Shown here: one piece after another, positions 1 through 64,000 of the stretch
Numbering within the stretch: the first letter of the stretch is position 1
Layout: every line of letters begins with the position of its first letter
From: Candidatus Poribacteria bacterium
GTDB taxonomy: Bacteria; Poribacteria; WGA-4E; WGA-3G
DNA length: 64,000 nt
Direction: 5' to 3'
Assembly: GCA_964291315.2 (NCBI GenBank)
Contig: OZ219753.1
Location: 1-64,000 of the forward strand
Translations under genes and position numbers: made by a program
The notes under the pieces: generated by a model
Seen by the model: the letters and a program-made list of their open reading frames with translations, nothing else
The model's database searches: none
What the model was told of the DNA's origin: nothing

Positions 1-2298
1 GCATCTTTCCCGATAGGAGCAAAACTGACGCAGCGCTATTTGCCAAACGAGACCTACCTCATCGAAAATCCTATGGTGCCTCCCACAAGTATGTATGAAG
101 AAGGCGGCGGCACAACCGGACACTTTTTCCCCGCATCTGTCGAAACAGAGACCGGTGGCCTAATTCCAACCGATTTCTTTCTCACATCAGAGACATGTGC
201 AACAAAAGGGTGTCATCCGGACATCTATCAGCAGTGGAATGAATCCGCTCACCATTTCTCTTCCTTCAATAACCAGTGGTATCGAAAATCTATCACCTAT
301 ATGCAGGAGGTCAACGGAATTCAACCTTCTAAGTGGTGTGGAGGCTGCCACGATCCGGCAATACTACTCAACGGTGTGATGGACAGACCCATTCGTGAGA
401 ATCTCCATACGCCCGCAGCACAAGCAGGACTCGCCTGCACCGCATGCCACTCCATTGAGAAAGTCAAGGATACGATGGGAAACAGCGGATACGTCATTAA
501 ATACCCACCGCTCCACGACATCGCTGCCAGCAAGAACCCGATCGTCCGCAACTTGCACAATTATCTCATCCGGCTTGACCCAGAACCACACAAAAAGAGT
601 TTCCTCAAGCCGTTTCATCGTCAACAGACCGCAGAATTCTGTTCAACCTGCCACAAAGCACACTTGGATGAACCGGTCAATAATTTTCGATGGATACGCG
701 GCTTTAACGACTATGACCAATGGCAGAAAAGCGGCGTTTCTCACCAAGGAGCGTTGTCCTTCTATTATCCAGAAAAGGCGAAGAAGTGCGTCGATTGCCA
801 TATGCCACTCGTTAACTCCACGGATGCAGGAAATATCAACGGCAAAGTCCACAGCCATCGTTTCCCCGCTGCGAACACAGCCCTGCCTTTTGTCAACCAG
901 CATCCTGAGCAATTGAAGATCGTGACAGAATTTTTGAAAAATGAAGGCGTAACGTTAGATCTGTTTGCAGATGGGATGCCGATCCCAAACGGAGGAATTG
1001 AAGTCACACGCAGCGACAGCACACGCGTTGATGTTGTGGTCCGAACACGCGGTGTCGGACACCGGTTCCCCGCTGGAACGATTGATGCTTTTGATATCTG
1101 GTTAGAGATGAAAGCCACTGATGAAAACGGGAAAATAATCTTCTGGAACGGCAGAATCGCTGCTCCCGACGGAAATGGTCCTGTTGATCCGGAGGCACAT
1201 TTTTACCGGGCTTATATGCTCGATGAACACGGTAATCTCATTAATAAACGGAACGCTTGGGCAACCCGGACACTCCTCTACTCAAATACTATTCCCCCGG
1301 GTGCCGCTGATACCGTCCGATACCGACTCGAATTCCCGCCCGATTGCGGTGAAACCCTCACATTGGAGGTGAAACTTAACCACCGAAAATTCAATTGGTG
1401 GCACACACAATGGGCTTACGCAGGGGTCCGTGATCCGGAAGATACCGATTTTCAGGTGGACAAAGGTTACGACAACGGCAGATGGGTCTGGACAGGCGAT
1501 ACCTCAGATGTTGCAGGAAAAATCAAAGCGATCCCGAACCTGCCGATTATCACGATGGCATCGGCTAAAGCAACTTTGAAAGTATCAGACACAATATCTG
1601 GACCGTCTGATGTAGTCAAAGATAACAACTCTTCACCAACGGAACTTCGGAATATACGAGAACGTTGGAACGATTACGGTATCGGTCTCCTCCTACAAGG
1701 CGATCTGAAAGCCGCACAGATTGCGTTCTCAAAGGTGACGGAAATAGAACCAACATACCTTGACGGTTGGGTGAACCTCGCGCGGTGCCAAATTGCCGAA
1801 GGGGCTATGCAGAGTGCAGAAGCGATGCTTGAAAAGGCGTTCGACATTCAGAAGGCACTGCCCCCGGATAACCCGCATCGCGCCAAAGTCCACTACTTTT
1901 ATGCCCTCGTTCAAGAAGCAGCTGGCAGCTACGACGCAGCAATCGAACACCTCCAGCATGCTGCAGCACAATTCCCGCGCGACACCCGTGTCCGAAATAA
2001 ACTTGGACGCATGTACTTCCTAAAACGCAACTACGAAACCGCGCTGGCAGAATTCCAGAAAACGCTTAAGGTGGACCCAGAAGATCTGGACGCACATTAT
2101 AACATGATGCGTTGCTATCGAGCCCTCAAAAACCCGTCGCTTGCAGCACAATCACAAAAACTCTATCTACGCTTTAAAACAGATGAATCCGTTGACGCAA
2201 TCACGGGCATCCCTCGCCGCGCAAACCCGAACGCTAACCTTGAACGCCAACGGATTCACGAACACACCAACAGTTATGAACCACTGGCTAACCCGTAA
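1..2298 (+). CDS. Multiheme cytochrome c with C-terminal TPR repeats (5' end probably outside the window)
   Basis: Frame is open from base 1. Heme motifs CATKGCH, CGGCH, CTACH, CSTCH and CVDCH; 'GHRFPAG' motif; several TPR helices at the C-terminus. Confidence 0.85.
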   Translation, partial: ASFPIGAKLTQRYLPNETYLIENPMVPPTSMYEEGGGTTGHFFPASVETETGGLIPTDFFLTSETCATKGCHPDIYQQWNESAHHFSSFNNQWYRKSITYMQEVNGIQPSKWCGGCHDPAILLNGVMDRPIRENLHTPAAQAGLACTACHSIEKVKDTMGNSGYVIKYPPLHDIAASKNPIVRNLHNYLIRLDPEPHKKSFLKPFHRQQTAEFCSTCHKAHLDEPVNNFRWIRGFNDYDQWQKSGVSHQGALSFYYPEKAKKCVDCHMPLVNSTDAGNINGKVHSHRFPAANTALPFVNQHPEQLKIVTEFLKNEGVTLDLFADGMPIPNGGIEVTRSDSTRVDVVVRTRGVGHRFPAGTIDAFDIWLEMKATDENGKIIFWNGRIAAPDGNGPVDPEAHFYRAYMLDEHGNLINKRNAWATRTLLYSNTIPPGAADTVRYRLEFPPDCGETLTLEVKLNHRKFNWWHTQWAYAGVRDPEDTDFQVDKGYDNGRWVWTGDTSDVAGKIKAIPNLPIITMASAKATLKVSDTISGPSDVVKDNNSSPTELRNIRERWNDYGIGLLLQGDLKAAQIAFSKVTEIEPTYLDGWVNLARCQIAEGAMQSAEAMLEKAFDIQKALPPDNPHRAKVHYFYALVQEAAGSYDAAIEHLQHAAAQFPRDTRVRNKLGRMYFLKRNYETALAEFQKTLKVDPEDLDAHYNMMRCYRALKNPSLAAQSQKLYLRFKTDESVDAITGIPRRANPNANLERQRIHEHTNSYEPLANP

Positions 2299-2472
2299 AC
2301 ATCAACATGCAGCTGAATCAACTGTCGAATTCTCCAGCCAAATCCCAGAAGACATACATACATCAACATCAAGATACAATTTGACAATTCGACTATAACG
2401 TGCTACCCTTAAAAAAACAACTATCCTCAACTAGGACATCCGTATTGTAAAGCAATCCTTATTCCTTATGGA

Positions 2473-3900
2473 TTGGAAACTATTTTGACAATTATTCACA
2501 CAAAAAACCTCTTGCGACGATTGCCAGCTATTGAATACCTTCTAAACACACTGGAGATGCTTGACTTACAGGACACTTACGCCCGTCCGCTCGTGACAGA
2601 GGCACTGCGGACTGTCGTCGCTGACATCCGAAATGATATTCTGAATGGAAATCTCACCCAGCTCCCAGAACAAACTGAATACGCCCGACGGACACAGCAG
2701 AAGCTTGTCGAAAAGATAGGCACACGCATGCGGCCCCTTGTCAATGCGACAGGCACGATCACACACACCAATTTAGGCAGATCGTTGTTAAGCACCGCTG
2801 CTTGTGAACGAATTCAGCAAGCCGCACAAAACTACGTTAACCTCGAATACGACCTCACAACGGGCAAAAGGGGACATCGAGATCAGATCACCGAACCGCT
2901 TTTACAACAATTGACGGGTTGTGAAGCATCTACAGTTGTCAATAACAATGCAGCTGCAGTACTGCTTGCACTCCAAACGATGGCGCGCGATAAGGAGGTT
3001 ATCGTCTCACGCGGGGAACTGATTGAAATCGGGGGAGCATTCCGTATCCCTGATGTAATGGCAGCAAGTGGCGCAATCCTCCGCGAAGTAGGTACTACCA
3101 ACCGTACACATCTCCAAGACTATACAAAGGCTATCAATGAAAATACGGGGCTGTTGCTCAAGGTACATCCGAGCAACTACAAGATCCTCGGTTTCGCTTC
3201 AACGCCTGCAATAGAGACATTGACGAAACTTGGGGCACAACACAGCATTCCCACTATGGAGGACCTCGGAAGCGGTGCACTCATTGATATGACAGCATAT
3301 GGACTTCCTAGCGAACCCCTCGTCCGAGACCGCATCTCCAGTGGCGTTGATGTTGTCACCTTCAGCGGCGATAAACTGCTCGGTGGTCCACAAGCAGGAA
3401 TCATCGCCGGCAAGAAGGAATGGATCGAAAAGATGCGTAAAAACCCGATGATGCGTGCACTTCGCGTCGATAAACTCACCATTGCTGGTTTGTCTGCCAC
3501 ACTGCAATGTTATCTCATCGATAGGGCAACCCTCACAGAACAGTTGCCGATGCTCAACCGCTATACCCGTTCAATAGAGACTCTCCATGCCATCGCAGTA
3601 GAACTTAAGACGAAACTCCAAGGTAACATCTTAGCTGAAAAGGTCACGGTTCAAGTGACAGAGACCTTCGGACAGATCGGGAGTGGGGCACTGCCTGTTG
3701 AAACGTTGCCGAGTGTCGCCCTTATTCTCGAGCCTAAGAACACTTCCGCTGAACTGCTCGCAGCACATTTCCGAAGCGCCACAATTCCTGTCATTGGTAG
3801 AATTAAGAACAATCTCTTTTGGTTGGACCTCCGTGCCGTCTACGAGCGAGAACAGAATTGGATAGTTGAAACTGCTACAGAGGTGGCTAAAATGCTATGA
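2473..3900 (+). CDS. selA: L-seryl-tRNA(Sec) selenium transferase
   Basis: Motifs VNATGTITHTNLGRS, VNNNAAA, SRGELIEIGGAFRIPDVM and FSGDKLLGGPQAG (PLP lysine). Exact start uncertain. Confidence 0.95.
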   Translation: METILTIIHTKNLLRRLPAIEYLLNTLEMLDLQDTYARPLVTEALRTVVADIRNDILNGNLTQLPEQTEYARRTQQKLVEKIGTRMRPLVNATGTITHTNLGRSLLSTAACERIQQAAQNYVNLEYDLTTGKRGHRDQITEPLLQQLTGCEASTVVNNNAAAVLLALQTMARDKEVIVSRGELIEIGGAFRIPDVMAASGAILREVGTTNRTHLQDYTKAINENTGLLLKVHPSNYKILGFASTPAIETLTKLGAQHSIPTMEDLGSGALIDMTAYGLPSEPLVRDRISSGVDVVTFSGDKLLGGPQAGIIAGKKEWIEKMRKNPMMRALRVDKLTIAGLSATLQCYLIDRATLTEQLPMLNRYTRSIETLHAIAVELKTKLQGNILAEKVTVQVTETFGQIGSGALPVETLPSVALILEPKNTSAELLAAHFRSATIPVIGRIKNNLFWLDLRAVYEREQNWIVETATEVAKML

Positions 3901-4733
3901 AGGTCGCATGGAAAACCCGGAAATTGCGTCCAATGATACTGCTATTTCTAATCTGTGTCCTCAGCATCGGTATCTGTGCATGCCTGCGGGAATCCCAATC
4001 TACTGATGAACCGCCCACAGAAATCGTCTCTGAAGTTGATGGTGCGGCAATGATGTTGATTCCAGCAGGCACGTTTCAGATGGGCTCTACCACGGGCGAC
4101 AGCGACGAAAAACCCGTGCATCCCGTGACCCTCCATGCATTCTATATGGACATCTATGAAGTAACCAATGCCCGCTATCAGAAATTCGTCGAAAGCACCG
4201 GTTATGCGCAACCACCACTTGCACATAACCCGCATTTTAACGCCCCGGATACCCCTGTCGTCCAAGTAAATTGGCGTGATGCAGCTGCTTATGCAGCATG
4301 GGCAAATAAGCGGCTGCCGACGGAAGCGGAATGGGAATACGCTGCACGCGGCGGTCTGGTTGGCAAACGATACCCGAACGGTGATATAATAACGCATGCA
4401 GATGCCAATCTGGCTGGCATAAGTGGAACAGACAAATGGAAGTGGACAGCCCCGGTCGGCAGCTTCCTTTCCAACGGCTATCACATATACGATATGGCGG
4501 GGAATGTCTGGGAATGGTGTTTTGACGAATACAACAGTGAATTTTACAGTCTGAGCACACAAGATAACCCGCGCTTCGGCGAAGAAGACACACCTGATAG
4601 AGAGAACTTCCGTATTCTGCGAGGAGGTGGATGGGGTGGCGCACCTGAAGACCTTCGTGTCGCAGACCGATGGTATCACCTTTCATCTGGCAGCACGATC
4701 GGTTTCCGATGTGTGAAAGACCTAGCACCCTAG
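3897..4733 (+). CDS. Formylglycine-generating-enzyme (FGE/SUMF1)-fold secreted or lipoprotein, probably non-catalytic
   Basis: Motifs RLPTEAEWEYAARGG, DMAGNVWEW and RGGGW...GFRC; N-terminal hydrophobic segment; the catalytic Cys pair is not evident. Confidence 0.9.
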   Translation: MKVAWKTRKLRPMILLFLICVLSIGICACLRESQSTDEPPTEIVSEVDGAAMMLIPAGTFQMGSTTGDSDEKPVHPVTLHAFYMDIYEVTNARYQKFVESTGYAQPPLAHNPHFNAPDTPVVQVNWRDAAAYAAWANKRLPTEAEWEYAARGGLVGKRYPNGDIITHADANLAGISGTDKWKWTAPVGSFLSNGYHIYDMAGNVWEWCFDEYNSEFYSLSTQDNPRFGEEDTPDRENFRILRGGGWGGAPEDLRVADRWYHLSSGSTIGFRCVKDLAP

Positions 4734-5229
4734 GAAATCGTCCTTGCCATAAAAAACGGTAGGTGATGCATGCAACAACTTTTGCGTAAAAATACTGTTA
4801 TTTTTTCATTATCTGTTGTGGTTGCGGAGGAAATATAAACAAGAAGCAAAGCAGAAATCTTTAAAATCATGTAACCCTGGTACCCATACAACACAACCGA
4901 ACGCCCTGGGGAAAGCCCTCGCGGCTCATCATAGAAACAATCTCTTTTTCCTTCTGAGAGTGTGCACAATTTGTGCCCTATTCGGCGGTTTGCAGGGATT
5001 GACGATGAGCGGTTTCTGGTCGGGAATCCTGAATAGATGCTCCGCTTGCGGACAGTTTGATGCCGAAAAAGTGCATGGAGACTTGGGCCAAACGCTACCT
5101 TTTACTATAATTGCCCAGAGGCAAAGGCGAAGCAGTTCCCAGTTCCCGAGTCGCAGCGAGATAGGCTTGTACCCCCAAGACGATAGATAACTCGATAGCG
5201 GGAAGTTACACAAGGACAACAGCGCAAAA

Positions 5230-6309
5230 ATGGCAGTCACAGTTGAATTAAACCATGTCACAAAAGCATTTGATACAACGCTTGCCGTCAACAACGTGAG
5301 CCTAAAAATAGAGAAGGGCGAGTTTTTCTTCCTTCTCGGCCCCTCGGGTTGTGGCAAATCGACGTTCCTCCGTATCCTTGCTGGTTTCTATAAACCCGAT
5401 ACAGGTGAACTGCAATTTGATGACACCGTAATGAATAATGTTCCTCCACATCAACGCAATACAGGCATGGTATTTCAAAACTACGCTTTGTGGCCCCACA
5501 TGTCTGTTGCTGAAAATATCGAATACGGACTCATGCTTCGCAAGCTCGAAAAATCAGAACGTCAAGAAAAAACAGCTCGCGCACTAGAGATGGTGCAAAT
5601 GGACGGTTATCACGATCGGGCAGTCAATACGCTTTCTGGCGGACAACAACAGCGTATCGCACTTGCACGCGCGCTCGTTATTGAACCGAGTGTACTACTC
5701 CTCGACGAACCGATTAGCAATCTCGATGCCGCACTCCGACAACAGATGCGAGATGAGATCAAACAGATTCACGATCGCACAAATATCACAACCTTCTACG
5801 TCACGCATGACCAAGTCGATGCTCTTTCGATGGCACACCGGATGGCGATTATGCAAGATGGCGTTATCGTTCAAGTCGGTACCCCACGTGAGGTTTATCA
5901 ATTCCCGAAAAACGCCTTTGTAGCAAGTTTTGTCGGCGAAACTAATTTCATCTCAGGCAAAGTTCAACACACCTCAAACGGTACCGCCATCATCGAAACG
6001 CCAATTGGAACGCTTCACTCTGAAGCCGTATATCACGAACTCTCACCCGGAGCAACCGTGCAATGTTCAATCCGGCCAGAGTCATTTATTCTTCACAATA
6101 CCCAGAAAGAGAACAGTCTTGTTAAGAACGAGATAAACGCGACGGTTAAAGCTGTCAATTATTTAGGAGGAGTGGAGGAATACCAGTTGATGGCTGCAGA
6201 CATCCCTCTTAAAGCTGTACATTACAACCCCGGCATGGAAGCAAAAAAGCCGGGCGACACCGTCCAACTCACAATATCGGCAAAGATGGTTATTCCGCTA
6301 ACAGAATAG
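5230..6309 (+). CDS. ABC transporter ATP-binding protein (PotA/FbpC-like, TOBE C-terminus)
   Basis: Walker A GPSGCGKS, signature LSGGQQQR, Walker B LLLDEP, and YVTHDQ. Confidence 0.92.
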   Translation: MAVTVELNHVTKAFDTTLAVNNVSLKIEKGEFFFLLGPSGCGKSTFLRILAGFYKPDTGELQFDDTVMNNVPPHQRNTGMVFQNYALWPHMSVAENIEYGLMLRKLEKSERQEKTARALEMVQMDGYHDRAVNTLSGGQQQRIALARALVIEPSVLLLDEPISNLDAALRQQMRDEIKQIHDRTNITTFYVTHDQVDALSMAHRMAIMQDGVIVQVGTPREVYQFPKNAFVASFVGETNFISGKVQHTSNGTAIIETPIGTLHSEAVYHELSPGATVQCSIRPESFILHNTQKENSLVKNEINATVKAVNYLGGVEEYQLMAADIPLKAVHYNPGMEAKKPGDTVQLTISAKMVIPLTE

Positions 6310-6356
6310 CCGTTAGCAAGAGAACGTCAATTATTACAAGAAACCACATTTACAAA

Positions 6357-9300
6357 ATGCAATTAACACCGAGTCAACAAAACGCGCTCGACACAAAAAA
6401 ACACATTTCCGTAATCGCCGGGGCAGGATCCGGAAAAACGACTGTGCTGGTTGAACGTTACCTCAAAATTTTGTATGAGGGGAACGTTAAATCACCGCAA
6501 GAAATCGTCGCTATCACCTTCACAGAAAAAGCCGCCGCTGAAATGAAAAAGCGGATTATCACAGAACTGACTGCACAAGAAACATATGAGAGTACACAGC
6601 AATACAACTCACTGCAGCGGTTCCGTGAGGAGATGGGCTCAGCACACATTTCAACCATCCATGCTTTTTGCTCACGCATTCTGAGAGAATTCCCCTTCCA
6701 AGCCGGGGTCCCTGCCAACTTCAGCATCATACAAAACATCGACCAGAAACTGCTGCTACAGCAAACTATTACAGACACCCTCAAGCAGATTGCAACAGAT
6801 ACTAACGATAGACACCGTCCCGAACTGACACGTTTATTGCAACGTTACGGCGGGCAACAGAAACTGGTGGATTTCTTCTCTGACCTAGTCAATCAACGTG
6901 AGATAATTGAACACCTAACGCAGCACATTTATGACAAGCAATCGGTATCCGACATACGTGAAAATTGGGGGAAAAGTGAACATGTGGAAATTATAGCAAC
7001 GATCGAACGACTCATGGCGAACATTGATGTTCTCGAATTCATCCGATGTCTAAACGTCGTTTTGCAGGTCGCGAAAGGCAAAAAGGCAACGGAAACCGAA
7101 AAGTTAACAGGGCGATTAGAAACACTACATGAGCGGCACCCAGATTCGCCTGAGATACCGAGCTTGCTAAAGAAAATTATAGATGGTATCACAACCAACA
7201 ATAGTCATATCAGAACACAAAGTTTTCTACCGAAAAACGTTGACAGAACGAGTATTGCCGATGAAATCAGATTTCTCGAAAAAACAGCCACAAAGATTAA
7301 AGGCATGCCAGTCCCTAAAACAGCGTCTAAAAAGGAAACTGATGACGATAAAACCGATAGCGAAGAGGAAACTGATGACGATTTTCTAATCCATACAACC
7401 CGTGACCTCTTCAAACTATATGAACGAATCCTTAGAGAATACCAAAACGCCAAATTCTCGCAAAGCAAACTAGACTTCAGCGATCTCCAGATTAAAACCC
7501 GCGACCTCCTCCAGAACAACGAGGATATCCGACAAACATTAGTATCACGACATAAATATTACATGATAGACGAATATCAAGATACAAACGAATTACAGTA
7601 CAGCCTCGTCATGTGTCTCACAGATGAACTTAAAAGCGCGAATCTCTTCATCGTCGGCGATCCGAAACAGAGCATTTACGCCTTTCGTGGGGCTGATGTC
7701 AGTGTCTTTGAGAAGACACGGCAAAAAATTGCGCAAAACAATGGACGCACTATTTCCCTTGCAGAGAACTTCCGTTCCTTGTCTACGATTATTGCCTTTG
7801 TCAACTATTTTTTTTCCAATCTGATGGAGGCTAAGAGTGAAAATAAATTCGAAGTGCCATATGAATTCTTAAAAAAAGCCCGCCCGACGCAGGCAGAAGG
7901 GCAGGTCGAATTGCTGTTTGGAAACAAGGGAGAAGAATCAATTGATGAACCCGCCCTGATCGCACGGCATATCAAGAACATGAAACTCAGTGGAGAAACG
8001 GTGTCGGTCCGCGAGAACGGAGAAGAGGTGGAGCGCTCCATAGCATATGGAGACGTAGCTATTCTCATTCGAAGCAGAACACATCTGCCTGATATTGAAC
8101 ATGCCCTCCTTGAAGCAGGCATCCCTTACCTCACAACAGGCGGCATCGGTTTCTATCAACGGCAAGAAATCTACGACATCTGGAATTATCTTAACTTCCT
8201 TGACAACCCGACTAAAAACCACGCTTCTCTCGTCGGGATCCTCCGGGGCCCGGCCTTCGGTATATCTGATACCGAAATCTACGAAATATCAGAAATCCCG
8301 GCGGAAGAAAAAACCAATTTCTGGGAAAAAGCACACAAATATCCTGACCCGTCCAAGTACCTCAAGAATGCCATAGATACCCTAAAAAAGCACACCGAGA
8401 CCGCACATCGCACGCCTGTAAACCAACTAATCCTCGCTATCGTTAATGAAACAGGAATGATTGGTACCTTGAAAACAGGAAAGCAGGGACAACAACGGTG
8501 GGCAAATTACCAGAAACTGTTGGAACTCGCCAGAAATTTTGACGCTGACGAGGATAAACAGACCCTCACAGATTTCATTGACTTTCTTAATATCTTGATC
8601 GACGAAGAACCACGCGAAGGACAAGCACCCATGGAACCAAGCACCGGGGCCGTCGAAATTATGACAATCCACGCAGCGAAAGGAAAACAATTTCCAATCG
8701 TTATACTCCCTTGTCTTGATCGTAGGGGACAAACTGACAGCGAGCCTTTCATCGATGACACACTCGGTATCGGTTTTAGCCCGCTTAATCCAAAAAAAGA
8801 TTATGAAAAAACTGCCCCAGCCATTGTTGAACGTATGAAAAATCGGGCGAACGCGAAATCGATCGCCGAAAAGAAGCGAATATTATACGTCGGGGCAACG
8901 CGTGCGGAGGACCGGCTGATCTTATCGGGCACGCTTTCAGCCAAAGGGAAACCCCTAAATGCCCTTGAATGGCTCCATAAACACCTTGACATTGATGAGG
9001 AAACCCAACAGTTGAATCTGTCTGTTGCATTAGAAGTCTTTGCAAACAATCACACAAAACGTCAAGACTATGAATTCCAGATCCCGGTTTCTCGGACACT
9101 CGCGTCCCTTGCATCTGGCGATGAGATTTCCGGTGAAACAACAGACATCGAACTCCCTGATCCCTCGCCACCGACACTACAATCAACTGAAATCAAGGCA
9201 ACCTTCACCGTCGCGGAACTTGCCAACTACGCCCGCTGCCCGTTGCGATACCAATTGGAAAACCTACTACAGCTCCCACAAATCAATGCAGAGACGGAGC

Positions 9301-9908
9301 CAGATGAGGAAGAACGGAACAAGGCGATCCGGCAAGTGATGGCCCGAATAAGACAGCAATCCGATACGGAAAAACTTGATTCTTTGATTAACGAAACGCT
9401 TAAAGAGTACCCTGAATTAACAGGCAAATCAACAGCGATACTCCGCACATGTGTCAACAATTTTACTAGCACCAAGATTAGGGGAACCTTTCTTAATGCA
9501 TCCGAAGTCTATACGAATCAGCACATCCAAGCGAATATCAACGGGCACATTATTGAAGGGCGGTTCGACAGAATCTTTAAAGATAAAATAGGACAATATC
9601 AGCTAATCATCTACGATACTACTGAAGCAAACGACTCGGATTTATACCGCCCACAGATAGGACTTTATGCACTGCTCATGCTCCGACGTTATCCAGAGCA
9701 ACCGATAATAATCGTCAACATTTTCTTTAACAAACAAGGCCAGGGCACATCTATGCAATTCAGCACATCAGAATTGCTGGAAGTCCAAAAACTGTGGGGT
9801 GAAAAAATATCGAAACTCCAGACAGAGATTTATGAGAAAAACTTCGAACACTGCTGTTTTTGTCCCTATGCGGACCCCGAGGGGCAGTGCATAGTTACCG
9901 AAATATAA
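6357..9908 (+). CDS. UvrD/AddA-like helicase with C-terminal PD-(D/E)xK-type, Fe-S-binding nuclease-like domain
   Basis: Motifs AGAGSGKT, TFTEKAA, IDEYQDTN, VGDPKQSIYAFRGAD, MTIHAAKG and YVGATRA; C-terminal CPLRY...CCFCPY...C. Confidence 0.88.
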   Translation: MQLTPSQQNALDTKKHISVIAGAGSGKTTVLVERYLKILYEGNVKSPQEIVAITFTEKAAAEMKKRIITELTAQETYESTQQYNSLQRFREEMGSAHISTIHAFCSRILREFPFQAGVPANFSIIQNIDQKLLLQQTITDTLKQIATDTNDRHRPELTRLLQRYGGQQKLVDFFSDLVNQREIIEHLTQHIYDKQSVSDIRENWGKSEHVEIIATIERLMANIDVLEFIRCLNVVLQVAKGKKATETEKLTGRLETLHERHPDSPEIPSLLKKIIDGITTNNSHIRTQSFLPKNVDRTSIADEIRFLEKTATKIKGMPVPKTASKKETDDDKTDSEEETDDDFLIHTTRDLFKLYERILREYQNAKFSQSKLDFSDLQIKTRDLLQNNEDIRQTLVSRHKYYMIDEYQDTNELQYSLVMCLTDELKSANLFIVGDPKQSIYAFRGADVSVFEKTRQKIAQNNGRTISLAENFRSLSTIIAFVNYFFSNLMEAKSENKFEVPYEFLKKARPTQAEGQVELLFGNKGEESIDEPALIARHIKNMKLSGETVSVRENGEEVERSIAYGDVAILIRSRTHLPDIEHALLEAGIPYLTTGGIGFYQRQEIYDIWNYLNFLDNPTKNHASLVGILRGPAFGISDTEIYEISEIPAEEKTNFWEKAHKYPDPSKYLKNAIDTLKKHTETAHRTPVNQLILAIVNETGMIGTLKTGKQGQQRWANYQKLLELARNFDADEDKQTLTDFIDFLNILIDEEPREGQAPMEPSTGAVEIMTIHAAKGKQFPIVILPCLDRRGQTDSEPFIDDTLGIGFSPLNPKKDYEKTAPAIVERMKNRANAKSIAEKKRILYVGATRAEDRLILSGTLSAKGKPLNALEWLHKHLDIDEETQQLNLSVALEVFANNHTKRQDYEFQIPVSRTLASLASGDEISGETTDIELPDPSPPTLQSTEIKATFTVAELANYARCPLRYQLENLLQLPQINAETEPDEEERNKAIRQVMARIRQQSDTEKLDSLINETLKEYPELTGKSTAILRTCVNNFTSTKIRGTFLNASEVYTNQHIQANINGHIIEGRFDRIFKDKIGQYQLIIYDTTEANDSDLYRPQIGLYALLMLRRYPEQPIIIVNIFFNKQGQGTSMQFSTSELLEVQKLWGEKISKLQTEIYEKNFEHCCFCPYADPEGQCIVTEI

Positions 9909-9921
9909 TCAGGAGTAGTAA

Positions 9922-10644
9922 ATGAAAAAACGAATGCCCGCTATCGTACTCCTCATAAGTGCTTGCTTTGTAATACAGACGTGGCAACTCGCCCCGGCAG
10001 GCACATGGCGAGACGATTTTGAAGACAAAGATACCCGAGAATGGAAAATCTTTAACCTCGATCGACAGGTTGAGAAGTGGTGGATCGATGACGGTGAAGC
10101 CGTCGGCGAAATTTTCCTGAAGGGCTTCATGAGCCTCTGGCTCACAGGAGAACTTAATTGGAAAAACTACTCCCTCTCCTGCCGTACAAAATTAGTGGAG
10201 GACAAGAATGAACCACCAAGCATCGGACTGACGCTCCACGATAGGGGCGAAGAAGATAGTCGCTACCTCTTTCTTATCGACTATGTTTTCGGCACCGCCC
10301 GCATCATAAAATCACTGCAAAACAGTTGGTTCCCCTTCACTTTCTCATTTGATGCTGAGATCGATACATGGTACGAACTAACGGCTACCATTCACGAAGA
10401 TGGCACACTTGAATTTAAAGTCGATGACGAGGTATTTACTGTTTTTGACGATGAACCCCTGAAAGGTGGACTAGCTGGACTTGTTGTCGAAGACGGACGG
10501 GCACACTTCGACGACATCGAAATCACCGGGGCAAACATCAAAAATGGCGGACCCGGAAAACCGCGTCATGTCGAACCACACACTAAACTTGCAACTGCCT
10601 GGGGAAACATAAAAAAAGGCACTCCAATTAAACATAGACACTAG
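9922..10644 (+). CDS. Secreted beta-sandwich (DUF1080/concanavalin-like) protein with C-terminal 'VEP..KLATAWGNIK' motif
   Basis: Signal peptide; motifs WRDDFED, W.NY, WYEL and FDDIEI; the C-terminal motif is shared with the genes at 59788 and 63369. Confidence 0.7.
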   Translation: MKKRMPAIVLLISACFVIQTWQLAPAGTWRDDFEDKDTREWKIFNLDRQVEKWWIDDGEAVGEIFLKGFMSLWLTGELNWKNYSLSCRTKLVEDKNEPPSIGLTLHDRGEEDSRYLFLIDYVFGTARIIKSLQNSWFPFTFSFDAEIDTWYELTATIHEDGTLEFKVDDEVFTVFDDEPLKGGLAGLVVEDGRAHFDDIEITGANIKNGGPGKPRHVEPHTKLATAWGNIKKGTPIKHRH

Positions 10645-10926
10645 ATGTTTATAGAGACATGCCTATAACAAAAGTGAGGCCTGTCAGAAAACTCATCATA
10701 TTTACCGGAGTTAAAAGGGAATTACCGCCGTTAGAAGCAGGGAAAACATCGGATAGGTCGGTATGATACACAGGCAGGCATATCGCCAGATCGCAGACAG
10801 ATTCCACGCCAGTCTATCAATTCTTGCAAGCTGTCTCCTCCGGAAAACACGGAAACCTAAGTCTTCGAAAAGCCGCCGCGGTTGTCGACGGGCAAACCGC
10901 TATCCAAAATTCATGGAAGGAGGTTA

Positions 10927-12684
10927 ATGGATTTGTTTCTAAAGAGGTTGTTAACCGTCAGCCAAGTAAGCATCGGCAAAGAGGACTTTGATCTATCAGA
11001 AACCTCTTCACCGAAAAGTGATAACCGAAAGTCGATAGCCTTGACTATTCTCTGCTGGCTGCTTCTTTCTACAAGTACCGTTGCACAAAAATTGCCGGCC
11101 CCTAGTAATATAAAATTCACCGACATCACGAGTGAAGCGGGCATCGACTTCATCCATAATACCGGTGCCTTCGGAAAGAAATATCTCCCCGAAACCATGG
11201 GATCCGGATGCGCATTTCTCGACTATAACACCGACGGTTGGCAGGACATTCTCCTCGTCAACGGAAAGGATTGGGAAGGCAAACCAACCCAAAAGCGGCA
11301 AACGATGGCACTCTACCGCAACAACAGAGATGGTACTTTCACAGATGTCACTGAATCCGCAGGACTCGCTGTTCCCCTCTACGGTATGGGGGCAGCTGTC
11401 GCCGATTACGACAACGACGGGGACCCAGATATCTATATCAGCACGCTTGAAACCGACCGTCTCTTCCAAAACCGCGGGCAGGGTGTCTTCGTTGATGCCA
11501 CGGAAAACGCCGGTATCCATAACCCCGGCTTTGGCACAAGTTGCGCATGGTTCGACTATAACAAGGACGGATACCTCGACCTCTACGTGGCAAACTATGT
11601 TGAATGGACTCTAGAAAACGATATATTCTGTACCCTCGACGGCACAAATAAGGCTTACTGCACCCCTGAGTCTTACACAGGGCAGTCCAGCAAGCTCTTT
11701 AGAAACCGCGGCGATGGCACTTTTCTTGATGTCTCCCGCAGTGCACAGATTGAGGACCCGACTAGTAAATCGCTCGGCGTTTGTATTTTCGACTACAACG
11801 CCGACGGCCTGCCTGATATCTTCGAGGCAAACGATACACAGCCCAATAAACTCTATCAGAATAACGGCGACGGCACTTTCATCGAAACCGGGATGCTCGC
11901 CGGGATCGCTTATAATGAAAACGGAGTCGCAACAGGCGCTATGGGAATCGATGCCGCAGACTACGACCGTACGGGCAGAGAGAGCCTCGTCATCGGAAAC
12001 TTCTCCAACGAAATGATCAACCTCTATCACAACGAAGGCGACTTCTTTATTGACGACGCACCCACCGCACACATCGGAAACGCTACCTTATTAACACTCA
12101 CCTTCGCTTGTTTCTTCTTCGACTTCGACCTTGACGGCAATCTTGATATCTTCACCGCTAACGGACACGTTGAAAATGACATTAACACCATCCAAAGCCA
12201 AGTGACCTACGCACAACTGCCGCATCTATTCCGTAATGATGGACACGGCAAATTCACGGATGCAATCCACACAGTCGGAACAGACCTCACAACACCGATG
12301 GTTGGCAGAGGTGCCGCCTATGGCGATATTGATAACGACGGCGACTGGGACCTGCTTGTCACAACCTCCAACGGCCCCGCTTATCTTTTCCGAAACGATG
12401 GGGGCAACCGCAACGCTTGGATAAAAATCCAACTCATCGGAAAAACAGGTAATCACGACGGCATCGGCGCGGAAATTCGTGTAACTTCCGCGCTCGGAAC
12501 ACAGACCCGAACCGTTAAGAGCGGCTCCAGCTATTGCTCACAAAGTGAACTTACCGCTATCTTCGGTATAAAGAATAATACCACTATTGAAACGATCCAA
12601 GTCGTCTGGCCCAGCGGTATCGTCAGCACACGCAGCAACATCGAACCCAACCAACACATCAAAATTGAAGAAGATGCACCCTAA
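10927..12684 (+). CDS. CRTAC1-family protein (FG-GAP repeats plus ASPIC/UnbV domain)
   Basis: Repeated DYxxDGxxD motifs, GRGAAYGDIDNDGDWD and GSSYCSQSE..FG...WPSG; GGAGG precedes the ATG at 10927. Confidence 0.9.
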   Translation: MDLFLKRLLTVSQVSIGKEDFDLSETSSPKSDNRKSIALTILCWLLLSTSTVAQKLPAPSNIKFTDITSEAGIDFIHNTGAFGKKYLPETMGSGCAFLDYNTDGWQDILLVNGKDWEGKPTQKRQTMALYRNNRDGTFTDVTESAGLAVPLYGMGAAVADYDNDGDPDIYISTLETDRLFQNRGQGVFVDATENAGIHNPGFGTSCAWFDYNKDGYLDLYVANYVEWTLENDIFCTLDGTNKAYCTPESYTGQSSKLFRNRGDGTFLDVSRSAQIEDPTSKSLGVCIFDYNADGLPDIFEANDTQPNKLYQNNGDGTFIETGMLAGIAYNENGVATGAMGIDAADYDRTGRESLVIGNFSNEMINLYHNEGDFFIDDAPTAHIGNATLLTLTFACFFFDFDLDGNLDIFTANGHVENDINTIQSQVTYAQLPHLFRNDGHGKFTDAIHTVGTDLTTPMVGRGAAYGDIDNDGDWDLLVTTSNGPAYLFRNDGGNRNAWIKIQLIGKTGNHDGIGAEIRVTSALGTQTRTVKSGSSYCSQSELTAIFGIKNNTTIETIQVVWPSGIVSTRSNIEPNQHIKIEEDAP

Positions 12685-12743
12685 AACTGCCTTTGACAGT
12701 GGTGAATTATTGGGAAACAGGAAGCCCTGCATGCGAATCGATT

Positions 12744-12772
12744 TTGACAATCCGCGCTTTTTCTGTTATACT
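12744..12772 (+). promoter_or_regulatory. sigma70-type promoter
   Basis: TTGACA-17 bp-TATACT with an extended -10 TG. Confidence 0.7.
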
Positions 12773-12841
12773 TTAACAATTTTCATGTAAGAAAGTGACA
12801 AACTATGAAACCATGCAACCCGTCACAAACGGAGGTACCAG

Positions 12842-13363
12842 ATGACAGATAAACAACCGAACCCCAAAGCCAAACGCAAATACCGAAAGTCTAAAAAAGT
12901 CGGATGGAACCCAGATCTCATGTTCTCACAACACTTCGCCTCGCCTGTACGTTTGGTTACCTATGACGGGATCCGCGACGTTTCCATCAAAAGGACACAT
13001 AAATATAGCATGATAGTCGTTGACCAATCAGGCAAGGAGGAGATGCTCAGTAAATTAAATATCATTTTCGCGTTTCCAAAGGAGAAAATGCCGGCAGTCA
13101 AAGAACACATCAAGATCCGAACCTCTGTCAAAACGCAGAAACTCGCTCCGATACACCCGAGATCCGAACGATACAGCGTGCCCAAAAAAGTGCTTCAACG
13201 CGCCGTGGCAGAAAAGCTACCGGTAACGATCGTGACACGCACAGGGCATGTGCTGAAAGGGTGGATTCAGTATTTTGACAAGTATGTTCTCTATAGCCGT
13301 ATCGGCAAAAAGATGGTCATCGTCTACCGACACGGATTGCTTGATTTTTCGATCGACACCTAA
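12842..13363 (+). CDS. Basic protein with Hfq/Sm-like domain(s), probably tandem
   Basis: C-terminal PVTIVTRTGHVLKGWIQYFDKY...IVYRHGL aligns by eye with the Hfq Sm1/Sm2 motifs; the N-terminal half has a similar beta pattern; RBS GGAGG. Confidence 0.7.
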   Translation: MTDKQPNPKAKRKYRKSKKVGWNPDLMFSQHFASPVRLVTYDGIRDVSIKRTHKYSMIVVDQSGKEEMLSKLNIIFAFPKEKMPAVKEHIKIRTSVKTQKLAPIHPRSERYSVPKKVLQRAVAEKLPVTIVTRTGHVLKGWIQYFDKYVLYSRIGKKMVIVYRHGLLDFSIDT

Positions 13364-13808
13364 ACTGCCCTGCCCCACTCGAAATGCAACGACAGCTGTC
13401 CGTTCGCTCCGGTTGAAAACGCCTGTCTAATTGCTCATGCTTCCGCTCTGACCTGGAACTTTTTCTAACGGATGCCCCAACTCAGCGATACTGTGAGCAT
13501 GGTGCTCTTCCGAGATGGTGTGGCCGAGGGTTACCGGCAAAGCAAACTGGAACATCGAACCCAACCAACACATCAAAATTGAAGAACATATATCAAGCTA
13601 CTTTTGCCGGTGGTGCATTATTGGAAAATGGGAAGCCCGGCATGCAAAAAACAGACTTTTGACAATTCGCGATTTGCGAATACTTGGTGTTCTACATCGC
13701 GCAATTTACTGACAAATTAATACAGATATCATTATAATTGTTGCCTTAAAACTCAAAATTCGCTATACTCTTAAAGCGAAAAAGTTATAAACTCGGAGAC
13801 CGAAACCC

Positions 13809-16800
13809 ATGAATTCGTCCAAACGCCCAAATCAAGATGCACTCTATCAAGCACTCAATATCTATCGCGACAACATGCGGCCCTTCATTCTCAGAAACCT
13901 CAAAACCGTGCAAGGTTCGTCGCTAGAAGACCGCTTTCAAAATGAAACAGATATAGACATCAACGATTTCCCACACCTCATTAGAAAATATTGGCATAAC
14001 GCCTTTGAACAACGATTTGACCCAGATCGGGATGTACGAGGCTCTATAGGCGTTATCGCTGAAGCCCGAAATAGAGTCGCCCACCCCGCAGCAAAAGACT
14101 GTGAGCTGGAATACGCTCTTTCAAGACTCTATGAGATCGCCGATATACTCGGACAAATCAATGCACCCGAACAGAAACAAGAAATTCTAGCCATCCGTGA
14201 CACATTATTCTCCAACGCGACACCCGCAGGAGAAGCCAAACCGAAGCTCCCACGTAGAAAAATAGCCGATCTCACACCCTGGCGGCGGGTGATACGCCCA
14301 AACACGGATGTCATTGAAGGTACTTTCCGAAAATCAGAATTTGCCGCAGATCTCCAAGAAGTTTTTGACGGAAAAGCGAAAACCCCAGAATACGGGGAAG
14401 CCGACATTTTTTTTAAACAGACATACATCACTCCGGGGCTCCACCAATTATTGGTGAACACCCTCAAGAGACTTGGCGGCAAAGATAGCGATCCAATTAT
14501 TCAGCTCAAAACAGGATTCGGAGGCGGGAAAACCCATAGCCTCATCGCGCTCTATCACCTTGTTACCCAGATTAACATGCTCAGAACACTGCCAGCAGAG
14601 GGGGAATACAATCAACTCCGAAAAGACCTAGACAGCATCCTCGCGGAAGCAGAATGGGAACAGAACACGGCCCACAAGCCGAAAGTCGCGGTACTCGTCG
14701 GCACCTACCTCTCTACAACTGACAGTGATGAAAACAGGCAAGGCGACCCGCTCAATACCCTCTGGGGCATGATGGCAGACCAGCTCGGAGGACAAGACGC
14801 ATATAACATCATCGGCCAAGCCGCAAGAGAAGGAATCGCACCAGGCGGAAAACAGCTCGACAGACTTTTTGAACACGTCGGGCCCTCTGTCATTTTAATG
14901 GACGAACTTGTCGCTTATGTACGTAATGTACAGGGAACAACGCAGCAAAGTATCTACACCTTCCTACAAGCCGTTACCGAATCTGTAAACAGGTCTAAAA
15001 ACGTTACCCTCGTCGCAACGTTACCAGAAGGAAACGTACAAGCAGGCGGCGAAGGCGGACTACGCGTACTCAATAACCTCGAAGCTATCCTGGAAAGAGT
15101 AGACTCTGTTTCTATCCCCTTGGAAGTAGATAACGCATTCGAGGTCGTACGCAGACGACTGTTCGGCAGCATCATCGACGAAACCGAACGAGACTTGACA
15201 TGTGACGCATTCCGAAGAATGTACCAAAAATCCAAAAACGAATATCCCAACAACGCCAGCGATCAAAAATACATGCAACGGATGAAGGACTGTTACCCAA
15301 TCCACCCCGAAATATTCGATAGACTTTTTGACGACTGGTCCGCCCTTCCCGGATTCCAGCGCACCCGCGGTGTACTCCGAATCATGGCAAGCTGCATTTC
15401 CCGTTTGTATCAAGAACAGGACCCCTCACTGCTCATAATGCCAGGAAACCTCACCCTTGACGACCCCGCACTCGCTGATGAATTCACCAGAATCCTCGCG
15501 AGAGCAGGAGCAAATTGGGAACCCGTCATAAAAGAGGTAGACAGTCACGGTTCCCGCACGGATCAAATCGACCAAAAAGCCCAACATTTCATTGAGGTAG
15601 GCGGAGCAGCCCGACGCATAGCACGCGCCATCTTCTTCGGCAGCGCACCCAGCGGCGCAGTCAGGGGAATCTCTCAACAGCAGATACACCTAGGTGTCGT
15701 TGAACCCGCACAAGGTGTCTCTGTTTATAACGATGCCCTCGGTAGAATGACCGGCGACCTCTACTTCCTCTATAACCTCGATGATAGATACTACTTCCAC
15801 ACCCAAGAAAACCTCAATAAAGTTGCACTAGATCGCGCAGAGGAGTATGCAGAAGACGCTATCTACGAAGAAATCGTCTCTCGCTTAGAAAGAACAATCA
15901 AAAGTAGGACAAACGTCAAAATATGCCCCAACACACCAGAACTTGTCAAAGACTCCCAAACGCTTCAGTATGTGATCCTCCATCCAAAGGACGCAATACC
16001 CAACGACAGGAAAAAGGAAAAAGACCTTGCACGCCAAACTGCTCTTAAAATCCTTACATACAGCACAGAAGGCGGAAGCCAACGCACCTTCAGAAACACC
16101 CTACTCTTCATCGCAGCACGACGAAACGAGATCCGAGATCTCAAAAATCTCACTAAAGATTTCCTCGCTTGGAATTCCATCCTCTCCGGGGACGACCTAC
16201 ACAGCAAAATAACCGATCTGGAAGGCACCAGACTCGAACAGACACGAGAAAATCTCGAAACCGCAGAAGACTCCGTAACCACAGCACTCTTCAACGCGTA
16301 CCGATGGGGACTCGCCCCCTCCCAAGCAGACCCGCGAAAAGATGACTACGACTTCTCCACCTTCACTGTAAAATCCACGGAAGGAAGAATTATCCAACGT
16401 TTCCACGAAAAATTTATCCAAGACGACGCAATCGTCACAAAAATAGCGCCTAACCTCTTCAACGAAAGACTGCAAGAATTCATCTGGAGCAGCGAGCAAT
16501 ACCGAGACCATATCGATATAGAAACCCTCTGGGAACTCATGGCACAAAACGTTTACATGCCACGTTTAAAAGATCAAAAAGTCTTGGCTGATTCTATCAG
16601 AAACGGAGTCACAGAAGGAACGTTTGGATACGCCAGAGCATATCGAGATGACGACTACCTCCAGTTCGTTTTTCAAGAACAGTGCAGCGGAATACGAATC
16701 GCACAGAACAGTACCGCCGTTCTCATAAATCCAGAGATGGCGAAGATGATTAAAGGCGAAACAGAAAAAGAAAAGAAACCCGCCGATACTGAAACAACGA

Positions 16801-17096
16801 TAGATACGGAGAATGGAACCGAAAATGACGCAACCGGCAATATGAAGGAAACTGAAAAGGGGCCTACGCGCGTCGTCGTTACAAAGGTATTGCAGTTAGA
16901 ACTCCCGTTCGACGAAAATATTAACATCCTTCAAGAGGAGATCGCCCAAAGCCTACAAGCCGACGGTGGAAGAGTGAAAATCGAAATCACTGTTACCGCA
17001 GAAAAATCAGACGGATTCTCAGAAAATACCACACGCGCTGTCGAGCTAAACAGCGAGCAACTCAACGCCGAATTCAAAATTGACACTGATCCTTAA
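13809..17096 (+). CDS. Swt1-like HEPN domain + DUF499 AAA+ ATPase
   Basis: HEPN motif RNRVAH; SEFAADL; Walker A TGFGGGKTH; Walker B LMDELVAY; YPIHPE; FQRTRGVLR. Confidence 0.88.
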   Translation: MNSSKRPNQDALYQALNIYRDNMRPFILRNLKTVQGSSLEDRFQNETDIDINDFPHLIRKYWHNAFEQRFDPDRDVRGSIGVIAEARNRVAHPAAKDCELEYALSRLYEIADILGQINAPEQKQEILAIRDTLFSNATPAGEAKPKLPRRKIADLTPWRRVIRPNTDVIEGTFRKSEFAADLQEVFDGKAKTPEYGEADIFFKQTYITPGLHQLLVNTLKRLGGKDSDPIIQLKTGFGGGKTHSLIALYHLVTQINMLRTLPAEGEYNQLRKDLDSILAEAEWEQNTAHKPKVAVLVGTYLSTTDSDENRQGDPLNTLWGMMADQLGGQDAYNIIGQAAREGIAPGGKQLDRLFEHVGPSVILMDELVAYVRNVQGTTQQSIYTFLQAVTESVNRSKNVTLVATLPEGNVQAGGEGGLRVLNNLEAILERVDSVSIPLEVDNAFEVVRRRLFGSIIDETERDLTCDAFRRMYQKSKNEYPNNASDQKYMQRMKDCYPIHPEIFDRLFDDWSALPGFQRTRGVLRIMASCISRLYQEQDPSLLIMPGNLTLDDPALADEFTRILARAGANWEPVIKEVDSHGSRTDQIDQKAQHFIEVGGAARRIARAIFFGSAPSGAVRGISQQQIHLGVVEPAQGVSVYNDALGRMTGDLYFLYNLDDRYYFHTQENLNKVALDRAEEYAEDAIYEEIVSRLERTIKSRTNVKICPNTPELVKDSQTLQYVILHPKDAIPNDRKKEKDLARQTALKILTYSTEGGSQRTFRNTLLFIAARRNEIRDLKNLTKDFLAWNSILSGDDLHSKITDLEGTRLEQTRENLETAEDSVTTALFNAYRWGLAPSQADPRKDDYDFSTFTVKSTEGRIIQRFHEKFIQDDAIVTKIAPNLFNERLQEFIWSSEQYRDHIDIETLWELMAQNVYMPRLKDQKVLADSIRNGVTEGTFGYARAYRDDDYLQFVFQEQCSGIRIAQNSTAVLINPEMAKMIKGETEKEKKPADTETTIDTENGTENDATGNMKETEKGPTRVVVTKVLQLELPFDENINILQEEIAQSLQADGGRVKIEITVTAEKSDGFSENTTRAVELNSEQLNAEFKIDTDP

Positions 17097-17114
17097 CCTC
17101 AAATAAAAAAAGAC

Positions 17115-17143
17115 TTGACATATCAAAAGTTTTGTGGTATAAT
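17115..17143 (+). promoter_or_regulatory. Consensus sigma70 promoter
   Basis: TTGACA-17 bp-TATAAT with an extended -10 TG. Confidence 0.8.
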
Positions 17144-17404
17144 AGCCCCTGTTTGGATGTTTTAGCATAGACTGTCAGTCTGTGCATTCGCAGCAGATCC
17201 TGCTAAAGTGTGAAAATGTTACACTTTTCGCTAAATCGCGTTTTTCCGAATGTTCACATTCAACGTATCAGAACCCACACGGGCCGTAGGGTTACATCAT
17301 ATCCGCATCCAACGCGCAATGTTACACTGGTGTAACGTTTTAAGGCCTTCACCCCCTGCCGGGCAGAGAGCGTCTTTTTTCTACTTTACTATAAGGAGAA
17401 CCGA

Positions 17405-18581
17405 ATGAACCGCCATCAAATCATCGGCATCGTCACCGGCGTTTGTGGTGTGATTTTAGCAATCACCGCCAGAAGCCAGGCTATTATCACCCTCATAATT
17501 TTTACTCTTGTTGCCTTATCCATCTTTTTTAAGGATAAACATCCCTTGCTCTCTCGAAGGCTCCTCCCGCCTTGGGCACTATATTGTCTCTGTGTTTTCA
17601 CTTTAGTTTCAGCCATTTTTGTGAGTTTCCACACACATGTAAAACACGCGCCACGTCCATTTTTGGGAAAAAACACACAGGGGGTTGATCCAAAAACACA
17701 AGACCCGCAAAACACGTTACCAGATGCTCAAAACGACATATCGCTGACACGTACACCCGTAAGAAAAAAAATCCTTGAGATAATGGCATCAGAAGACTTT
17801 ACGAAGCAGATAAAAGAAAGTGTTGATAACGACACAGAACCAAAACATCTTTCCTCATTTTCAAACTTCCTAAAATATCTGGAATCACAGGGGGTTTCTG
17901 GTTTGAAAAACTCTGGTCCCTTGTCTTACTACCAGAACATCTTTCAAAACACTTTCCTGGGAAAGTGCCTTCCGAATTAGATGTAGAGATGAAACAGCAA
18001 CTCCTCAGACTCATAGAGGAATGGGGTTACGAAAAGGGGACGAAAACGTTCTTAAAAGATTCAAAAAATGCCTTATGGCTTGCAGCTCGTTTCAATATCC
18101 TTCAGGATGATGGCAACTCAATAGGAAACTGGCAGGAGCAAATGCTGGCTGAAACATTTGGATCTGTGGCAGAAGTCTCCGCCCGTCAGATACCTTCGAT
18201 AGCCCCCGATTTTCATCCGGATCCGCCTCCATCAGATGCGGACAGCGTACCTGATGCAGGTATCCCCCCGTCTAGCCGCCCCGCTCTATTGAAGTGGCTT
18301 CACGGCAAGACGCGAAACACTCTTCTTCCCTTCATGATATTTATAGCGAGGAAGACTCAGAATTCATTGAAGAATTCTTTTCGGAAGTCTCCGATATCCC
18401 TAGCGCTGAAACATTTGAAACATGGCTAAACGAAGGCTTCACACCCGAAAGGATCAAAACGGCTCTGCAAACGCTAAAACGCTACGGTCCTGAAGAAGGA
18501 CTCCGTAGGCTAAAGGAATCGGATCCCGAGATAGCAACACCCGTTGAACGGCTCATCCATCCCAGAAAGGAAACAGACTAA
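17405..18581 (+). pseudogene. Frameshifted membrane-anchored hypothetical protein (three overlapping ORFs)
   Basis: ORFs 17405-17980, 17965-18429 and 18294-18581 read as one protein, with N-terminal TM helices and a C-terminal 'LKRYGPEEGLRRLKESDPE' segment. Confidence 0.6.
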
Positions 18582-18582
18582 C

Positions 18583-19150
18583 ATGAAAGATACACACGTT
18601 TTAGCTGCAGCCTGTGGTCTTGCCCTCATCGCCATTGTGGGCGTTTTCATCTCATCACCAGAAGGTGATGGGACAACTCCACCCAGAGAGGCAGTTCTGT
18701 CTGACGTGGCTGTGACAACACGAATACCTGCAAGGCAGCTTCGGGGATGACGAGGATCTCTCAAAAACGAAGGACGTTCGTATCGACGCAATGCAAGACA
18801 AACAGCTCCTTTTATCGCCGGGCAAAGTGCGTTCCTTGAGAGCAGAGGAATATGCGGATCGTAAGCAGTGCAAAGAGATGTCAGCGTGGGAGGGATGTCT
18901 CCGGATGATATGGCATCTCTCGGGCGTGGAGTTCAGCGGTGGTATTGCTGGATGTGCGACGGTTCCACGCTTGATGGGTGACTATGACAGTGTGAGACGT
19001 TAGGCTGTGGTGTTATACAGTCACTATGAGGAGCGAGGTAATACGAAGGCTGCGTCGCGCTACAACTACCTTGTGACGGAATGGACGTATATCTATCGAG
19101 CCATGGGCTCTCCTGAGCAGATAGAGGCAGACTTTAATTCAGGTGCGTAG
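18583..19150 (+). pseudogene. Decayed secreted, Cys-containing protein gene
   Basis: Signal-like start MKDTHVLAAACGLALIAIVG, followed by stops and frameshifts with Cys-rich fragments. Confidence 0.4.
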
Positions 19151-19185
19151 CATCGCCTGTTAGGTTGTCCCATAGTTTCCGCACC

Positions 19186-20265
19186 CTAACCTACTAGGTT
19201 TCCGCAATATGCACACGCTTGCAGCTCGACATCCCCACTAAATGTTTCAAGTTCTGGAACTAAGTAGGCTTCGTAACTCGTGACACAATTTATGTTTGTA
19301 CACCGGTATGTGGAAGTGCTGACTTCTCGTTGTGGTGGGCGTGTTAAAATGAGTTGTTCTAGTCCGACGAGACTAGCAATTAGTGCCATCCGAATTGGTA
19401 CAGCATTTGCCGATTGCTCGAAATAGGCAGCGCGCGGGTCATCATCTAACTCATAGGCGAGTTCATTGACCCGGGGAAGCGGATGCATAATCATCGCGTC
19501 AGGTTTAGCGTGTTTCATAACTTCGGCGTTCAGCAGATAGCTACCGCGCACAGCGGATACATCCATACTGGGAGGGAGTCGTTCCTCTTGAAGTCGATTG
19601 ACGTAGATGACATCTAACTGCTCAATCTCCGCTGTGATGTTTTCGACCTCAAGCGGTATCTGACCGTGGCGTTGTTGCAACTGGGCAAGCACCCATGCCG
19701 GCATCTGGAGCGGTTTCGGCGCGATATGAACTAGTTTACCACCAAACCGGGCGACTGCAAGCGCAAACGAATGTGCGGCCCTACCAAACTGCAAATCTCC
19801 GCAAATGCCGACGCTTAATCCTTCGACTTTTGACTTTCTCCGCATGATGGTATAGAGGTCGGTGAGAGCTTGTGTTGGATGCGTATGGCTCCCATCTCCG
19901 CCATTGATGACTGGGATATGTGCGTAATGTGCCATGAGGCGTGCCGCGCCTGCCCAGTGATGCCGCACCACAATGATGTCAGCATAACTCGTTACCATCC
20001 GCGCCGTATCGGCGAGGGTTTCCCCTTTGGCGGCAGAAGTCGCATTTGGATCAGCAAAGCCGAGGGTCCCGCCGTTGAGGCGTTCCATCGCGCTTTGAAA
20101 GGAGAGACGAGTCCGTGTGCTGGGTTCATAGAAGAGTGTTGCAAGCAGTTTGCCCCTACAGATTCCCGCCCAGGTTTCGGGCTGCGCCTGCATGCCTGAG
20201 GCGAGTCGAAAAATCTGTTGAATTTCAAGGTTCGACAAATCGTCGAGTGTTACCAGATGCCTCAT
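19186..20265 (-). CDS. pyrB: Aspartate carbamoyltransferase fused to a PyrI-like Zn-binding domain
   Basis: Motifs FYEPSTRT, KGETLADT, HPTQALTD and MHPLPR; C-terminal CTNINC...CAYCG. Confidence 0.93.
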   Translation of the reverse strand: MRHLVTLDDLSNLEIQQIFRLASGMQAQPETWAGICRGKLLATLFYEPSTRTRLSFQSAMERLNGGTLGFADPNATSAAKGETLADTARMVTSYADIIVVRHHWAGAARLMAHYAHIPVINGGDGSHTHPTQALTDLYTIMRRKSKVEGLSVGICGDLQFGRAAHSFALAVARFGGKLVHIAPKPLQMPAWVLAQLQQRHGQIPLEVENITAEIEQLDVIYVNRLQEERLPPSMDVSAVRGSYLLNAEVMKHAKPDAMIMHPLPRVNELAYELDDDPRAAYFEQSANAVPIRMALIASLVGLEQLILTRPPQREVSTSTYRCTNINCVTSYEAYLVPELETFSGDVELQACAYCGNLVG

Positions 20266-20294
20266 TCTTCGTCTCTAGGTTTGCTGCCGTATTT

Positions 20295-21136
20295 CTATCT
20301 ATGTGGGGCTTGCATGAAGGTTTCAAGGCTCTCAGATTGCGGGACTAGCAATTGCTTCAGGGTTTGCAGGTCGTCTATCGCTTCAAGTGTAGGTTTTAAA
20401 GCCTCAACTGCGTCGGTATTGAATTGCGTTCCCAGTAATGCGATGATGCTTTCAATAATGCCTCTTCTCTCGCCTTGCTCAATGCCTTGTTTGCGTGTTT
20501 CTTGAATATAGTGTTGGAAGAAAGAATATTCTTGCATGATGCAAAAGCTGTTGGATGAGCCGCGGATCGGGAATTAAGCCATCAAATACGCCCAATGCTG
20601 CCAATAACGTTGCATGCATCTGCCGATCCGTGCAAGTCGACGCTGTCGCATCCATACATCTTTCCAACCAACGTCCATGATTTACGCCCTCCGGGAGTGT
20701 CATCAGAGGCGTGAAAGGGAGTAAACCCGGCAATTGGGACTCCAAAATAGATGCCCCGCCTATCTCAATTAACCTGATGACTTTGTAACGCAATATATAT
20801 TCGTAGCCGGCGCCTTTGTAGACTTAGGAACCCCTATCATTCCTACCTGCTCTTGGGTGTAAATAAAGGACATTGGAATAGACAGGTAGCTATATAAATT
20901 TGTGAGAAAACCGTTGTATCCCGCTATACGGTAGCACATAGGTCTCCTGCTGTTATCTGTTTGCACCTCTGTATGAAGAACCACTGTCTCGTTGTTGATC
21001 CGGACCTTCAAAGTGCTATCACTCCGGTGGGTTTTGAGTGTAAGTTCTTCAATTTCGAGTCTTTCCAGAATTCTGCGAATTCTTGCGAGTATTCGAGCAT
21101 GATATATTTCGCCGCGTTGTCATAGGACTGTGCTAT
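20295..21136 (-). pseudogene. Rpn/YhgA-like (PD-(D/E)xK) pseudogene
   Basis: Collinear paralog of 24316-25224; start codon ATG changed to ATA, with deletions and frameshifts. Confidence 0.88.
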
Positions 21137-21188
21137 ATTGTTATTATATACCGGACAGTCAGGAAATACCAATAATTTTTACCGATAA

Positions 21189-22118
21189 TTATAGATCGGT
21201 TTTCAGGCTTCCCACGAGTTCTTTAATGGACTTCATATCCGCCCGCTTGAGATAGGCATGAATGCCTTTTGCTACTGCTATCGATGTGTGTGGGTCGACG
21301 AAGTTGGCTGTCCCTATCGCTACAGCAGATGCCCCGGCGATGAGGAATTCCACAGCATCGGTTGCTGTCATAATACCGCCCATCCCGATGACCGGAATAG
21401 AAACGTTTTTGTAGACTTCCCAGACCAATCGCAGTGCCACCGGTTTGATCGCGGGCCCAGAGAGCCCCGCTGTGACGTTTGCGAGCTCAGGTGTCCGCGT
21501 TTCTGCGTTAATTGCCATACCGAGGAGCGTGTTGATAGCAGAGAGGGCATTCGCACCAGCTTCCTCGACAGCACGCGCAATTACGGAAATATCTGTGACA
21601 TTCGGAGAGAGCTTCACCAAGAGCGGCAGACTAGTTATGGATCTCACTTCTTTAACGAGCTGGTGTGCCAAGGTCGCATCAACACCGAAACTCATCCCCC
21701 CACAATCTAAGTTTGGGCAAGAGATGTTGAGTTCCACACCAGCGATACCCGCTGCCATGTTTAGTTTCTCAATCACTATTAGGTATTCTTCGACCGTTTT
21801 GCCACAGACATTGACAATCACTGGCACGTCAAAGTCGCGGAGGTAGGGTAATTTTTCTGAAATGAAGCCGTCTACACCGACGTTTTGGAGCCCAATAGCG
21901 TTGAGCATGCCAGATGGCGTTTCCATGATACGCTGCATCGGATTGCCGGGCCACGGCACGCTTGTAACGCCTTTGACCACGACTGCGCCGAGCTGGTTCA
22001 GGTCTACAAAGTCGGCATATTCACTGCCGTAGCCGAAGGTGCCAGATGCCGTCATGACAGGATTCCTCATCCGGATCCCGCCGATGTTTACGTTGAGTGC
22101 CGTTTCTGTTCTCCCCAT
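21189..22118 (-). CDS. pyrD: Dihydroorotate dehydrogenase, class 1B catalytic subunit
   Basis: Motifs NPVMTASGTFG, ELNISCPN, VKLSPNV and GLSGPAIKP. Confidence 0.95.
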   Translation of the reverse strand: MGRTETALNVNIGGIRMRNPVMTASGTFGYGSEYADFVDLNQLGAVVVKGVTSVPWPGNPMQRIMETPSGMLNAIGLQNVGVDGFISEKLPYLRDFDVPVIVNVCGKTVEEYLIVIEKLNMAAGIAGVELNISCPNLDCGGMSFGVDATLAHQLVKEVRSITSLPLLVKLSPNVTDISVIARAVEEAGANALSAINTLLGMAINAETRTPELANVTAGLSGPAIKPVALRLVWEVYKNVSIPVIGMGGIMTATDAVEFLIAGASAVAIGTANFVDPHTSIAVAKGIHAYLKRADMKSIKELVGSLKTDL

Positions 22119-22549
22119 AAACGTTAATGATACCTATCTCTTTTGGAAAAGTCAACTATTTTGTCAAATTAGACAGAACGCTTGATCAGAAGCCGCCCGT
22201 GGACCTAATTATCATATTCAACCCTTGCACAATCGATCCGGGATATATACCGGAGCGAGTCCGATATCCCACAAAGCGGTTTCAAGTAAATGTCTCAGCG
22301 TTACTGTCCATCTCCATGCGGATGTTAACCTTTTTCTCAAAGAAATCGCCCCTTTGTGACCACAAAACGAGTCACAGTGAAGAAGCAATCTCCACGCCAT
22401 ATGCCCGGAGGTCTTTACACAACGAATTCACGGCAAGAAATATCTCGCTGTGCTACTGAATAGTTGGTATTTGTTTGTGTTACTAGGTGTCGATTTCTAT
22501 TAATACATGCGGTATGATACACAGAGGTTTATCGGAAAGGAGAGTCACG

Positions 22550-24211
22550 ATGAAATGTGTTGGTAAATTTTTCCTCGCCCTCTTTGCTTTTGCGGTCATT
22601 TTTTCCTGTGCGAAATCCCCTCAACAACACCCTTCCTTTCAAGACGGGGAGCCCCGGCAAAATATCCAACTACACCCACACTACGAAATGCCACGCGGCA
22701 GTGCCATAGGCCCAGCAATTTCTCTGGGCATAGCCGAGGGCGTAGACACAGAAAAAATTAGGAGGTCCACAGTGCGCGTGGTCCATGGCGAAGAGGCTGC
22801 AAGAAACGTCAGCAGCGGTTTTTTCGTGGCACCGGACCAGATTGCAACGAATATCCACGTCGTCGCTGGCGTTGATCCGCACACCTTATACGCCAAAAGC
22901 ACAGATACACGCCATGCTATTCAAGGAGTCATCGCTTATGATACCAAAAACGACCTTGTCCTCCTCAAAGTCTCAGGTCAAGGCACACCGCTACCGTTCG
23001 GCGACAGCGATGCCCTCGCAAGCGGCGATACCGTGTTTTCTGTCGGATACCCTATTGACAGATTCAACGTCATGAAGACTCACATGGAGTCCGTCCTAGA
23101 GAACCAGCCCGGCTTCCAACTGACTCCTGAACTTCTTCCGGGCACCAGCGGGGGACCTGTGCTCAATACCCAAGGCACCGTCATTGGAATCAATCATTCC
23201 GGTAGCGGCCCTTACGGATATGCTATTCCAGCGAGTACCCTCAAAGCACTCTTAGATCGGTCGGGTTCCGTTGAACCTTTAGCAGACTGGCAAAATAGGG
23301 GGTCTGTCCGCGCCTATGCTTACCTCGCTGAGGCACAGCAGGCACTCTATGCAGGTGAACTTGTCAACGCCCACGCAGCACTCAACAAAATGATTGCATT
23401 AAACCCGGTGGCCTCTCTCAGTCTGTCCATCGCATACACCAACCGCGGAGCTGTGAAAACCCAGCTCGGACACATGTGTTTTTTTGAGGGCGACATCCGT
23501 AAAGCCCGCGGCTACTATCACGATGCTCTTCACGACTTCCAGAAGGCCATACACCAAAACCCCGAAGATTTTTCTGTCTATGGCCATCGCGGGTATGCCA
23601 CAACTCTGCTCGGACACACCTATTTCTTCGAAGGCGACATCTCTAAAGCCCGGGGTTACTATCACGATGCCCTCCAAGAGTTCCAGAAGGCCATACACCG
23701 AAAAACAACGCACCTTGTCTATGCCGACCATGGTTTGGCCTTAGTCGCCTGGGCCATCTCCGTAACCTATCAAGGGCACCCAGCCAAAGCCCAAGACGCA
23801 TATCACGATGCTCTCCAAGACTTCCAGAAGGCCACACATCAAAACCCTGAAGATGCCGCATCCTACGCCAACCAGGCGTACACCCGATTGTGTCTAGCGA
23901 ATTTTCAAAACCGTACCGGAAGGGCAGATACCGCCCAAACCTTATACACAGCCGCCATAACCGATAGTAATGCAGCTATCCAGTATGACCCAGAAAATCC
24001 TTACTATTATCACATCCACGGCGTTGCAAAAGCAGCACTCGCTGACTACAACGGAGCGATTGAGGATTTCAATAAGACCCTCAGCCTGAAATCCGACTTC
24101 ACCAGAGCCTACTACAATCGTGCCCTCGTGAAGGTGAGGCTTGGACAGCACGATGCTGCACAGATAGATTTTCAAAAGGCAAGAGAACTCGGTCTGGATG
24201 TGGAGAAATAA
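22550..24211 (+). CDS. Trypsin-like serine protease + TPR repeats (probable lipoprotein)
   Basis: Catalytic triad TNIHVV / DLVLL / GTSGGP; lipobox-like IFSC; near-duplicated TPR units at DNA level; RBS AAGGAG. Confidence 0.88.
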   Translation: MKCVGKFFLALFAFAVIFSCAKSPQQHPSFQDGEPRQNIQLHPHYEMPRGSAIGPAISLGIAEGVDTEKIRRSTVRVVHGEEAARNVSSGFFVAPDQIATNIHVVAGVDPHTLYAKSTDTRHAIQGVIAYDTKNDLVLLKVSGQGTPLPFGDSDALASGDTVFSVGYPIDRFNVMKTHMESVLENQPGFQLTPELLPGTSGGPVLNTQGTVIGINHSGSGPYGYAIPASTLKALLDRSGSVEPLADWQNRGSVRAYAYLAEAQQALYAGELVNAHAALNKMIALNPVASLSLSIAYTNRGAVKTQLGHMCFFEGDIRKARGYYHDALHDFQKAIHQNPEDFSVYGHRGYATTLLGHTYFFEGDISKARGYYHDALQEFQKAIHRKTTHLVYADHGLALVAWAISVTYQGHPAKAQDAYHDALQDFQKATHQNPEDAASYANQAYTRLCLANFQNRTGRADTAQTLYTAAITDSNAAIQYDPENPYYYHIHGVAKAALADYNGAIEDFNKTLSLKSDFTRAYYNRALVKVRLGQHDAAQIDFQKARELGLDVEK

Positions 24212-24315
24212 ATCCCGTGTCTGCAAGCCTCAAACAGGAACCCCATCCCTGGCACCTCAACGCGCTCAGCCTGTCTGATGCCGCATTCTTCCGCTCTGGG
24301 TTTTCAGCCGTGTTT

Positions 24316-25224
24316 CTACCTACGTAAGGCTTGCATGAAGGCTTCGAGGCTCTCGGATTGCGGCACTGTGAGTAGCAATTGCTTCAGGGCTTGCAGGTCG
24401 TCTATCGCTTCGAGCGTAGGCTTTAAAGCCTCAACTGCGTCGGTGTTGAATTGCGTTCCGAGCAATGCGATGATGTTTTCAATAGTGCCTCTTCTCTCGC
24501 CTTGTTCTATGCCTTGTTCTATGCCTTGTTCTATGCCTTGTTTGCGAGCTTCTTGAATGTAGTGTTGAAAAAAAGGAGATTCTTGCATGATGCCCTCCGG
24601 TAAAAGCTGTTTGATAAGTTGAGGTTCGTGAATCAAGCCACCAAAAACGCCTAACGCTGCCAATAACGTCGCACGCGTCTGCCGATCCGTGTGAGCCGAT
24701 GCTGTCACATCAACGCATCTTTCTAACCAACGCCCCGGACTTACGCCCTCCGGCGGTCGCATCAACGGCGTAAACGGCAGGAGCCCAGGGCTCTGAGCCG
24801 CCAAAACCGAGGCTCCATCTATCTCCATCAACCTGATGACTTTGTAGCGCAATCTGTATTCGTAGCCGGGGCCCTCATAGGCATAGTATCCGTTATCATT
24901 TCGCCCTGCTCTCGGATGTAAATAAAGAACGTTGGAATAGACGGGTAATTCATATAAGTTGGTAAGAAAGCCGTTGTATCCCGCCATGCGGTATCCCATC
25001 GGTTTTCTGCTGTTATCCGTTTGCACCTCTGTATGGAGGACTACTGTTTGGTTGTTGATCTGGACTTTCAGTGTGCTATCATTGCGATGTGTTTTGAGCG
25101 TAGGTTGTTCAGTCTCGAGTTTCTCGAGGACGGTAATATCTGCGTTTCCTGTCACGAAGGCTGCGAATTCTTGCGAGTATTGAAGGATGAGATATTTTGC
25201 TGCGTTGTCGTAGGCTTGTGGCAT
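24316..25224 (-). CDS. Rpn/YhgA-like PD-(D/E)xK nuclease-family protein
   Basis: YDNAAKYL...DSTL...LHTEVQT, GLLPFTPLM and a C-terminal (GIEQ)3 repeat. TATAAT lies 6 nt before the ATG, suggesting a leaderless mRNA. Confidence 0.85.
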   Translation of the reverse strand: MPQAYDNAAKYLILQYSQEFAAFVTGNADITVLEKLETEQPTLKTHRNDSTLKVQINNQTVVLHTEVQTDNSRKPMGYRMAGYNGFLTNLYELPVYSNVLYLHPRAGRNDNGYYAYEGPGYEYRLRYKVIRLMEIDGASVLAAQSPGLLPFTPLMRPPEGVSPGRWLERCVDVTASAHTDRQTRATLLAALGVFGGLIHEPQLIKQLLPEGIMQESPFFQHYIQEARKQGIEQGIEQGIEQGERRGTIENIIALLGTQFNTDAVEALKPTLEAIDDLQALKQLLLTVPQSESLEAFMQALRR

Positions 25225-25277
25225 GTTGTTATTATAGCCTGAAAAGTGGAGAGATGCCAATTAATTTTCAAGGTTGA

Positions 25278-25399
25278 TTAGGTCTCGGTTTCCAAGGATC
25301 CGGTGAGTTGTGTAATTGCCTTTGAGGTAGGCATGAATCCCGTCATGACAGGATTCCGCATCCGGATCCCGCCGATGTTTACACTGAGTTTTGAGACAT
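25278..25399 (-). pseudogene. Internally deleted pyrD relic
   Basis: Encodes LSVNIGGIRMRNPVMT joined to ...ITQLTGSLETET*, matching the N- and C-termini of pyrD at 21189-22118. Confidence 0.85.
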
Positions 25400-25464
25400 T
25401 AATAAAAAAATAACCTATTGTGTCGGAATTCGCCCGAAATTTACGTGATTGTATATAGAGGCAG

Positions 25465-26291
25465 ATGACATTGCCTCTATATATGAATGAAGGCGCAAAT
25501 AGGGTGTGTAGCGACGTTAATTTAAATCGGCAATTCTTGGAAATTGATGACGAAGAAAAGGCCTATAAACTCCTCTTTGATAGATATTACAGGACCGTCC
25601 TTAACTACGTTACCAAGATGATGTGGGATCATCCGGATCCCGCCATAGGTGCCGAGGATATTGCAAGCGAAACGTTGATTATAGCCCTCAATAAAAGGAA
25701 GGAAATCCAAAAACCCGAAAGGTTGGTAGGATGGTTACTAACCGTCGCGAGGAACCGGGTGATTGATAGCATAAGAACCTCGGAAAGACGAACGAGACCC
25801 CTATCAACTCAATCGCTTGACAACCTTTCTGTTGAAGAAAAAGAGCTGCCTTTCGCATCTACCCTCGCGGAAGCCGACGCTGCAGAGGCTGAAACGAGAC
25901 AGTATCTGATGATGCGGGTCTTCAGGCTGCTGCCAGAGCGGGACAGAGAGATCGTAGAGCTTAGACTTGACGAGCTTTCGCCCAAAGAGATAGCGGCAGC
26001 GATAGACTCCACCGCTGGGGCAGTTCAGAAAAGATGGGGACGGCTGATTGCATGGCTGGGGCCTGTCGAGTCCACTTAGATGCCTTGATAGCGTGTCTAC
26101 CGGCGGCTGCCGATAGGAAGGTTATGGAGCGGTATTTTGATGGGCAACCTCTATCTGAGATTGCGAAAGCAGTCGGTATCTCGTGTTCTGCGGTTGATAG
26201 GCGGGTGAAGCGTGTGATAACGGCTTGGAAGAAAGCCGCGAAGCAAAACCCTACAGACCCCGTATCAGCGATGGTAGATAACGAGAGCTGA
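25465..26291 (+). pseudogene. ECF sigma factor with a duplicated region-4 HTH, frameshifted near 26065
   Basis: sigma2: AEDIASETL...GWLLTVARNRVID. sigma4: LPERDREIVEL...KEIA. A second sigma4 (LPAAADRKVM...SEIAKAVG) lies in another frame. Confidence 0.8.
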
Positions 26292-26311
26292 CCTCTAGTT
26301 TTAATTTTCAC

Positions 26312-26340
26312 TTGACAGGATTTCAAACTGGAGCTAACAT
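26312..26340 (+). promoter_or_regulatory. Repeated cassette promoter, copy 1
   Basis: TTGACA-17 bp-TAACAT; homologous to the copies at 31846 and 32578. Confidence 0.65.
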
Positions 26341-26583
26341 TGTTAGAATATTTGATGTACACTTTCAAGGGTTTCTCCTTATTTTTGAAGTTCTGTCATT
26401 TCAGACGAGATGCTGTTATATCTAGCTAGTAGTTTCCAAAGGCTGTCTCCCAAGTTAGATGCATGTTGTGAAACGATTAGGTTATTAGCAACTTATACAA
26501 AATACAGAGGGTTGCCAAGGAGAGCAAAACATTTTACCGTTTGCTTTTCCACAGCGATCCTGATAAAAATATAGGAGAACGTT

Positions 26584-26967
26584 ATGTTTTTACAGCAAAC
26601 GATGGGTCCTTGGTTCGCCATTCAACGCGCGAGTCAAGTTACGATGATTTTATTGGCATTTGCGATGCTGATTCTTCCGATATTACATAGTCCAAAAGAT
26701 GCCGATGCTGAGGTTACTAGTACAGGGCTTGTGGTCGCGGGGCTCGTGATCGCCGGAATCGGGGTTGCCGTCGCGTGGATAACTGGACAAGATCCTAAAT
26801 GTAATACTTGTGGTGAGAAAGCCGGTTCACCTGACTCACATCGGTCTGTCCACGATCCCTGTGGAACCGGTTATTGGACTTGTGATGCAGATTCTCACCG
26901 ATGTACTTGTAGCACCTGTGGTAGGCGGCAATGGTGCTGCGATCCGCATGACCATTCCAGCTCTTAA
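26584..26967 (+). CDS. Small secreted or membrane Cys/His-rich protein (A0)
   Basis: Signal peptide ending ADA, a Gly-rich TM helix, then CxxC...H...C.GYWTC...H.C.CxxC...WCC..H; RBS AGGAG. Confidence 0.75.
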   Translation: MFLQQTMGPWFAIQRASQVTMILLAFAMLILPILHSPKDADAEVTSTGLVVAGLVIAGIGVAVAWITGQDPKCNTCGEKAGSPDSHRSVHDPCGTGYWTCDADSHRCTCSTCGRRQWCCDPHDHSSS

Positions 26968-26982
26968 ATAATAGTACCCCTC

Positions 26983-27282
26983 ATGGAAACACACATTCAT
27001 CCCCAGAAGAGAAGAACATGGATGCTTACCTCACCAGCATACTTTGTACTTTTCGCTGCTGTTTTGGTTGTAGGAATATACATCCTCAATAAAGATGATC
27101 CTTGTAGAGGTTGTGATAGGCGCGTGTCTACCCCCGATGCACATTGGAGTGTTGACACTTCTGGCAGTGGTGGATGGAGCTGTTCTCCGCAGAGGCGAGA
27201 TACGAAATGGACTCAAGATAAGGGGACAGTTCAAAACATGTCCCCTCAACCGGCTAAAGTGCCTCTCATTATTGACAGATAG
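26983..27282 (+). CDS. Small TM + CxxC/H/C protein (B0)
   Basis: TM helix then CRGC...H...WSC; paralog of 33220-33513. Confidence 0.7.
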   Translation: METHIHPQKRRTWMLTSPAYFVLFAAVLVVGIYILNKDDPCRGCDRRVSTPDAHWSVDTSGSGGWSCSPQRRDTKWTQDKGTVQNMSPQPAKVPLIIDR

Positions 27283-27320
27283 AAGTTTTGCGAAACATTT
27301 TCAACTAGCCATGATGAGGA

Positions 27321-28022
27321 ATGCCCCTGATGATACACTCAAGAAAAATCACGATATTTTGTAGTTTATTTTTACTTATTGGCGGAATTTTGTTCCACTT
27401 CCATCAACAGAAATCTCAAACACATCCTCCAATAAAAATTTACAAGACGGCAATACCTGATGCGAATACAGCTCTCCCCGATCCAATAGACTCTACACAC
27501 GAGATACATAGTAGGACAGAGAATGATCCGACAGATAAAGACTCTGCGGCGGCATTGGCCCGTGATGTTTCTGAGGTTTCCTTAGAAAAGCGAAACTTCA
27601 CAGATGTGGAAACTCAAAATCCCCGGATCCCCGCCCGCTTGCATGAGGAGCCTGTTTCGGTGTCAGAAACATCTGCATCTAACGAAACGCTTCCAAACCA
27701 CCAAGAATGGCTCAACAACCAGATCTTAGAGATCATGGATAGGTGGAATGCAAAATATCCTGATCTTGTAGATATTCCGTACATGTCAAAAGAGGAATTT
27801 TTTGAAGCATATCCTACACGAGAAGAACGAGATAAGTTATTAAAACAGGCACAGCAAGCGGAAGCCGATTTTCTGATCGAACTTCGCGGCTATACAAAAC
27901 AACTTTCTCCTGATGTAAAAGCAGAGGGGATAGCCTTTCTAAAAGACTATTTTACAGGCCTATGGGGAGAGGATGCAGCTGATCAATTGATAGCAAAAAT
28001 TCGCAGAGATTTAGGGCTCTAA
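27321..28022 (+). CDS. Membrane-anchored hypothetical protein
   Basis: N-terminal TM helix, low-complexity linker and helical C-terminal domain. Confidence 0.7.
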   Translation: MPLMIHSRKITIFCSLFLLIGGILFHFHQQKSQTHPPIKIYKTAIPDANTALPDPIDSTHEIHSRTENDPTDKDSAAALARDVSEVSLEKRNFTDVETQNPRIPARLHEEPVSVSETSASNETLPNHQEWLNNQILEIMDRWNAKYPDLVDIPYMSKEEFFEAYPTREERDKLLKQAQQAEADFLIELRGYTKQLSPDVKAEGIAFLKDYFTGLWGEDAADQLIAKIRRDLGL

Positions 28023-28076
28023 TTCTCTTTGTACTTCCCAAGACATCTTGTTAGCATTTTGTCAGTTTGGGGTTTT

Positions 28077-29818
28077 ATGTTTTCAACGAGAGATCGTCTC
28101 TCTACCTATTCAGAACATTTCGTCTGTCTACACAAGCAGCGGGTCGGCTTATTTCTCTGCTTGTGTTTGACGATATTTTTGCTGAGGGTGTTGTCTTTGG
28201 ATGCCCACTGGTCTAGTGATGAGTCCCGTTGGCTACACCGGAGCGCACAGTTCATGTCTGCTGTCAAACAGGGCAATTTTTCTGGAACCCTTATTGCCTA
28301 CCACCCCGGCGTGATAACGATGTGGGTTGCGGGCCTCCGCACTTTTTTTGTAGACCCCGGTGTAGATGTTGAAAACCTCGCTTTTCCCGGTGTTTTATCG
28401 GTCTTGTCGTCTCCACAGGCATCGGCATCGCCTGCCTTTTGATCTACCGTCTCTTAGGGGGGTGGATTGCCCTTGCTAGTTGCGCGACGCTTGTCTTCTC
28501 CCCATTCTTTTTAGCACAGACGCGTCGCGTCCACACCGATGCACTCGCCACGACTTTCATCTTATTGACAGTGCTTCTGTTTTTGAGCTATTGCCAAAAG
28601 AGGTGCCGACATAGATACCTTATCTTTTCAGGTATCGCCTATGGGCTTGCGTTGCTTTCCAAAAGCTACGCCCTGATACTCTTGCCGTGGATCCCTGTGT
28701 GTCTGTTTCTCTTTCGGGAGAGACAGACTAGAAAATTAAAAACAGACATTGTGCAAGGGCTCTGTTTTCTCTTGTGTGCTATGCTCACTGTCCTTGTATT
28801 CTGGCCGGTTTTCTGGACCCCACTTTTCGGGCTCATGGGACTCGGTCTTTTCGGACTCACTTTTCTGCTGTTCCGAGGGATGAAAGCGGCCATGTGTCCG
28901 ATGTGGCTAGTGGCAGTCGCCTTCGCGGCGCTGTCTCTTGTCGGCGTGTGCATAGGACAAACGATAAGCCTCGTTTCGCAGAGCATCAATTGGGCGGTTA
29001 CAACCCCGCATGAAGTGGAGCACTTCTTTCTTGGAAAGGTCGTCAACGATCCTGGTGTATTCTTCTATCCGTTTGTGCTGATGACTAAAAGCACCCCGCT
29101 CATGCTGGCACTTGCACTCGTCTCATGCATCTTGTTATGGAAACACCGGGATGACTCCGAGGCAGGTGAACAACATTTCAAGAGCGGGGTCGCTCTCGTT
29201 ATCGGTGTGGTGTTTTTCACTTTGTGCCTCTCCTTTACAAGTAAAAAGTTCAGTCGGTATCTACTTCCAGTTTTTCCAATGTTAGAAATACTCGCAGCTA
29301 TAGGGTTCGTAGAGGGACTCAAATGGATAAACGCTCGTGTATCGCGCGTTGGAACCGAGTCACCCGCAAAGGACAAAACAGCTTTTGCTATACTCGTTTG
29401 CATCAGTTTCTTTTTTATTCAGATCCTGCCTGTGATAGCACGCCACCCGTATTATGGGACCTATTACAACCCTTGCTGGAAAGTGACCGACATTACCAAG
29501 ATTATTACAGTCGGCGATGCCTCCGGGTTGGATATTGCCGCAAACTACCTGAATCAGAAAACAACAGACAGACCCTTGCGGGTCCAGGTCTCGCCCTTAT
29601 CAAAATATCTTTTTTCGCGCTACTTTATAGGATTAACACGGCCTGCAGGAAGAACAGGAGGCCCCCCTGCTGACTACGAAGTTGTCTATATTAGAGATTC
29701 GCAAATAGGTAGAGTCCCACAAACAGGCACACTCAACGGTGAATTAGAAGCAGTTATCACGCTCAACGGGATTGACTACGTCTGGATTTACCGCATTCCC
29801 AACAAAGAAACCCCATGA
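28077..29818 (+). pseudogene. GT-C (ArnT/PMT-like) membrane glycosyltransferase, frameshifted near 28385
   Basis: WSSDE and YHPG in the first ORF; RRVHTDAL, LALLSK and RYLLP with many TM helices in the second ORF. Confidence 0.75.
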
Positions 29819-30729
29819 AGTTATCACTCGTCATCCCAGCGCTCAACGAAGCCGACTCATTGCCCGACTTATTCCAAAGCATACAGGCAACGGTAAAGGC
29901 ACACCGGTATCCTGCCGAAGTGATCTTTATCAATGATGGCAGCACGGATGACACCGCAGCGGTCTTAGACACGCTCATTGCAGAATCGCCTCTCCCTATT
30001 CATGTCATCCATTTCAGATGCAACCGCGGCAAAGCCGAGGCACTCACCGCAGGCTTTCAAAAAGCATCAGGCGACATTGTTATCACTATGGATGCTGACC
30101 TCCAAGACGACCCCGCAGAAATACCGAGACTTATTGACACCTTGCAAACGAAAAACCTAGATATGGTATCGGGGTGGAAATACCCGCGCAAAGACCCGCT
30201 TGAAAAACGGGCCTTCTCGTTTATTTTTAACCGTGTCACTGCGATGCTGACGGGTGTCAAACTCCATGACATGAATTGCGGTTTTAAGGCGTATCGCTCC
30301 GAAGTAGTCAAATCGCTACACCTCTACGGAGACTTGCATCGGTATATCCCGATCTTGGCGCATGCCGCGGGCTTTTCTGTCGGTGAGGTAAAAGTGAAAC
30401 ACCACGAGCGGCGGTTTGGAACATCGAAATACGGGCTCAAGCGGATACCGAAAGGCTTTTTTGATTTGCTGACTGTGCTGTTTTTGACGAAATACCAAAA
30501 GCGTCCGATGCACTTTTTCGCGGGGATTGGGAGTCTGTTTGTGTTCACAGGGTGTCTCCTTCTTCTCGGGCTCATGGCTTTGTATCTTTTCCCTGTGTGG
30601 AACATCCCCAAAAACCCTATTATCGGTATTGTCGCAGGACACTGCTTCCTCGCGGGGGTTCTGCTGGCAGGCATCGGACTTTTGGGTGAACTGCTCGTGG
30701 TACTTTTCACACAGAAGGATAAAGAATGA
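29815..30729 (+). CDS. GT2 polyprenol-phosphate glycosyltransferase (ArnC/GtrB-like)
   Basis: Motifs IPALNE, INDGSTD, MDADLQDDP, DMNCGFKAYR and LHRYIP; two C-terminal TM helices. Confidence 0.92.
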   Translation: MKLSLVIPALNEADSLPDLFQSIQATVKAHRYPAEVIFINDGSTDDTAAVLDTLIAESPLPIHVIHFRCNRGKAEALTAGFQKASGDIVITMDADLQDDPAEIPRLIDTLQTKNLDMVSGWKYPRKDPLEKRAFSFIFNRVTAMLTGVKLHDMNCGFKAYRSEVVKSLHLYGDLHRYIPILAHAAGFSVGEVKVKHHERRFGTSKYGLKRIPKGFFDLLTVLFLTKYQKRPMHFFAGIGSLFVFTGCLLLLGLMALYLFPVWNIPKNPIIGIVAGHCFLAGVLLAGIGLLGELLVVLFTQKDKE

Positions 30730-31676
30730 AGTCTGTCCGTCAATATGCTGGTTTCCTTCTGGCAGTTATACTCTTATATTTTCTTATAGCGCCTTTTGTA
30801 GAAACACAGTCGCGCCTCAAGGAAGCCCTCTTTGAGATACATTGGGGATGGTTGTTGTGTTCCTTTGGTGTGATTCTTTTTTATTGGACTGTGTATCTCT
30901 ATCCGTTTGCGATACTCCTGAGCCGTTTCATGGAAAAGCCTGTCTCTTTTCGGGATGCCTTTACGCTTTTCCATCTTGCCAACATCACGCGCTATCTTCC
31001 CGGTCGGATCTGGGGCGTTGTGAGACTGCTGTCTTTAAGCGGACAGTTCGGGTTGAGCAAAACCGCGGTCGGCAGTAGCCTGACGCTACACGTTGGCGTG
31101 GAGACCGCACTCGGTGGACTGATTGCGCTGTCCCTGCTGTTTTCAAAACAGATGCAAGACACAGCTGTAGAAGTGCTGAAAACTTTTCAAGGACAAATGG
31201 TGTTTTTGACGCTTGCTATCATAGGGATATTAGCAGGTATCTTCTTATGCATACCCAAACTCACAGGGCACGCCAAAACGTTTCTGAAAACATTCCTTCC
31301 TCACTTAGGAAATATCAGGCTTTGTGGAAACATTCTTTTTACTCATAGTCTCTTGTGGCTCTGTCAAGGGTTCGCCTTTTGTCTCTTTGTTCAAAGTTTC
31401 GAGCCTGTCCCGTGGACGAAGGCCGGTCTCCTGACCGCCTGCTTTGCGTTTGCTTGGTTTGTAGGGTTCTTGAGTTTTCTGACCCCCGGTGGTTTAGGCA
31501 TTCGGGAAGGCCTGTTGGGACTGTTACTAGCGGTCTATATGTCACCCGCACAGGCATCCTTCGCCGCTCTGCTAGGTCGGATGTGGATGCTGTCGGCAGA
31601 GATGATCTTGGCAGGCGTGGCGTTTTTTCTTCACAGGCGTTGTTATAGAAGACAAAATGAGGATCACAACCTCTGA
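30726..31676 (+). CDS. Lysylphosphatidylglycerol-synthase-TM / flippase-like membrane protein
   Basis: Motifs RYLPGRIW and TPGGLGIREG; multiple TM helices. Confidence 0.85.
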   Translation: MKSVRQYAGFLLAVILLYFLIAPFVETQSRLKEALFEIHWGWLLCSFGVILFYWTVYLYPFAILLSRFMEKPVSFRDAFTLFHLANITRYLPGRIWGVVRLLSLSGQFGLSKTAVGSSLTLHVGVETALGGLIALSLLFSKQMQDTAVEVLKTFQGQMVFLTLAIIGILAGIFLCIPKLTGHAKTFLKTFLPHLGNIRLCGNILFTHSLLWLCQGFAFCLFVQSFEPVPWTKAGLLTACFAFAWFVGFLSFLTPGGLGIREGLLGLLLAVYMSPAQASFAALLGRMWMLSAEMILAGVAFFLHRRCYRRQNEDHNL

Positions 31677-31845
31677 TAGCCATCGCGGGAAGACGGAAAA
31701 CGTCGTCTCAAAGGACATAGCTGTGCGCCTCCAAGAATTTCTCGAGCCCTATCTGAATAACCGGAACCTTAGCATTTTCAAATATCTGAGATTACACAAG
31801 CAATCCCTATCTGGTGTTCTGCGGTTGATAGTTAGTTTTAATTTC

Positions 31846-31874
31846 TTGACAAGCTTTCAAACTGGAGCTAATAT
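31846..31874 (+). promoter_or_regulatory. Repeated cassette promoter, copy 2
   Basis: TTGACA-17 bp-TAATAT. Confidence 0.65.
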
Positions 31875-31990
31875 TATTGGCATATTTGATGTATCCTTTT
31901 TATATAGCATACAGAGGATTGCTAAACAAATGCAATACGTTTGTGATCTTACTTTCAGAAAGCAATTTCTGAAAAATAAAGGAGGGCTCC

Positions 31991-32452
31991 ATGAAAGAGA
32001 GGAAGCACTACAACGCGCAAACGCTGTTGGCGGCGGTAACACGCTTGGCGAAACGGGTGGAAACGTTCTTCCGCGTTTCTACCCCTTCTTCGCGAAAAAA
32101 ATTAGGGAAACTTGCAGAGCACGTGATCTTGGTCATGTCGGTAATCACGGTGTTGGGTGCGTTCTTATGGGCATCCGTGGATAAACCGTGTAACAACGGG
32201 TGTGGTGCAAAGGTACCGGAGCCCGCGATGTCGCACCGTTCAGAATGTTCAAACTGTGATGATGCCGTATGGAAATGTCCGCAATTGGGTCATCCACATA
32301 AAGCCGAATGCCCTGTTTGCCAGCAGTTTTACTGGATTTGCCCCGCGGAGTCTGAAGCCTTGCTTCATGGGGAGTTCTGCCAGTTTTCTAGAAAACGTTC
32401 GCAGCCCTATCTGCGTCTCAGTCCGGCTGACGAGAAACAGATAGATAGATAG
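31991..32452 (+). CDS. Membrane-anchored Cys/His-rich Zn-finger-like protein (A1)
   Basis: RBS GGAGG; TM helix; CNNGC-x10-H-x3-CxxC...C...H-x3-CxxC...YWIC...H-x3-C. Confidence 0.8.
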   Translation: MKERKHYNAQTLLAAVTRLAKRVETFFRVSTPSSRKKLGKLAEHVILVMSVITVLGAFLWASVDKPCNNGCGAKVPEPAMSHRSECSNCDDAVWKCPQLGHPHKAECPVCQQFYWICPAESEALLHGEFCQFSRKRSQPYLRLSPADEKQIDR

Positions 32453-32494
32453 ATAAGCGATGCCCCGTGGGGCACAACAGAGGAATGGTTTATC

Positions 32495-32562
32495 ATGACA
32501 AAGCGACCCAGTAAGAGAAGAACATGGCTGTTTGTCTCATCAACATACTTTGTACTTTTTGC
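32495..32562 (+). pseudogene. Truncated B gene at the duplication junction
   Basis: MTKRPSKRRTWLFVSSTYFVLF is cut off where the next unit begins. Confidence 0.8.
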
Positions 32563-32577
32563 TAGTTTTAATTTTCC

Positions 32578-32606
32578 TTGACAAGCTTTCAAACAGGAGC
32601 TAATAT
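32578..32606 (+). promoter_or_regulatory. Repeated cassette promoter, copy 3
   Basis: TTGACA-17 bp-TAATAT. Confidence 0.65.
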
Positions 32607-32722
32607 TATTGGCATATTTGACGCATCCTTTTTATACAGCGTGCAGTGGATTGCTAAACAAATGCAATACGTTTGTGATCTTACTTTCAGAAAGCAATTT
32701 CTGAAAAATAGAGGAGGGCTCC

Positions 32723-33181
32723 ATGAAAGAGAGGAAGCACTACAACGCGCAAACGCTGTTGGCGGCGGTAACACGCTTGGCGAAACGGGTGGAAACGTTC
32801 TTCCGCGTTTCTACCCCTTCTTCGCGAAAAAAATTAGGGAAACTTGCAGAGCACGTGATCTTGGTCATGTCGGTAATCACGGTGTTGGGTGCGCTCTTAT
32901 GGGCATCCGTGGATAAACCTTGTGACAACGGGTGTGGTGCAAAGGTACCGGATCCCTCGGCTTCGCACCTCTCACAGTGCGCGAGATGTGATCAGAGTAT
33001 ATTCAACTGTCCTGACCTGATTCATCCACATAAAGCCGAATGCCCTGTTTGCCAGCAGTTTTACTGGATTTGCTGGGAGTCTGAAGCCCTGCTTCATGGT
33101 GAGTTCTGCCAGTTTTCTAGAAAACGTTCGCAGCCCTATCTGCGTCTCAGTCCGGCTGACGAGAAACAGATAGATAGATAA
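32723..33181 (+). CDS. Membrane-anchored Cys/His-rich Zn-finger-like protein (A2)
   Basis: Paralog of A1 with the same Cys/His scaffold and a divergent central patch. Confidence 0.8.
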   Translation: MKERKHYNAQTLLAAVTRLAKRVETFFRVSTPSSRKKLGKLAEHVILVMSVITVLGALLWASVDKPCDNGCGAKVPDPSASHLSQCARCDQSIFNCPDLIHPHKAECPVCQQFYWICWESEALLHGEFCQFSRKRSQPYLRLSPADEKQIDR

Positions 33182-33219
33182 GCGATGCCCCATGGGGCAC
33201 AACAGAGGAATGGTTTATC

Positions 33220-33513
33220 ATGACAAAGCGACCCAGTAAGAGAAGAATATGGCTGTTTGTCTCATCAACATACTTTGTACTTTTCGCTGCTGTTTTGATT
33301 ATAGGAACATACATCCTGAATAAAGATTATGCTTGTGAAGGTTGTGGGAGACGTGTATCTATTCCCGAAGCACATTGGCGTATTGACGCTTCTGGCAGTG
33401 GTGGATGGAGCTGTTCGCCCAATGAGCCGGATATGAAACAGATTCAAGGGAGCGGGAGGGTTCAGAACATGTCCCCTCAACCGGCTAAAGAGCCTCTTAT
33501 TATTGACAGATAG
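33220..33513 (+). CDS. Small TM + CxxC/H/C protein (B2)
   Basis: Paralog of 26983-27282. Confidence 0.72.
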   Translation: MTKRPSKRRIWLFVSSTYFVLFAAVLIIGTYILNKDYACEGCGRRVSIPEAHWRIDASGSGGWSCSPNEPDMKQIQGSGRVQNMSPQPAKEPLIIDR

Positions 33514-33590
33514 AAGTTTTGCGAAACATTTTCACATAGCCCGCATACATTCATAATTTTTGAGGGGAGAGTTTTTGCCGTAAAAGTTGT

Positions 33591-33619
33591 TTGAGACGCG
33601 CGTCCGCGTGTGGTATAAT
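33591..33619 (+). promoter_or_regulatory. sigma70-type promoter with no long downstream ORF
   Basis: TTGAGA-17 bp-TATAAT with an extended -10 TG. Confidence 0.55.
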
Positions 33620-34093
33620 GGAAGTCTCTTGGATCGGCATAACCCGCGCAGCCACTCAGTTAAGCGCCTACCTCCGGACAGACAAAAAGAGGGAAGCTTG
33701 CGATGCAAGAAAACAAATTTCCGACTGACCATTTTAAGGGCGTTGTTTGTTGAAACGAAATCTTAGTATTACTCCGTTTTTCCATATCTGTTCTATAAGG
33801 TAATTCGTTACAGCACAAATATAGGTATATGTGATATGCCAACTTGGTGGCGTTCCCTCCAAAATATCATCCGTGTCGCGTTATAGAAAACATCTGGACA
33901 TCTTGTCGGTTCTAATGCAAGGCATCATATACCATACCGTCTTTTGATCCAGAGCTGAATCGCGGGCCAACGGATGAATCGATAGGTTCTTTTTCACTTT
34001 CGCTCTCAGTGCAATTGCCAAAAACTACCGCGATAGATTTCGGGGCATGTGGCATTCAGCAAGGATGCCGCATAGCAGCTGCGACTAGTGCTG

Positions 34094-34783
34094 TTAGAGA
34101 TTTTCTTCGGTAGGTATTGGTTCACCAGTCTCCGTTTTGCCTGAGAGATAGAGGAACCATGTGGTAAGCCCAATAGCGATAACAATCCACAGTACCCCCC
34201 AAACTTCAGTCGAAATTCCTGTCACTTCTGAAAGCATCCTAGCATCTGACCGGAGATTCGACCTATCTAAGACATCGCTTTTGATGTCTAGGATTGCGTA
34301 AAGGCAGCTGGTTACGCCGATGATACGTAGAAACCAATCGTTGACGCCCGCGGGGAGATAAAACCCGATGGCGATCAAAGCGACACCGAAGCCGATACCG
34401 AATAAGAAAGTAAAGGCGCTTCTGCCGTAAGCGATGGAAATTGCGACCATAACGATACCGATAACGATGCTAATTCCTTTATCGAAGCGAGTTCTTGCTG
34501 CTAGGAGCAAGATAAGGCCTCCTAACAATAGGCTTCCGAGATAGCCGGCAGTCAGCGTCCAAAACCGCGACCCGCCTTGTGTCAGAGCGTGTCCCCCCTG
34601 CTGAGGGTTAATCTGAATTTCGACGATACGACCCCCCGTTACGATTGCCGCAAGTCCGTGACTCACCTCATGCATAAACACAACGAAAATTTTGAGCGGA
34701 TAAATAAAAAGGGTGTTCCATAGGAGCACAATGCTTATGAAAATTAGGAGCAGGACAATGTAACGTTTGAAAAGTGTTGACAT
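34094..34783 (-). CDS. M50 (M50B-like) membrane metallopeptidase
   Basis: Motifs HEVSH, AGYLG and SDA; multiple TM helices. Confidence 0.9.
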   Translation of the reverse strand: MSTLFKRYIVLLLIFISIVLLWNTLFIYPLKIFVVFMHEVSHGLAAIVTGGRIVEIQINPQQGGHALTQGGSRFWTLTAGYLGSLLLGGLILLLAARTRFDKGISIVIGIVMVAISIAYGRSAFTFLFGIGFGVALIAIGFYLPAGVNDWFLRIIGVTSCLYAILDIKSDVLDRSNLRSDARMLSEVTGISTEVWGVLWIVIAIGLTTWFLYLSGKTETGEPIPTEENL

Positions 34784-34909
34784 AGTTTCTCTTAAATCGC
34801 TTGTATTTTGCTACAGAATCTGTTATAGTATACCATAACTTGTCTGAAATATACAATCTTAAATCTGAATACAGAGGTGCGTGCTTGAAAAGCACGTTTA
34901 TGACCTTAA

Positions 34910-35998
34910 ATGAATACGTTCGGCCACCTTTTTCGGATTACGACCTGGGGCGAATCGCATGGCGGCGCTGTCGGCGTTGTAGTTGATGGATGCCCACCAC
35001 AGATTGACCTCGACCTATCCGCAATACAATTTGAGCTGAATCGCCGAAAACCTGGGCAGAGTCACCTCACTACACCGCGTCAAGAGGATGATGCTGTTGA
35101 GGTTCTCTCCGGGGTTTTTGAAGGAAAAACACTCGGCACGCCTATCTCTATGTTAGTATGGAATAAGAACGCGCGGCCATCAGACTACAAGCACTTGAAA
35201 GACCTCTATCGACCCTCGCACGCCGATTTTACATATCAAGAGAAATACGGTATTAGAAACTGGCAGGGCGGCGGTAGAGCAAGTGCTCGCGAAACAATTG
35301 GACGCGTCGCAGCAGGGGCAATTGCGAAACAGATATTGCGCGAAAGAGCCGGAACAGAGACGATCGCTTATGTTAAGCAAATCCATACACTGACGGCTGA
35401 GGTTGATACCGCCACAGTCACGCTTGAACAGGTCGAGTCGAGCCCAGTACGTTGCCCGAATCCTATTGTAAGTGCTAAAATAGCAGAGCGCATCGATCAG
35501 GCACGGCGCAATAGAGATTCGCTCGGAGGTATTATTGAATCCGTGACGCGCAATGTACCCGTTGGACTCGGCGAACCGATCTTCGATAAACTCAAAGCGG
35601 ATCTGGCGAAGGCGATGATGTCCCTCCCCGCAACGATGGGATTCCAAATCGGGTCTGGTTTTAATAGTATCACGATGACAGGGGCTGAACACAACGATCC
35701 TTTTTATATCGAAAAAGGCACCGAGACAACGCGCATCCGGACATGCACGAACAATTCTGGCGGTACACAAGGCGGTATCTCAAACGGCGAAAATATTATA
35801 TTCCAAGTCGCTTTCAAACCAACAGCAACAATTGGTAAGCCCCAACAGACAGTGGATATACAAGGCAATGAAGTGATTTTGGAGGCAAGCGGACGACATG
35901 ATCCGTGTGTCTTGGTACGTGCACCTGCCATTGTAGAAGCGATGGCAGCACTTGTGCTCACAGACCATCTGCTCCGCCATCGCGCCAAGTCTGAATAG
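34910..35998 (+). CDS. aroC: Chorismate synthase
   Basis: Motifs [23 protein letters not shown] and GRHDPCV. Confidence 0.97.
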
Positions 35999-36149
35999 TT
36001 GCCGATGCTTTTTGGGGACGCAAGGTCAGACGACGGTGTTACGTGTACCCGCCCTCAACTGCCTGACTAAAAGAAGGCTGAACCTCTCGATCTGATTGAA
36101 GGTGAGGGCTCTACTGATAACTATTCCCTAAGGATATTTCAAAAGAACG

Positions 36150-36617
36150 ATGGCTACGGAATGGAAAGTCGAAGGGATCTTGCCCAACGAAACATTGGAA
36201 ACCTGCGCGAGACGAATTATCGTCGATTATTTTCGCAAAATGATGTCCTATAAAGAAGGTGCCAAAGACGGAAACGATATTGAATTCGTTCACGATATGC
36301 GTGTTACCTCGCGCCGCCTGCGTACCGCAATGGACAATTTCGCTGGCTGCTTTCGAGAAAAACCTTTCAAAAAACACTACAAACAGGTAAAAGCGATAAC
36401 CCGAACGATGGGAACCGTCCGGGATTTAGACGTTCTTATCGCCCGTTTTCAAGAAGAGTTGAGCACTTTATCCGAATTGGAACAGATAGACATTCAACGG
36501 CTAATTGAATGTCTACAGCGTGAACGAGAAACAGCCCGAAAGTCCATGCTAATGCTCTTTGCGAAGCTTGACGAGACCAACTTTGAAACAGAGTTTTTGG
36601 AATTCTTTAGCGAATGA
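36150..36617 (+). CDS. CHAD domain, N-terminal half
   Basis: VHDMRVTSRRLR...GTVRDLDV. Confidence 0.85.
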   Translation: MATEWKVEGILPNETLETCARRIIVDYFRKMMSYKEGAKDGNDIEFVHDMRVTSRRLRTAMDNFAGCFREKPFKKHYKQVKAITRTMGTVRDLDVLIARFQEELSTLSELEQIDIQRLIECLQRERETARKSMLMLFAKLDETNFETEFLEFFSE

Positions 36618-36646
36618 CGGCTCTTATCTGACATAGGAGGACAGGA

Positions 36647-37156
36647 ATGGCGAAGGCGAGTAAACTCACCGGTGTTGAACCACTGCGCAGCTACCGCGAA
36701 AACGCAAAAACAATTCTCTCACAAAAGGTTGAAGAGGTTTGGACCTGGGAGCCGTTTGTTCGGGACCCAGCAAGGCGCGAAGAACTTCATAACATGCGAA
36801 TTTCGCTTAAACGCCTTCGATATACAATGGAATCTTTTCATGTAGTGTATACTGTTCCAAAGGAGTGTTTTGGGGAAACTGCGGTGATTCGCGGCAAACG
36901 TTTTGCTGAGTTCCTAGCCGTAGTTGTTGACTTACAAGAGATACTCGGCGATGTCCATGACTGTGATGTTGTTTTGGATGTTTTGACTGGCTCCGCTCAT
37001 CGAGTCGAAGAGAATATCTTAGTACCGGGAATTGCTACCGTTATTGATCGGACGAAAGCAACCCGCAAGGCGGACTATAAGACATTTTTGAGAAAATGGG
37101 AACATCTATCCGCTACGGGCTTCAAACAGAAATTATTAACATTTTTAGCGGAATAA
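36647..37156 (+). CDS. CHAD domain, C-terminal half
   Basis: LHNMRISLKRLRY...LQEILGDVHDCDV. Confidence 0.85.
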   Translation: MAKASKLTGVEPLRSYRENAKTILSQKVEEVWTWEPFVRDPARREELHNMRISLKRLRYTMESFHVVYTVPKECFGETAVIRGKRFAEFLAVVVDLQEILGDVHDCDVVLDVLTGSAHRVEENILVPGIATVIDRTKATRKADYKTFLRKWEHLSATGFKQKLLTFLAE

Positions 37157-37197
37157 GGGGCGGCTATCAGCCTTCAATTTTATAAGGAGATTGTTCT

Positions 37198-38172
37198 ATG
37201 CGTACGAATGTTATCGGTGTAGATATGGGCGGAACCAAGATTCTATCTGCTGTCATTGATGAGAACGGTAATATCTTAGGAACAGCCAAAATCCCAACTA
37301 AGGCGGAAAAAGGGGCATCCGAGGTGGTTGACAGGATCGCCGCCGGCATCCGAAAATCTATCGACAAATCAGGAGTCGCTGCTGAGTCAATTCGGGCGGT
37401 CGGCATTGGTGCACCTGGACCCCTGGACCCTGCAACTGGCATTGTCATTTTTGCACCGAACCTCGGGTGGAAAAATGTTCCGCTGAGAGCTGAGCTTGAA
37501 GCACGTGTCGGATTCCCTACGTTCGTTGACAACGATGTCAACATCGGTACACTCGGAGAACACATGTTCGGGGCAGGAAAGGGGGTCCAGAACATCGTTG
37601 GAATTTTTGTAGGCACCGGTATTGGCGGCGGTATCATTTTGCACGACGAGTTGTTCCACGGGGCGAACAAGATGGCTGGTGAAGTTGGACATATTATCGT
37701 CAAAGCTGGGGGACCACGGTGTGGCTGCGGCACGCGTGGATGCTTGGAAGCGATCGCCAGTCGAACAGCGATGACAAGGCAATTCCAGAAAGCTATTCTT
37801 AAAAAAGGCAAAAAAAGTGTGATTTCTGAACTCACCGGCGGCGACCTTGGAACTATTCGCAGTGGGGTTTTAGCGAAGGCGGTTCGCTTAAACGATAAGT
37901 TAACCTTGAAGGTCTTCAAAAAAGTAACGAAATACCTTGGAATTGGTATCGGATCTATTGTGAATTTCTTGAATCCGGAGATGATTGTGCTCGGCGGGGG
38001 CGTAGTCGAAGCACTGGATGATACGTTCTTGGATGAGATTCGCGCTGCTGCAGTAAAATACTCGCTACCGAATGCTTTGGATGGAGTACAAATTGTCCGC
38101 GCAAAACTGGGCGATAATTCCGGTATCCTCGGCGCAGCAGCATTGGCGCGAAAACGATCCGAAGCGGTATGA
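37198..38172 (+). CDS. ROK-family sugar kinase (glucokinase-like)
   Basis: Motifs DMGGTK, DNDVN, GTGIGGG, GEVGH and CGCGTRGCLE. Confidence 0.93.
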   Translation: MRTNVIGVDMGGTKILSAVIDENGNILGTAKIPTKAEKGASEVVDRIAAGIRKSIDKSGVAAESIRAVGIGAPGPLDPATGIVIFAPNLGWKNVPLRAELEARVGFPTFVDNDVNIGTLGEHMFGAGKGVQNIVGIFVGTGIGGGIILHDELFHGANKMAGEVGHIIVKAGGPRCGCGTRGCLEAIASRTAMTRQFQKAILKKGKKSVISELTGGDLGTIRSGVLAKAVRLNDKLTLKVFKKVTKYLGIGIGSIVNFLNPEMIVLGGGVVEALDDTFLDEIRAAAVKYSLPNALDGVQIVRAKLGDNSGILGAAALARKRSEAV

Positions 38173-38223
38173 GAGAACTAACCTGCAGCCACATCTTTTA
38201 TAAGTCGAAGGGAGGGGGCTTCT

Positions 38224-39906
38224 ATGTTAGTAGATGATAACAGAGAAGAACATCGGATGATGATTTTCGGCAACGATAGCCGTCTTGTCCAAGAGCAGCT
38301 AATCGTAGATAGTGACACAAAGCATGATGGAATTTTGGCACAAAAGGTTCACCAAGACTCCTATACTGTTACACTGTATGTATTATTGAAGGATTACGGG
38401 CTCACACCGGTCTTTCGAATCAAGCCGCGCATTCGGTTTCATCGCTCCAACTACGATAACCTTTCTTCAAGCGCACCGCTCCGATATAGTCTTGATGACA
38501 TTATCCATTTCGCTGAACTGAAACGGGGTGTGGACCTGATGGGAAACATTGACGATGTGAAACTTGCTGACATTCTCGGCGACGCACCCGCACTCAAGGA
38601 TGTAGCAGATGATGCGGCATTGCAGCTCGTCTCACAACGCGATGTCTCGCTACGCAATCCGCCTTTCAAAACCAAAACCAAGGTTTTTGGAAAGAACGAA
38701 GACGAGGGCGTGGAAGAGGCTGGTATCCGTATCGGAAAATTCTTGGACGCACTCAATCACCCGAAACGGACAGAACAAATCTTCGCGCGGTTTGCACACG
38801 GAAGCGAGTTTGCACGTGATTTACGGGAGGCCTTGGCACCCTATGAAGATTTTGAATTTCAATTCGGGCTCTACTCTCGCTATGAACGACGAGATTGCAT
38901 ATTAGCAAGTGGGCATGCTGGGGCAAGTGGGAATTACCGGGCGACATTCGATCCATGGACAGCACTAGGTTATATCCAAACTGCTGGGGATACACAGCAA
39001 TTCCAGATCCTTGCACATGAACGTGGGACACGGTGGGAACATAAAATTATGTTAGAGGAATTGGATGCAGCAACGTTGGAACGCCTCGCCACAGAAATTC
39101 CGAGACTCCGCCGCCAGTACCTGATTGGACGCGTCTTATCTAAGAGTCAGACAGCCTTGACGCGCTTAGCTGAACTTCGTGAAGCGCAGCTCAACCTTAC
39201 AACGGATTTACATGCCGGCTATACACTCCGACTCGAAATACCGCTATCAGAAAGACGCTTTCCTATCATAGCGCATCGCCGGAAACTACGAGAGACATTT
39301 AACGGTAGCGGCGCTTATCGTCTCCATCCGTTGAATAGTGAATTTGTGGAGAAACATCATAATATGGCAAAGGGTATCCGAGACGGTATTGTTTGGACTT
39401 TAGATTCTGTTGATCTATTCACTGGACAACCTGATTTAGAGGTGACAGATGAGGAGTTTCTTATCATCAAAACGCCCCATCAAAACAAATTCGTCGTTCG
39501 TTCTGCTGAGGAACTTCGAGAACGTCTTCCTAAAAATGGTTTTGAAAAGTGTTGGAATGAGACCGTTGATCTAGGAGGCTATACAATTATCAGTCAGATC
39601 AGTGGCAGAGGCTACACCGTGAGCTACGGGAGGCGGAGCATAGGAAGTATCTGTGAAGGCAATCTTACTCAGGAAGGGACTAAACACTATCTCTCAATTG
39701 AATACTTGGGAGCAGAGTCTGGGCGTGTTGAAAGTTCACGCTCCGGAGCGCCAGCCCACGTACAGCCGACCTTCTTTGGCCGACTTTTTAACAGAAATCC
39801 AATACCGCCTTTCTTTGAACAACTGATGCAAACTGAGTCCCAGGTCATCTCGGAAATGAAGACGCTAGCACGACATTGTAAAGAGAAATTAGCGATCTCT
39901 CCCTAG
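38224..39906 (+). CDS. VTC/CYTH-like triphosphate-tunnel protein with an additional C-terminal domain
   Basis: Motifs in VTC order: YTVTLY, KPRIRF, FAELKR, YSRYER, RATFD, WEHK, LSKS. Confidence 0.6.
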   Translation: MLVDDNREEHRMMIFGNDSRLVQEQLIVDSDTKHDGILAQKVHQDSYTVTLYVLLKDYGLTPVFRIKPRIRFHRSNYDNLSSSAPLRYSLDDIIHFAELKRGVDLMGNIDDVKLADILGDAPALKDVADDAALQLVSQRDVSLRNPPFKTKTKVFGKNEDEGVEEAGIRIGKFLDALNHPKRTEQIFARFAHGSEFARDLREALAPYEDFEFQFGLYSRYERRDCILASGHAGASGNYRATFDPWTALGYIQTAGDTQQFQILAHERGTRWEHKIMLEELDAATLERLATEIPRLRRQYLIGRVLSKSQTALTRLAELREAQLNLTTDLHAGYTLRLEIPLSERRFPIIAHRRKLRETFNGSGAYRLHPLNSEFVEKHHNMAKGIRDGIVWTLDSVDLFTGQPDLEVTDEEFLIIKTPHQNKFVVRSAEELRERLPKNGFEKCWNETVDLGGYTIISQISGRGYTVSYGRRSIGSICEGNLTQEGTKHYLSIEYLGAESGRVESSRSGAPAHVQPTFFGRLFNRNPIPPFFEQLMQTESQVISEMKTLARHCKEKLAISP

Positions 39907-39932
39907 CGGAATCCCCTGGGATTCATCTTGGA

Positions 39933-40085
39933 AGAGAAAACAGGGCAGAAGAAATCGGAGTGTCTCCAAGAAGCGTTAGCCAATGCCTCAAACGCGCCCG
40001 CGCAAAACTCAAAAAAGGCGTACACCGCCGTCCCGAAAACGGCACCCCCGATCGTCTGATGCTGTTTAGAAACCGCGATCATTAA
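39933..40085 (+). pseudogene. Relic sigma-factor region-4 HTH
   Basis: Translates to AEEIGVSPRSVSQCLKRARAKLKK; no start codon or N-terminal domain. Confidence 0.65.
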
Positions 40086-40340
40086 AAAAAGCTAAACTTT
40101 TTTCACCCAAACGTATATATATATATAAATAACAGCGCGAAAAAAGTGTTGCGTTGGAATAAGGAGGATCCGTTATAGAGTGGTCGGCGTTCGCTTTATA
40201 CAAGACTTTCAATTGTTAATTAAACTCACGTTATAATATAGAATTGAAAACTAACACCCTATAACATAGGAAGATTACAGTTTCTCCAACGTTTCTTATT
40301 TTCTGCATTCTTTCATCAATTCCATGGGAGAGGTGGTCGT

Positions 40341-41069
40341 ATGTTACTTTCCAGTCGATGGATCCAAGTCGGTCTCGCGTTATTTTTGCTGTGTGTTGGG
40401 GGCAGCCTGCTGTATTCTCGGCATGCTCTCCGCACCACAGAGAGCGAGATGGAACGGCACGCCCAGTTGCTAGGGATCTATGAACAGAGCAAAACACGCC
40501 CCACAGAACCGGTGAACGCTCCGACAGCGGCCGAGTCGCCCGGCCTTGTGAACACCCCGGATGAAAACAGGGATACACCGATTTCAGGCGAGGTCCAAGA
40601 AGCTTTACCCGACGAGACCGGGAACCTTAATATTGCGGAAGCATCCTTATCCGATGATACGGTTTCAGAAGAAGCACCCGCTGCAGAGGTACCTGTCTCG
40701 CCGCATGGCTTTGGCCCGTATCCTGAGGCCCCCGGAGATTACTTTCGTACGCCAGTTTGGGCATATCCTGATCCTGAATTTACGCCCGGTCATGAATTAA
40801 TGGAGCGCGTTTTAATCAAGTTATGGAAACAAGGCATCTATGCTAGGGGGGCGTGCATCGTAAATCGAAGGGTTTATCCTGTTATTCGCGGGACCGTCTA
40901 TGTTAAATGGAGGGGCGACTTTATCCACGCCTATATCGGGCATCCCGACAATGATGACGAGCAGATTATTTCTATTCTTGAAGACGGTGGGATTCCGGCT
41001 GGCATCACAGTTCTTGATTATGACACAGCAGGAATCGATCCTTATCAGTTTCTTAACCTATTAGAATAA
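40341..41069 (+). CDS. Membrane-anchored hypothetical protein
   Basis: TM helix, acidic Pro-rich linker, then VSPHGFGPYPE...HELMERVLIKLWKQG domain; RBS GAGGTG. Confidence 0.8.
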   Translation: MLLSSRWIQVGLALFLLCVGGSLLYSRHALRTTESEMERHAQLLGIYEQSKTRPTEPVNAPTAAESPGLVNTPDENRDTPISGEVQEALPDETGNLNIAEASLSDDTVSEEAPAAEVPVSPHGFGPYPEAPGDYFRTPVWAYPDPEFTPGHELMERVLIKLWKQGIYARGACIVNRRVYPVIRGTVYVKWRGDFIHAYIGHPDNDDEQIISILEDGGIPAGITVLDYDTAGIDPYQFLNLLE

Positions 41070-41082
41070 GGAGAGATTTGTT

Positions 41083-41541
41083 ATGAAATGGGCATTGGTC
41101 CTTTTGATAGCTGTTACGCTATCCTTTAGCGGTTTTACTGATCATGAGGCTGATAGTAATCGCCTTGGTCATCGGAAACATAGGATGAGTTCAACAATTT
41201 GGAGGAAATATGCAAGAGATCGTGATGCGCCGTTAGACAGTACCGCGATGTGCTATGGGAAAACTGATGGTACATGGGTTTCGAGAGGGCGTGTTAGAAC
41301 TAATGCTGATAACATGAAGGGCAGATGGTCTATGATAACAGGCGGCCCCGCAGTTTACGATGATCACAACCTCCATGAATACATGGGCAATACTATCGCT
41401 ATAAGACAGAGCGACGGTAATATTGGCCACGATACGAATCCAATTAATCTTGTAGAAAATTGCTTCTCACTACTAACTATTTCTGGTAAACAGGGAAGCG
41501 GGAGTACATCGCTATTGTCAACAGCAAATATACCTTGGTAA
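41083..41541 (+). CDS. Small secreted hypothetical protein
   Basis: RBS AAGGAG; signal peptide. Confidence 0.75.
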   Translation: MKWALVLLIAVTLSFSGFTDHEADSNRLGHRKHRMSSTIWRKYARDRDAPLDSTAMCYGKTDGTWVSRGRVRTNADNMKGRWSMITGGPAVYDDHNLHEYMGNTIAIRQSDGNIGHDTNPINLVENCFSLLTISGKQGSGSTSLLSTANIPW

Positions 41542-41575
41542 AGTCACCGCTGTTGCAAGTTTACACAAACAAAGT

Positions 41576-41611
41576 AGGGGAGTTTCCTTATAGAAACTCC
41601 CCTCATGTTTT
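41576..41611 (+). terminator. Intrinsic terminator
   Basis: AGGGGAGTTTC / GAAACTCCCCT stem followed by a T-run. Confidence 0.7.
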
Positions 41612-41723
41612 GAAAAATACGTGGACAGCGCCACATCAATACGGACATGACCATCCGCGGTGTGCATCTGAATCTAAAGAGGAGAAACTGTGCGTGTCCT
41701 GTTTTTGTCTGCAGGAGTAATCT

Positions 41724-41993
41724 AAATCTATACAGACTTTTTCAGCGATTCGATACACTCGCGTATCGAATCCAGCGTCGCCTCGGGAGGTGTGAATTGC
41801 ATCCCGAATCTATGTCTTTTGTGTCAAGTCTTTGGCAACTTAGGAGTCTTTGACGCGTCCTGTGATGTGGTGGTACAGACGGGGCAGTATTTCCGCATCA
41901 ACTCGCTAAACGCTTCAGGGTGTCTTGTTGATAGGACGTAATGCAATGTTTTTCGTAGACTTTGCGGATAACATTTCTTCTGAGTAATAGCAT
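41724..41993 (-). pseudogene. Relic ECF sigma region 2
   Basis: With a frameshift and stops it reads EAFSELMRKY/RLYHHITGRVKDS*VAKDLTQKT*...RGDAGFDTRVYRIAEKVCID. Confidence 0.65.
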
Positions 41994-42214
41994 GTGGGCA
42001 CCTTTCCGTATGTTATTCTTTTTCATCTGGCGAGAGACGTTCCCTCGCTTCTAAGTAGCTTTGTCTTTCTTCACCTGTTACCGGAACACCACAAACTACC
42101 TAAAAAGCATGGGATGCACCTTCAAAAGAATACCCCGTGCTTTCGCTGTGGGAATTGTCAAATTCTCGTGCGTCTATAGTATTCAGGAAAAGATCGCCAA
42201 TTTCCTTAGATGTT

Positions 42215-43222
42215 TTAATTCGTTGTATTTTGCTCCACAAGATCAGCCACAGCTTTCTCAAGTGCAGGACCGCGAAGGTTCGCCCTGCGGACAATGCCCG
42301 CGCTGTCGATCAAAAACGTGGATGGGATTGCTCTAACGTTGTACAGCGTGCTAATTTCGCCACTCCTATCCCAATATTGCCGCCACGCGATTCCTTCCGT
42401 TTTAATGTAGGCATCAAGTGGTTCTATTGCGTTATCTAAGCTAATGCCGATGATCTGGAAGTTTCGGTTTCTGTATTTTGCATACGTCTGTTTAACATTG
42501 GGCATCTCCGCGATACAAGGCGGGCACCATGTTGCCCAGAAATCGAGCAGTACAACCTGTCCACGATACTGTTGTAGTGAAAATTCTTCACCCATTGTGT
42601 CTATTACGTGGAAATCCGGGGCAAGTTTATTAATAAATTGGTTCGGTTCCCGGTTGGGACTCGCTTCAGATGAACCAGGTAATTCACCGTTCCGTGCGCT
42701 CCTATCCTGTGCAAGGAGCTGCTGAGCAGTTTCGGCGTACCTGCCGGTGCTGTACTTTGAGGAGTTTACCAGTTTTTCGTAAAGAGTGTCTGCTTTATCA
42801 GACTCGCTGATTTTGTCATAGGCTAACCCCAAGGTTAGTAGACTCGGTTCAACATAGTTAGCAGATGGATAATCTCTAATAAGTTCTTCAAGTACTGTAA
42901 TAGCCTCTTCTGTCCTCTGCAACTGAACTAGGATTGTACCGAGGTAATAGTAAATCTCGTCCACTTGTCTATGTTTGGGGTGTGCTTTGATGAAAGCCCT
43001 GGATTTCTCAATAAACCCTTCATAATCAGCCAGTTCGCTACCCTCTGAAAGCGCTGCCATCACGGCTTTAATTTCGTTATAACCTTGGGCGGCTGTAACA
43101 GGTGCCGAACCAGTCTTGTTAAGCGTTGAACTCACACAGGAACTAACCAACACCAATCCCGTGAGTGTGACAACGAGAGGATACCAGCGCTTTGTGTTGA
43201 TATTTTCACTTTGAGAAAACAT
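42215..43222 (-). CDS. TPR + TlpA-like thioredoxin lipoprotein
   Basis: Lipobox VSSC, TPR helices and DFWATWCPPC; RBS AGGAGG. Confidence 0.9.
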   Translation of the reverse strand: MFSQSENINTKRWYPLVVTLTGLVLVSSCVSSTLNKTGSAPVTAAQGYNEIKAVMAALSEGSELADYEGFIEKSRAFIKAHPKHRQVDEIYYYLGTILVQLQRTEEAITVLEELIRDYPSANYVEPSLLTLGLAYDKISESDKADTLYEKLVNSSKYSTGRYAETAQQLLAQDRSARNGELPGSSEASPNREPNQFINKLAPDFHVIDTMGEEFSLQQYRGQVVLLDFWATWCPPCIAEMPNVKQTYAKYRNRNFQIIGISLDNAIEPLDAYIKTEGIAWRQYWDRSGEISTLYNVRAIPSTFLIDSAGIVRRANLRGPALEKAVADLVEQNTTN

Positions 43223-43253
43223 CGGCTGCCTCCTTCGAACACATCGGCTTTTA

Positions 43254-43844
43254 TTAAACAGCATTCTGATAGGTATATGCTAGTAACAACTTAATTTCTT
43301 CTAACTGCACCTGTTGCAGGAAACGCGTTACCTCTGAAGTCGAATCACCCTCAGCGGTTTCACACCAATCGATGAGCTGGTAGGGGTCCCAGTTCTCCTG
43401 CAACGCAATAGTTTTCCCAATAGCTGCGAGTGCATCCGATGGGCTAGGTGTTTCCGTGAAAAGCTCAACGGCGCGTTCCCGGAGTTCTGGGAAAATCGAG
43501 TGAGTGCCGACTCTGCCGAACCAATACTTGGCATTAGGATAATCAGGCTCGCGGCGGTGCATGATACCGTGCCAGTAGCTGCCTGTTTGGTTCGTGAGCC
43601 CTTGAGAAATAGTGTGCGATTCATCCAGAGCGTCGTTCCATAGGAGTAAACCGCTTTTAATAGCTTCACCAAAGATAGTATTTTTTAACGATTGTCCATC
43701 AAAAAGTTTATCAAGGGATGACGATTGCAGCGTGTCTGTCAATTCATTACGCCATGCTTCCTTCGGAACAAGTGCTGGTAACACGGTGCGCGCCTCTAAT
43801 TTTTCGATAATTTCGGCAATTGCCGATGTATATGTTACAACCAT
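43254..43844 (-). CDS. Conserved hypothetical protein
   Basis: LDESHTISQ...SYWHGIMHRREPDYPNAKYWF; RBS AAGGAG. Confidence 0.8.
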   Translation of the reverse strand: MVVTYTSAIAEIIEKLEARTVLPALVPKEAWRNELTDTLQSSSLDKLFDGQSLKNTIFGEAIKSGLLLWNDALDESHTISQGLTNQTGSYWHGIMHRREPDYPNAKYWFGRVGTHSIFPELRERAVELFTETPSPSDALAAIGKTIALQENWDPYQLIDWCETAEGDSTSEVTRFLQQVQLEEIKLLLAYTYQNAV

Positions 43845-44000
43845 GAAAAGACTCCTTACGTTCAAATTGATTTGGAATTAATTTACCATGTTTCGGGAAA
43901 TAAATCAAGTTTTCTCATATTTTCGTTTGCTCTTAGATCTGAAATATGTTAGTATTATTGAAAAGCAGCCTATAGACTCGGAGAGAGTTTCAGCGAAAAA

Positions 44001-44357
44001 ATGGGAACGGCCTTTAAAAAAGCGTTAATTATTTTCATCGGTTTTATTGTGGTTTTGGGCGGTGTTTTAATCGCTGTTATCCACAACTATTCCCAGTACG
44101 GATCGCTGCCGGAAACAATCCAGATGGTAGATTTTTCGGGGATATTGATGGCTGTTTTGGGTGCATGTTTTCTAAGTTTGATAAGCATTGCTCTGACTTT
44201 CTGGCTGGCTCGAGCCTGGGTAAACGAACGTCCTGAACTCGGGGAACGGATCATCCACCTGGCCCTCGTTGTCAGTATCAGTCTTATTACTATTTTCGGG
44301 GGGTTGGCAGCGGGTCTGATTGTCTTACGGACTTTATGGACGATCGGTTTTTTCTGA
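44001..44357 (+). CDS. Small three-TM membrane protein
   Basis: Three hydrophobic segments. Confidence 0.7.
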   Translation: MGTAFKKALIIFIGFIVVLGGVLIAVIHNYSQYGSLPETIQMVDFSGILMAVLGACFLSLISIALTFWLARAWVNERPELGERIIHLALVVSISLITIFGGLAAGLIVLRTLWTIGFF

Positions 44358-44362
44358 TTAAC

Positions 44363-44391
44363 TTGCATTTCTTTTACCGATATGGTATAAT
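44363..44391 (+). promoter_or_regulatory. Promoter for infC-rpmI-rplT
   Basis: TTGCAT-17 bp-TATAAT with an extended -10 TG. Confidence 0.7.
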
Positions 44392-44574
44392 TAATATGGT
44401 CGTTCATAGCTAAACATGCATGTGACGTGCATTTTTAACGTCACGGTAGCTACAAAACGTTTTGCGAATAATTTTTATTTTGTATACTTTTATTTTGTAT
44501 ACTATAGAGCGATGGTTAAACTCTTCGCTCTTGCAAGCAGGGCACTGCAGTGCCTTTACTTGGGGGTGTGAAAA

Positions 44575-45120
44575 ATACACTATAGAGGCAGACGTACTCA
44601 GCGGAAGGTTGAAAGACAAAGTCGTTCCAATTATCAGATTCGGGCGAAAGAGATACTGCTAATAAACCAAGACAATAAGCAAGTGGGGGTCATGTCGCCG
44701 CGTGAGGCGATGAAACTGGCTGAAGAGGTTGGATTGGATTTAGTAGAGGTCTCTCCGAACGCTAAACCTCCCGTTTGTAAGATTATGGACTACGGGAAAT
44801 ACCAGTACGAGAAGAATAAACGTGCGCGCGAGGCTCGGAAGAAACAGTCTAAGGTTGTTTTGAAGGGAATGCAGTTCCGACCCGATACAGCGGAACACGA
44901 CTACCAGTTCAAGAAACGGCATGTTGAGGATTTTCTGAAAAACGGTTGGAAGGTCCGGGCAACGGTGCGTTTCCGTGGGCGTGAGATGCTCCACACCGAC
45001 CTTGGCAGGAATTTGCTTTCACGGCTCAAAGATGACCTTGAAGAAATCGCCGATGTCGAACAGCCTCCGCGAATGGAAACTCGCATTATGGCCATGACCC
45101 TCGCACCGAAATCTTCCTAA
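44575..45120 (+). CDS. infC: Translation initiation factor IF-3, non-canonical ATA start
   Basis: The frame continues upstream of 44683 (NYQIRAKEILLI) to ATA 44575, after SD-like GGGGGTG and an in-frame TGA; PPVCKIMDYGKY; FRGRE. Confidence 0.92.
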   Translation: MHYRGRRTQRKVERQSRSNYQIRAKEILLINQDNKQVGVMSPREAMKLAEEVGLDLVEVSPNAKPPVCKIMDYGKYQYEKNKRAREARKKQSKVVLKGMQFRPDTAEHDYQFKKRHVEDFLKNGWKVRATVRFRGREMLHTDLGRNLLSRLKDDLEEIADVEQPPRMETRIMAMTLAPKSS

Positions 45121-45225
45121 TCTTTTGCTCAAGGACAACTCACAATTGTAGATGCAACCTTGAATAGATGCGGAATGCGCGTGTGACCTTCAGTCGAGAC
45201 CTTACACTTTATCAAGGATATTTTT

Positions 45226-45420
45226 ATGCCAAAAATCAAAACACATAAAGGTGCCGCCAAACGTTTCAAATTCACAGGTAAGGGTAAAATTCGCCGGAAT
45301 CGCGCTTATGCTGGACATCTGTTCCTTTCAAAGTCAGCTAAACGCAAGCGTAGATTACGACAAGCAACTTTAGTCGATCCCAGCAATGAGAAACGTTTGA
45401 AACGCCTAATTCATCAATAG
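45226..45420 (+). CDS. rpmI: 50S ribosomal protein L35
   Basis: MPKIKTHKGAAKRFK. Confidence 0.97.
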   Translation: MPKIKTHKGAAKRFKFTGKGKIRRNRAYAGHLFLSKSAKRKRRLRQATLVDPSNEKRLKRLIHQ

Positions 45421-45573
45421 CGGTTCGTTAAGTGAATCTTGTGGAAAACTGTAGAAGAAGATTAGGAACCGCCATAGTGATTAATGAAGCACGAACCTCT
45501 AATTGTGAATAAGTGAACGCACGCGGAGGGTAAATTGCGGATTGCTAATAGTGAACCGCGACAGGAGTTTTAA

Positions 45574-45921
45574 ATGGCACGAGTAAAAACAGGGAGTGTG
45601 CGACGCAAGCAGCGGAGGCGCATACTCAAGCATTCCAAAGGCTACCGAGGGGGCAGGAACAACCTGAAGCGAACCGCCATGGAGGCGGTCGAGAAGGGGT
45701 GGAACCACGCCTACGCCCATCGGCGTGCACGGAAACGCGATTTTAGACGACTTTGGATCACACGGATTAATGCCGCCGCAAGACTACATGGACTCAACTA
45801 CAGTCGATTCATGCACGGTCTCAAAACCGCTGGTATTGAACTCGATCGGAAAGTCCTCGCTGACATCGCTGTGAATGATGCAGCGGGCTTTGGAAAACTT
45901 GCCGCCCTCGTAAAGGGTTAA
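45574..45921 (+). CDS. rplT: 50S ribosomal protein L20
   Basis: MARVK...[17 protein letters not shown]. Confidence 0.97.
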
Positions 45922-45967
45922 TGGATGCACTACTGAGGCATTTTACATTAAAATAAAAATCGATCCA

Positions 45968-46212
45968 TTGAATGGCTGTGATGGGACACATGTAAGCGGT
46001 TGAACCTCTCAATCAGAGAGACTGCGTCATCGGCTGGAAACGTGGTTTTGAGAACAATTGCCGAATTTCATCCTGGAGCCCTTGAAAAAAATAATCAAGC
46101 GGGCAGATTTTGGGAATCTGTCAAGCGGGGTGGTACCGCGGAAGTAGATGCCTATCGCTTTCGTCCCCAGAAGGAACGAACCTTTATGGGACAAAGTGGT
46201 AGGCGTTTTTTA
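45968..46212 (+). promoter_or_regulatory. T-box riboswitch (Phe)
   Basis: AGAGA/GCTG stem-I motifs, a TTC specifier in GAATTTCATCC, T-box GGGTGGTACCGCG, and a terminator ending GGTAGGCGTTTTTT; directly upstream of pheS. Confidence 0.9.
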
Positions 46213-46335
46213 TTAAGGCTATCGGCTCACAGCTCCTTGTGCTTTCAGTTTTCAGCTACAGATGCGTTTGTGGAATCAACAAATATTATACTACAGATGG
46301 CTATTGCCGGTTGATAGCCAAAAACAGAGAGAAGT

Positions 46336-47352
46336 ATGAAAGTAGAATTAGAGGCGATAAAGACAGAAGCACTTCAGGCTTTAAAACGGATTGAAACGCT
46401 TAATGCACTTGAGTCACTCAGGATTGAGTATTTCGGGCGCAGGGGAAAATTGACCCATGTTATGAAGGGCATGGGTAAACTTTCAAAACGGGAACGCCCA
46501 GAGATCGGAAAACTCGCGAATGAGGTGCAAGCCACACTCATGGGAGCGTTTGGAGCCATAACAGAGAGGTTGGAGCATCGACAACAGGAACAGCAGCTCA
46601 ACACAGAAGCTGTTGACATCACACTTCCCGGACGGAAGCCCGCTTATGGGAAAGCGCATCCCGTGATGCAGGTATTAGAACGGATCGAGGCGATTTTTTG
46701 CCAAATGGGATTTGAGGTGAGGACGGGGCCGGATGTGGAGACAGAATATTATAACTTTGATGCTTTGAATACCCCCCGAGATCACCCAGCGCGCGACTTA
46801 CATGATACCTTTTACTTGACAGATGGACGTCTCCTCCGGACACACACATCGCCTGTACAGATCCGCGTGATGGAGGATAGGAAACCGCCGGTCCGAATTA
46901 TTGTGCCCGGGAAATGTTATCGGGTAGATTACGACGTGTCACACACGCCGATGTTTCATCAAGTGGAGGGCCTTCTTGTCGATAGACGTGCCACTTTTAG
47001 CGAACTTAAAGGGATTTTGACCTCTTTTGCACGGCAGATGTTTGGCAACCGTACACAGATGCGTTTTCGTCCACATTTCTTTCCATTTACGGAGCCGAGT
47101 GCAGAGGTGGACATCTCCTGCACCGTTTGCCAAGGAAAAGGTTGTCGAAGTTGTGGGAACTCCGGATGGATCGAGATCCTTGGTGCTGGGGCTGTGGATC
47201 CAGATGTGTTTGAAGCAGTGAACTACGAACCTCATGAGGTTACGGGATTTGCCTTCGGTATGGGAGTAGAGCGGATTACGAATCTGATGTTCCGTGTCCC
47301 CGATATCCGTGCTTTTTATGAAAACGATCTCCGATTTTTGCGTCAGTTCTAA
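46336..47352 (+). CDS. pheS: Phenylalanyl-tRNA synthetase alpha subunit
   Basis: Motifs HPARDLHDTFY, LRTHTSPVQ and FPFTEPS. Confidence 0.98.
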   Translation: MKVELEAIKTEALQALKRIETLNALESLRIEYFGRRGKLTHVMKGMGKLSKRERPEIGKLANEVQATLMGAFGAITERLEHRQQEQQLNTEAVDITLPGRKPAYGKAHPVMQVLERIEAIFCQMGFEVRTGPDVETEYYNFDALNTPRDHPARDLHDTFYLTDGRLLRTHTSPVQIRVMEDRKPPVRIIVPGKCYRVDYDVSHTPMFHQVEGLLVDRRATFSELKGILTSFARQMFGNRTQMRFRPHFFPFTEPSAEVDISCTVCQGKGCRSCGNSGWIEILGAGAVDPDVFEAVNYEPHEVTGFAFGMGVERITNLMFRVPDIRAFYENDLRFLRQF

Positions 47353-47444
47353 TCGGAATTGACAATTAAGGGTTAACCGCTGAGTCTCGAAATGCCAATA
47401 GCCGGCAGCAGAAAAAAAATAAAAGTGGAAAAAGGACTTAATAG

Positions 47445-49841
47445 ATGAACGTAACCTTAAATTGGCTCAAAACCTACATTGATTTTGAATTTTCTCCGCA
47501 TGAACTTGCTGATCGGCTAACAATGTTAGGTGTTGAAGTCGAAGCTGTTAAACAACTTAATACTGGGTTAGACGGTGTAGTCGTCGGGAAAATCGGTGCC
47601 GTCGGACCGCATCCGAACGCCGACAATCTCGTTCTCTGTCAGGTTGATGTCGGCAAAGCAGAAGAACTTCAGATTGTCTGTGGTGCACCGAATGTTCGAG
47701 AGGGTATGCTTACACCTGTTGCTACAGTCGGTGCGACGCTGCCTATTGGTTTGACAATCAAACCTGCCCAGCTGCGAGGTGAAGTTTCACAGGGAATGCT
47801 CTGCTCCGAAAAAGAGTTAGGATTCTCTGAGGATGCCTCAGGTTTGATGGAGTTACCTATTGATATGTCCGTGGGTACATCTTTGATGGCGGCTTTAAGG
47901 CTAGACGATGTTATTTTTGAGCTTGAGGTTACACCGAATCGTCCAGATTGTCTGAGTCATATCGGTGTGGCTCGCGAGATCCGCGCAGAGACGGGAAATC
48001 CGGTGAAGATGCCTCAGGTCAGTTTGAAGGAGAACGAAGCTGATATCCGAGATCTCACCTCTGTAACGATTGATGCTCCCGATCTCTGTCCACGTTATGC
48101 CGCCCGTGTTATTCAAGGCGTTAAAGTCGGAAAATCGCCAATGTGGTTGCAACGGAGACTTGAATCTGTCGGGGTCGGCGTTGTTAACAACATTGTTGAT
48201 GTCACAAACTTCGTCTTGATGGAATATGGACAGCCTCTGCATGCATTTGATTATCACAAACTTGCTGGCAACCGCATCGTTGTGCGACAAGCGACGGATG
48301 GTGAGCGGTTAACAACTCTTGACGAGACAGAGCGAAAACTGACTGCTGATATGCTCGTCATCGCCGATGCCGAAAAACCGGTCGCGCTAGCTGGAATTAT
48401 GGGGGGGTACGATTCTGAGATCACAGAATCCACGTCTGATGTGTTGTTGGAAAGCGCCTACTTTAATCCCTCGAATATTCGCGCTACTGCAAAGGCGTTG
48501 CAGATGAATACGGAAGCCTCATACAGATTCGAACGCGGGGCGGATCCGGGAATGGTTCCCGTGGCACTCGATCGGGCAGCGCAACTCATCGCTGAATTAG
48601 CAGCCGGGACTGTCTGTAAAGGAGTCGTTGATGTCTATCCCGGGCAACAACCATTAACCAAAATTCAACTCCATCCAGATCGCGTCAATTTTGTATTGGG
48701 AACTGCGCTTGAAACTGCCGAGATGGAAGATATTTTGAATCGTCTCGGTTTTGAAGTGAAGACCTCCGGAGATACCTATCAGGTTATTGTACCCACATTC
48801 AGATCTGACATTACTCGTGAGATTGACCTCATCGAGGAAATCGCCCGGGTCTACGGTTATGATAATATTCCGACCACCTTACCGAAAGGCGATATTCCGG
48901 TGCCAGCACCTAACCCGAAGGCGGAAGTCTGTAGGCGCATCAAACATTTTTTGATCGCTGCCGGTATGATGGAAGCCGTGAACTATAGTTTTTGTGACCC
49001 GAACTGCTTTGAGAAGATCCGTTTAGCGGCAGACAGTCCACTGCGCGAGGCCTTGCAATTGCGAAATCCGTTAAGCCCAGAGATGTCCATACTCCGCACA
49101 ACGCTTATACCAGGGTTGCTCGAAAACACGCAGCATAATCGGAATCACCAAATCAAGGCTATTGCCCTTTTTGAGATCGGAAACGTTTTTACTCGAGATA
49201 GCAATCAGAAAGAACCAGAACGGGTTGCAGGGGTTCTCGCCGGACAAGTGGGCGATGGAGTCTACGGGAATATGCATCGGGATCCGGATTTCTTTGACAT
49301 CAAGGGGATCGTGGAGGGTATGATTGAGGCATGCGGTATTCCTGAATACACCTTGCAAAAAACCGGCATGCCAATTTTCCATCCTGGGCGCAACGCAGCG
49401 ATGTTGTTAGGAGAAATACAGGTCGGCACCTTCGGAGAAGTGCATCCGAAGGTTCTCGAAAATTACGACCTACCTTATAAGGCGTATCTCTTTGAATTTG
49501 ACCTTGAAGCATTGGTGAATGCTGCAGTGTTTGCCAAACGTTTTGAACCAATTTCCATCTATCCAAAGGTGGAACGCGACCTTGCTATTGTCGTGGATAA
49601 GGCAATACTGTCAGATAGACCTATAGATCTTATCTGCACAACTGGAGCGGAGTGGATAGAATCGGTGCGCTTGTTCGATGTTTACGAGGGGGAACAGGTT
49701 CCTGAAGGTAAAAAGAGTCTCGCTTACACTATCGTTTACCATTCTAGCACCCAGACGTTGACAGACAAGGCTGTGAATGTGCTACATGCCCGGGTTATTG
49801 AACGTCTCCATCAAGAATTAGGAGCGGAATTACGGATGTAG
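47445..49841 (+). CDS. pheT: Phenylalanyl-tRNA synthetase beta subunit
   Basis: Motifs [14 protein letters not shown] and [12 protein letters not shown]; FDX-ACB C-terminus. Confidence 0.98.
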
Positions 49842-49905
49842 ATGAACAGTTCCCGGCGGTCAAAAGTCGACAAGAGGAATATGATTCATTAAGCCCTTTT
49901 TCTAA

Positions 49906-50721
49906 TTGCGGCAAACCAAAAGCCCAGCAACTATAGCTCTGAGGCCTCGATCAAATTTGAGCGACAAAAAAATACAGACTTTATTTTCAGCCGTGGCGCG
50001 GCACTATGATTTTCTCAACTCATTGTTGAGTCTCAGGCGCGACAGGAGTTGGCGTCGCGAAACAGTCAACGCAAGTAATGTCGAACCCACCAGTTGGGTG
50101 TTAGATGTCTGCACCGGCACGGGCGAACTTGCCCTTGCATACACCGATAAGATTTCGGCAGGCGGTTGTGTTATCGCTTCTGATTTCTGCTTTGAGATGT
50201 TGGTTATCGGTGATCAAAAAGTTGAGAGTGGAAGGTTGGAAGATAGAAAGATTGGGCACGCATCTCGCCTGCCTGCTGCTTTCCCTTTATCTCCTTCTGT
50301 CCCACGTTTTCTCGCAGCGGATACGCTTACCCTTCCGTTTTTAGACAATACCTTTGACGTTGTCTCTGTCGGCTTCGGGATTCGGAACGTCTCGAATTTA
50401 GAGTCCGGGATTCGAGAGATGACGCGCGTCGCTGTGCCCGGGGGTAGGGTTGTCACCTTGGAATTCACACAGCCTGTGAACCCGCTGTTTCGAGGCCTCT
50501 ACTATTTCTATTTCACGAAGATCTTACCCTTTATCGGAAACCGCATCTCTGGAAATGAGGAGGATGCGTATGGGTATCTGCCCCGTTCTGTTATGAAGTT
50601 CCCGAATTGCGACGCTTTGAAAGCCGTTATGGAGCAGTGCGGTCTGACAGATGTAAAGTTCTATCGGAAGACGTTCGGCATTGTCGCAATCCATGTTGGA
50701 AAGAAACCTAGCGCTCTCTGA
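49906..50721 (+). CDS. menG: Demethylmenaquinone methyltransferase (UbiE/MenG); true start probably TTG 49957
   Basis: Motifs YDFLNSLLS, LDVCTGTG, FGIRNV and AYGYLP. Confidence 0.85.
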   Translation: MRQTKSPATIALRPRSNLSDKKIQTLFSAVARHYDFLNSLLSLRRDRSWRRETVNASNVEPTSWVLDVCTGTGELALAYTDKISAGGCVIASDFCFEMLVIGDQKVESGRLEDRKIGHASRLPAAFPLSPSVPRFLAADTLTLPFLDNTFDVVSVGFGIRNVSNLESGIREMTRVAVPGGRVVTLEFTQPVNPLFRGLYYFYFTKILPFIGNRISGNEEDAYGYLPRSVMKFPNCDALKAVMEQCGLTDVKFYRKTFGIVAIHVGKKPSAL

Positions 50722-50780
50722 ATCTGCGTCCGATTATTCGCGATTGGCTATTGGCTATTGTCGGTAATTTTCTTAAGTTG

Positions 50781-51713
50781 CTAACTGTTATCTGTCAAAC
50801 GTTCCAAGTGGGCGACAACTGATTCGGATGTCCCTTCTAAACTATAACCGCCTTCTAGGGCAGAGACGACTCGTTCCTCAGCAAACTCAAGAATCAGGTC
50901 TGTCAATCTGGCGAAACCTGTTGCAGTGAGTTCGATGCCAGCGAGCGGGTCGAGGTAGTGTGCATCGAACCCGGCCGAGATTAACGTGAATTCGGGTGAG
51001 AAGTCTTGCAATGCGGGGATGAGCATGTCCGTGAAGACTGTGGCATACTCGTCATCTCCGCTTCCCGCGGGCATCGGCGCATTTAAAGTCGTGCTGCGGG
51101 CTCTGCCGCTACCGCGTTCGTAACTCGAACCTGTGCCGGGGTAGAGCGGTGATTGGTGGATAGAAAAGAAGAAGACAGACTCGTCTTCGTAGAAAATGTC
51201 TTGTGTGCCGTTACCGTGGTGGACATCCCAGTCGATAATCGCGACCTTCCCGACACCGTGTTCTCGTTGAAGGTAGCGTGCAGCAATGGCAATGTTGTTG
51301 AACAAGCAAAAACCCATGCTCCGATTTGATGTGGCGTGGTGTCCAGGTGGACGCACCATAGCGAAAGCGTTTTGAACGGTTCCGGCAGCGACCGCATCTG
51401 CCGCACACAGTACGCCGCCTGTTGAGAGCAACGCGACATCGTACGAGGCCTTCACGACAGTTGTATCGTAGGTGAGTGGAAGCTCTGATGCACAGTGTTG
51501 CGCGATGTGATTCGGATAGTTAGATTCGTGAACGTAGAGGAGCTGCGCCGGGCTTACCGGGGTTGGTTCAATGCGGTGTAGTTGTTCCCAAACGTCGCTC
51601 TGCTGAAGCGTTGAGAGGCTCACACTCAGCCGGTCAGGACGTTCAGGATGATTCGGACCCGTGTCGTGGTTGAGATAGTCTGGATGATAGACGAAGCCTG
51701 TTTTTTGTGTCAT
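50781..51713 (-). CDS. Histone-deacetylase-family (Zn-dependent) deacylase
   Basis: Motifs HPERPDR, RPPGHH, DWDVHHGNGTQ, SAGFDAH and LEGGY. Confidence 0.95.
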   Translation of the reverse strand: MTQKTGFVYHPDYLNHDTGPNHPERPDRLSVSLSTLQQSDVWEQLHRIEPTPVSPAQLLYVHESNYPNHIAQHCASELPLTYDTTVVKASYDVALLSTGGVLCAADAVAAGTVQNAFAMVRPPGHHATSNRSMGFCLFNNIAIAARYLQREHGVGKVAIIDWDVHHGNGTQDIFYEDESVFFFSIHQSPLYPGTGSSYERGSGRARSTTLNAPMPAGSGDDEYATVFTDMLIPALQDFSPEFTLISAGFDAHYLDPLAGIELTATGFARLTDLILEFAEERVVSALEGGYSLEGTSESVVAHLERLTDNS

Positions 51714-51834
51714 ATATTTTCCCTTTCTGTCGGTATTGTTTAAATAATATATCGCGGAACGAGATAAATCAATTGAAAATATGCTGTGCTCATATTGTTA
51801 CACGGACTCGGAATAACTAGTATCCTTTAATCAG

Positions 51835-53328
51835 ATGAAAAAACAGGTGGGACAGGTTTTCACACCGATAAAATGGGCTGAGTGGCTCATCAGTAAATGG
51901 AACATCTTCAACGCATGGCTTGATGGTGCACACGTCTGCGATCCGACTGCGGGTCACGGAGCGTTTGCACTCGCAATGCTCTATATGGCTAAGCGAAAAG
52001 GAGTCCCTATTACCCCTAAACGCTTGACACGCCTAACGCTCATTGAGATAGTTCCCTCACACCTTGAGGATTTTAGAGAGAACGTCAAGCAGACGTTCGG
52101 TATAGAGTTTCCTACTTCTCAAATTTTCTGCCAAGACGTTATCACGGAAGCTCATGAGCGGAAATACGATATTCTCGTTGGGAATCCGCCGTGGGCGAAC
52201 TTTGCCGATTTACCCTCGGCTTACAAACAACAGTTAAAGCCGTTTTTTGTCCAAGAAAGGCTTGTACCGGATAAACAGAAGCTGCTGCTCGGTTCCTCGC
52301 GGGTTGATATAGCAGCATTGGTGTTGAAGAGTGTTTTGGGGAAACTGCTGAAAAAGAACGGCACCGGATATTTTTATGTTCCGACCTCCCTCTTTTTTGG
52401 GGATGGGGCACATAGCGGTTTTAGAAATTATTGTGTGAGGAACTCACGGCGCACCACTAATCCGTATCGGGATTTTGCCGTAGACACTGTCTACGAATTT
52501 TCATCGACGCAAGTATTTGACGGGGTTGGAACCTCTTATTGCGGTGCAAGATTCAGAGTGGATACACAACAAAATTTCCCCGTCTCATATTTCAAAGAGG
52601 AGGCCGGAGGATGGGTGGAGCATAAGGCGATGCCCCTCAAAGATTCCACGGATCCCTGGCGGATTGTGCGGAATCCTAGCGAATTGAATATCAGTAGTGT
52701 ATCACTTGAGATAGAATTGTTGCCAGAGCAGGCACCTCGGCAGGGCGTGAATACCTGTGGAGCAAGTAGGCTCTTTATTTTTGATCAAAAACCTTCGCAT
52801 CTTCCAAGTGAGTTTCTCTACCCACTTGCGACGAAGGAATTGTGGCGGCAACAGGCAGCATCGCCCTGTAAGTGGGTCTTGCTGCCGTATCATCAAGAAA
52901 CTGGAAAACCGCTCACATGGTATCAGATTGAAAAGTGGCCTGCCTTAAGGAATTATCTTCAAAGCGCACAAGATGTGCTACAATCACGAAAAGGGACAAT
53001 GCTTCGGACTGCGCTGAAGCGAGGCGTTTGGTGGGCGTTGCTGGGTGTCGGGCTCTATGCTTTCGCGCCGTTCAAAGTCATTTGGGAGGCTTATGGGAAA
53101 GACCGGTTTGAGCCAATCGTGTTAGGTAGTGTAGCCGGGCAAGCGTGGCAGGGCAATTCAGCGATGCATGCCTTTATTCCGTGCTGGACTGTGCAAGACG
53201 CACAGCAGATTAAGACGGCACTTGAGAGACCAGAGATTCCACTCTTATTGCGACAACTCAACGGCGCAGGAAAATGTAATTGGGCACAACCGGGTAAGAT
53301 TAAGAAAATTTTAAGGTTTCTCTCATAA
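51835..53328 (+). CDS. Amino-DNA methyltransferase, apparently orphan
   Basis: GQVFTP, motif I DPTAGHGAF and motif IV NPPW. Confidence 0.85.
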   Translation: MKKQVGQVFTPIKWAEWLISKWNIFNAWLDGAHVCDPTAGHGAFALAMLYMAKRKGVPITPKRLTRLTLIEIVPSHLEDFRENVKQTFGIEFPTSQIFCQDVITEAHERKYDILVGNPPWANFADLPSAYKQQLKPFFVQERLVPDKQKLLLGSSRVDIAALVLKSVLGKLLKKNGTGYFYVPTSLFFGDGAHSGFRNYCVRNSRRTTNPYRDFAVDTVYEFSSTQVFDGVGTSYCGARFRVDTQQNFPVSYFKEEAGGWVEHKAMPLKDSTDPWRIVRNPSELNISSVSLEIELLPEQAPRQGVNTCGASRLFIFDQKPSHLPSEFLYPLATKELWRQQAASPCKWVLLPYHQETGKPLTWYQIEKWPALRNYLQSAQDVLQSRKGTMLRTALKRGVWWALLGVGLYAFAPFKVIWEAYGKDRFEPIVLGSVAGQAWQGNSAMHAFIPCWTVQDAQQIKTALERPEIPLLLRQLNGAGKCNWAQPGKIKKILRFLS

Positions 53329-53488
53329 ACATGCCGCTGTTAGTTGGGCATAGGCCCGGGATTCAGATTTAGGTTACCATGTTTTTCTTGAATCTGTGGC
53401 TCATTTTTGATAAAATTGTTTATTAAGGCGAAGTTCGTAATTAGACTTTAAGTCCACCTATAGGTGAAAGTATTAAGGACGGAAATCC

Positions 53489-54742
53489 ATGGCACTTCCA
53501 AAAATGACACGCATTCGGCAGGCGTTTGAGGCGCCTGTTCTCGCTAATCTTCCTGCAGCCATTCATGCGGAATTAGATCGGATCAACGCCTCTGCGATTG
53601 TTAACCCGGGCGAAACTGTTGCTGTCACTGCTGGCAGCCGCGGGGTCGCGAATGTCGCTGCGGCCGTCAAGGCGACTATTGATTATCTGAAAGCGCTCGG
53701 CGCGGATCCTTTCGTGGTTCCAGCGATGGGGAGCCACGGTGGGGCAACAGCAGAAGGACAGCGCGCAGTATTAGAGCATTACGGCATCACGGAAACGACT
53801 GTTGGTGCACCCGTGAAAGCGACGATGGATGTCGTCGAACTCGGCAAGACGGCGGACGGTTTGCCGGTTTACTTTGATCGATATGCTGCCGAAGCTGACC
53901 ACGTTATCCCTCTCAATCGTATCAAAGCACACACGGACTTCAACGGTTCTATTGAGAGCGGTTTGATGAAGATGATGGTTATCGGGCTCGGTAAGCAGCA
54001 CGGAGCCAATCTCTACCATCGTGCGTTTTTTCAATACGGTTTTGAACAGGTCATCACTGCAGTCGGCGGCTTCATCCTTGACAGCGGAAAAATCGCTTTC
54101 GGTCTGGGTCTAATTGAGAATGCCTACGAAGATACCGCTAAAGCAGTCGCTATGGCTGCCTCCCAGCTCCTTCAAACTGAACGAGAACTGCTCGTTGAGG
54201 CAAAAGCGTTAATGGGACGGTTACCCTTTGATGAACTTGACCTGCTCATCGTGGATTGGGTCGGGAAAAATATCAGCGGCACCGGGATGGACACGAACGT
54301 CATCGGGCGGATGATGCAGAACTTCGAACCTGAACCCGCGAAACCCGCGATTCTCCGTATATTTGCCCGAGACCTCACTGAAGAAAGTGACGGCAACGCC
54401 ACCGGCATCGGACTCGCCGATTTTACAACCACGCGGCTCGTAGAGGCAATTGACCGACCCGCGACCTATATGAACGGAATCACTGCACTTGGACCGCAGA
54501 AATCGAAAATTCCGTTCTATTACGACACTGACCGGGAAGCAATGGAAGTTGCCCTCCATACCATCGGCCTGACGGAACCGGAGATGGCACGAGTCATTCG
54601 GATTGAAAGCACGCTGCGCTTGACAGAACTCGATATCTCTGAAGTGCTACTTGAAGATGCAAAACTGCATTCAAGGTTAAAGGTGAGCGGCAAGACAAAA
54701 CCGTTCGCGTTTGATGCCACAGGGAATCTATTACCGTTTTAA
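53489..54742 (+). CDS. LarA-N/DUF362-like (lactate racemase domain) protein
   Basis: Motifs TAGSRG, PAMGSHGGAT, NRIKAHT and GKNISGTGMD. Confidence 0.8.
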   Translation: MALPKMTRIRQAFEAPVLANLPAAIHAELDRINASAIVNPGETVAVTAGSRGVANVAAAVKATIDYLKALGADPFVVPAMGSHGGATAEGQRAVLEHYGITETTVGAPVKATMDVVELGKTADGLPVYFDRYAAEADHVIPLNRIKAHTDFNGSIESGLMKMMVIGLGKQHGANLYHRAFFQYGFEQVITAVGGFILDSGKIAFGLGLIENAYEDTAKAVAMAASQLLQTERELLVEAKALMGRLPFDELDLLIVDWVGKNISGTGMDTNVIGRMMQNFEPEPAKPAILRIFARDLTEESDGNATGIGLADFTTTRLVEAIDRPATYMNGITALGPQKSKIPFYYDTDREAMEVALHTIGLTEPEMARVIRIESTLRLTELDISEVLLEDAKLHSRLKVSGKTKPFAFDATGNLLPF

Positions 54743-54830
54743 AATTGGCTTTGGTGGACACCGGATAGCAAAATGTCTGAACACTGACAACTAGACCAGA
54801 TAGGAAGCTCGCCAGCGGCTGGGCTAAGAA

Positions 54831-55682
54831 ATGCGGAAATTCAGAATCATTTTGGAGATGATTAAATTTGAACATACCGTTTTTGCGCTTCCGTTTGCAG
54901 TGATGAGCGCGTTTATTGCTGCAGATGGGCTGCCTTCCTTGCAGAAGTCTGGCTGGATTCTTGTGGCAATGGTCGGGGCACGCAGCTGCGCCATGGCCTT
55001 CAATCGGCTGGCGGATGCCAAATTTGATGGGATGAATCCGCGCACGGCTACGCGCGCCATTCCTGCCGGTTTAATCTCAAAGGGGGCGGTATGGGTTTTC
55101 ACAAGTGTCTCTGCTGGATTGCTGGTTTTCGCAGCATGGCGGTTGAATCCGCTCGCTTTCGCGTTGTCACCGGTCGCGCTCGCTGTGATTATAGGCTATT
55201 CTTATGCCAAACGTTTCACCGCCCTCTCTCACTTCTGGTTAGGACTTGCTCTCTCTATCTCACCTGTCGGTGCTTGGATTGCAATACGGGGGAATTTTGC
55301 GTTACCGCCTATTGTTCTCTGTTTTGTAGTGCTGCTCTGGACAGCCGGTTTTGACATCATCTACGCGTGTCAAGATGTCGGTTTTGACAGGCAGCACGGT
55401 TTACACTCTATCCCCGCTAAACTGGGCATCCGATGGGCGTTGTGGTTATCCGCCGGTCTACATGTTATTGCAGTGTTGCTTCTCCTCAGCATTCCGAGCC
55501 TGGTTGGATTGGGAGCCTTTTACTACATCGGTGTAGGGCTTGTTGTATTAATCTTTATCTATGAACACGCTATCGTCAAACCGACTGATCTATCGCGCGT
55601 CAATCTCGCTTTTTTTACATTGAACGGCATGATTAGTCTTATTTTAATGGTGCTTTCCATCGCCGATATTTTATATTTTTAG
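54831..55682 (+). CDS. mqnP: UbiA-family prenyltransferase (futalosine-pathway MqnP-like)
   Basis: Motifs IKFEHTVFALPF, NRLAD...NPRT..R and FDIIYACQD. Confidence 0.8.
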   Translation: MRKFRIILEMIKFEHTVFALPFAVMSAFIAADGLPSLQKSGWILVAMVGARSCAMAFNRLADAKFDGMNPRTATRAIPAGLISKGAVWVFTSVSAGLLVFAAWRLNPLAFALSPVALAVIIGYSYAKRFTALSHFWLGLALSISPVGAWIAIRGNFALPPIVLCFVVLLWTAGFDIIYACQDVGFDRQHGLHSIPAKLGIRWALWLSAGLHVIAVLLLLSIPSLVGLGAFYYIGVGLVVLIFIYEHAIVKPTDLSRVNLAFFTLNGMISLILMVLSIADILYF

Positions 55683-55931
55683 GGATGCTGTTGTCAAGAG
55701 GCACCTACAGTCAGCTCGGATTTCTGTGTGCCTCTTTCAGTAGACAGTAGAATGTTCAGGTGTCAGGGTAGACGTATCGCAAAGATCCGGACTAGGGTTC
55801 TTACGGTTTTAAAATGTCGTCCTTATAGGACCTCCATCACAGAATATTTAACAATCTGATAGATTACCATTCACACATTTTGGGATCGGCGTTGGCAATT
55901 GAAACGCCGTCCGGGAGCACATAGGTAAAAA

Positions 55932-56753
55932 ATGCAACTCTCGCTTTCCGTGCGCGTTGCGGAAACCGCCTCGAAAAGAGATGCCACGCACAGTTTTGCA
56001 CAGCTCACTGAATTAGCTGGGGGACTGGGCTATGAGGCGGTCTGCATGCGTGCCTCACAAGTTGGTGTCCATTCGCCTTTAGATCAGATTACTGCTGCAC
56101 GGAAGCAGGCAGCGTCGCTCAACCTGAAGGTCTCTATGGTCACCGGTGATTTTCCGGTACCTCTGAATAACGATCGGGGCCCCGATGGACTCCGCAATAT
56201 AACTCCTTATCTCGATTTAGCGGGGCTCCTTAACGCAGATCTCATCCGTATTGCGATGAAGGTTGAGGAAGACATCGCGTGGGCGCAGCACGCCGCTGAC
56301 GAAGCTGCTGAGCGCGGCATTCGGCTTGCACATCAATCACATACGCTGAGCCTGTTTGAGACAGTGGAGGGATCTGTTGATGTATTAAAACGTGTGGATA
56401 GAAAAAACTTCGGAATTATATACGAGCCTGCCAACCTTGACTTGTGCGGGCAGGATTACGGGGTTGAAACCCTCAAACGGTTCTCGCCTTATCTTTTCAA
56501 CGTCTATCTCCAGAACCATATCCGCCGCCCGAGTGGAAAGACGCGACTCCTGACGTGGGTTCAAGGGGAGGTTCCACACGATCCGATCCGTCTACAAGAC
56601 GAAGGAGGCATTGATTTTCCGTCGGTTTTTCAAGGGTTGAAAACGATAGGTTACGACGGCTATGTGACGGTGCATCAAGCGTTCCGCGAGATCATGGAAC
56701 CTGAAGACGCAGCAGAGCAGAGCTATATCTATTTGAAACCTTTTTGTGGATAA
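55932..56753 (+). CDS. Sugar phosphate isomerase/epimerase (TIM barrel)
   Basis: YEPANL and IGYDGYVTVH patterns. Confidence 0.8.
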   Translation: MQLSLSVRVAETASKRDATHSFAQLTELAGGLGYEAVCMRASQVGVHSPLDQITAARKQAASLNLKVSMVTGDFPVPLNNDRGPDGLRNITPYLDLAGLLNADLIRIAMKVEEDIAWAQHAADEAAERGIRLAHQSHTLSLFETVEGSVDVLKRVDRKNFGIIYEPANLDLCGQDYGVETLKRFSPYLFNVYLQNHIRRPSGKTRLLTWVQGEVPHDPIRLQDEGGIDFPSVFQGLKTIGYDGYVTVHQAFREIMEPEDAAEQSYIYLKPFCG

Positions 56754-57016
56754 CGCGTGGAGATGGCAATGCTGCTGATAAAATGTCTCTTGTAATCTGC
56801 TTTTTTGAGATGATAGGGGCTCGGAGCAAAGAAGTGGAGGACTCGGCGTATGCGTGACGGGTTCGAGAATAAGCGGAGAGCGAGAACCCGGTAACGCGAT
56901 TTTAAACTTGCATTTTAGCGAAAGATTGAGTATCCTTTGCAGGAAAGAGATAATCTTGCTCCGCACTCGTCGTATCTTGCGGTAGAAGTGAGATAAAAAA
57001 TATTGAGGGCATCTAT

Positions 57017-57826
57017 ATGGTACCTACGCTCTCCATCGTGATCCCGATTTTCAACGAAGTTGTGAGTTTGCGGAAACTCCTCCAACAGATCGCCGCCGTT
57101 GAAATCGGTATGAAAAAGGAATTGATTCTCGTTGATGATTTTTCAACAGATGGTACGCGGACGATATTAAGGGAAATTGAGGCAATACAAGAAGATCCAG
57201 GCCAGTTGCGTAAGTACATCTCGACACCGCAGTCTCTGAACGACGAGGCTCTCCGTGATACGGAGGCGTTACAACCCGAAAGTTTTCCGGAAACCGCGTC
57301 TGAAATTTCTGCAAGGGTTTTCTACCACGATGCGAATAAGGGCAAAGGGGCAACCCTCCGCACCGGGTTCCAATATATCACTGGTGAGATTACCCTTATC
57401 CAAGATGCTGATCTTGAGTATGATCCAAAGGATTATCCGAAATTGATTCGGCCTATTCTGGATGACGAGGCCGATGTTGTCTACGGTTCGCGGTTTATGA
57501 AAGGTAGACAGACCGGGCTACTGCGCAGCTATCTCGCTAATCAATTTCTCACAACCCTTGCAAACATCGTCAACGGCACAAAACTCACTGATATGGAAAC
57601 CTGTTATAAAGTGATTCGGACATCTATTCTAAAGAAGATTTCACTCTATTCGGATAGGTTCGGTTTTGAGCCTGAAATTACGGCGAAGCTTGCTAGGCGG
57701 AAATGTCGGATTGTTGAAGTCTCTATCACTTACCGCGGTAGAGACTATCACGAAGGGAAAACCATCGGTTGGAAGGACGGTGTTGCGGCTATCTTCCATA
57801 TTTTCCGATTCCGCTTCTTTCCATAG
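57017..57826 (+). CDS. GT2 glycosyltransferase (DPM1-like) with an internal insertion
   Basis: Motifs IPIFNE, VDDFSTDGT, QDADLEYDP, DMETCYK and FGFEPEIT. Confidence 0.92.
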   Translation: MVPTLSIVIPIFNEVVSLRKLLQQIAAVEIGMKKELILVDDFSTDGTRTILREIEAIQEDPGQLRKYISTPQSLNDEALRDTEALQPESFPETASEISARVFYHDANKGKGATLRTGFQYITGEITLIQDADLEYDPKDYPKLIRPILDDEADVVYGSRFMKGRQTGLLRSYLANQFLTTLANIVNGTKLTDMETCYKVIRTSILKKISLYSDRFGFEPEITAKLARRKCRIVEVSITYRGRDYHEGKTIGWKDGVAAIFHIFRFRFFP

Positions 57827-57851
57827 CAGGCGACACCTAAGTTCTGAAAAT

Positions 57852-59687
57852 ATGCAAAACTTGCAGGATTTGCTTAAAGAGGTCGATGCGATTCTGGATT
57901 CGACGGATCCGCCGGAATCACCGGCTACTTTTGCGACAGAAACCGGGCAACTTCCGACAGATCGGCTTCTGGAAGGACTTCAGGACTACTTCGGCTATAC
58001 GTCTTTTCGGAAAGGTCAACGCGAGATTATTGAAGCGATTTTAGGGGGCGAGAATGTGTTCGCTGTGTTCCCGACAGGACACGGAAAATCGCTGTGCTAC
58101 CAATTGCCTGCAATGATGCTTGAGGGTATAACTGTCGTGATTTCACCGCTCATCTCGTTGATGAAGGACCAGGTAGACGGGTTACGGGATCACGGCATCG
58201 ATGCGGTGTCGCTAATAAACAGCGCCTTGACGTGGGAAGAATATCAAGCCGAATTGGCACGAATGAGGCGCGATGAAGTAAAGCTTCTCTACATTTCCCC
58301 GGAGCGTCTCCGAAGCCAGCGGTTTTTGGAGCTTCTCAACGCATTTCCCATTTCACTATTCGTTGTCGATGAGGCACATTGCATTTCACAGTGGGGACAC
58401 GATTTCCGTCCAGCATATCTATCGCTGCCGGATACGATTGACGTTCTCCAGCCGCGTGTTGTTGCACTTTTCACTGCCACAGCCCCGCCAGAGATTCAAG
58501 CCGATATTCTCAGTGTACTCAAAATACCGACACCGCGCATCCTGATACAAGGGATTGACCGGCCGAATTTAAAGCTGTGGGTTCAACTCAGCGAAGACGA
58601 CGATGAAAAGTATCAACACCTCGAAAGCTTCTTAATTAACCCGACCCCGCATTCATTAACAGCAGGTATTGGAGACTTGCACGCCTCTCCTAGAAAGGGG
58701 ATTGTCTACGCCGGGCGCCGCCGCGAAACCGAAGAGATCGCCTATTTCCTTCAGAAACGCGGATTCCGAGCGGACTTCTATCACGCCGGGCTGGAGAGAC
58801 ACGAGCGGAGTCGTGTACAAGAAGCGTTTTTCGATGACAGCAGAAATGGGCTAGACATCGTCGTCGCTACCAACGCCTTCGGCATGGGGATTGACAAGCC
58901 GAACATCCGATACATTGTGCACTGGACCCTTACAGGGACCCTGGAAGAATATTGCCAAGAGATCGGGCGGGCGGGCAGAGACGGCGAGGATTCGCTCTGT
59001 CTCCTGCTTTTCTGCCACGATGACCGCGGATTGCATGAATGGTTTATCAAGGAAAACACCCCGGATACACCGTTCTTACTGAAGCTCATGAAGATTATTG
59101 AAGATTTCAGAGGGAGCGGGCGCTACCGCGCTATCGCTAACGAAGAATTAGAATGGATGAGTGAGACGAAAGGGACAAAAATCTACGTCTGTCTCAGCCA
59201 TCTCGAAAAATTGGGGTTTTTGAAGCGGTGGTATAACGTCCCCTCTCAGTTCTCTGTGAGATTCCATAGAGCTGCGATTGATCAGATGGAACCTGCAGAT
59301 GCCGAGCTGCAACCGCTGCTTCGATTCATAAGAGAAAACAGCACTAGAACTATTTTGGAATTATCTGAAACAACCGGGCTAAATCCAAAGGCCGTAATGG
59401 AGCAACTGGCAGAATTGCAAAGCAGCGGTTACATTCAATACTGGGGACAAGAGGACTTACTGCTCATTGAGCTGCTTCAAGACAGTGAGCTGCTTAGCAC
59501 GTTGACGGACGATCAAATCGGTTTGGACGACTATGTCCGTCAAAAACAGAGTCAAATTGATCAGACCATCGTTTATGCGTTGGAAACGACTTGCCGTTCG
59601 CGCGTGATCCGTAGGCACTTCGGTGAAGATGTTGATGAAGGTTACCGGTGTGGCACGTGTGATCTATGCCAGAAGGGTCTTGAATAA
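57852..59687 (+). CDS. recQ: RecQ-family DNA helicase
   Basis: Motifs PTGHGKSLCYQ, DEAHCISQWGHDFRP and QEIGRAGRDG; C-terminal CR...CGTCDLC. Confidence 0.9.
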   Translation: MQNLQDLLKEVDAILDSTDPPESPATFATETGQLPTDRLLEGLQDYFGYTSFRKGQREIIEAILGGENVFAVFPTGHGKSLCYQLPAMMLEGITVVISPLISLMKDQVDGLRDHGIDAVSLINSALTWEEYQAELARMRRDEVKLLYISPERLRSQRFLELLNAFPISLFVVDEAHCISQWGHDFRPAYLSLPDTIDVLQPRVVALFTATAPPEIQADILSVLKIPTPRILIQGIDRPNLKLWVQLSEDDDEKYQHLESFLINPTPHSLTAGIGDLHASPRKGIVYAGRRRETEEIAYFLQKRGFRADFYHAGLERHERSRVQEAFFDDSRNGLDIVVATNAFGMGIDKPNIRYIVHWTLTGTLEEYCQEIGRAGRDGEDSLCLLLFCHDDRGLHEWFIKENTPDTPFLLKLMKIIEDFRGSGRYRAIANEELEWMSETKGTKIYVCLSHLEKLGFLKRWYNVPSQFSVRFHRAAIDQMEPADAELQPLLRFIRENSTRTILELSETTGLNPKAVMEQLAELQSSGYIQYWGQEDLLLIELLQDSELLSTLTDDQIGLDDYVRQKQSQIDQTIVYALETTCRSRVIRRHFGEDVDEGYRCGTCDLCQKGLE

Positions 59688-59706
59688 TGCAATAGGGTTA
59701 AAAAAC

Positions 59707-59742
59707 AACGGTGGGGGGACACTTAAATGTCCCCCCACCGTT
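59707..59742. terminator. Perfect hairpin between convergent genes
   Basis: AACGGTGGGGGGACA / TGTCCCCCCACCGTT. Confidence 0.85.
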
Positions 59743-59787
59743 CGGTTGATTTTAGGTTAGTTTGTCTCTGTGTAATGGTTGTGTCTG

Positions 59788-62601
59788 CTATTTGTCAGAC
59801 GATTTGAGCTCCCCCCATCGGGTTGTGAGCTTACCATTCGCAGAGACATCGCCCCGCAGGTGCGTCGTCCGGAGGGTTGTGCGCACGCCATCCATAGCGA
59901 CATCTTGTATCTGGTAGTAATAGACCACGTTGGGTTTCGCGGTGGTATCTGTGTAGGTATAGACGTGCTTCTCGGATGTTGTGCCGTGTCCTGCGATCAG
60001 TCCTTTTGTGTTAATCACTTGGAACTCGCCGTTTTTGCTATCGCTGCGCAGGATGTTGAATCCTGCGTTGTTGAGTTCGGCCTGCGTTATCCAAGTAATC
60101 TCGACGTGTCCTGTTGCGGTGTTGCGCACTGGGCGGAAGCTGGAGAGCGAGACGGGTAGGGGTCCGCCGAGGCGGTAGCCGGGAGTGCTGATATCGTCTC
60201 GGTGTCCGTAGTAGGTCCCCAATCCACTGACCTGCTTAGGCTGCGTCCAAGCGTCTTCCATTAGTCCGTCTTTAGCGTCATGGGGTCCAGCGCCCATAGT
60301 CCTCTTGTTTGCTGTATTGAAGAGATCGCCATAAATTCTGACGATAGACTTTCGGGTGTCGCCGGAGGCGGGGAGGTCCCATTCGTGTATGCGCATAGTA
60401 CCGTCTATTTTAAAGTTGCCGGCTGTGTCCATAACTGTCATCTCTGTCCGACCGCCTTTGTTGGATTTTGCGCGGAGTTCGAGATGGAATCCAGTGGGAC
60501 TCAACAAGCGCTGCTCGCGCGTGGTCAACCCGAGTTTGCTCCGGTGTTTTGCTTGTAGGTTGTAGACGTGGTTTTCAGCTACATCGTTCGATCCGCTGCT
60601 TGACACTAGCAGTAATGTCTGATTCGGTAGGATATACGTGCCTGCCTCAAACGTGAACTTGGCATTTACATAGGATTGGGTTTGTGTGTTCTCGTTGCGG
60701 ATTTCAAATTCCCAGCCCTCAAGATTCACGGTTTCCATCATAGAGCTGTTGTAGAGTTCTATCCACTGGATCAAGTTCTGGCGCGGTCCTGCGTCATACA
60801 TAATCTCGCTGATGGTGACTGTTCCGTCGAAGGCGTAGTCATCGTCAGTTGATGCGGTGTCTCTATCGTCAGTGATCGTGCCGATAGCTGTGTTTGGGTA
60901 TCCTGGTGTGCCAGGGGAGACCATTGTATCAAGGGTTCTATCTTTGCCGCGATCGTAGCCGGTGCCCATGAACTTGAACGACTGCCAATCGTCTTTGTGA
61001 AGACGGTTTGCGCGAGACTTCGCGACATACATGCCCTTCGTGTTCAGCTGGGCCCCCCGGCCGAACGACATGTTCGTAGAGGCGAAGGTGTTCATACCGC
61101 CGAAGTCGTTATCATCAACGTCTCCCGGCTTCGCCCACGCGATGAAGGGCCAGACATCTGTGTTGAACTTCTTATCTTCTGTGCGCTTGAAGAACCCGTT
61201 GCCTGCGTAGTCTTTGAGGTTCGTCGCTTTTCCAACGTCGTCTGCATGATCGCGTGTGCGTAGCAGGATCAGGAACTTGCCTTTGGCGGGGAGGTTTAGA
61301 TCTTTAGCGACGGCGTACTTGTGTGTGGCGCCCTTTTTAGTGTGGGTTTGGGCTGCGAGGTCGGCAACGTTTACGCCTCCTGCGAGTGCGATGCTTTTCC
61401 CGGGGTCTCTGTTATAGATAACGAGGTAGTCGCCGGGCATCATCTGATATTCGGGCAGTACGGCGAGTTTTGTGTCGGTGAAGTTGGCGTCGCCTGATTC
61501 GTGATAGCCGCTGCCGTCAGTCTTCATTTTCCCCATCGCCAAGCTGAGCGTATAGTTCTTGACATTGACAGCGGGGTCCGATGCGTTGTCGCTATTGTAG
61601 AAGAGCTCTATCCAGTCCAAGTTTTCATCGGAGGTGTCGTTGCGCACCTCGTTGATGATGATGCCTTTATCGGAGAAGGAGGCGGGAGTCGTTTCAAACC
61701 GAACTACGTTCGGACCACTCGGGCCCACTTCAACATGCCCCGGAGTCCCTATGTAACCACCTACCATGTTAACTTTGTTTTTAGTTGTTTCCCAGGAGCT
61801 TGCTTCTTCGCCGTCACCGAGCCCCTTCAGTTTTCCGTTTTCGACTTTATACGCTTTACCTGTGTCATCCACTTCGATCTTCCGATACATGGAGACCAAG
61901 TCCATAGCAGGGATGCCGAGATCATCGTTTTCGCTGGCTCCATTTTCACCTTTCAGTTCCCACCTTTGGTTAAAACTATTGAGTGTTGAGACACGGTCCA
62001 AAACGACAAACTTGCGGTTACTGATGTTCGCGTCATCATTCTCACCAACCATATACGTTTCACCCGCAGCAGGGTAGGTGGTATCCTTATTCCAGTCCCA
62101 AGCGTAAAAGATCCAATCGTGTTCTTTCAAACCGTTGTTATAGATTTCAATCCATTGTGCGGTTGTTCTGGCCGGGTCGTCTTTCGCCCACATGATTTCT
62201 GTGATAACGACCTTGTGTTTTGCTTTCATCAGATCTTCTGCTGATGGATTGACTTTTAGGCTCTGCTTTGTATAATCGCCAGTTGTAAGTTCAGTTCCTT
62301 CCGGGATTCTCTGTGAAATAATGAACGAGCCGCCTTGCCTGAAGAGATCCCACAGATCCGGGAAATCGGCTATCGTCCGCCCGTTTACGGGGCCGGCAAT
62401 ATTTCTAGGGTCGTCTGCGCCTAAGTTAATGCCTGTCAATATACCATTTTCCCTTGTCGAGGGGACTAGAACAAAGTGGGCTTTGTCCACTTTCAATTTA
62501 TCCCAGTTGTCAGCAACGTCCTGGGCGTGTGCGGTTGCGCCGGTAAACAGCAGTCCTAATACTCCGAATACTACGAAAATTCTAATTTTATTTGATAACA
62601 T
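59788..62601 (-). CDS. Large secreted lamin-tail-domain (x3) surface protein with C-terminal LPVSLSSF domain and KLTTRWGELK motif
   Basis: Signal peptide ending AHA; three I[TNS]E[IV]...WIE[IL][YF] units; RBS GAGGAG before the ATG at 62601. Confidence 0.85.
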   Translation of the reverse strand: MLSNKIRIFVVFGVLGLLFTGATAHAQDVADNWDKLKVDKAHFVLVPSTRENGILTGINLGADDPRNIAGPVNGRTIADFPDLWDLFRQGGSFIISQRIPEGTELTTGDYTKQSLKVNPSAEDLMKAKHKVVITEIMWAKDDPARTTAQWIEIYNNGLKEHDWIFYAWDWNKDTTYPAAGETYMVGENDDANISNRKFVVLDRVSTLNSFNQRWELKGENGASENDDLGIPAMDLVSMYRKIEVDDTGKAYKVENGKLKGLGDGEEASSWETTKNKVNMVGGYIGTPGHVEVGPSGPNVVRFETTPASFSDKGIIINEVRNDTSDENLDWIELFYNSDNASDPAVNVKNYTLSLAMGKMKTDGSGYHESGDANFTDTKLAVLPEYQMMPGDYLVIYNRDPGKSIALAGGVNVADLAAQTHTKKGATHKYAVAKDLNLPAKGKFLILLRTRDHADDVGKATNLKDYAGNGFFKRTEDKKFNTDVWPFIAWAKPGDVDDNDFGGMNTFASTNMSFGRGAQLNTKGMYVAKSRANRLHKDDWQSFKFMGTGYDRGKDRTLDTMVSPGTPGYPNTAIGTITDDRDTASTDDDYAFDGTVTISEIMYDAGPRQNLIQWIELYNSSMMETVNLEGWEFEIRNENTQTQSYVNAKFTFEAGTYILPNQTLLLVSSSGSNDVAENHVYNLQAKHRSKLGLTTREQRLLSPTGFHLELRAKSNKGGRTEMTVMDTAGNFKIDGTMRIHEWDLPASGDTRKSIVRIYGDLFNTANKRTMGAGPHDAKDGLMEDAWTQPKQVSGLGTYYGHRDDISTPGYRLGGPLPVSLSSFRPVRNTATGHVEITWITQAELNNAGFNILRSDSKNGEFQVINTKGLIAGHGTTSEKHVYTYTDTTAKPNVVYYYQIQDVAMDGVRTTLRTTHLRGDVSANGKLTTRWGELKSSDK

Positions 62602-62620
62602 TACGTTCGTTCTCCTCTGT

Positions 62621-62883
62621 TGAAGATGCGCAGACTGCGAGTCTATGCTGCGAGTCTCTTGCACATCTGTTGTTACAAAGTTAAACATAGACAAATGAGT
62701 GCCGGTCGCAGAGATTGCGGGTCCATACACTGCTTTTCTACTTACACATTTATGCTGAGGGAGATCCTCATACACGGGCTATTAAGTGTTTCTGATACAC
62801 GAGAAACTAACAGCGTCTGCTAAAAGTCTCTGTGGAAGTGAAGATGCACAGACTGCGAGTCTATGCTAGGAGTCTCTTGCACA
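62621..62883 (-). repeat. Two 45-bp near-identical hairpin elements in the 5' leader (62621-62665 and 62839-62883)
   Basis: TGTGCAAGAGACTC..AGCATAGACTCGCAGTCTG[TC]GCATCTTCA occurs twice. Confidence 0.9.
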
Positions 62884-62988
62884 ACTGAACAGGTTGTGAT
62901 GCAACAGAGCGCTCTCAATCTTTATTTTAGTCTCACGTTACGATATTATAACGTAAAAAGTCTGCAAAGAACAACAAAACCTATCTAG

Positions 62989-63017
62989 ATTATACCTTAA
63001 GTTGTTAGGTATGTCAA
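62989..63017 (-). promoter_or_regulatory. Consensus sigma70 promoter
   Basis: TTGACA-17 bp-TATAAT on the minus strand. Confidence 0.8.
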
Positions 63018-63300
63018 ATATTTTTTACTAAAGGAGTGGGGTATCGCTATTTGGCACTCAACTTTTTGGGTGTTTGTATAAGCGAGTTGCTTTGGTATCT
63101 CTATTTAGGTTGCGGGATATATTGGTGTGTGTTAGGTTGTATCTAGAGGTAGGTTCTGTGTTAAGTAGAAAAGCAACTTGACATATCGTCTGATTTTCTA
63201 TAAAAAGGGTGAGTTTTATAATTGTTGGGCATATCTTTCTCACGTCATAAGACAAGGAGGGTGCATGATACGTTTAAATGAGATCAGGCACGAGAATGGC

Positions 63301-63340
63301 TTAACGGTGGGGGGACACTTAAATGTCCCCCCACCGTTAA
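63301..63340 (-). terminator. Hairpin identical to the one at 59707
   Basis: TTAACGGTGGGGGGACA / TGTCCCCCCACCGTTAA. Confidence 0.85.
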
Positions 63341-63368
63341 GGTTGTCTCTGTGTAATGGTTGTGTCTG

Positions 63369-64000
63369 CTATTTGTTAGACGATTTGAGCTCCCCCCATC
63401 GGGTTGTGAGCTTACTATTCGCAGAGACGTTCCCGCGCAGGTGCGTCGTCCTGAGCGTTGTGCGCACGCCATTCATAGCGACGTCTTGTATCTGATAGTA
63501 ATAGACGACGTTGGGTTTCGCGGTGGTATCTGTGTAGGTATAGACGTGCTTCTCGGATGTTGTGCCGTGTCCTGCGATCAGTCCTTTTGTGTTAATCACT
63601 TGGAACTCGCCGTTTTTGTTTTCGCTGCGCAGGATGTTGAATCCTGCGTTGTTGAGTTCGGCCTGCGTTATCCAAGTAATCTCGACGTGTCCTGTTGCGG
63701 TGTTGCGCACTGGGCGGAAGCTGGAGAGCGAGACGGGTAGGGGTCCGCCGAGGCGGTAGCCGGGAGTGCTGATATCGTCTCGGTGTCCGTAGTAGGTCAC
63801 GGATGCGCCGACCTGCTTAGACTGCATCCAGGCGTTTTCCATTAGTCCGTCTTTAGCGTCATGGGGTCCAGCGCCCATTGCCTTCTTGCTTGCTTCGTTG
63901 AAGATAGCGCCATAGGTTCTGATGATAGACTTTCGGCTGTCGCCGGATGCGGGCAGTTCCCATTCGTGTGTTTGCACTGCGCCGTCTATTTTAAGGTTGC
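63369..64000 (-). CDS. 3' end of a paralogous lamin-tail surface protein (5' end outside the window)
   Basis: Near-identical to about 59788-60419; frame is open to the window edge. Confidence 0.9.
   Translation of the reverse strand, partial: NLKIDGAVQTHEWELPASGDSRKSIIRTYGAIFNEASKKAMGAGPHDAKDGLMENAWMQSKQVGASVTYYGHRDDISTPGYRLGGPLPVSLSSFRPVRNTATGHVEITWITQAELNNAGFNILRSENKNGEFQVINTKGLIAGHGTTSEKHVYTYTDTTAKPNVVYYYQIQDVAMNGVRTTLRTTHLRGNVSANSKLTTRWGELKSSNK

Follow-up and report, generated by a model that had tools for sequence, protein, structure and literature searches.

A single predicted hairpin of older ancestry within otherwise near-identical tandem genes of a Candidatus Poribacteria bacterium

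Organization of the tandem locus

Our study deals with a stretch of 64,000 nucleotides from a Candidatus Poribacteria genome, hereafter called the window, in which a DNA alignment reveals a tandem duplication that repeats after 732 nt and covers two genes, A1 and A2 (Table 1). Each unit carries a promoter-like site, the A gene preceded by a leader of about 105 nt, and a short GC hairpin behind it; since only the first 73 nt of gene B belong to each unit, copy 1 ends in a truncated B. The unit boundary is a 9-nt microhomology (31834-31842 against 33292-33300) in which 8 of the 9 bases are alike. Over 740 homologous columns, the two copies differ by 51 substitutions and nine gap columns distributed in three indels (2, 3, and 4 nt). 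When the divergent patch considered below is set aside, 22 substitutions and three small indels are left in 671 aligned columns, and the leader together with the N-terminal coding part (31916-32161) shows a single difference in 246 nt, in agreement with a preliminary description of this DNA in which A1 and A2 were regarded as near-identical tandem copies, promoter and leader included.

Table 1. Features of the tandem locus and of the related upstream module (positions in the window).
Feature	Position	Strand	Remarks
ECF sigma factor gene and extra sigma region-4 ORF	25465..26291 (25465-26079, 26034-26291)	+	Head of the older module copy
A'	26584..26967	+	Distant paralog, 22% identity to A1; two hydrophobic segments, same Cys/His scaffold
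B'	26983..27282	+	Paralog of B, 84% DNA identity over 300 nt
Relic of the region-4 ORF	31783..31831	+	Just upstream of A1; 86% to 26152-26200
Tandem unit, copy 1	31833..32567	+	Promoter, leader, A1, intergenic hairpin, first 73 nt of gene B
A1 promoter-like site, sigma-70-like	31846..31874	+	TTGACA, 17 nt, TAATAT; 10/12 matches, consensus match only
A1	31991..32452	+	153 aa; positively charged N-terminal helix, one membrane helix, Cys/His knuckle domain, C-terminal ...IDR
Divergent patch in A1	32221..32289	+	Codons 77-100, whole first predicted beta-hairpin, C86-x2-C89 at the turn
Second small difference	32342..32346	+	3-nt indel and 2 substitutions; CPAE in A1, CWE in A2 (33074-33075)
Fragment of the B 5' end	32495..32567	+	Truncated, left by the duplication
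Tandem unit, copy 2	32568..33292	+	Promoter, leader, A2, start of full gene B
A2 promoter-like site	32578..32606	+	Same as that of A1; consensus match
A2	32723..33181	+	152 aa; 89% identity to A1
Divergent patch in A2	32953..33021	+	
Gene B	33220..33513	+	97 aa; shorter member of the same superfamily as A (membrane helix, C-x2-C, H, C-terminal ...IDR)

Genomic context

The genome contains seven members of this protein family, arranged in three modules. The first one (25465-27282) consists of the ECF sigma factor gene, A', and B', and is followed by genes for an unknown anchored protein, a PMT_2-type GT-C transferase, a GT2 transferase, and a multi-pass membrane protein; the second is A1/A2/B, and the third lies on contig C1. 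Promoter and leader sequences are common to A1, A2, A', and the C1 copy. The relic of the region-4 ORF upstream of A1 shows that the A1/A2/B module derives from the sigma-A-B module. Relatives repeat the gene order A', A, unknown protein, GT-C, and a gene for an M50B-type peptidase lies downstream both in the window and in G082, a relative of the same genus. A search of positions 25000-34500 against Rfam gave no matches. Members of the family may act in envelope glycosylation, as acceptors or as regulators, or may belong to a signalling pathway that involves the sigma factor; a complex prediction for the ECF sigma factor of the window with A1 gave no answer either way (score 0.00, mark 0.32). 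The possibility that the A genes encode RiPP precursors was considered and rejected, as a membrane helix is present and no RiPP enzyme family adjoins (the neighbors being the sigma factor, GT-C, GT2, the membrane protein, M50B, and a chorismate synthase).

Protein family and predicted structure

A profile search of 1.84 billion cluster representatives retrieved 55 proteins at E <= 1e-3, 28 of them at E <= 1e-10. Members are present in 10 of the 65 genomes of the genus and in 22 of 176 Poribacteria genomes, a total that includes the window's own genome; when the latter is excluded, they occur in 18 of 111 genomes of the same taxonomic family, in 3 of 29 of one other family, and in none of the 35 genomes of nine others. 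The family is small, restricted to Poribacteria, and unannotated. Source databases label its members as hypothetical; no consistent Pfam family was found among 40 members, which gave sporadic sub-threshold hits in one member each, and there is no NCBIfam model for it. PADLOC assigned none of five proteins to a family, the ESM Atlas returned no usable match, and a full-text literature search, seen as listings and the starts of abstracts and with no Poribacteria row, brought up no paper on the family.

A set of nine Cys and three His residues located after the membrane helix is invariant, or nearly so, throughout the family. It comprises C67, C71, H82, C86, C89, C96, H103, C107, C110, C117, and H126, together with C130, which is Cys in each of the 33 rows without a gap at that position. 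The AF2 model built from a 40-row alignment (mean pLDDT 82.5, and 92-95 for residues 61-120) predicts a long N-terminal and membrane helix followed by two beta-hairpins, whose strands would be formed by residues 83-85/92-94 and 104-106/113-115. In this AF2 prediction, C86-x2-C89 is placed at the turn of the first hairpin and C107-x2-C110 at that of the second, and residues 77-100, those of the patch, make up the entire first hairpin. The arrangement of a C-x2-C at a beta-hairpin turn with further ligands, again as predicted by AF2, resembles that of zinc ribbons and zinc knuckles.

Because the full model gave VIA-align matches for the N-terminal helix only (residues 1-63, Z up to 6.2, unspecific rows), the domain was also folded alone (mean pLDDT 73.6), and in that form none of 48,161 chains reached Z >= 2. 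Neither Foldseek (best E = 0.31 and 0.72) nor a sequence match against the PDB (best E = 0.063) gave a significant result. All of these sub-significant structure and PDB rows are zinc-finger or zinc-ribbon modules, which makes metal binding reasonable to assume, and the predicted domain has the appearance of a small module that binds metal (probably zinc) or is locked by disulfides. Regarding topology, a crude hydropathy and charge count in the one-helix class gave 3.3 K+R before the helix against 1.8 after it (n = 26), and this excess suggests that the domain would face outward in this class; by the same crude count, the two-segment class to which A' belongs has an acidic loop and an ambiguous topology.

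The divergent patch and its separate ancestry

The differences between A1 and A2 are not evenly distributed: 29 of the 51 substitutions fall in 69 nt (32221-32289 against 32953-33021). Within the coding sequence, 29 of 72 patch bases differ as compared with 5 of 381 elsewhere (Fisher p = 3.9e-21, in a count that leaves out codons 118-119 of A1 and 118 of A2, where the CPAE/CWE indel lies). Fourteen of the 24 patch residues are changed, while H82, C86, C89, and C96 are kept. The preliminary description had located the exception to the near-identity at 32218-32292 against 32951-33023, had remarked that every Cys and His in it is retained, and had pointed to a further CPAE/CWE difference, and our analysis confirms these observations (Table 1).

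Nei-Gojobori estimates give dS 0.88 and dN 0.52 in the patch, as opposed to dS 0.036 and dN 0.007 in the rest of the gene, which corresponds to a silent divergence about 24-fold higher in the patch than outside it. Likewise, among the codons whose residue is unchanged, silent changes are present in 3 of 10 in the patch but in only 3 of 125 outside (p = 0.005). This 24-fold rise at silent sites is not what positive selection acting briefly on a recent copy would leave, and it identifies the patch as a segment with its own history, separate from that of the remainder of the gene and much older. The A1/A2 pair is a recombination mosaic, not the work of a new mutation machine. In addition, the strong diversifying selection initially suggested is not borne out by the dN/dS of the patch, which is about 0.6 and not above 1.

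It is important to consider that the patch is not unusually variable when the whole family is examined. Across 40 members, per-position entropy averages 2.74 bits at non-ligand positions of the patch and 2.66-2.82 bits at neighboring non-ligand positions, so that the label of hypervariable patch does not survive: constant Cys and His residues separated by changing ones characterize the domain in its entirety and do not single out the patch. What is peculiar to A1/A2, and to the G082 pair described below, is that only the hairpin piece has escaped homogenization.

The preliminary description had also proposed that the patch came by segment exchange from a pool of paralogs. Its first part is supported by the silent-site divergence of the segment, whereas a pool was not encountered. 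A blastn-short search of the whole 4.4-Mb genome (95% complete) with both patches and both units gave no donor, and one with the 101-nt stretches around both patches returned only the patches themselves and chance 15-17-mers; exact 9-mers shared by the patches with the five other paralogs were limited to one chance match. The search of the G082 patches against G082, which is a single contig, and against the genome of the window (G000) gave no donor either, its sole match being 38 nt at 79% between one G082 patch and the A1 patch. Thus, a donor copy of each patch, which that description had recommended looking for, is present neither in G000 nor in G082. A search for inverted or direct repeats bordering the patch, of a kind that would allow site-specific exchange, yielded nothing beyond short matches expected by chance.

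The same island in a second species and other shared segments

G082 carries two A-type genes 600 kb apart on its one contig, of which one (P0004) is intact and the other carries a frame break at an A-run. The sequences flanking the two genes are unrelated, and identity in the N-terminal codons is about 55-60%; the block that they have in common begins at the A-run, ends about 45 nt beyond the stop, and covers about 390 nt with 93-100% identity. This block is interrupted by one large island of divergence only, at exactly codons 77-100, where 30 of 72 bases differ as compared with 20 of 276 in the remainder (p = 2.5e-11). Silent sites are saturated in the island as against 0.23 outside it, and the island is as diverged as the N-terminal codons that were never homogenized. 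Among the four genes, flank identity is 91-100% within genomes and 57-61% between species, while patch identity is 60% and 58% within the two genomes and 49-64% between species. In other words, the flanks have been homogenized within each genome, the island has not, and its dS is raised, as is expected under concerted evolution. It should be noted that these data do not establish an ancient two-type system, because no pairing by type is seen among the four patches.

Three more pairs of paralogs, compared as proteins only, have unrelated N-terminal halves and identical stretches in the Cys/His domain; the members of each pair most likely lie in the same genome, given that their contigs are equally long. 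P0003 and P0008 share 18 identical patch residues within otherwise diverged domains, with the run of identity extending from residue 67 to 92 approximately, which is the inverse of A1/A2; P0060 and P0017 have the entire domain in common; and P0025 and P0018 have it in common except for an island at residues 104-113. Together with the G082 island at the same codons, these identical segments in diverged paralogs of the same genome lend further support to segment exchange.

Sequencing run X2, which bears the same species label, provides contigs about 95% identical to the window. One of them is identical to A1 over 32254-32293 and does not align upstream of 32245; the difference spans approximately 32068-32245, and the stretch upstream of 32245, read in the A1 frame, matches A1 at 3 of 9 residues and A2 also at 3 of 9. 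As in P0025/P0018 and P0003/P0008, the boundary of this mosaic differs from codons 77-100. In X2, the 3' end of A is joined directly to a full-length B, and there is no tandem-junction contig among those listed; the parts not covered by X2 (32084-32211 and 32468-32723) were not counted as absence, given that holes between contigs prove nothing. Broader searches for alleles added little: a metagenome scan gave 130 pattern matches, none of them a relative, a scan of the genome collection returned only the two G082 loci, and a word-indexed protein search with the 40-row profile found 17 proteins and no new close alleles.

Explanations for the mosaic

The explanation that we consider probable is a selected mosaic, in which a hairpin of old ancestry sits on homogenized flanks and two versions of it are kept by selection. 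According to this proposal, recent duplication, gene conversion, or both would have kept the promoter, leader, membrane helix, second hairpin, and tail alike, while the 24 codons of the first hairpin, which are of separate and far older ancestry, would have been exchanged or retained as a unit. Since the position of the island is identical in two species, the hairpin appears to behave as a unit of which two versions are favored; selection would then maintain both as the part of the protein that determines recognition, and the first hairpin would be a specificity-determining surface. Two routes to this state can be distinguished. In the first, an old difference was protected from conversion, and recurrence (or repeated selection) favors this retention; in the second, the segment was imported late into a young tandem, or the allele of another strain was captured in it, and this is favored by the recent look of the junction and by X2.

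Several observations do not sit easily with a selected mosaic. The dN/dS of the patch is not that of diversifying selection, and across the family its non-ligand positions vary no more than those outside it. Mosaic boundaries vary among the other pairs, and the four patches lack type pairing. The tandem junction and the flank divergence of about 3% look recent, and these young flanks, together with the X2 contig that runs from A to a full B, fit late import into one copy as well as they fit retention.

A neutral, one-off event is the next explanation to consider, and we give it a minor though appreciable weight. It supposes that the tandem arose by recent duplication, or through an unequal crossover in which the allele of a second strain was captured, and that a single short conversion tract came with this event or after it, from a diverged homolog that was foreign or has since been lost; the patch would be under no selection and its difference would have no functional meaning. 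The flanks, including their non-coding parts and the dead B fragment, agree with this view in differing by only about 3%, a value that resembles the distance of about 5% to the X2 relative, which seems to be without the tandem; moreover, short-tract transfers do occur in the family and no donor is left in the genome. However, the same 24 codons are affected in an independent pair of paralogs of another species, a coincidence that a random tract would rarely produce, and it is this recurrence that inclines us toward selection.

The selected mosaic can be extended into a bolder proposal, which we consider doubtful: in Poribacteria, single 24-residue zinc-knuckle hairpins on a fixed, membrane-anchored Cys/His scaffold would be swapped as units among paralogs and strains, and alternative hairpins would be kept next to each other by selection, to yield a small combinatorial set of envelope receptors for ligands of the host, of phages, or of glycan nature, in connection with a dedicated module of ECF sigma factor and GT-C glycosylation.

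Even less probable is an accelerated local point mutation after a recent duplication, caused by positive selection or by a targeted mutator other than a diversity-generating retroelement (DGR), with purifying selection holding the Cys and His residues in place. The change of more than half of the patch residues with all ligands kept is what such a process would leave, but the silent sites of the patch are as diverged as its replacement sites, and the divergence of the G082 island equals that of codons never homogenized. Furthermore, the variant letters of the public run X1 are limited to two positions (32551 and 32552) and neither patch contains any, bearing in mind that contigs drop rare variants.

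The tandem pair is real and does not consist of mis-assembled strain alleles. The preliminary description had named as a possible refutation that the alleles of two strains had been set in tandem by the assembly, and the source genome is in fact derived from a metagenome. In X1, the two patch versions appear as separate contigs of 188 nt with 0 differences and a depth of 1000 each, next to depths of 995-1021 for single-copy flanks and of 1470-1840, approaching twice that level, for shared parts (three contigs read exactly 1000, which may be due to rounding, and X1 is possibly the source sample and hence not independent). Two alleles of a single locus would split the single-copy depth, so these values contradict mis-assembly; in addition, the junction has a truncated B gene at a microhomology. 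We therefore consider an assembly artefact very improbable.

Finally, the action of a DGR on the patch can be practically dismissed, in line with the preliminary description, since a short variable tract on a fixed scaffold is all that recalls one: A stands at only 6 of the 29 substituted sites in A1 and 4 of 29 in A2, no second copy of the patch exists in the genome as a template, and the two matches to the reverse transcriptase family PF00078 (C4:495366 and C3:32128) lie 463 kb away and on another contig, with none near 32 kb of the window.

Comparison with known systems

Divergence islands between paralogs under gene conversion are known from the textbook case of RHD/RHCE, for which two-locus models of conversion with selection exist. 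Our case has in common with it that the paralogs are mostly homogenized and that a short segment is deeply diverged, with high silent divergence only there. It differs in being bacterial, in consisting of one tandem and one dispersed pair, in having an island that coincides with one structural hairpin, and in that selection is here deduced from recurrence only. These results provide a clean bacterial divergence island inside homogenized paralogs, which was observed in two independent cases at the same codons, and they point to a single hairpin as the element that probably determines function in a protein family otherwise unknown. This family, for which Pfam, NCBIfam, and PADLOC have no model, has as neighbors an ECF sigma factor and a set of three parts for envelope glycosylation; should ligand specificity reside in the hairpin, its members would be candidates for the means by which an uncultured sponge symbiont recognizes its surroundings.

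The Opa proteins of Neisseria, with their HV1 and HV2 segments, are an expressed multi-copy surface family with mosaic variable segments. As in Opa, several intact paralogs per genome have near-identical frameworks and variable segments reshuffled by intragenomic recombination; unlike in Opa, only two copies are near-identical here, the variable element is a Cys/His knuckle instead of a beta-barrel loop, and surface exposure, a role in host interaction, and phase variation are at most hypothetical for this family. In silent-cassette antigenic variation (pilE/pilS, vlsE, tprK), a variable tract likewise lies between conserved sequence, but neither genome that we searched holds silent donor copies. 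A silent-cassette system was accordingly rejected, as no pool of donor cassettes exists in G000 or in the single-contig G082. Tandem alleles with a replaced central recognition cassette are similar in having near-identical flanks and both copies kept side by side; they are proteins of another kind, and in our case the segment is 24 codons long and its role in specificity is conjectural.

Zinc-binding anti-sigma factors (ZAS) possess an H-x3-C-x2-C motif and are represented in Pfam by zf-HC2. When the 40 family members were compared with zf-HC2, none matched at E <= 0.1, and A1 and A2 gave no match at E <= 1. The motif is found twice in A1 (H82...C89 and H103...C110), the protein has a membrane anchor, and an ECF sigma gene precedes the genes of the older module, all of which recall ZAS; the difference is that here both motifs follow the membrane helix, whereas that of ZAS belongs to a cytoplasmic domain at the N-terminus. 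In another genome (G009, locus L005), the roughly 800 nt upstream of the family genes contain no ECF sigma ORF and carry a sigma-54-activator-like ORF instead.

Upstream regions shared by the A-type genes

Sequence comparison identified a promoter element of ~55 nt, 76-85% alike, that is common to A1 and A2 (the tandem near-identical genes for small membrane-anchored Cys/His proteins), to A' (a further superfamily member in the window) and to the copy on contig C1 of the same genome. These genes also share a leader of ~85 nt located directly 5' of the start codon, and the upstream likeness exists despite a protein identity of only ~22%. In the A' and C1 copies, ~127 additional nt separate the promoter element from the leader. 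The folding of the A1 leader is modestly better than that of its shuffles (z -2.15, with 7 of 200 equally good), and the promoter/leader region had no match in Rfam. Downstream of the -10 site and ahead of the conserved leader, the two tandem units show a second, lesser cluster of differences, 7 substitutions in 53 nt; the 246 nt that follow contain 1 difference.

The region's top-scoring promoter-like site (TTGAGA-17-TATAAT with TG, 11/12) is inside the gap of ~580 nt from B, another superfamily member, to the M50B peptidase gene, and is directed toward a stretch without a long ORF.

Coordinates of the features described (window positions unless a locus or contig is named; L025 and L026 are loci of G082, the second Poribacteria species)
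Feature	Gene or copy	Position
Promoter and leader	A1	31845-31990
Promoter and leader	A2	32577-32722
Promoter and leader	A'	26311-26583
Promoter and leader	C1 copy	L024 1248-1509
Lesser difference cluster	A1 unit	31863-31915
Lesser difference cluster	A2 unit	32595-32647
Promoter-like site		33591-33619
C-terminal x-D-R/D-K codons	A1	32440-32449
C-terminal x-D-R/D-K codons	B	33502-33510
C-terminal x-D-R/D-K codons	B'	27271-27279
(AGAT)4	A1	32436-32452
(AGAT)3	A2	33165-33181
A7 run	A1	32096-32102
A7 run	A2	32828-32834
A8/A9 run	G082 A genes	L025/L026 ~4085-4095
11-mer, patch start	A1	32222-32232
11-mer, CPAE site	A1	32342-32352

C-termini and membrane topology

In the family alignment (A5), a conserved x-D-R (or D-K) forms the extreme C-terminus of the one-helix class, to which A1 and A2 belong, and of the B proteins; the tails of the two-segment class (A' type) carry repeats rich in Ser and Asn, for example GNNSS units, or C-S-S-G-C-C-S. 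Among family proteins P0001-P0060, the one-helix class has a basic segment ahead of the last membrane helix; in the two-segment class this segment is acidic, and an A-x-A-like motif follows the first hydrophobic segment. Given this charge contrast and motif, the two classes may differ in the side of the membrane that their homologous Cys/His domains face; alternatively, the first hydrophobic segment may serve as a signal that is cleaved off.

Repeats within the A genes

A tetranucleotide repeat forms the 3' end of both A genes; at either length, (AGAT)4 or (AGAT)3, the final amino acids are identical and a stop codon follows, TAG or TAA. An A7 run occupies the Arg-Lys-Lys codons 5' of the membrane helix. 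At this place the intact G082 gene has A8 and the second G082 gene has A9, which breaks its frame; phase variation, gene decay or an error in sequencing could account for this. In G082, the A-run marks the exact start of the homogenised block. Both A1-specific differences contain an 11-mer starting CCCGCG, with 9 of 11 bases alike, a likeness probably due to chance.

Neighbouring genes and other loci

The ECF sigma factor (25465-26291; L026 2046-2732) has a second region-4 domain; it is a single 228-aa ORF in G082 and two overlapping ORFs in the window (25465-26079 and 26034-26291). The GT-C (PMT_2) transferase is represented by two ORFs, 28029-28442 and 28439-29818, with a 4-nt overlap, and only the second has the PMT_2 match. 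At L026, the G082 A' gene contains in-frame stop codons, and between A' and A an additional membrane-anchored Cys/His protein (3530-3931) presents repeated H-x3-C-x2-C units in a different arrangement. Elsewhere in the window genome there are two reverse-transcriptase ORFs (C4:495366-496007 and C3:32128-32769), both of 368 aa and with nearly equal scores.
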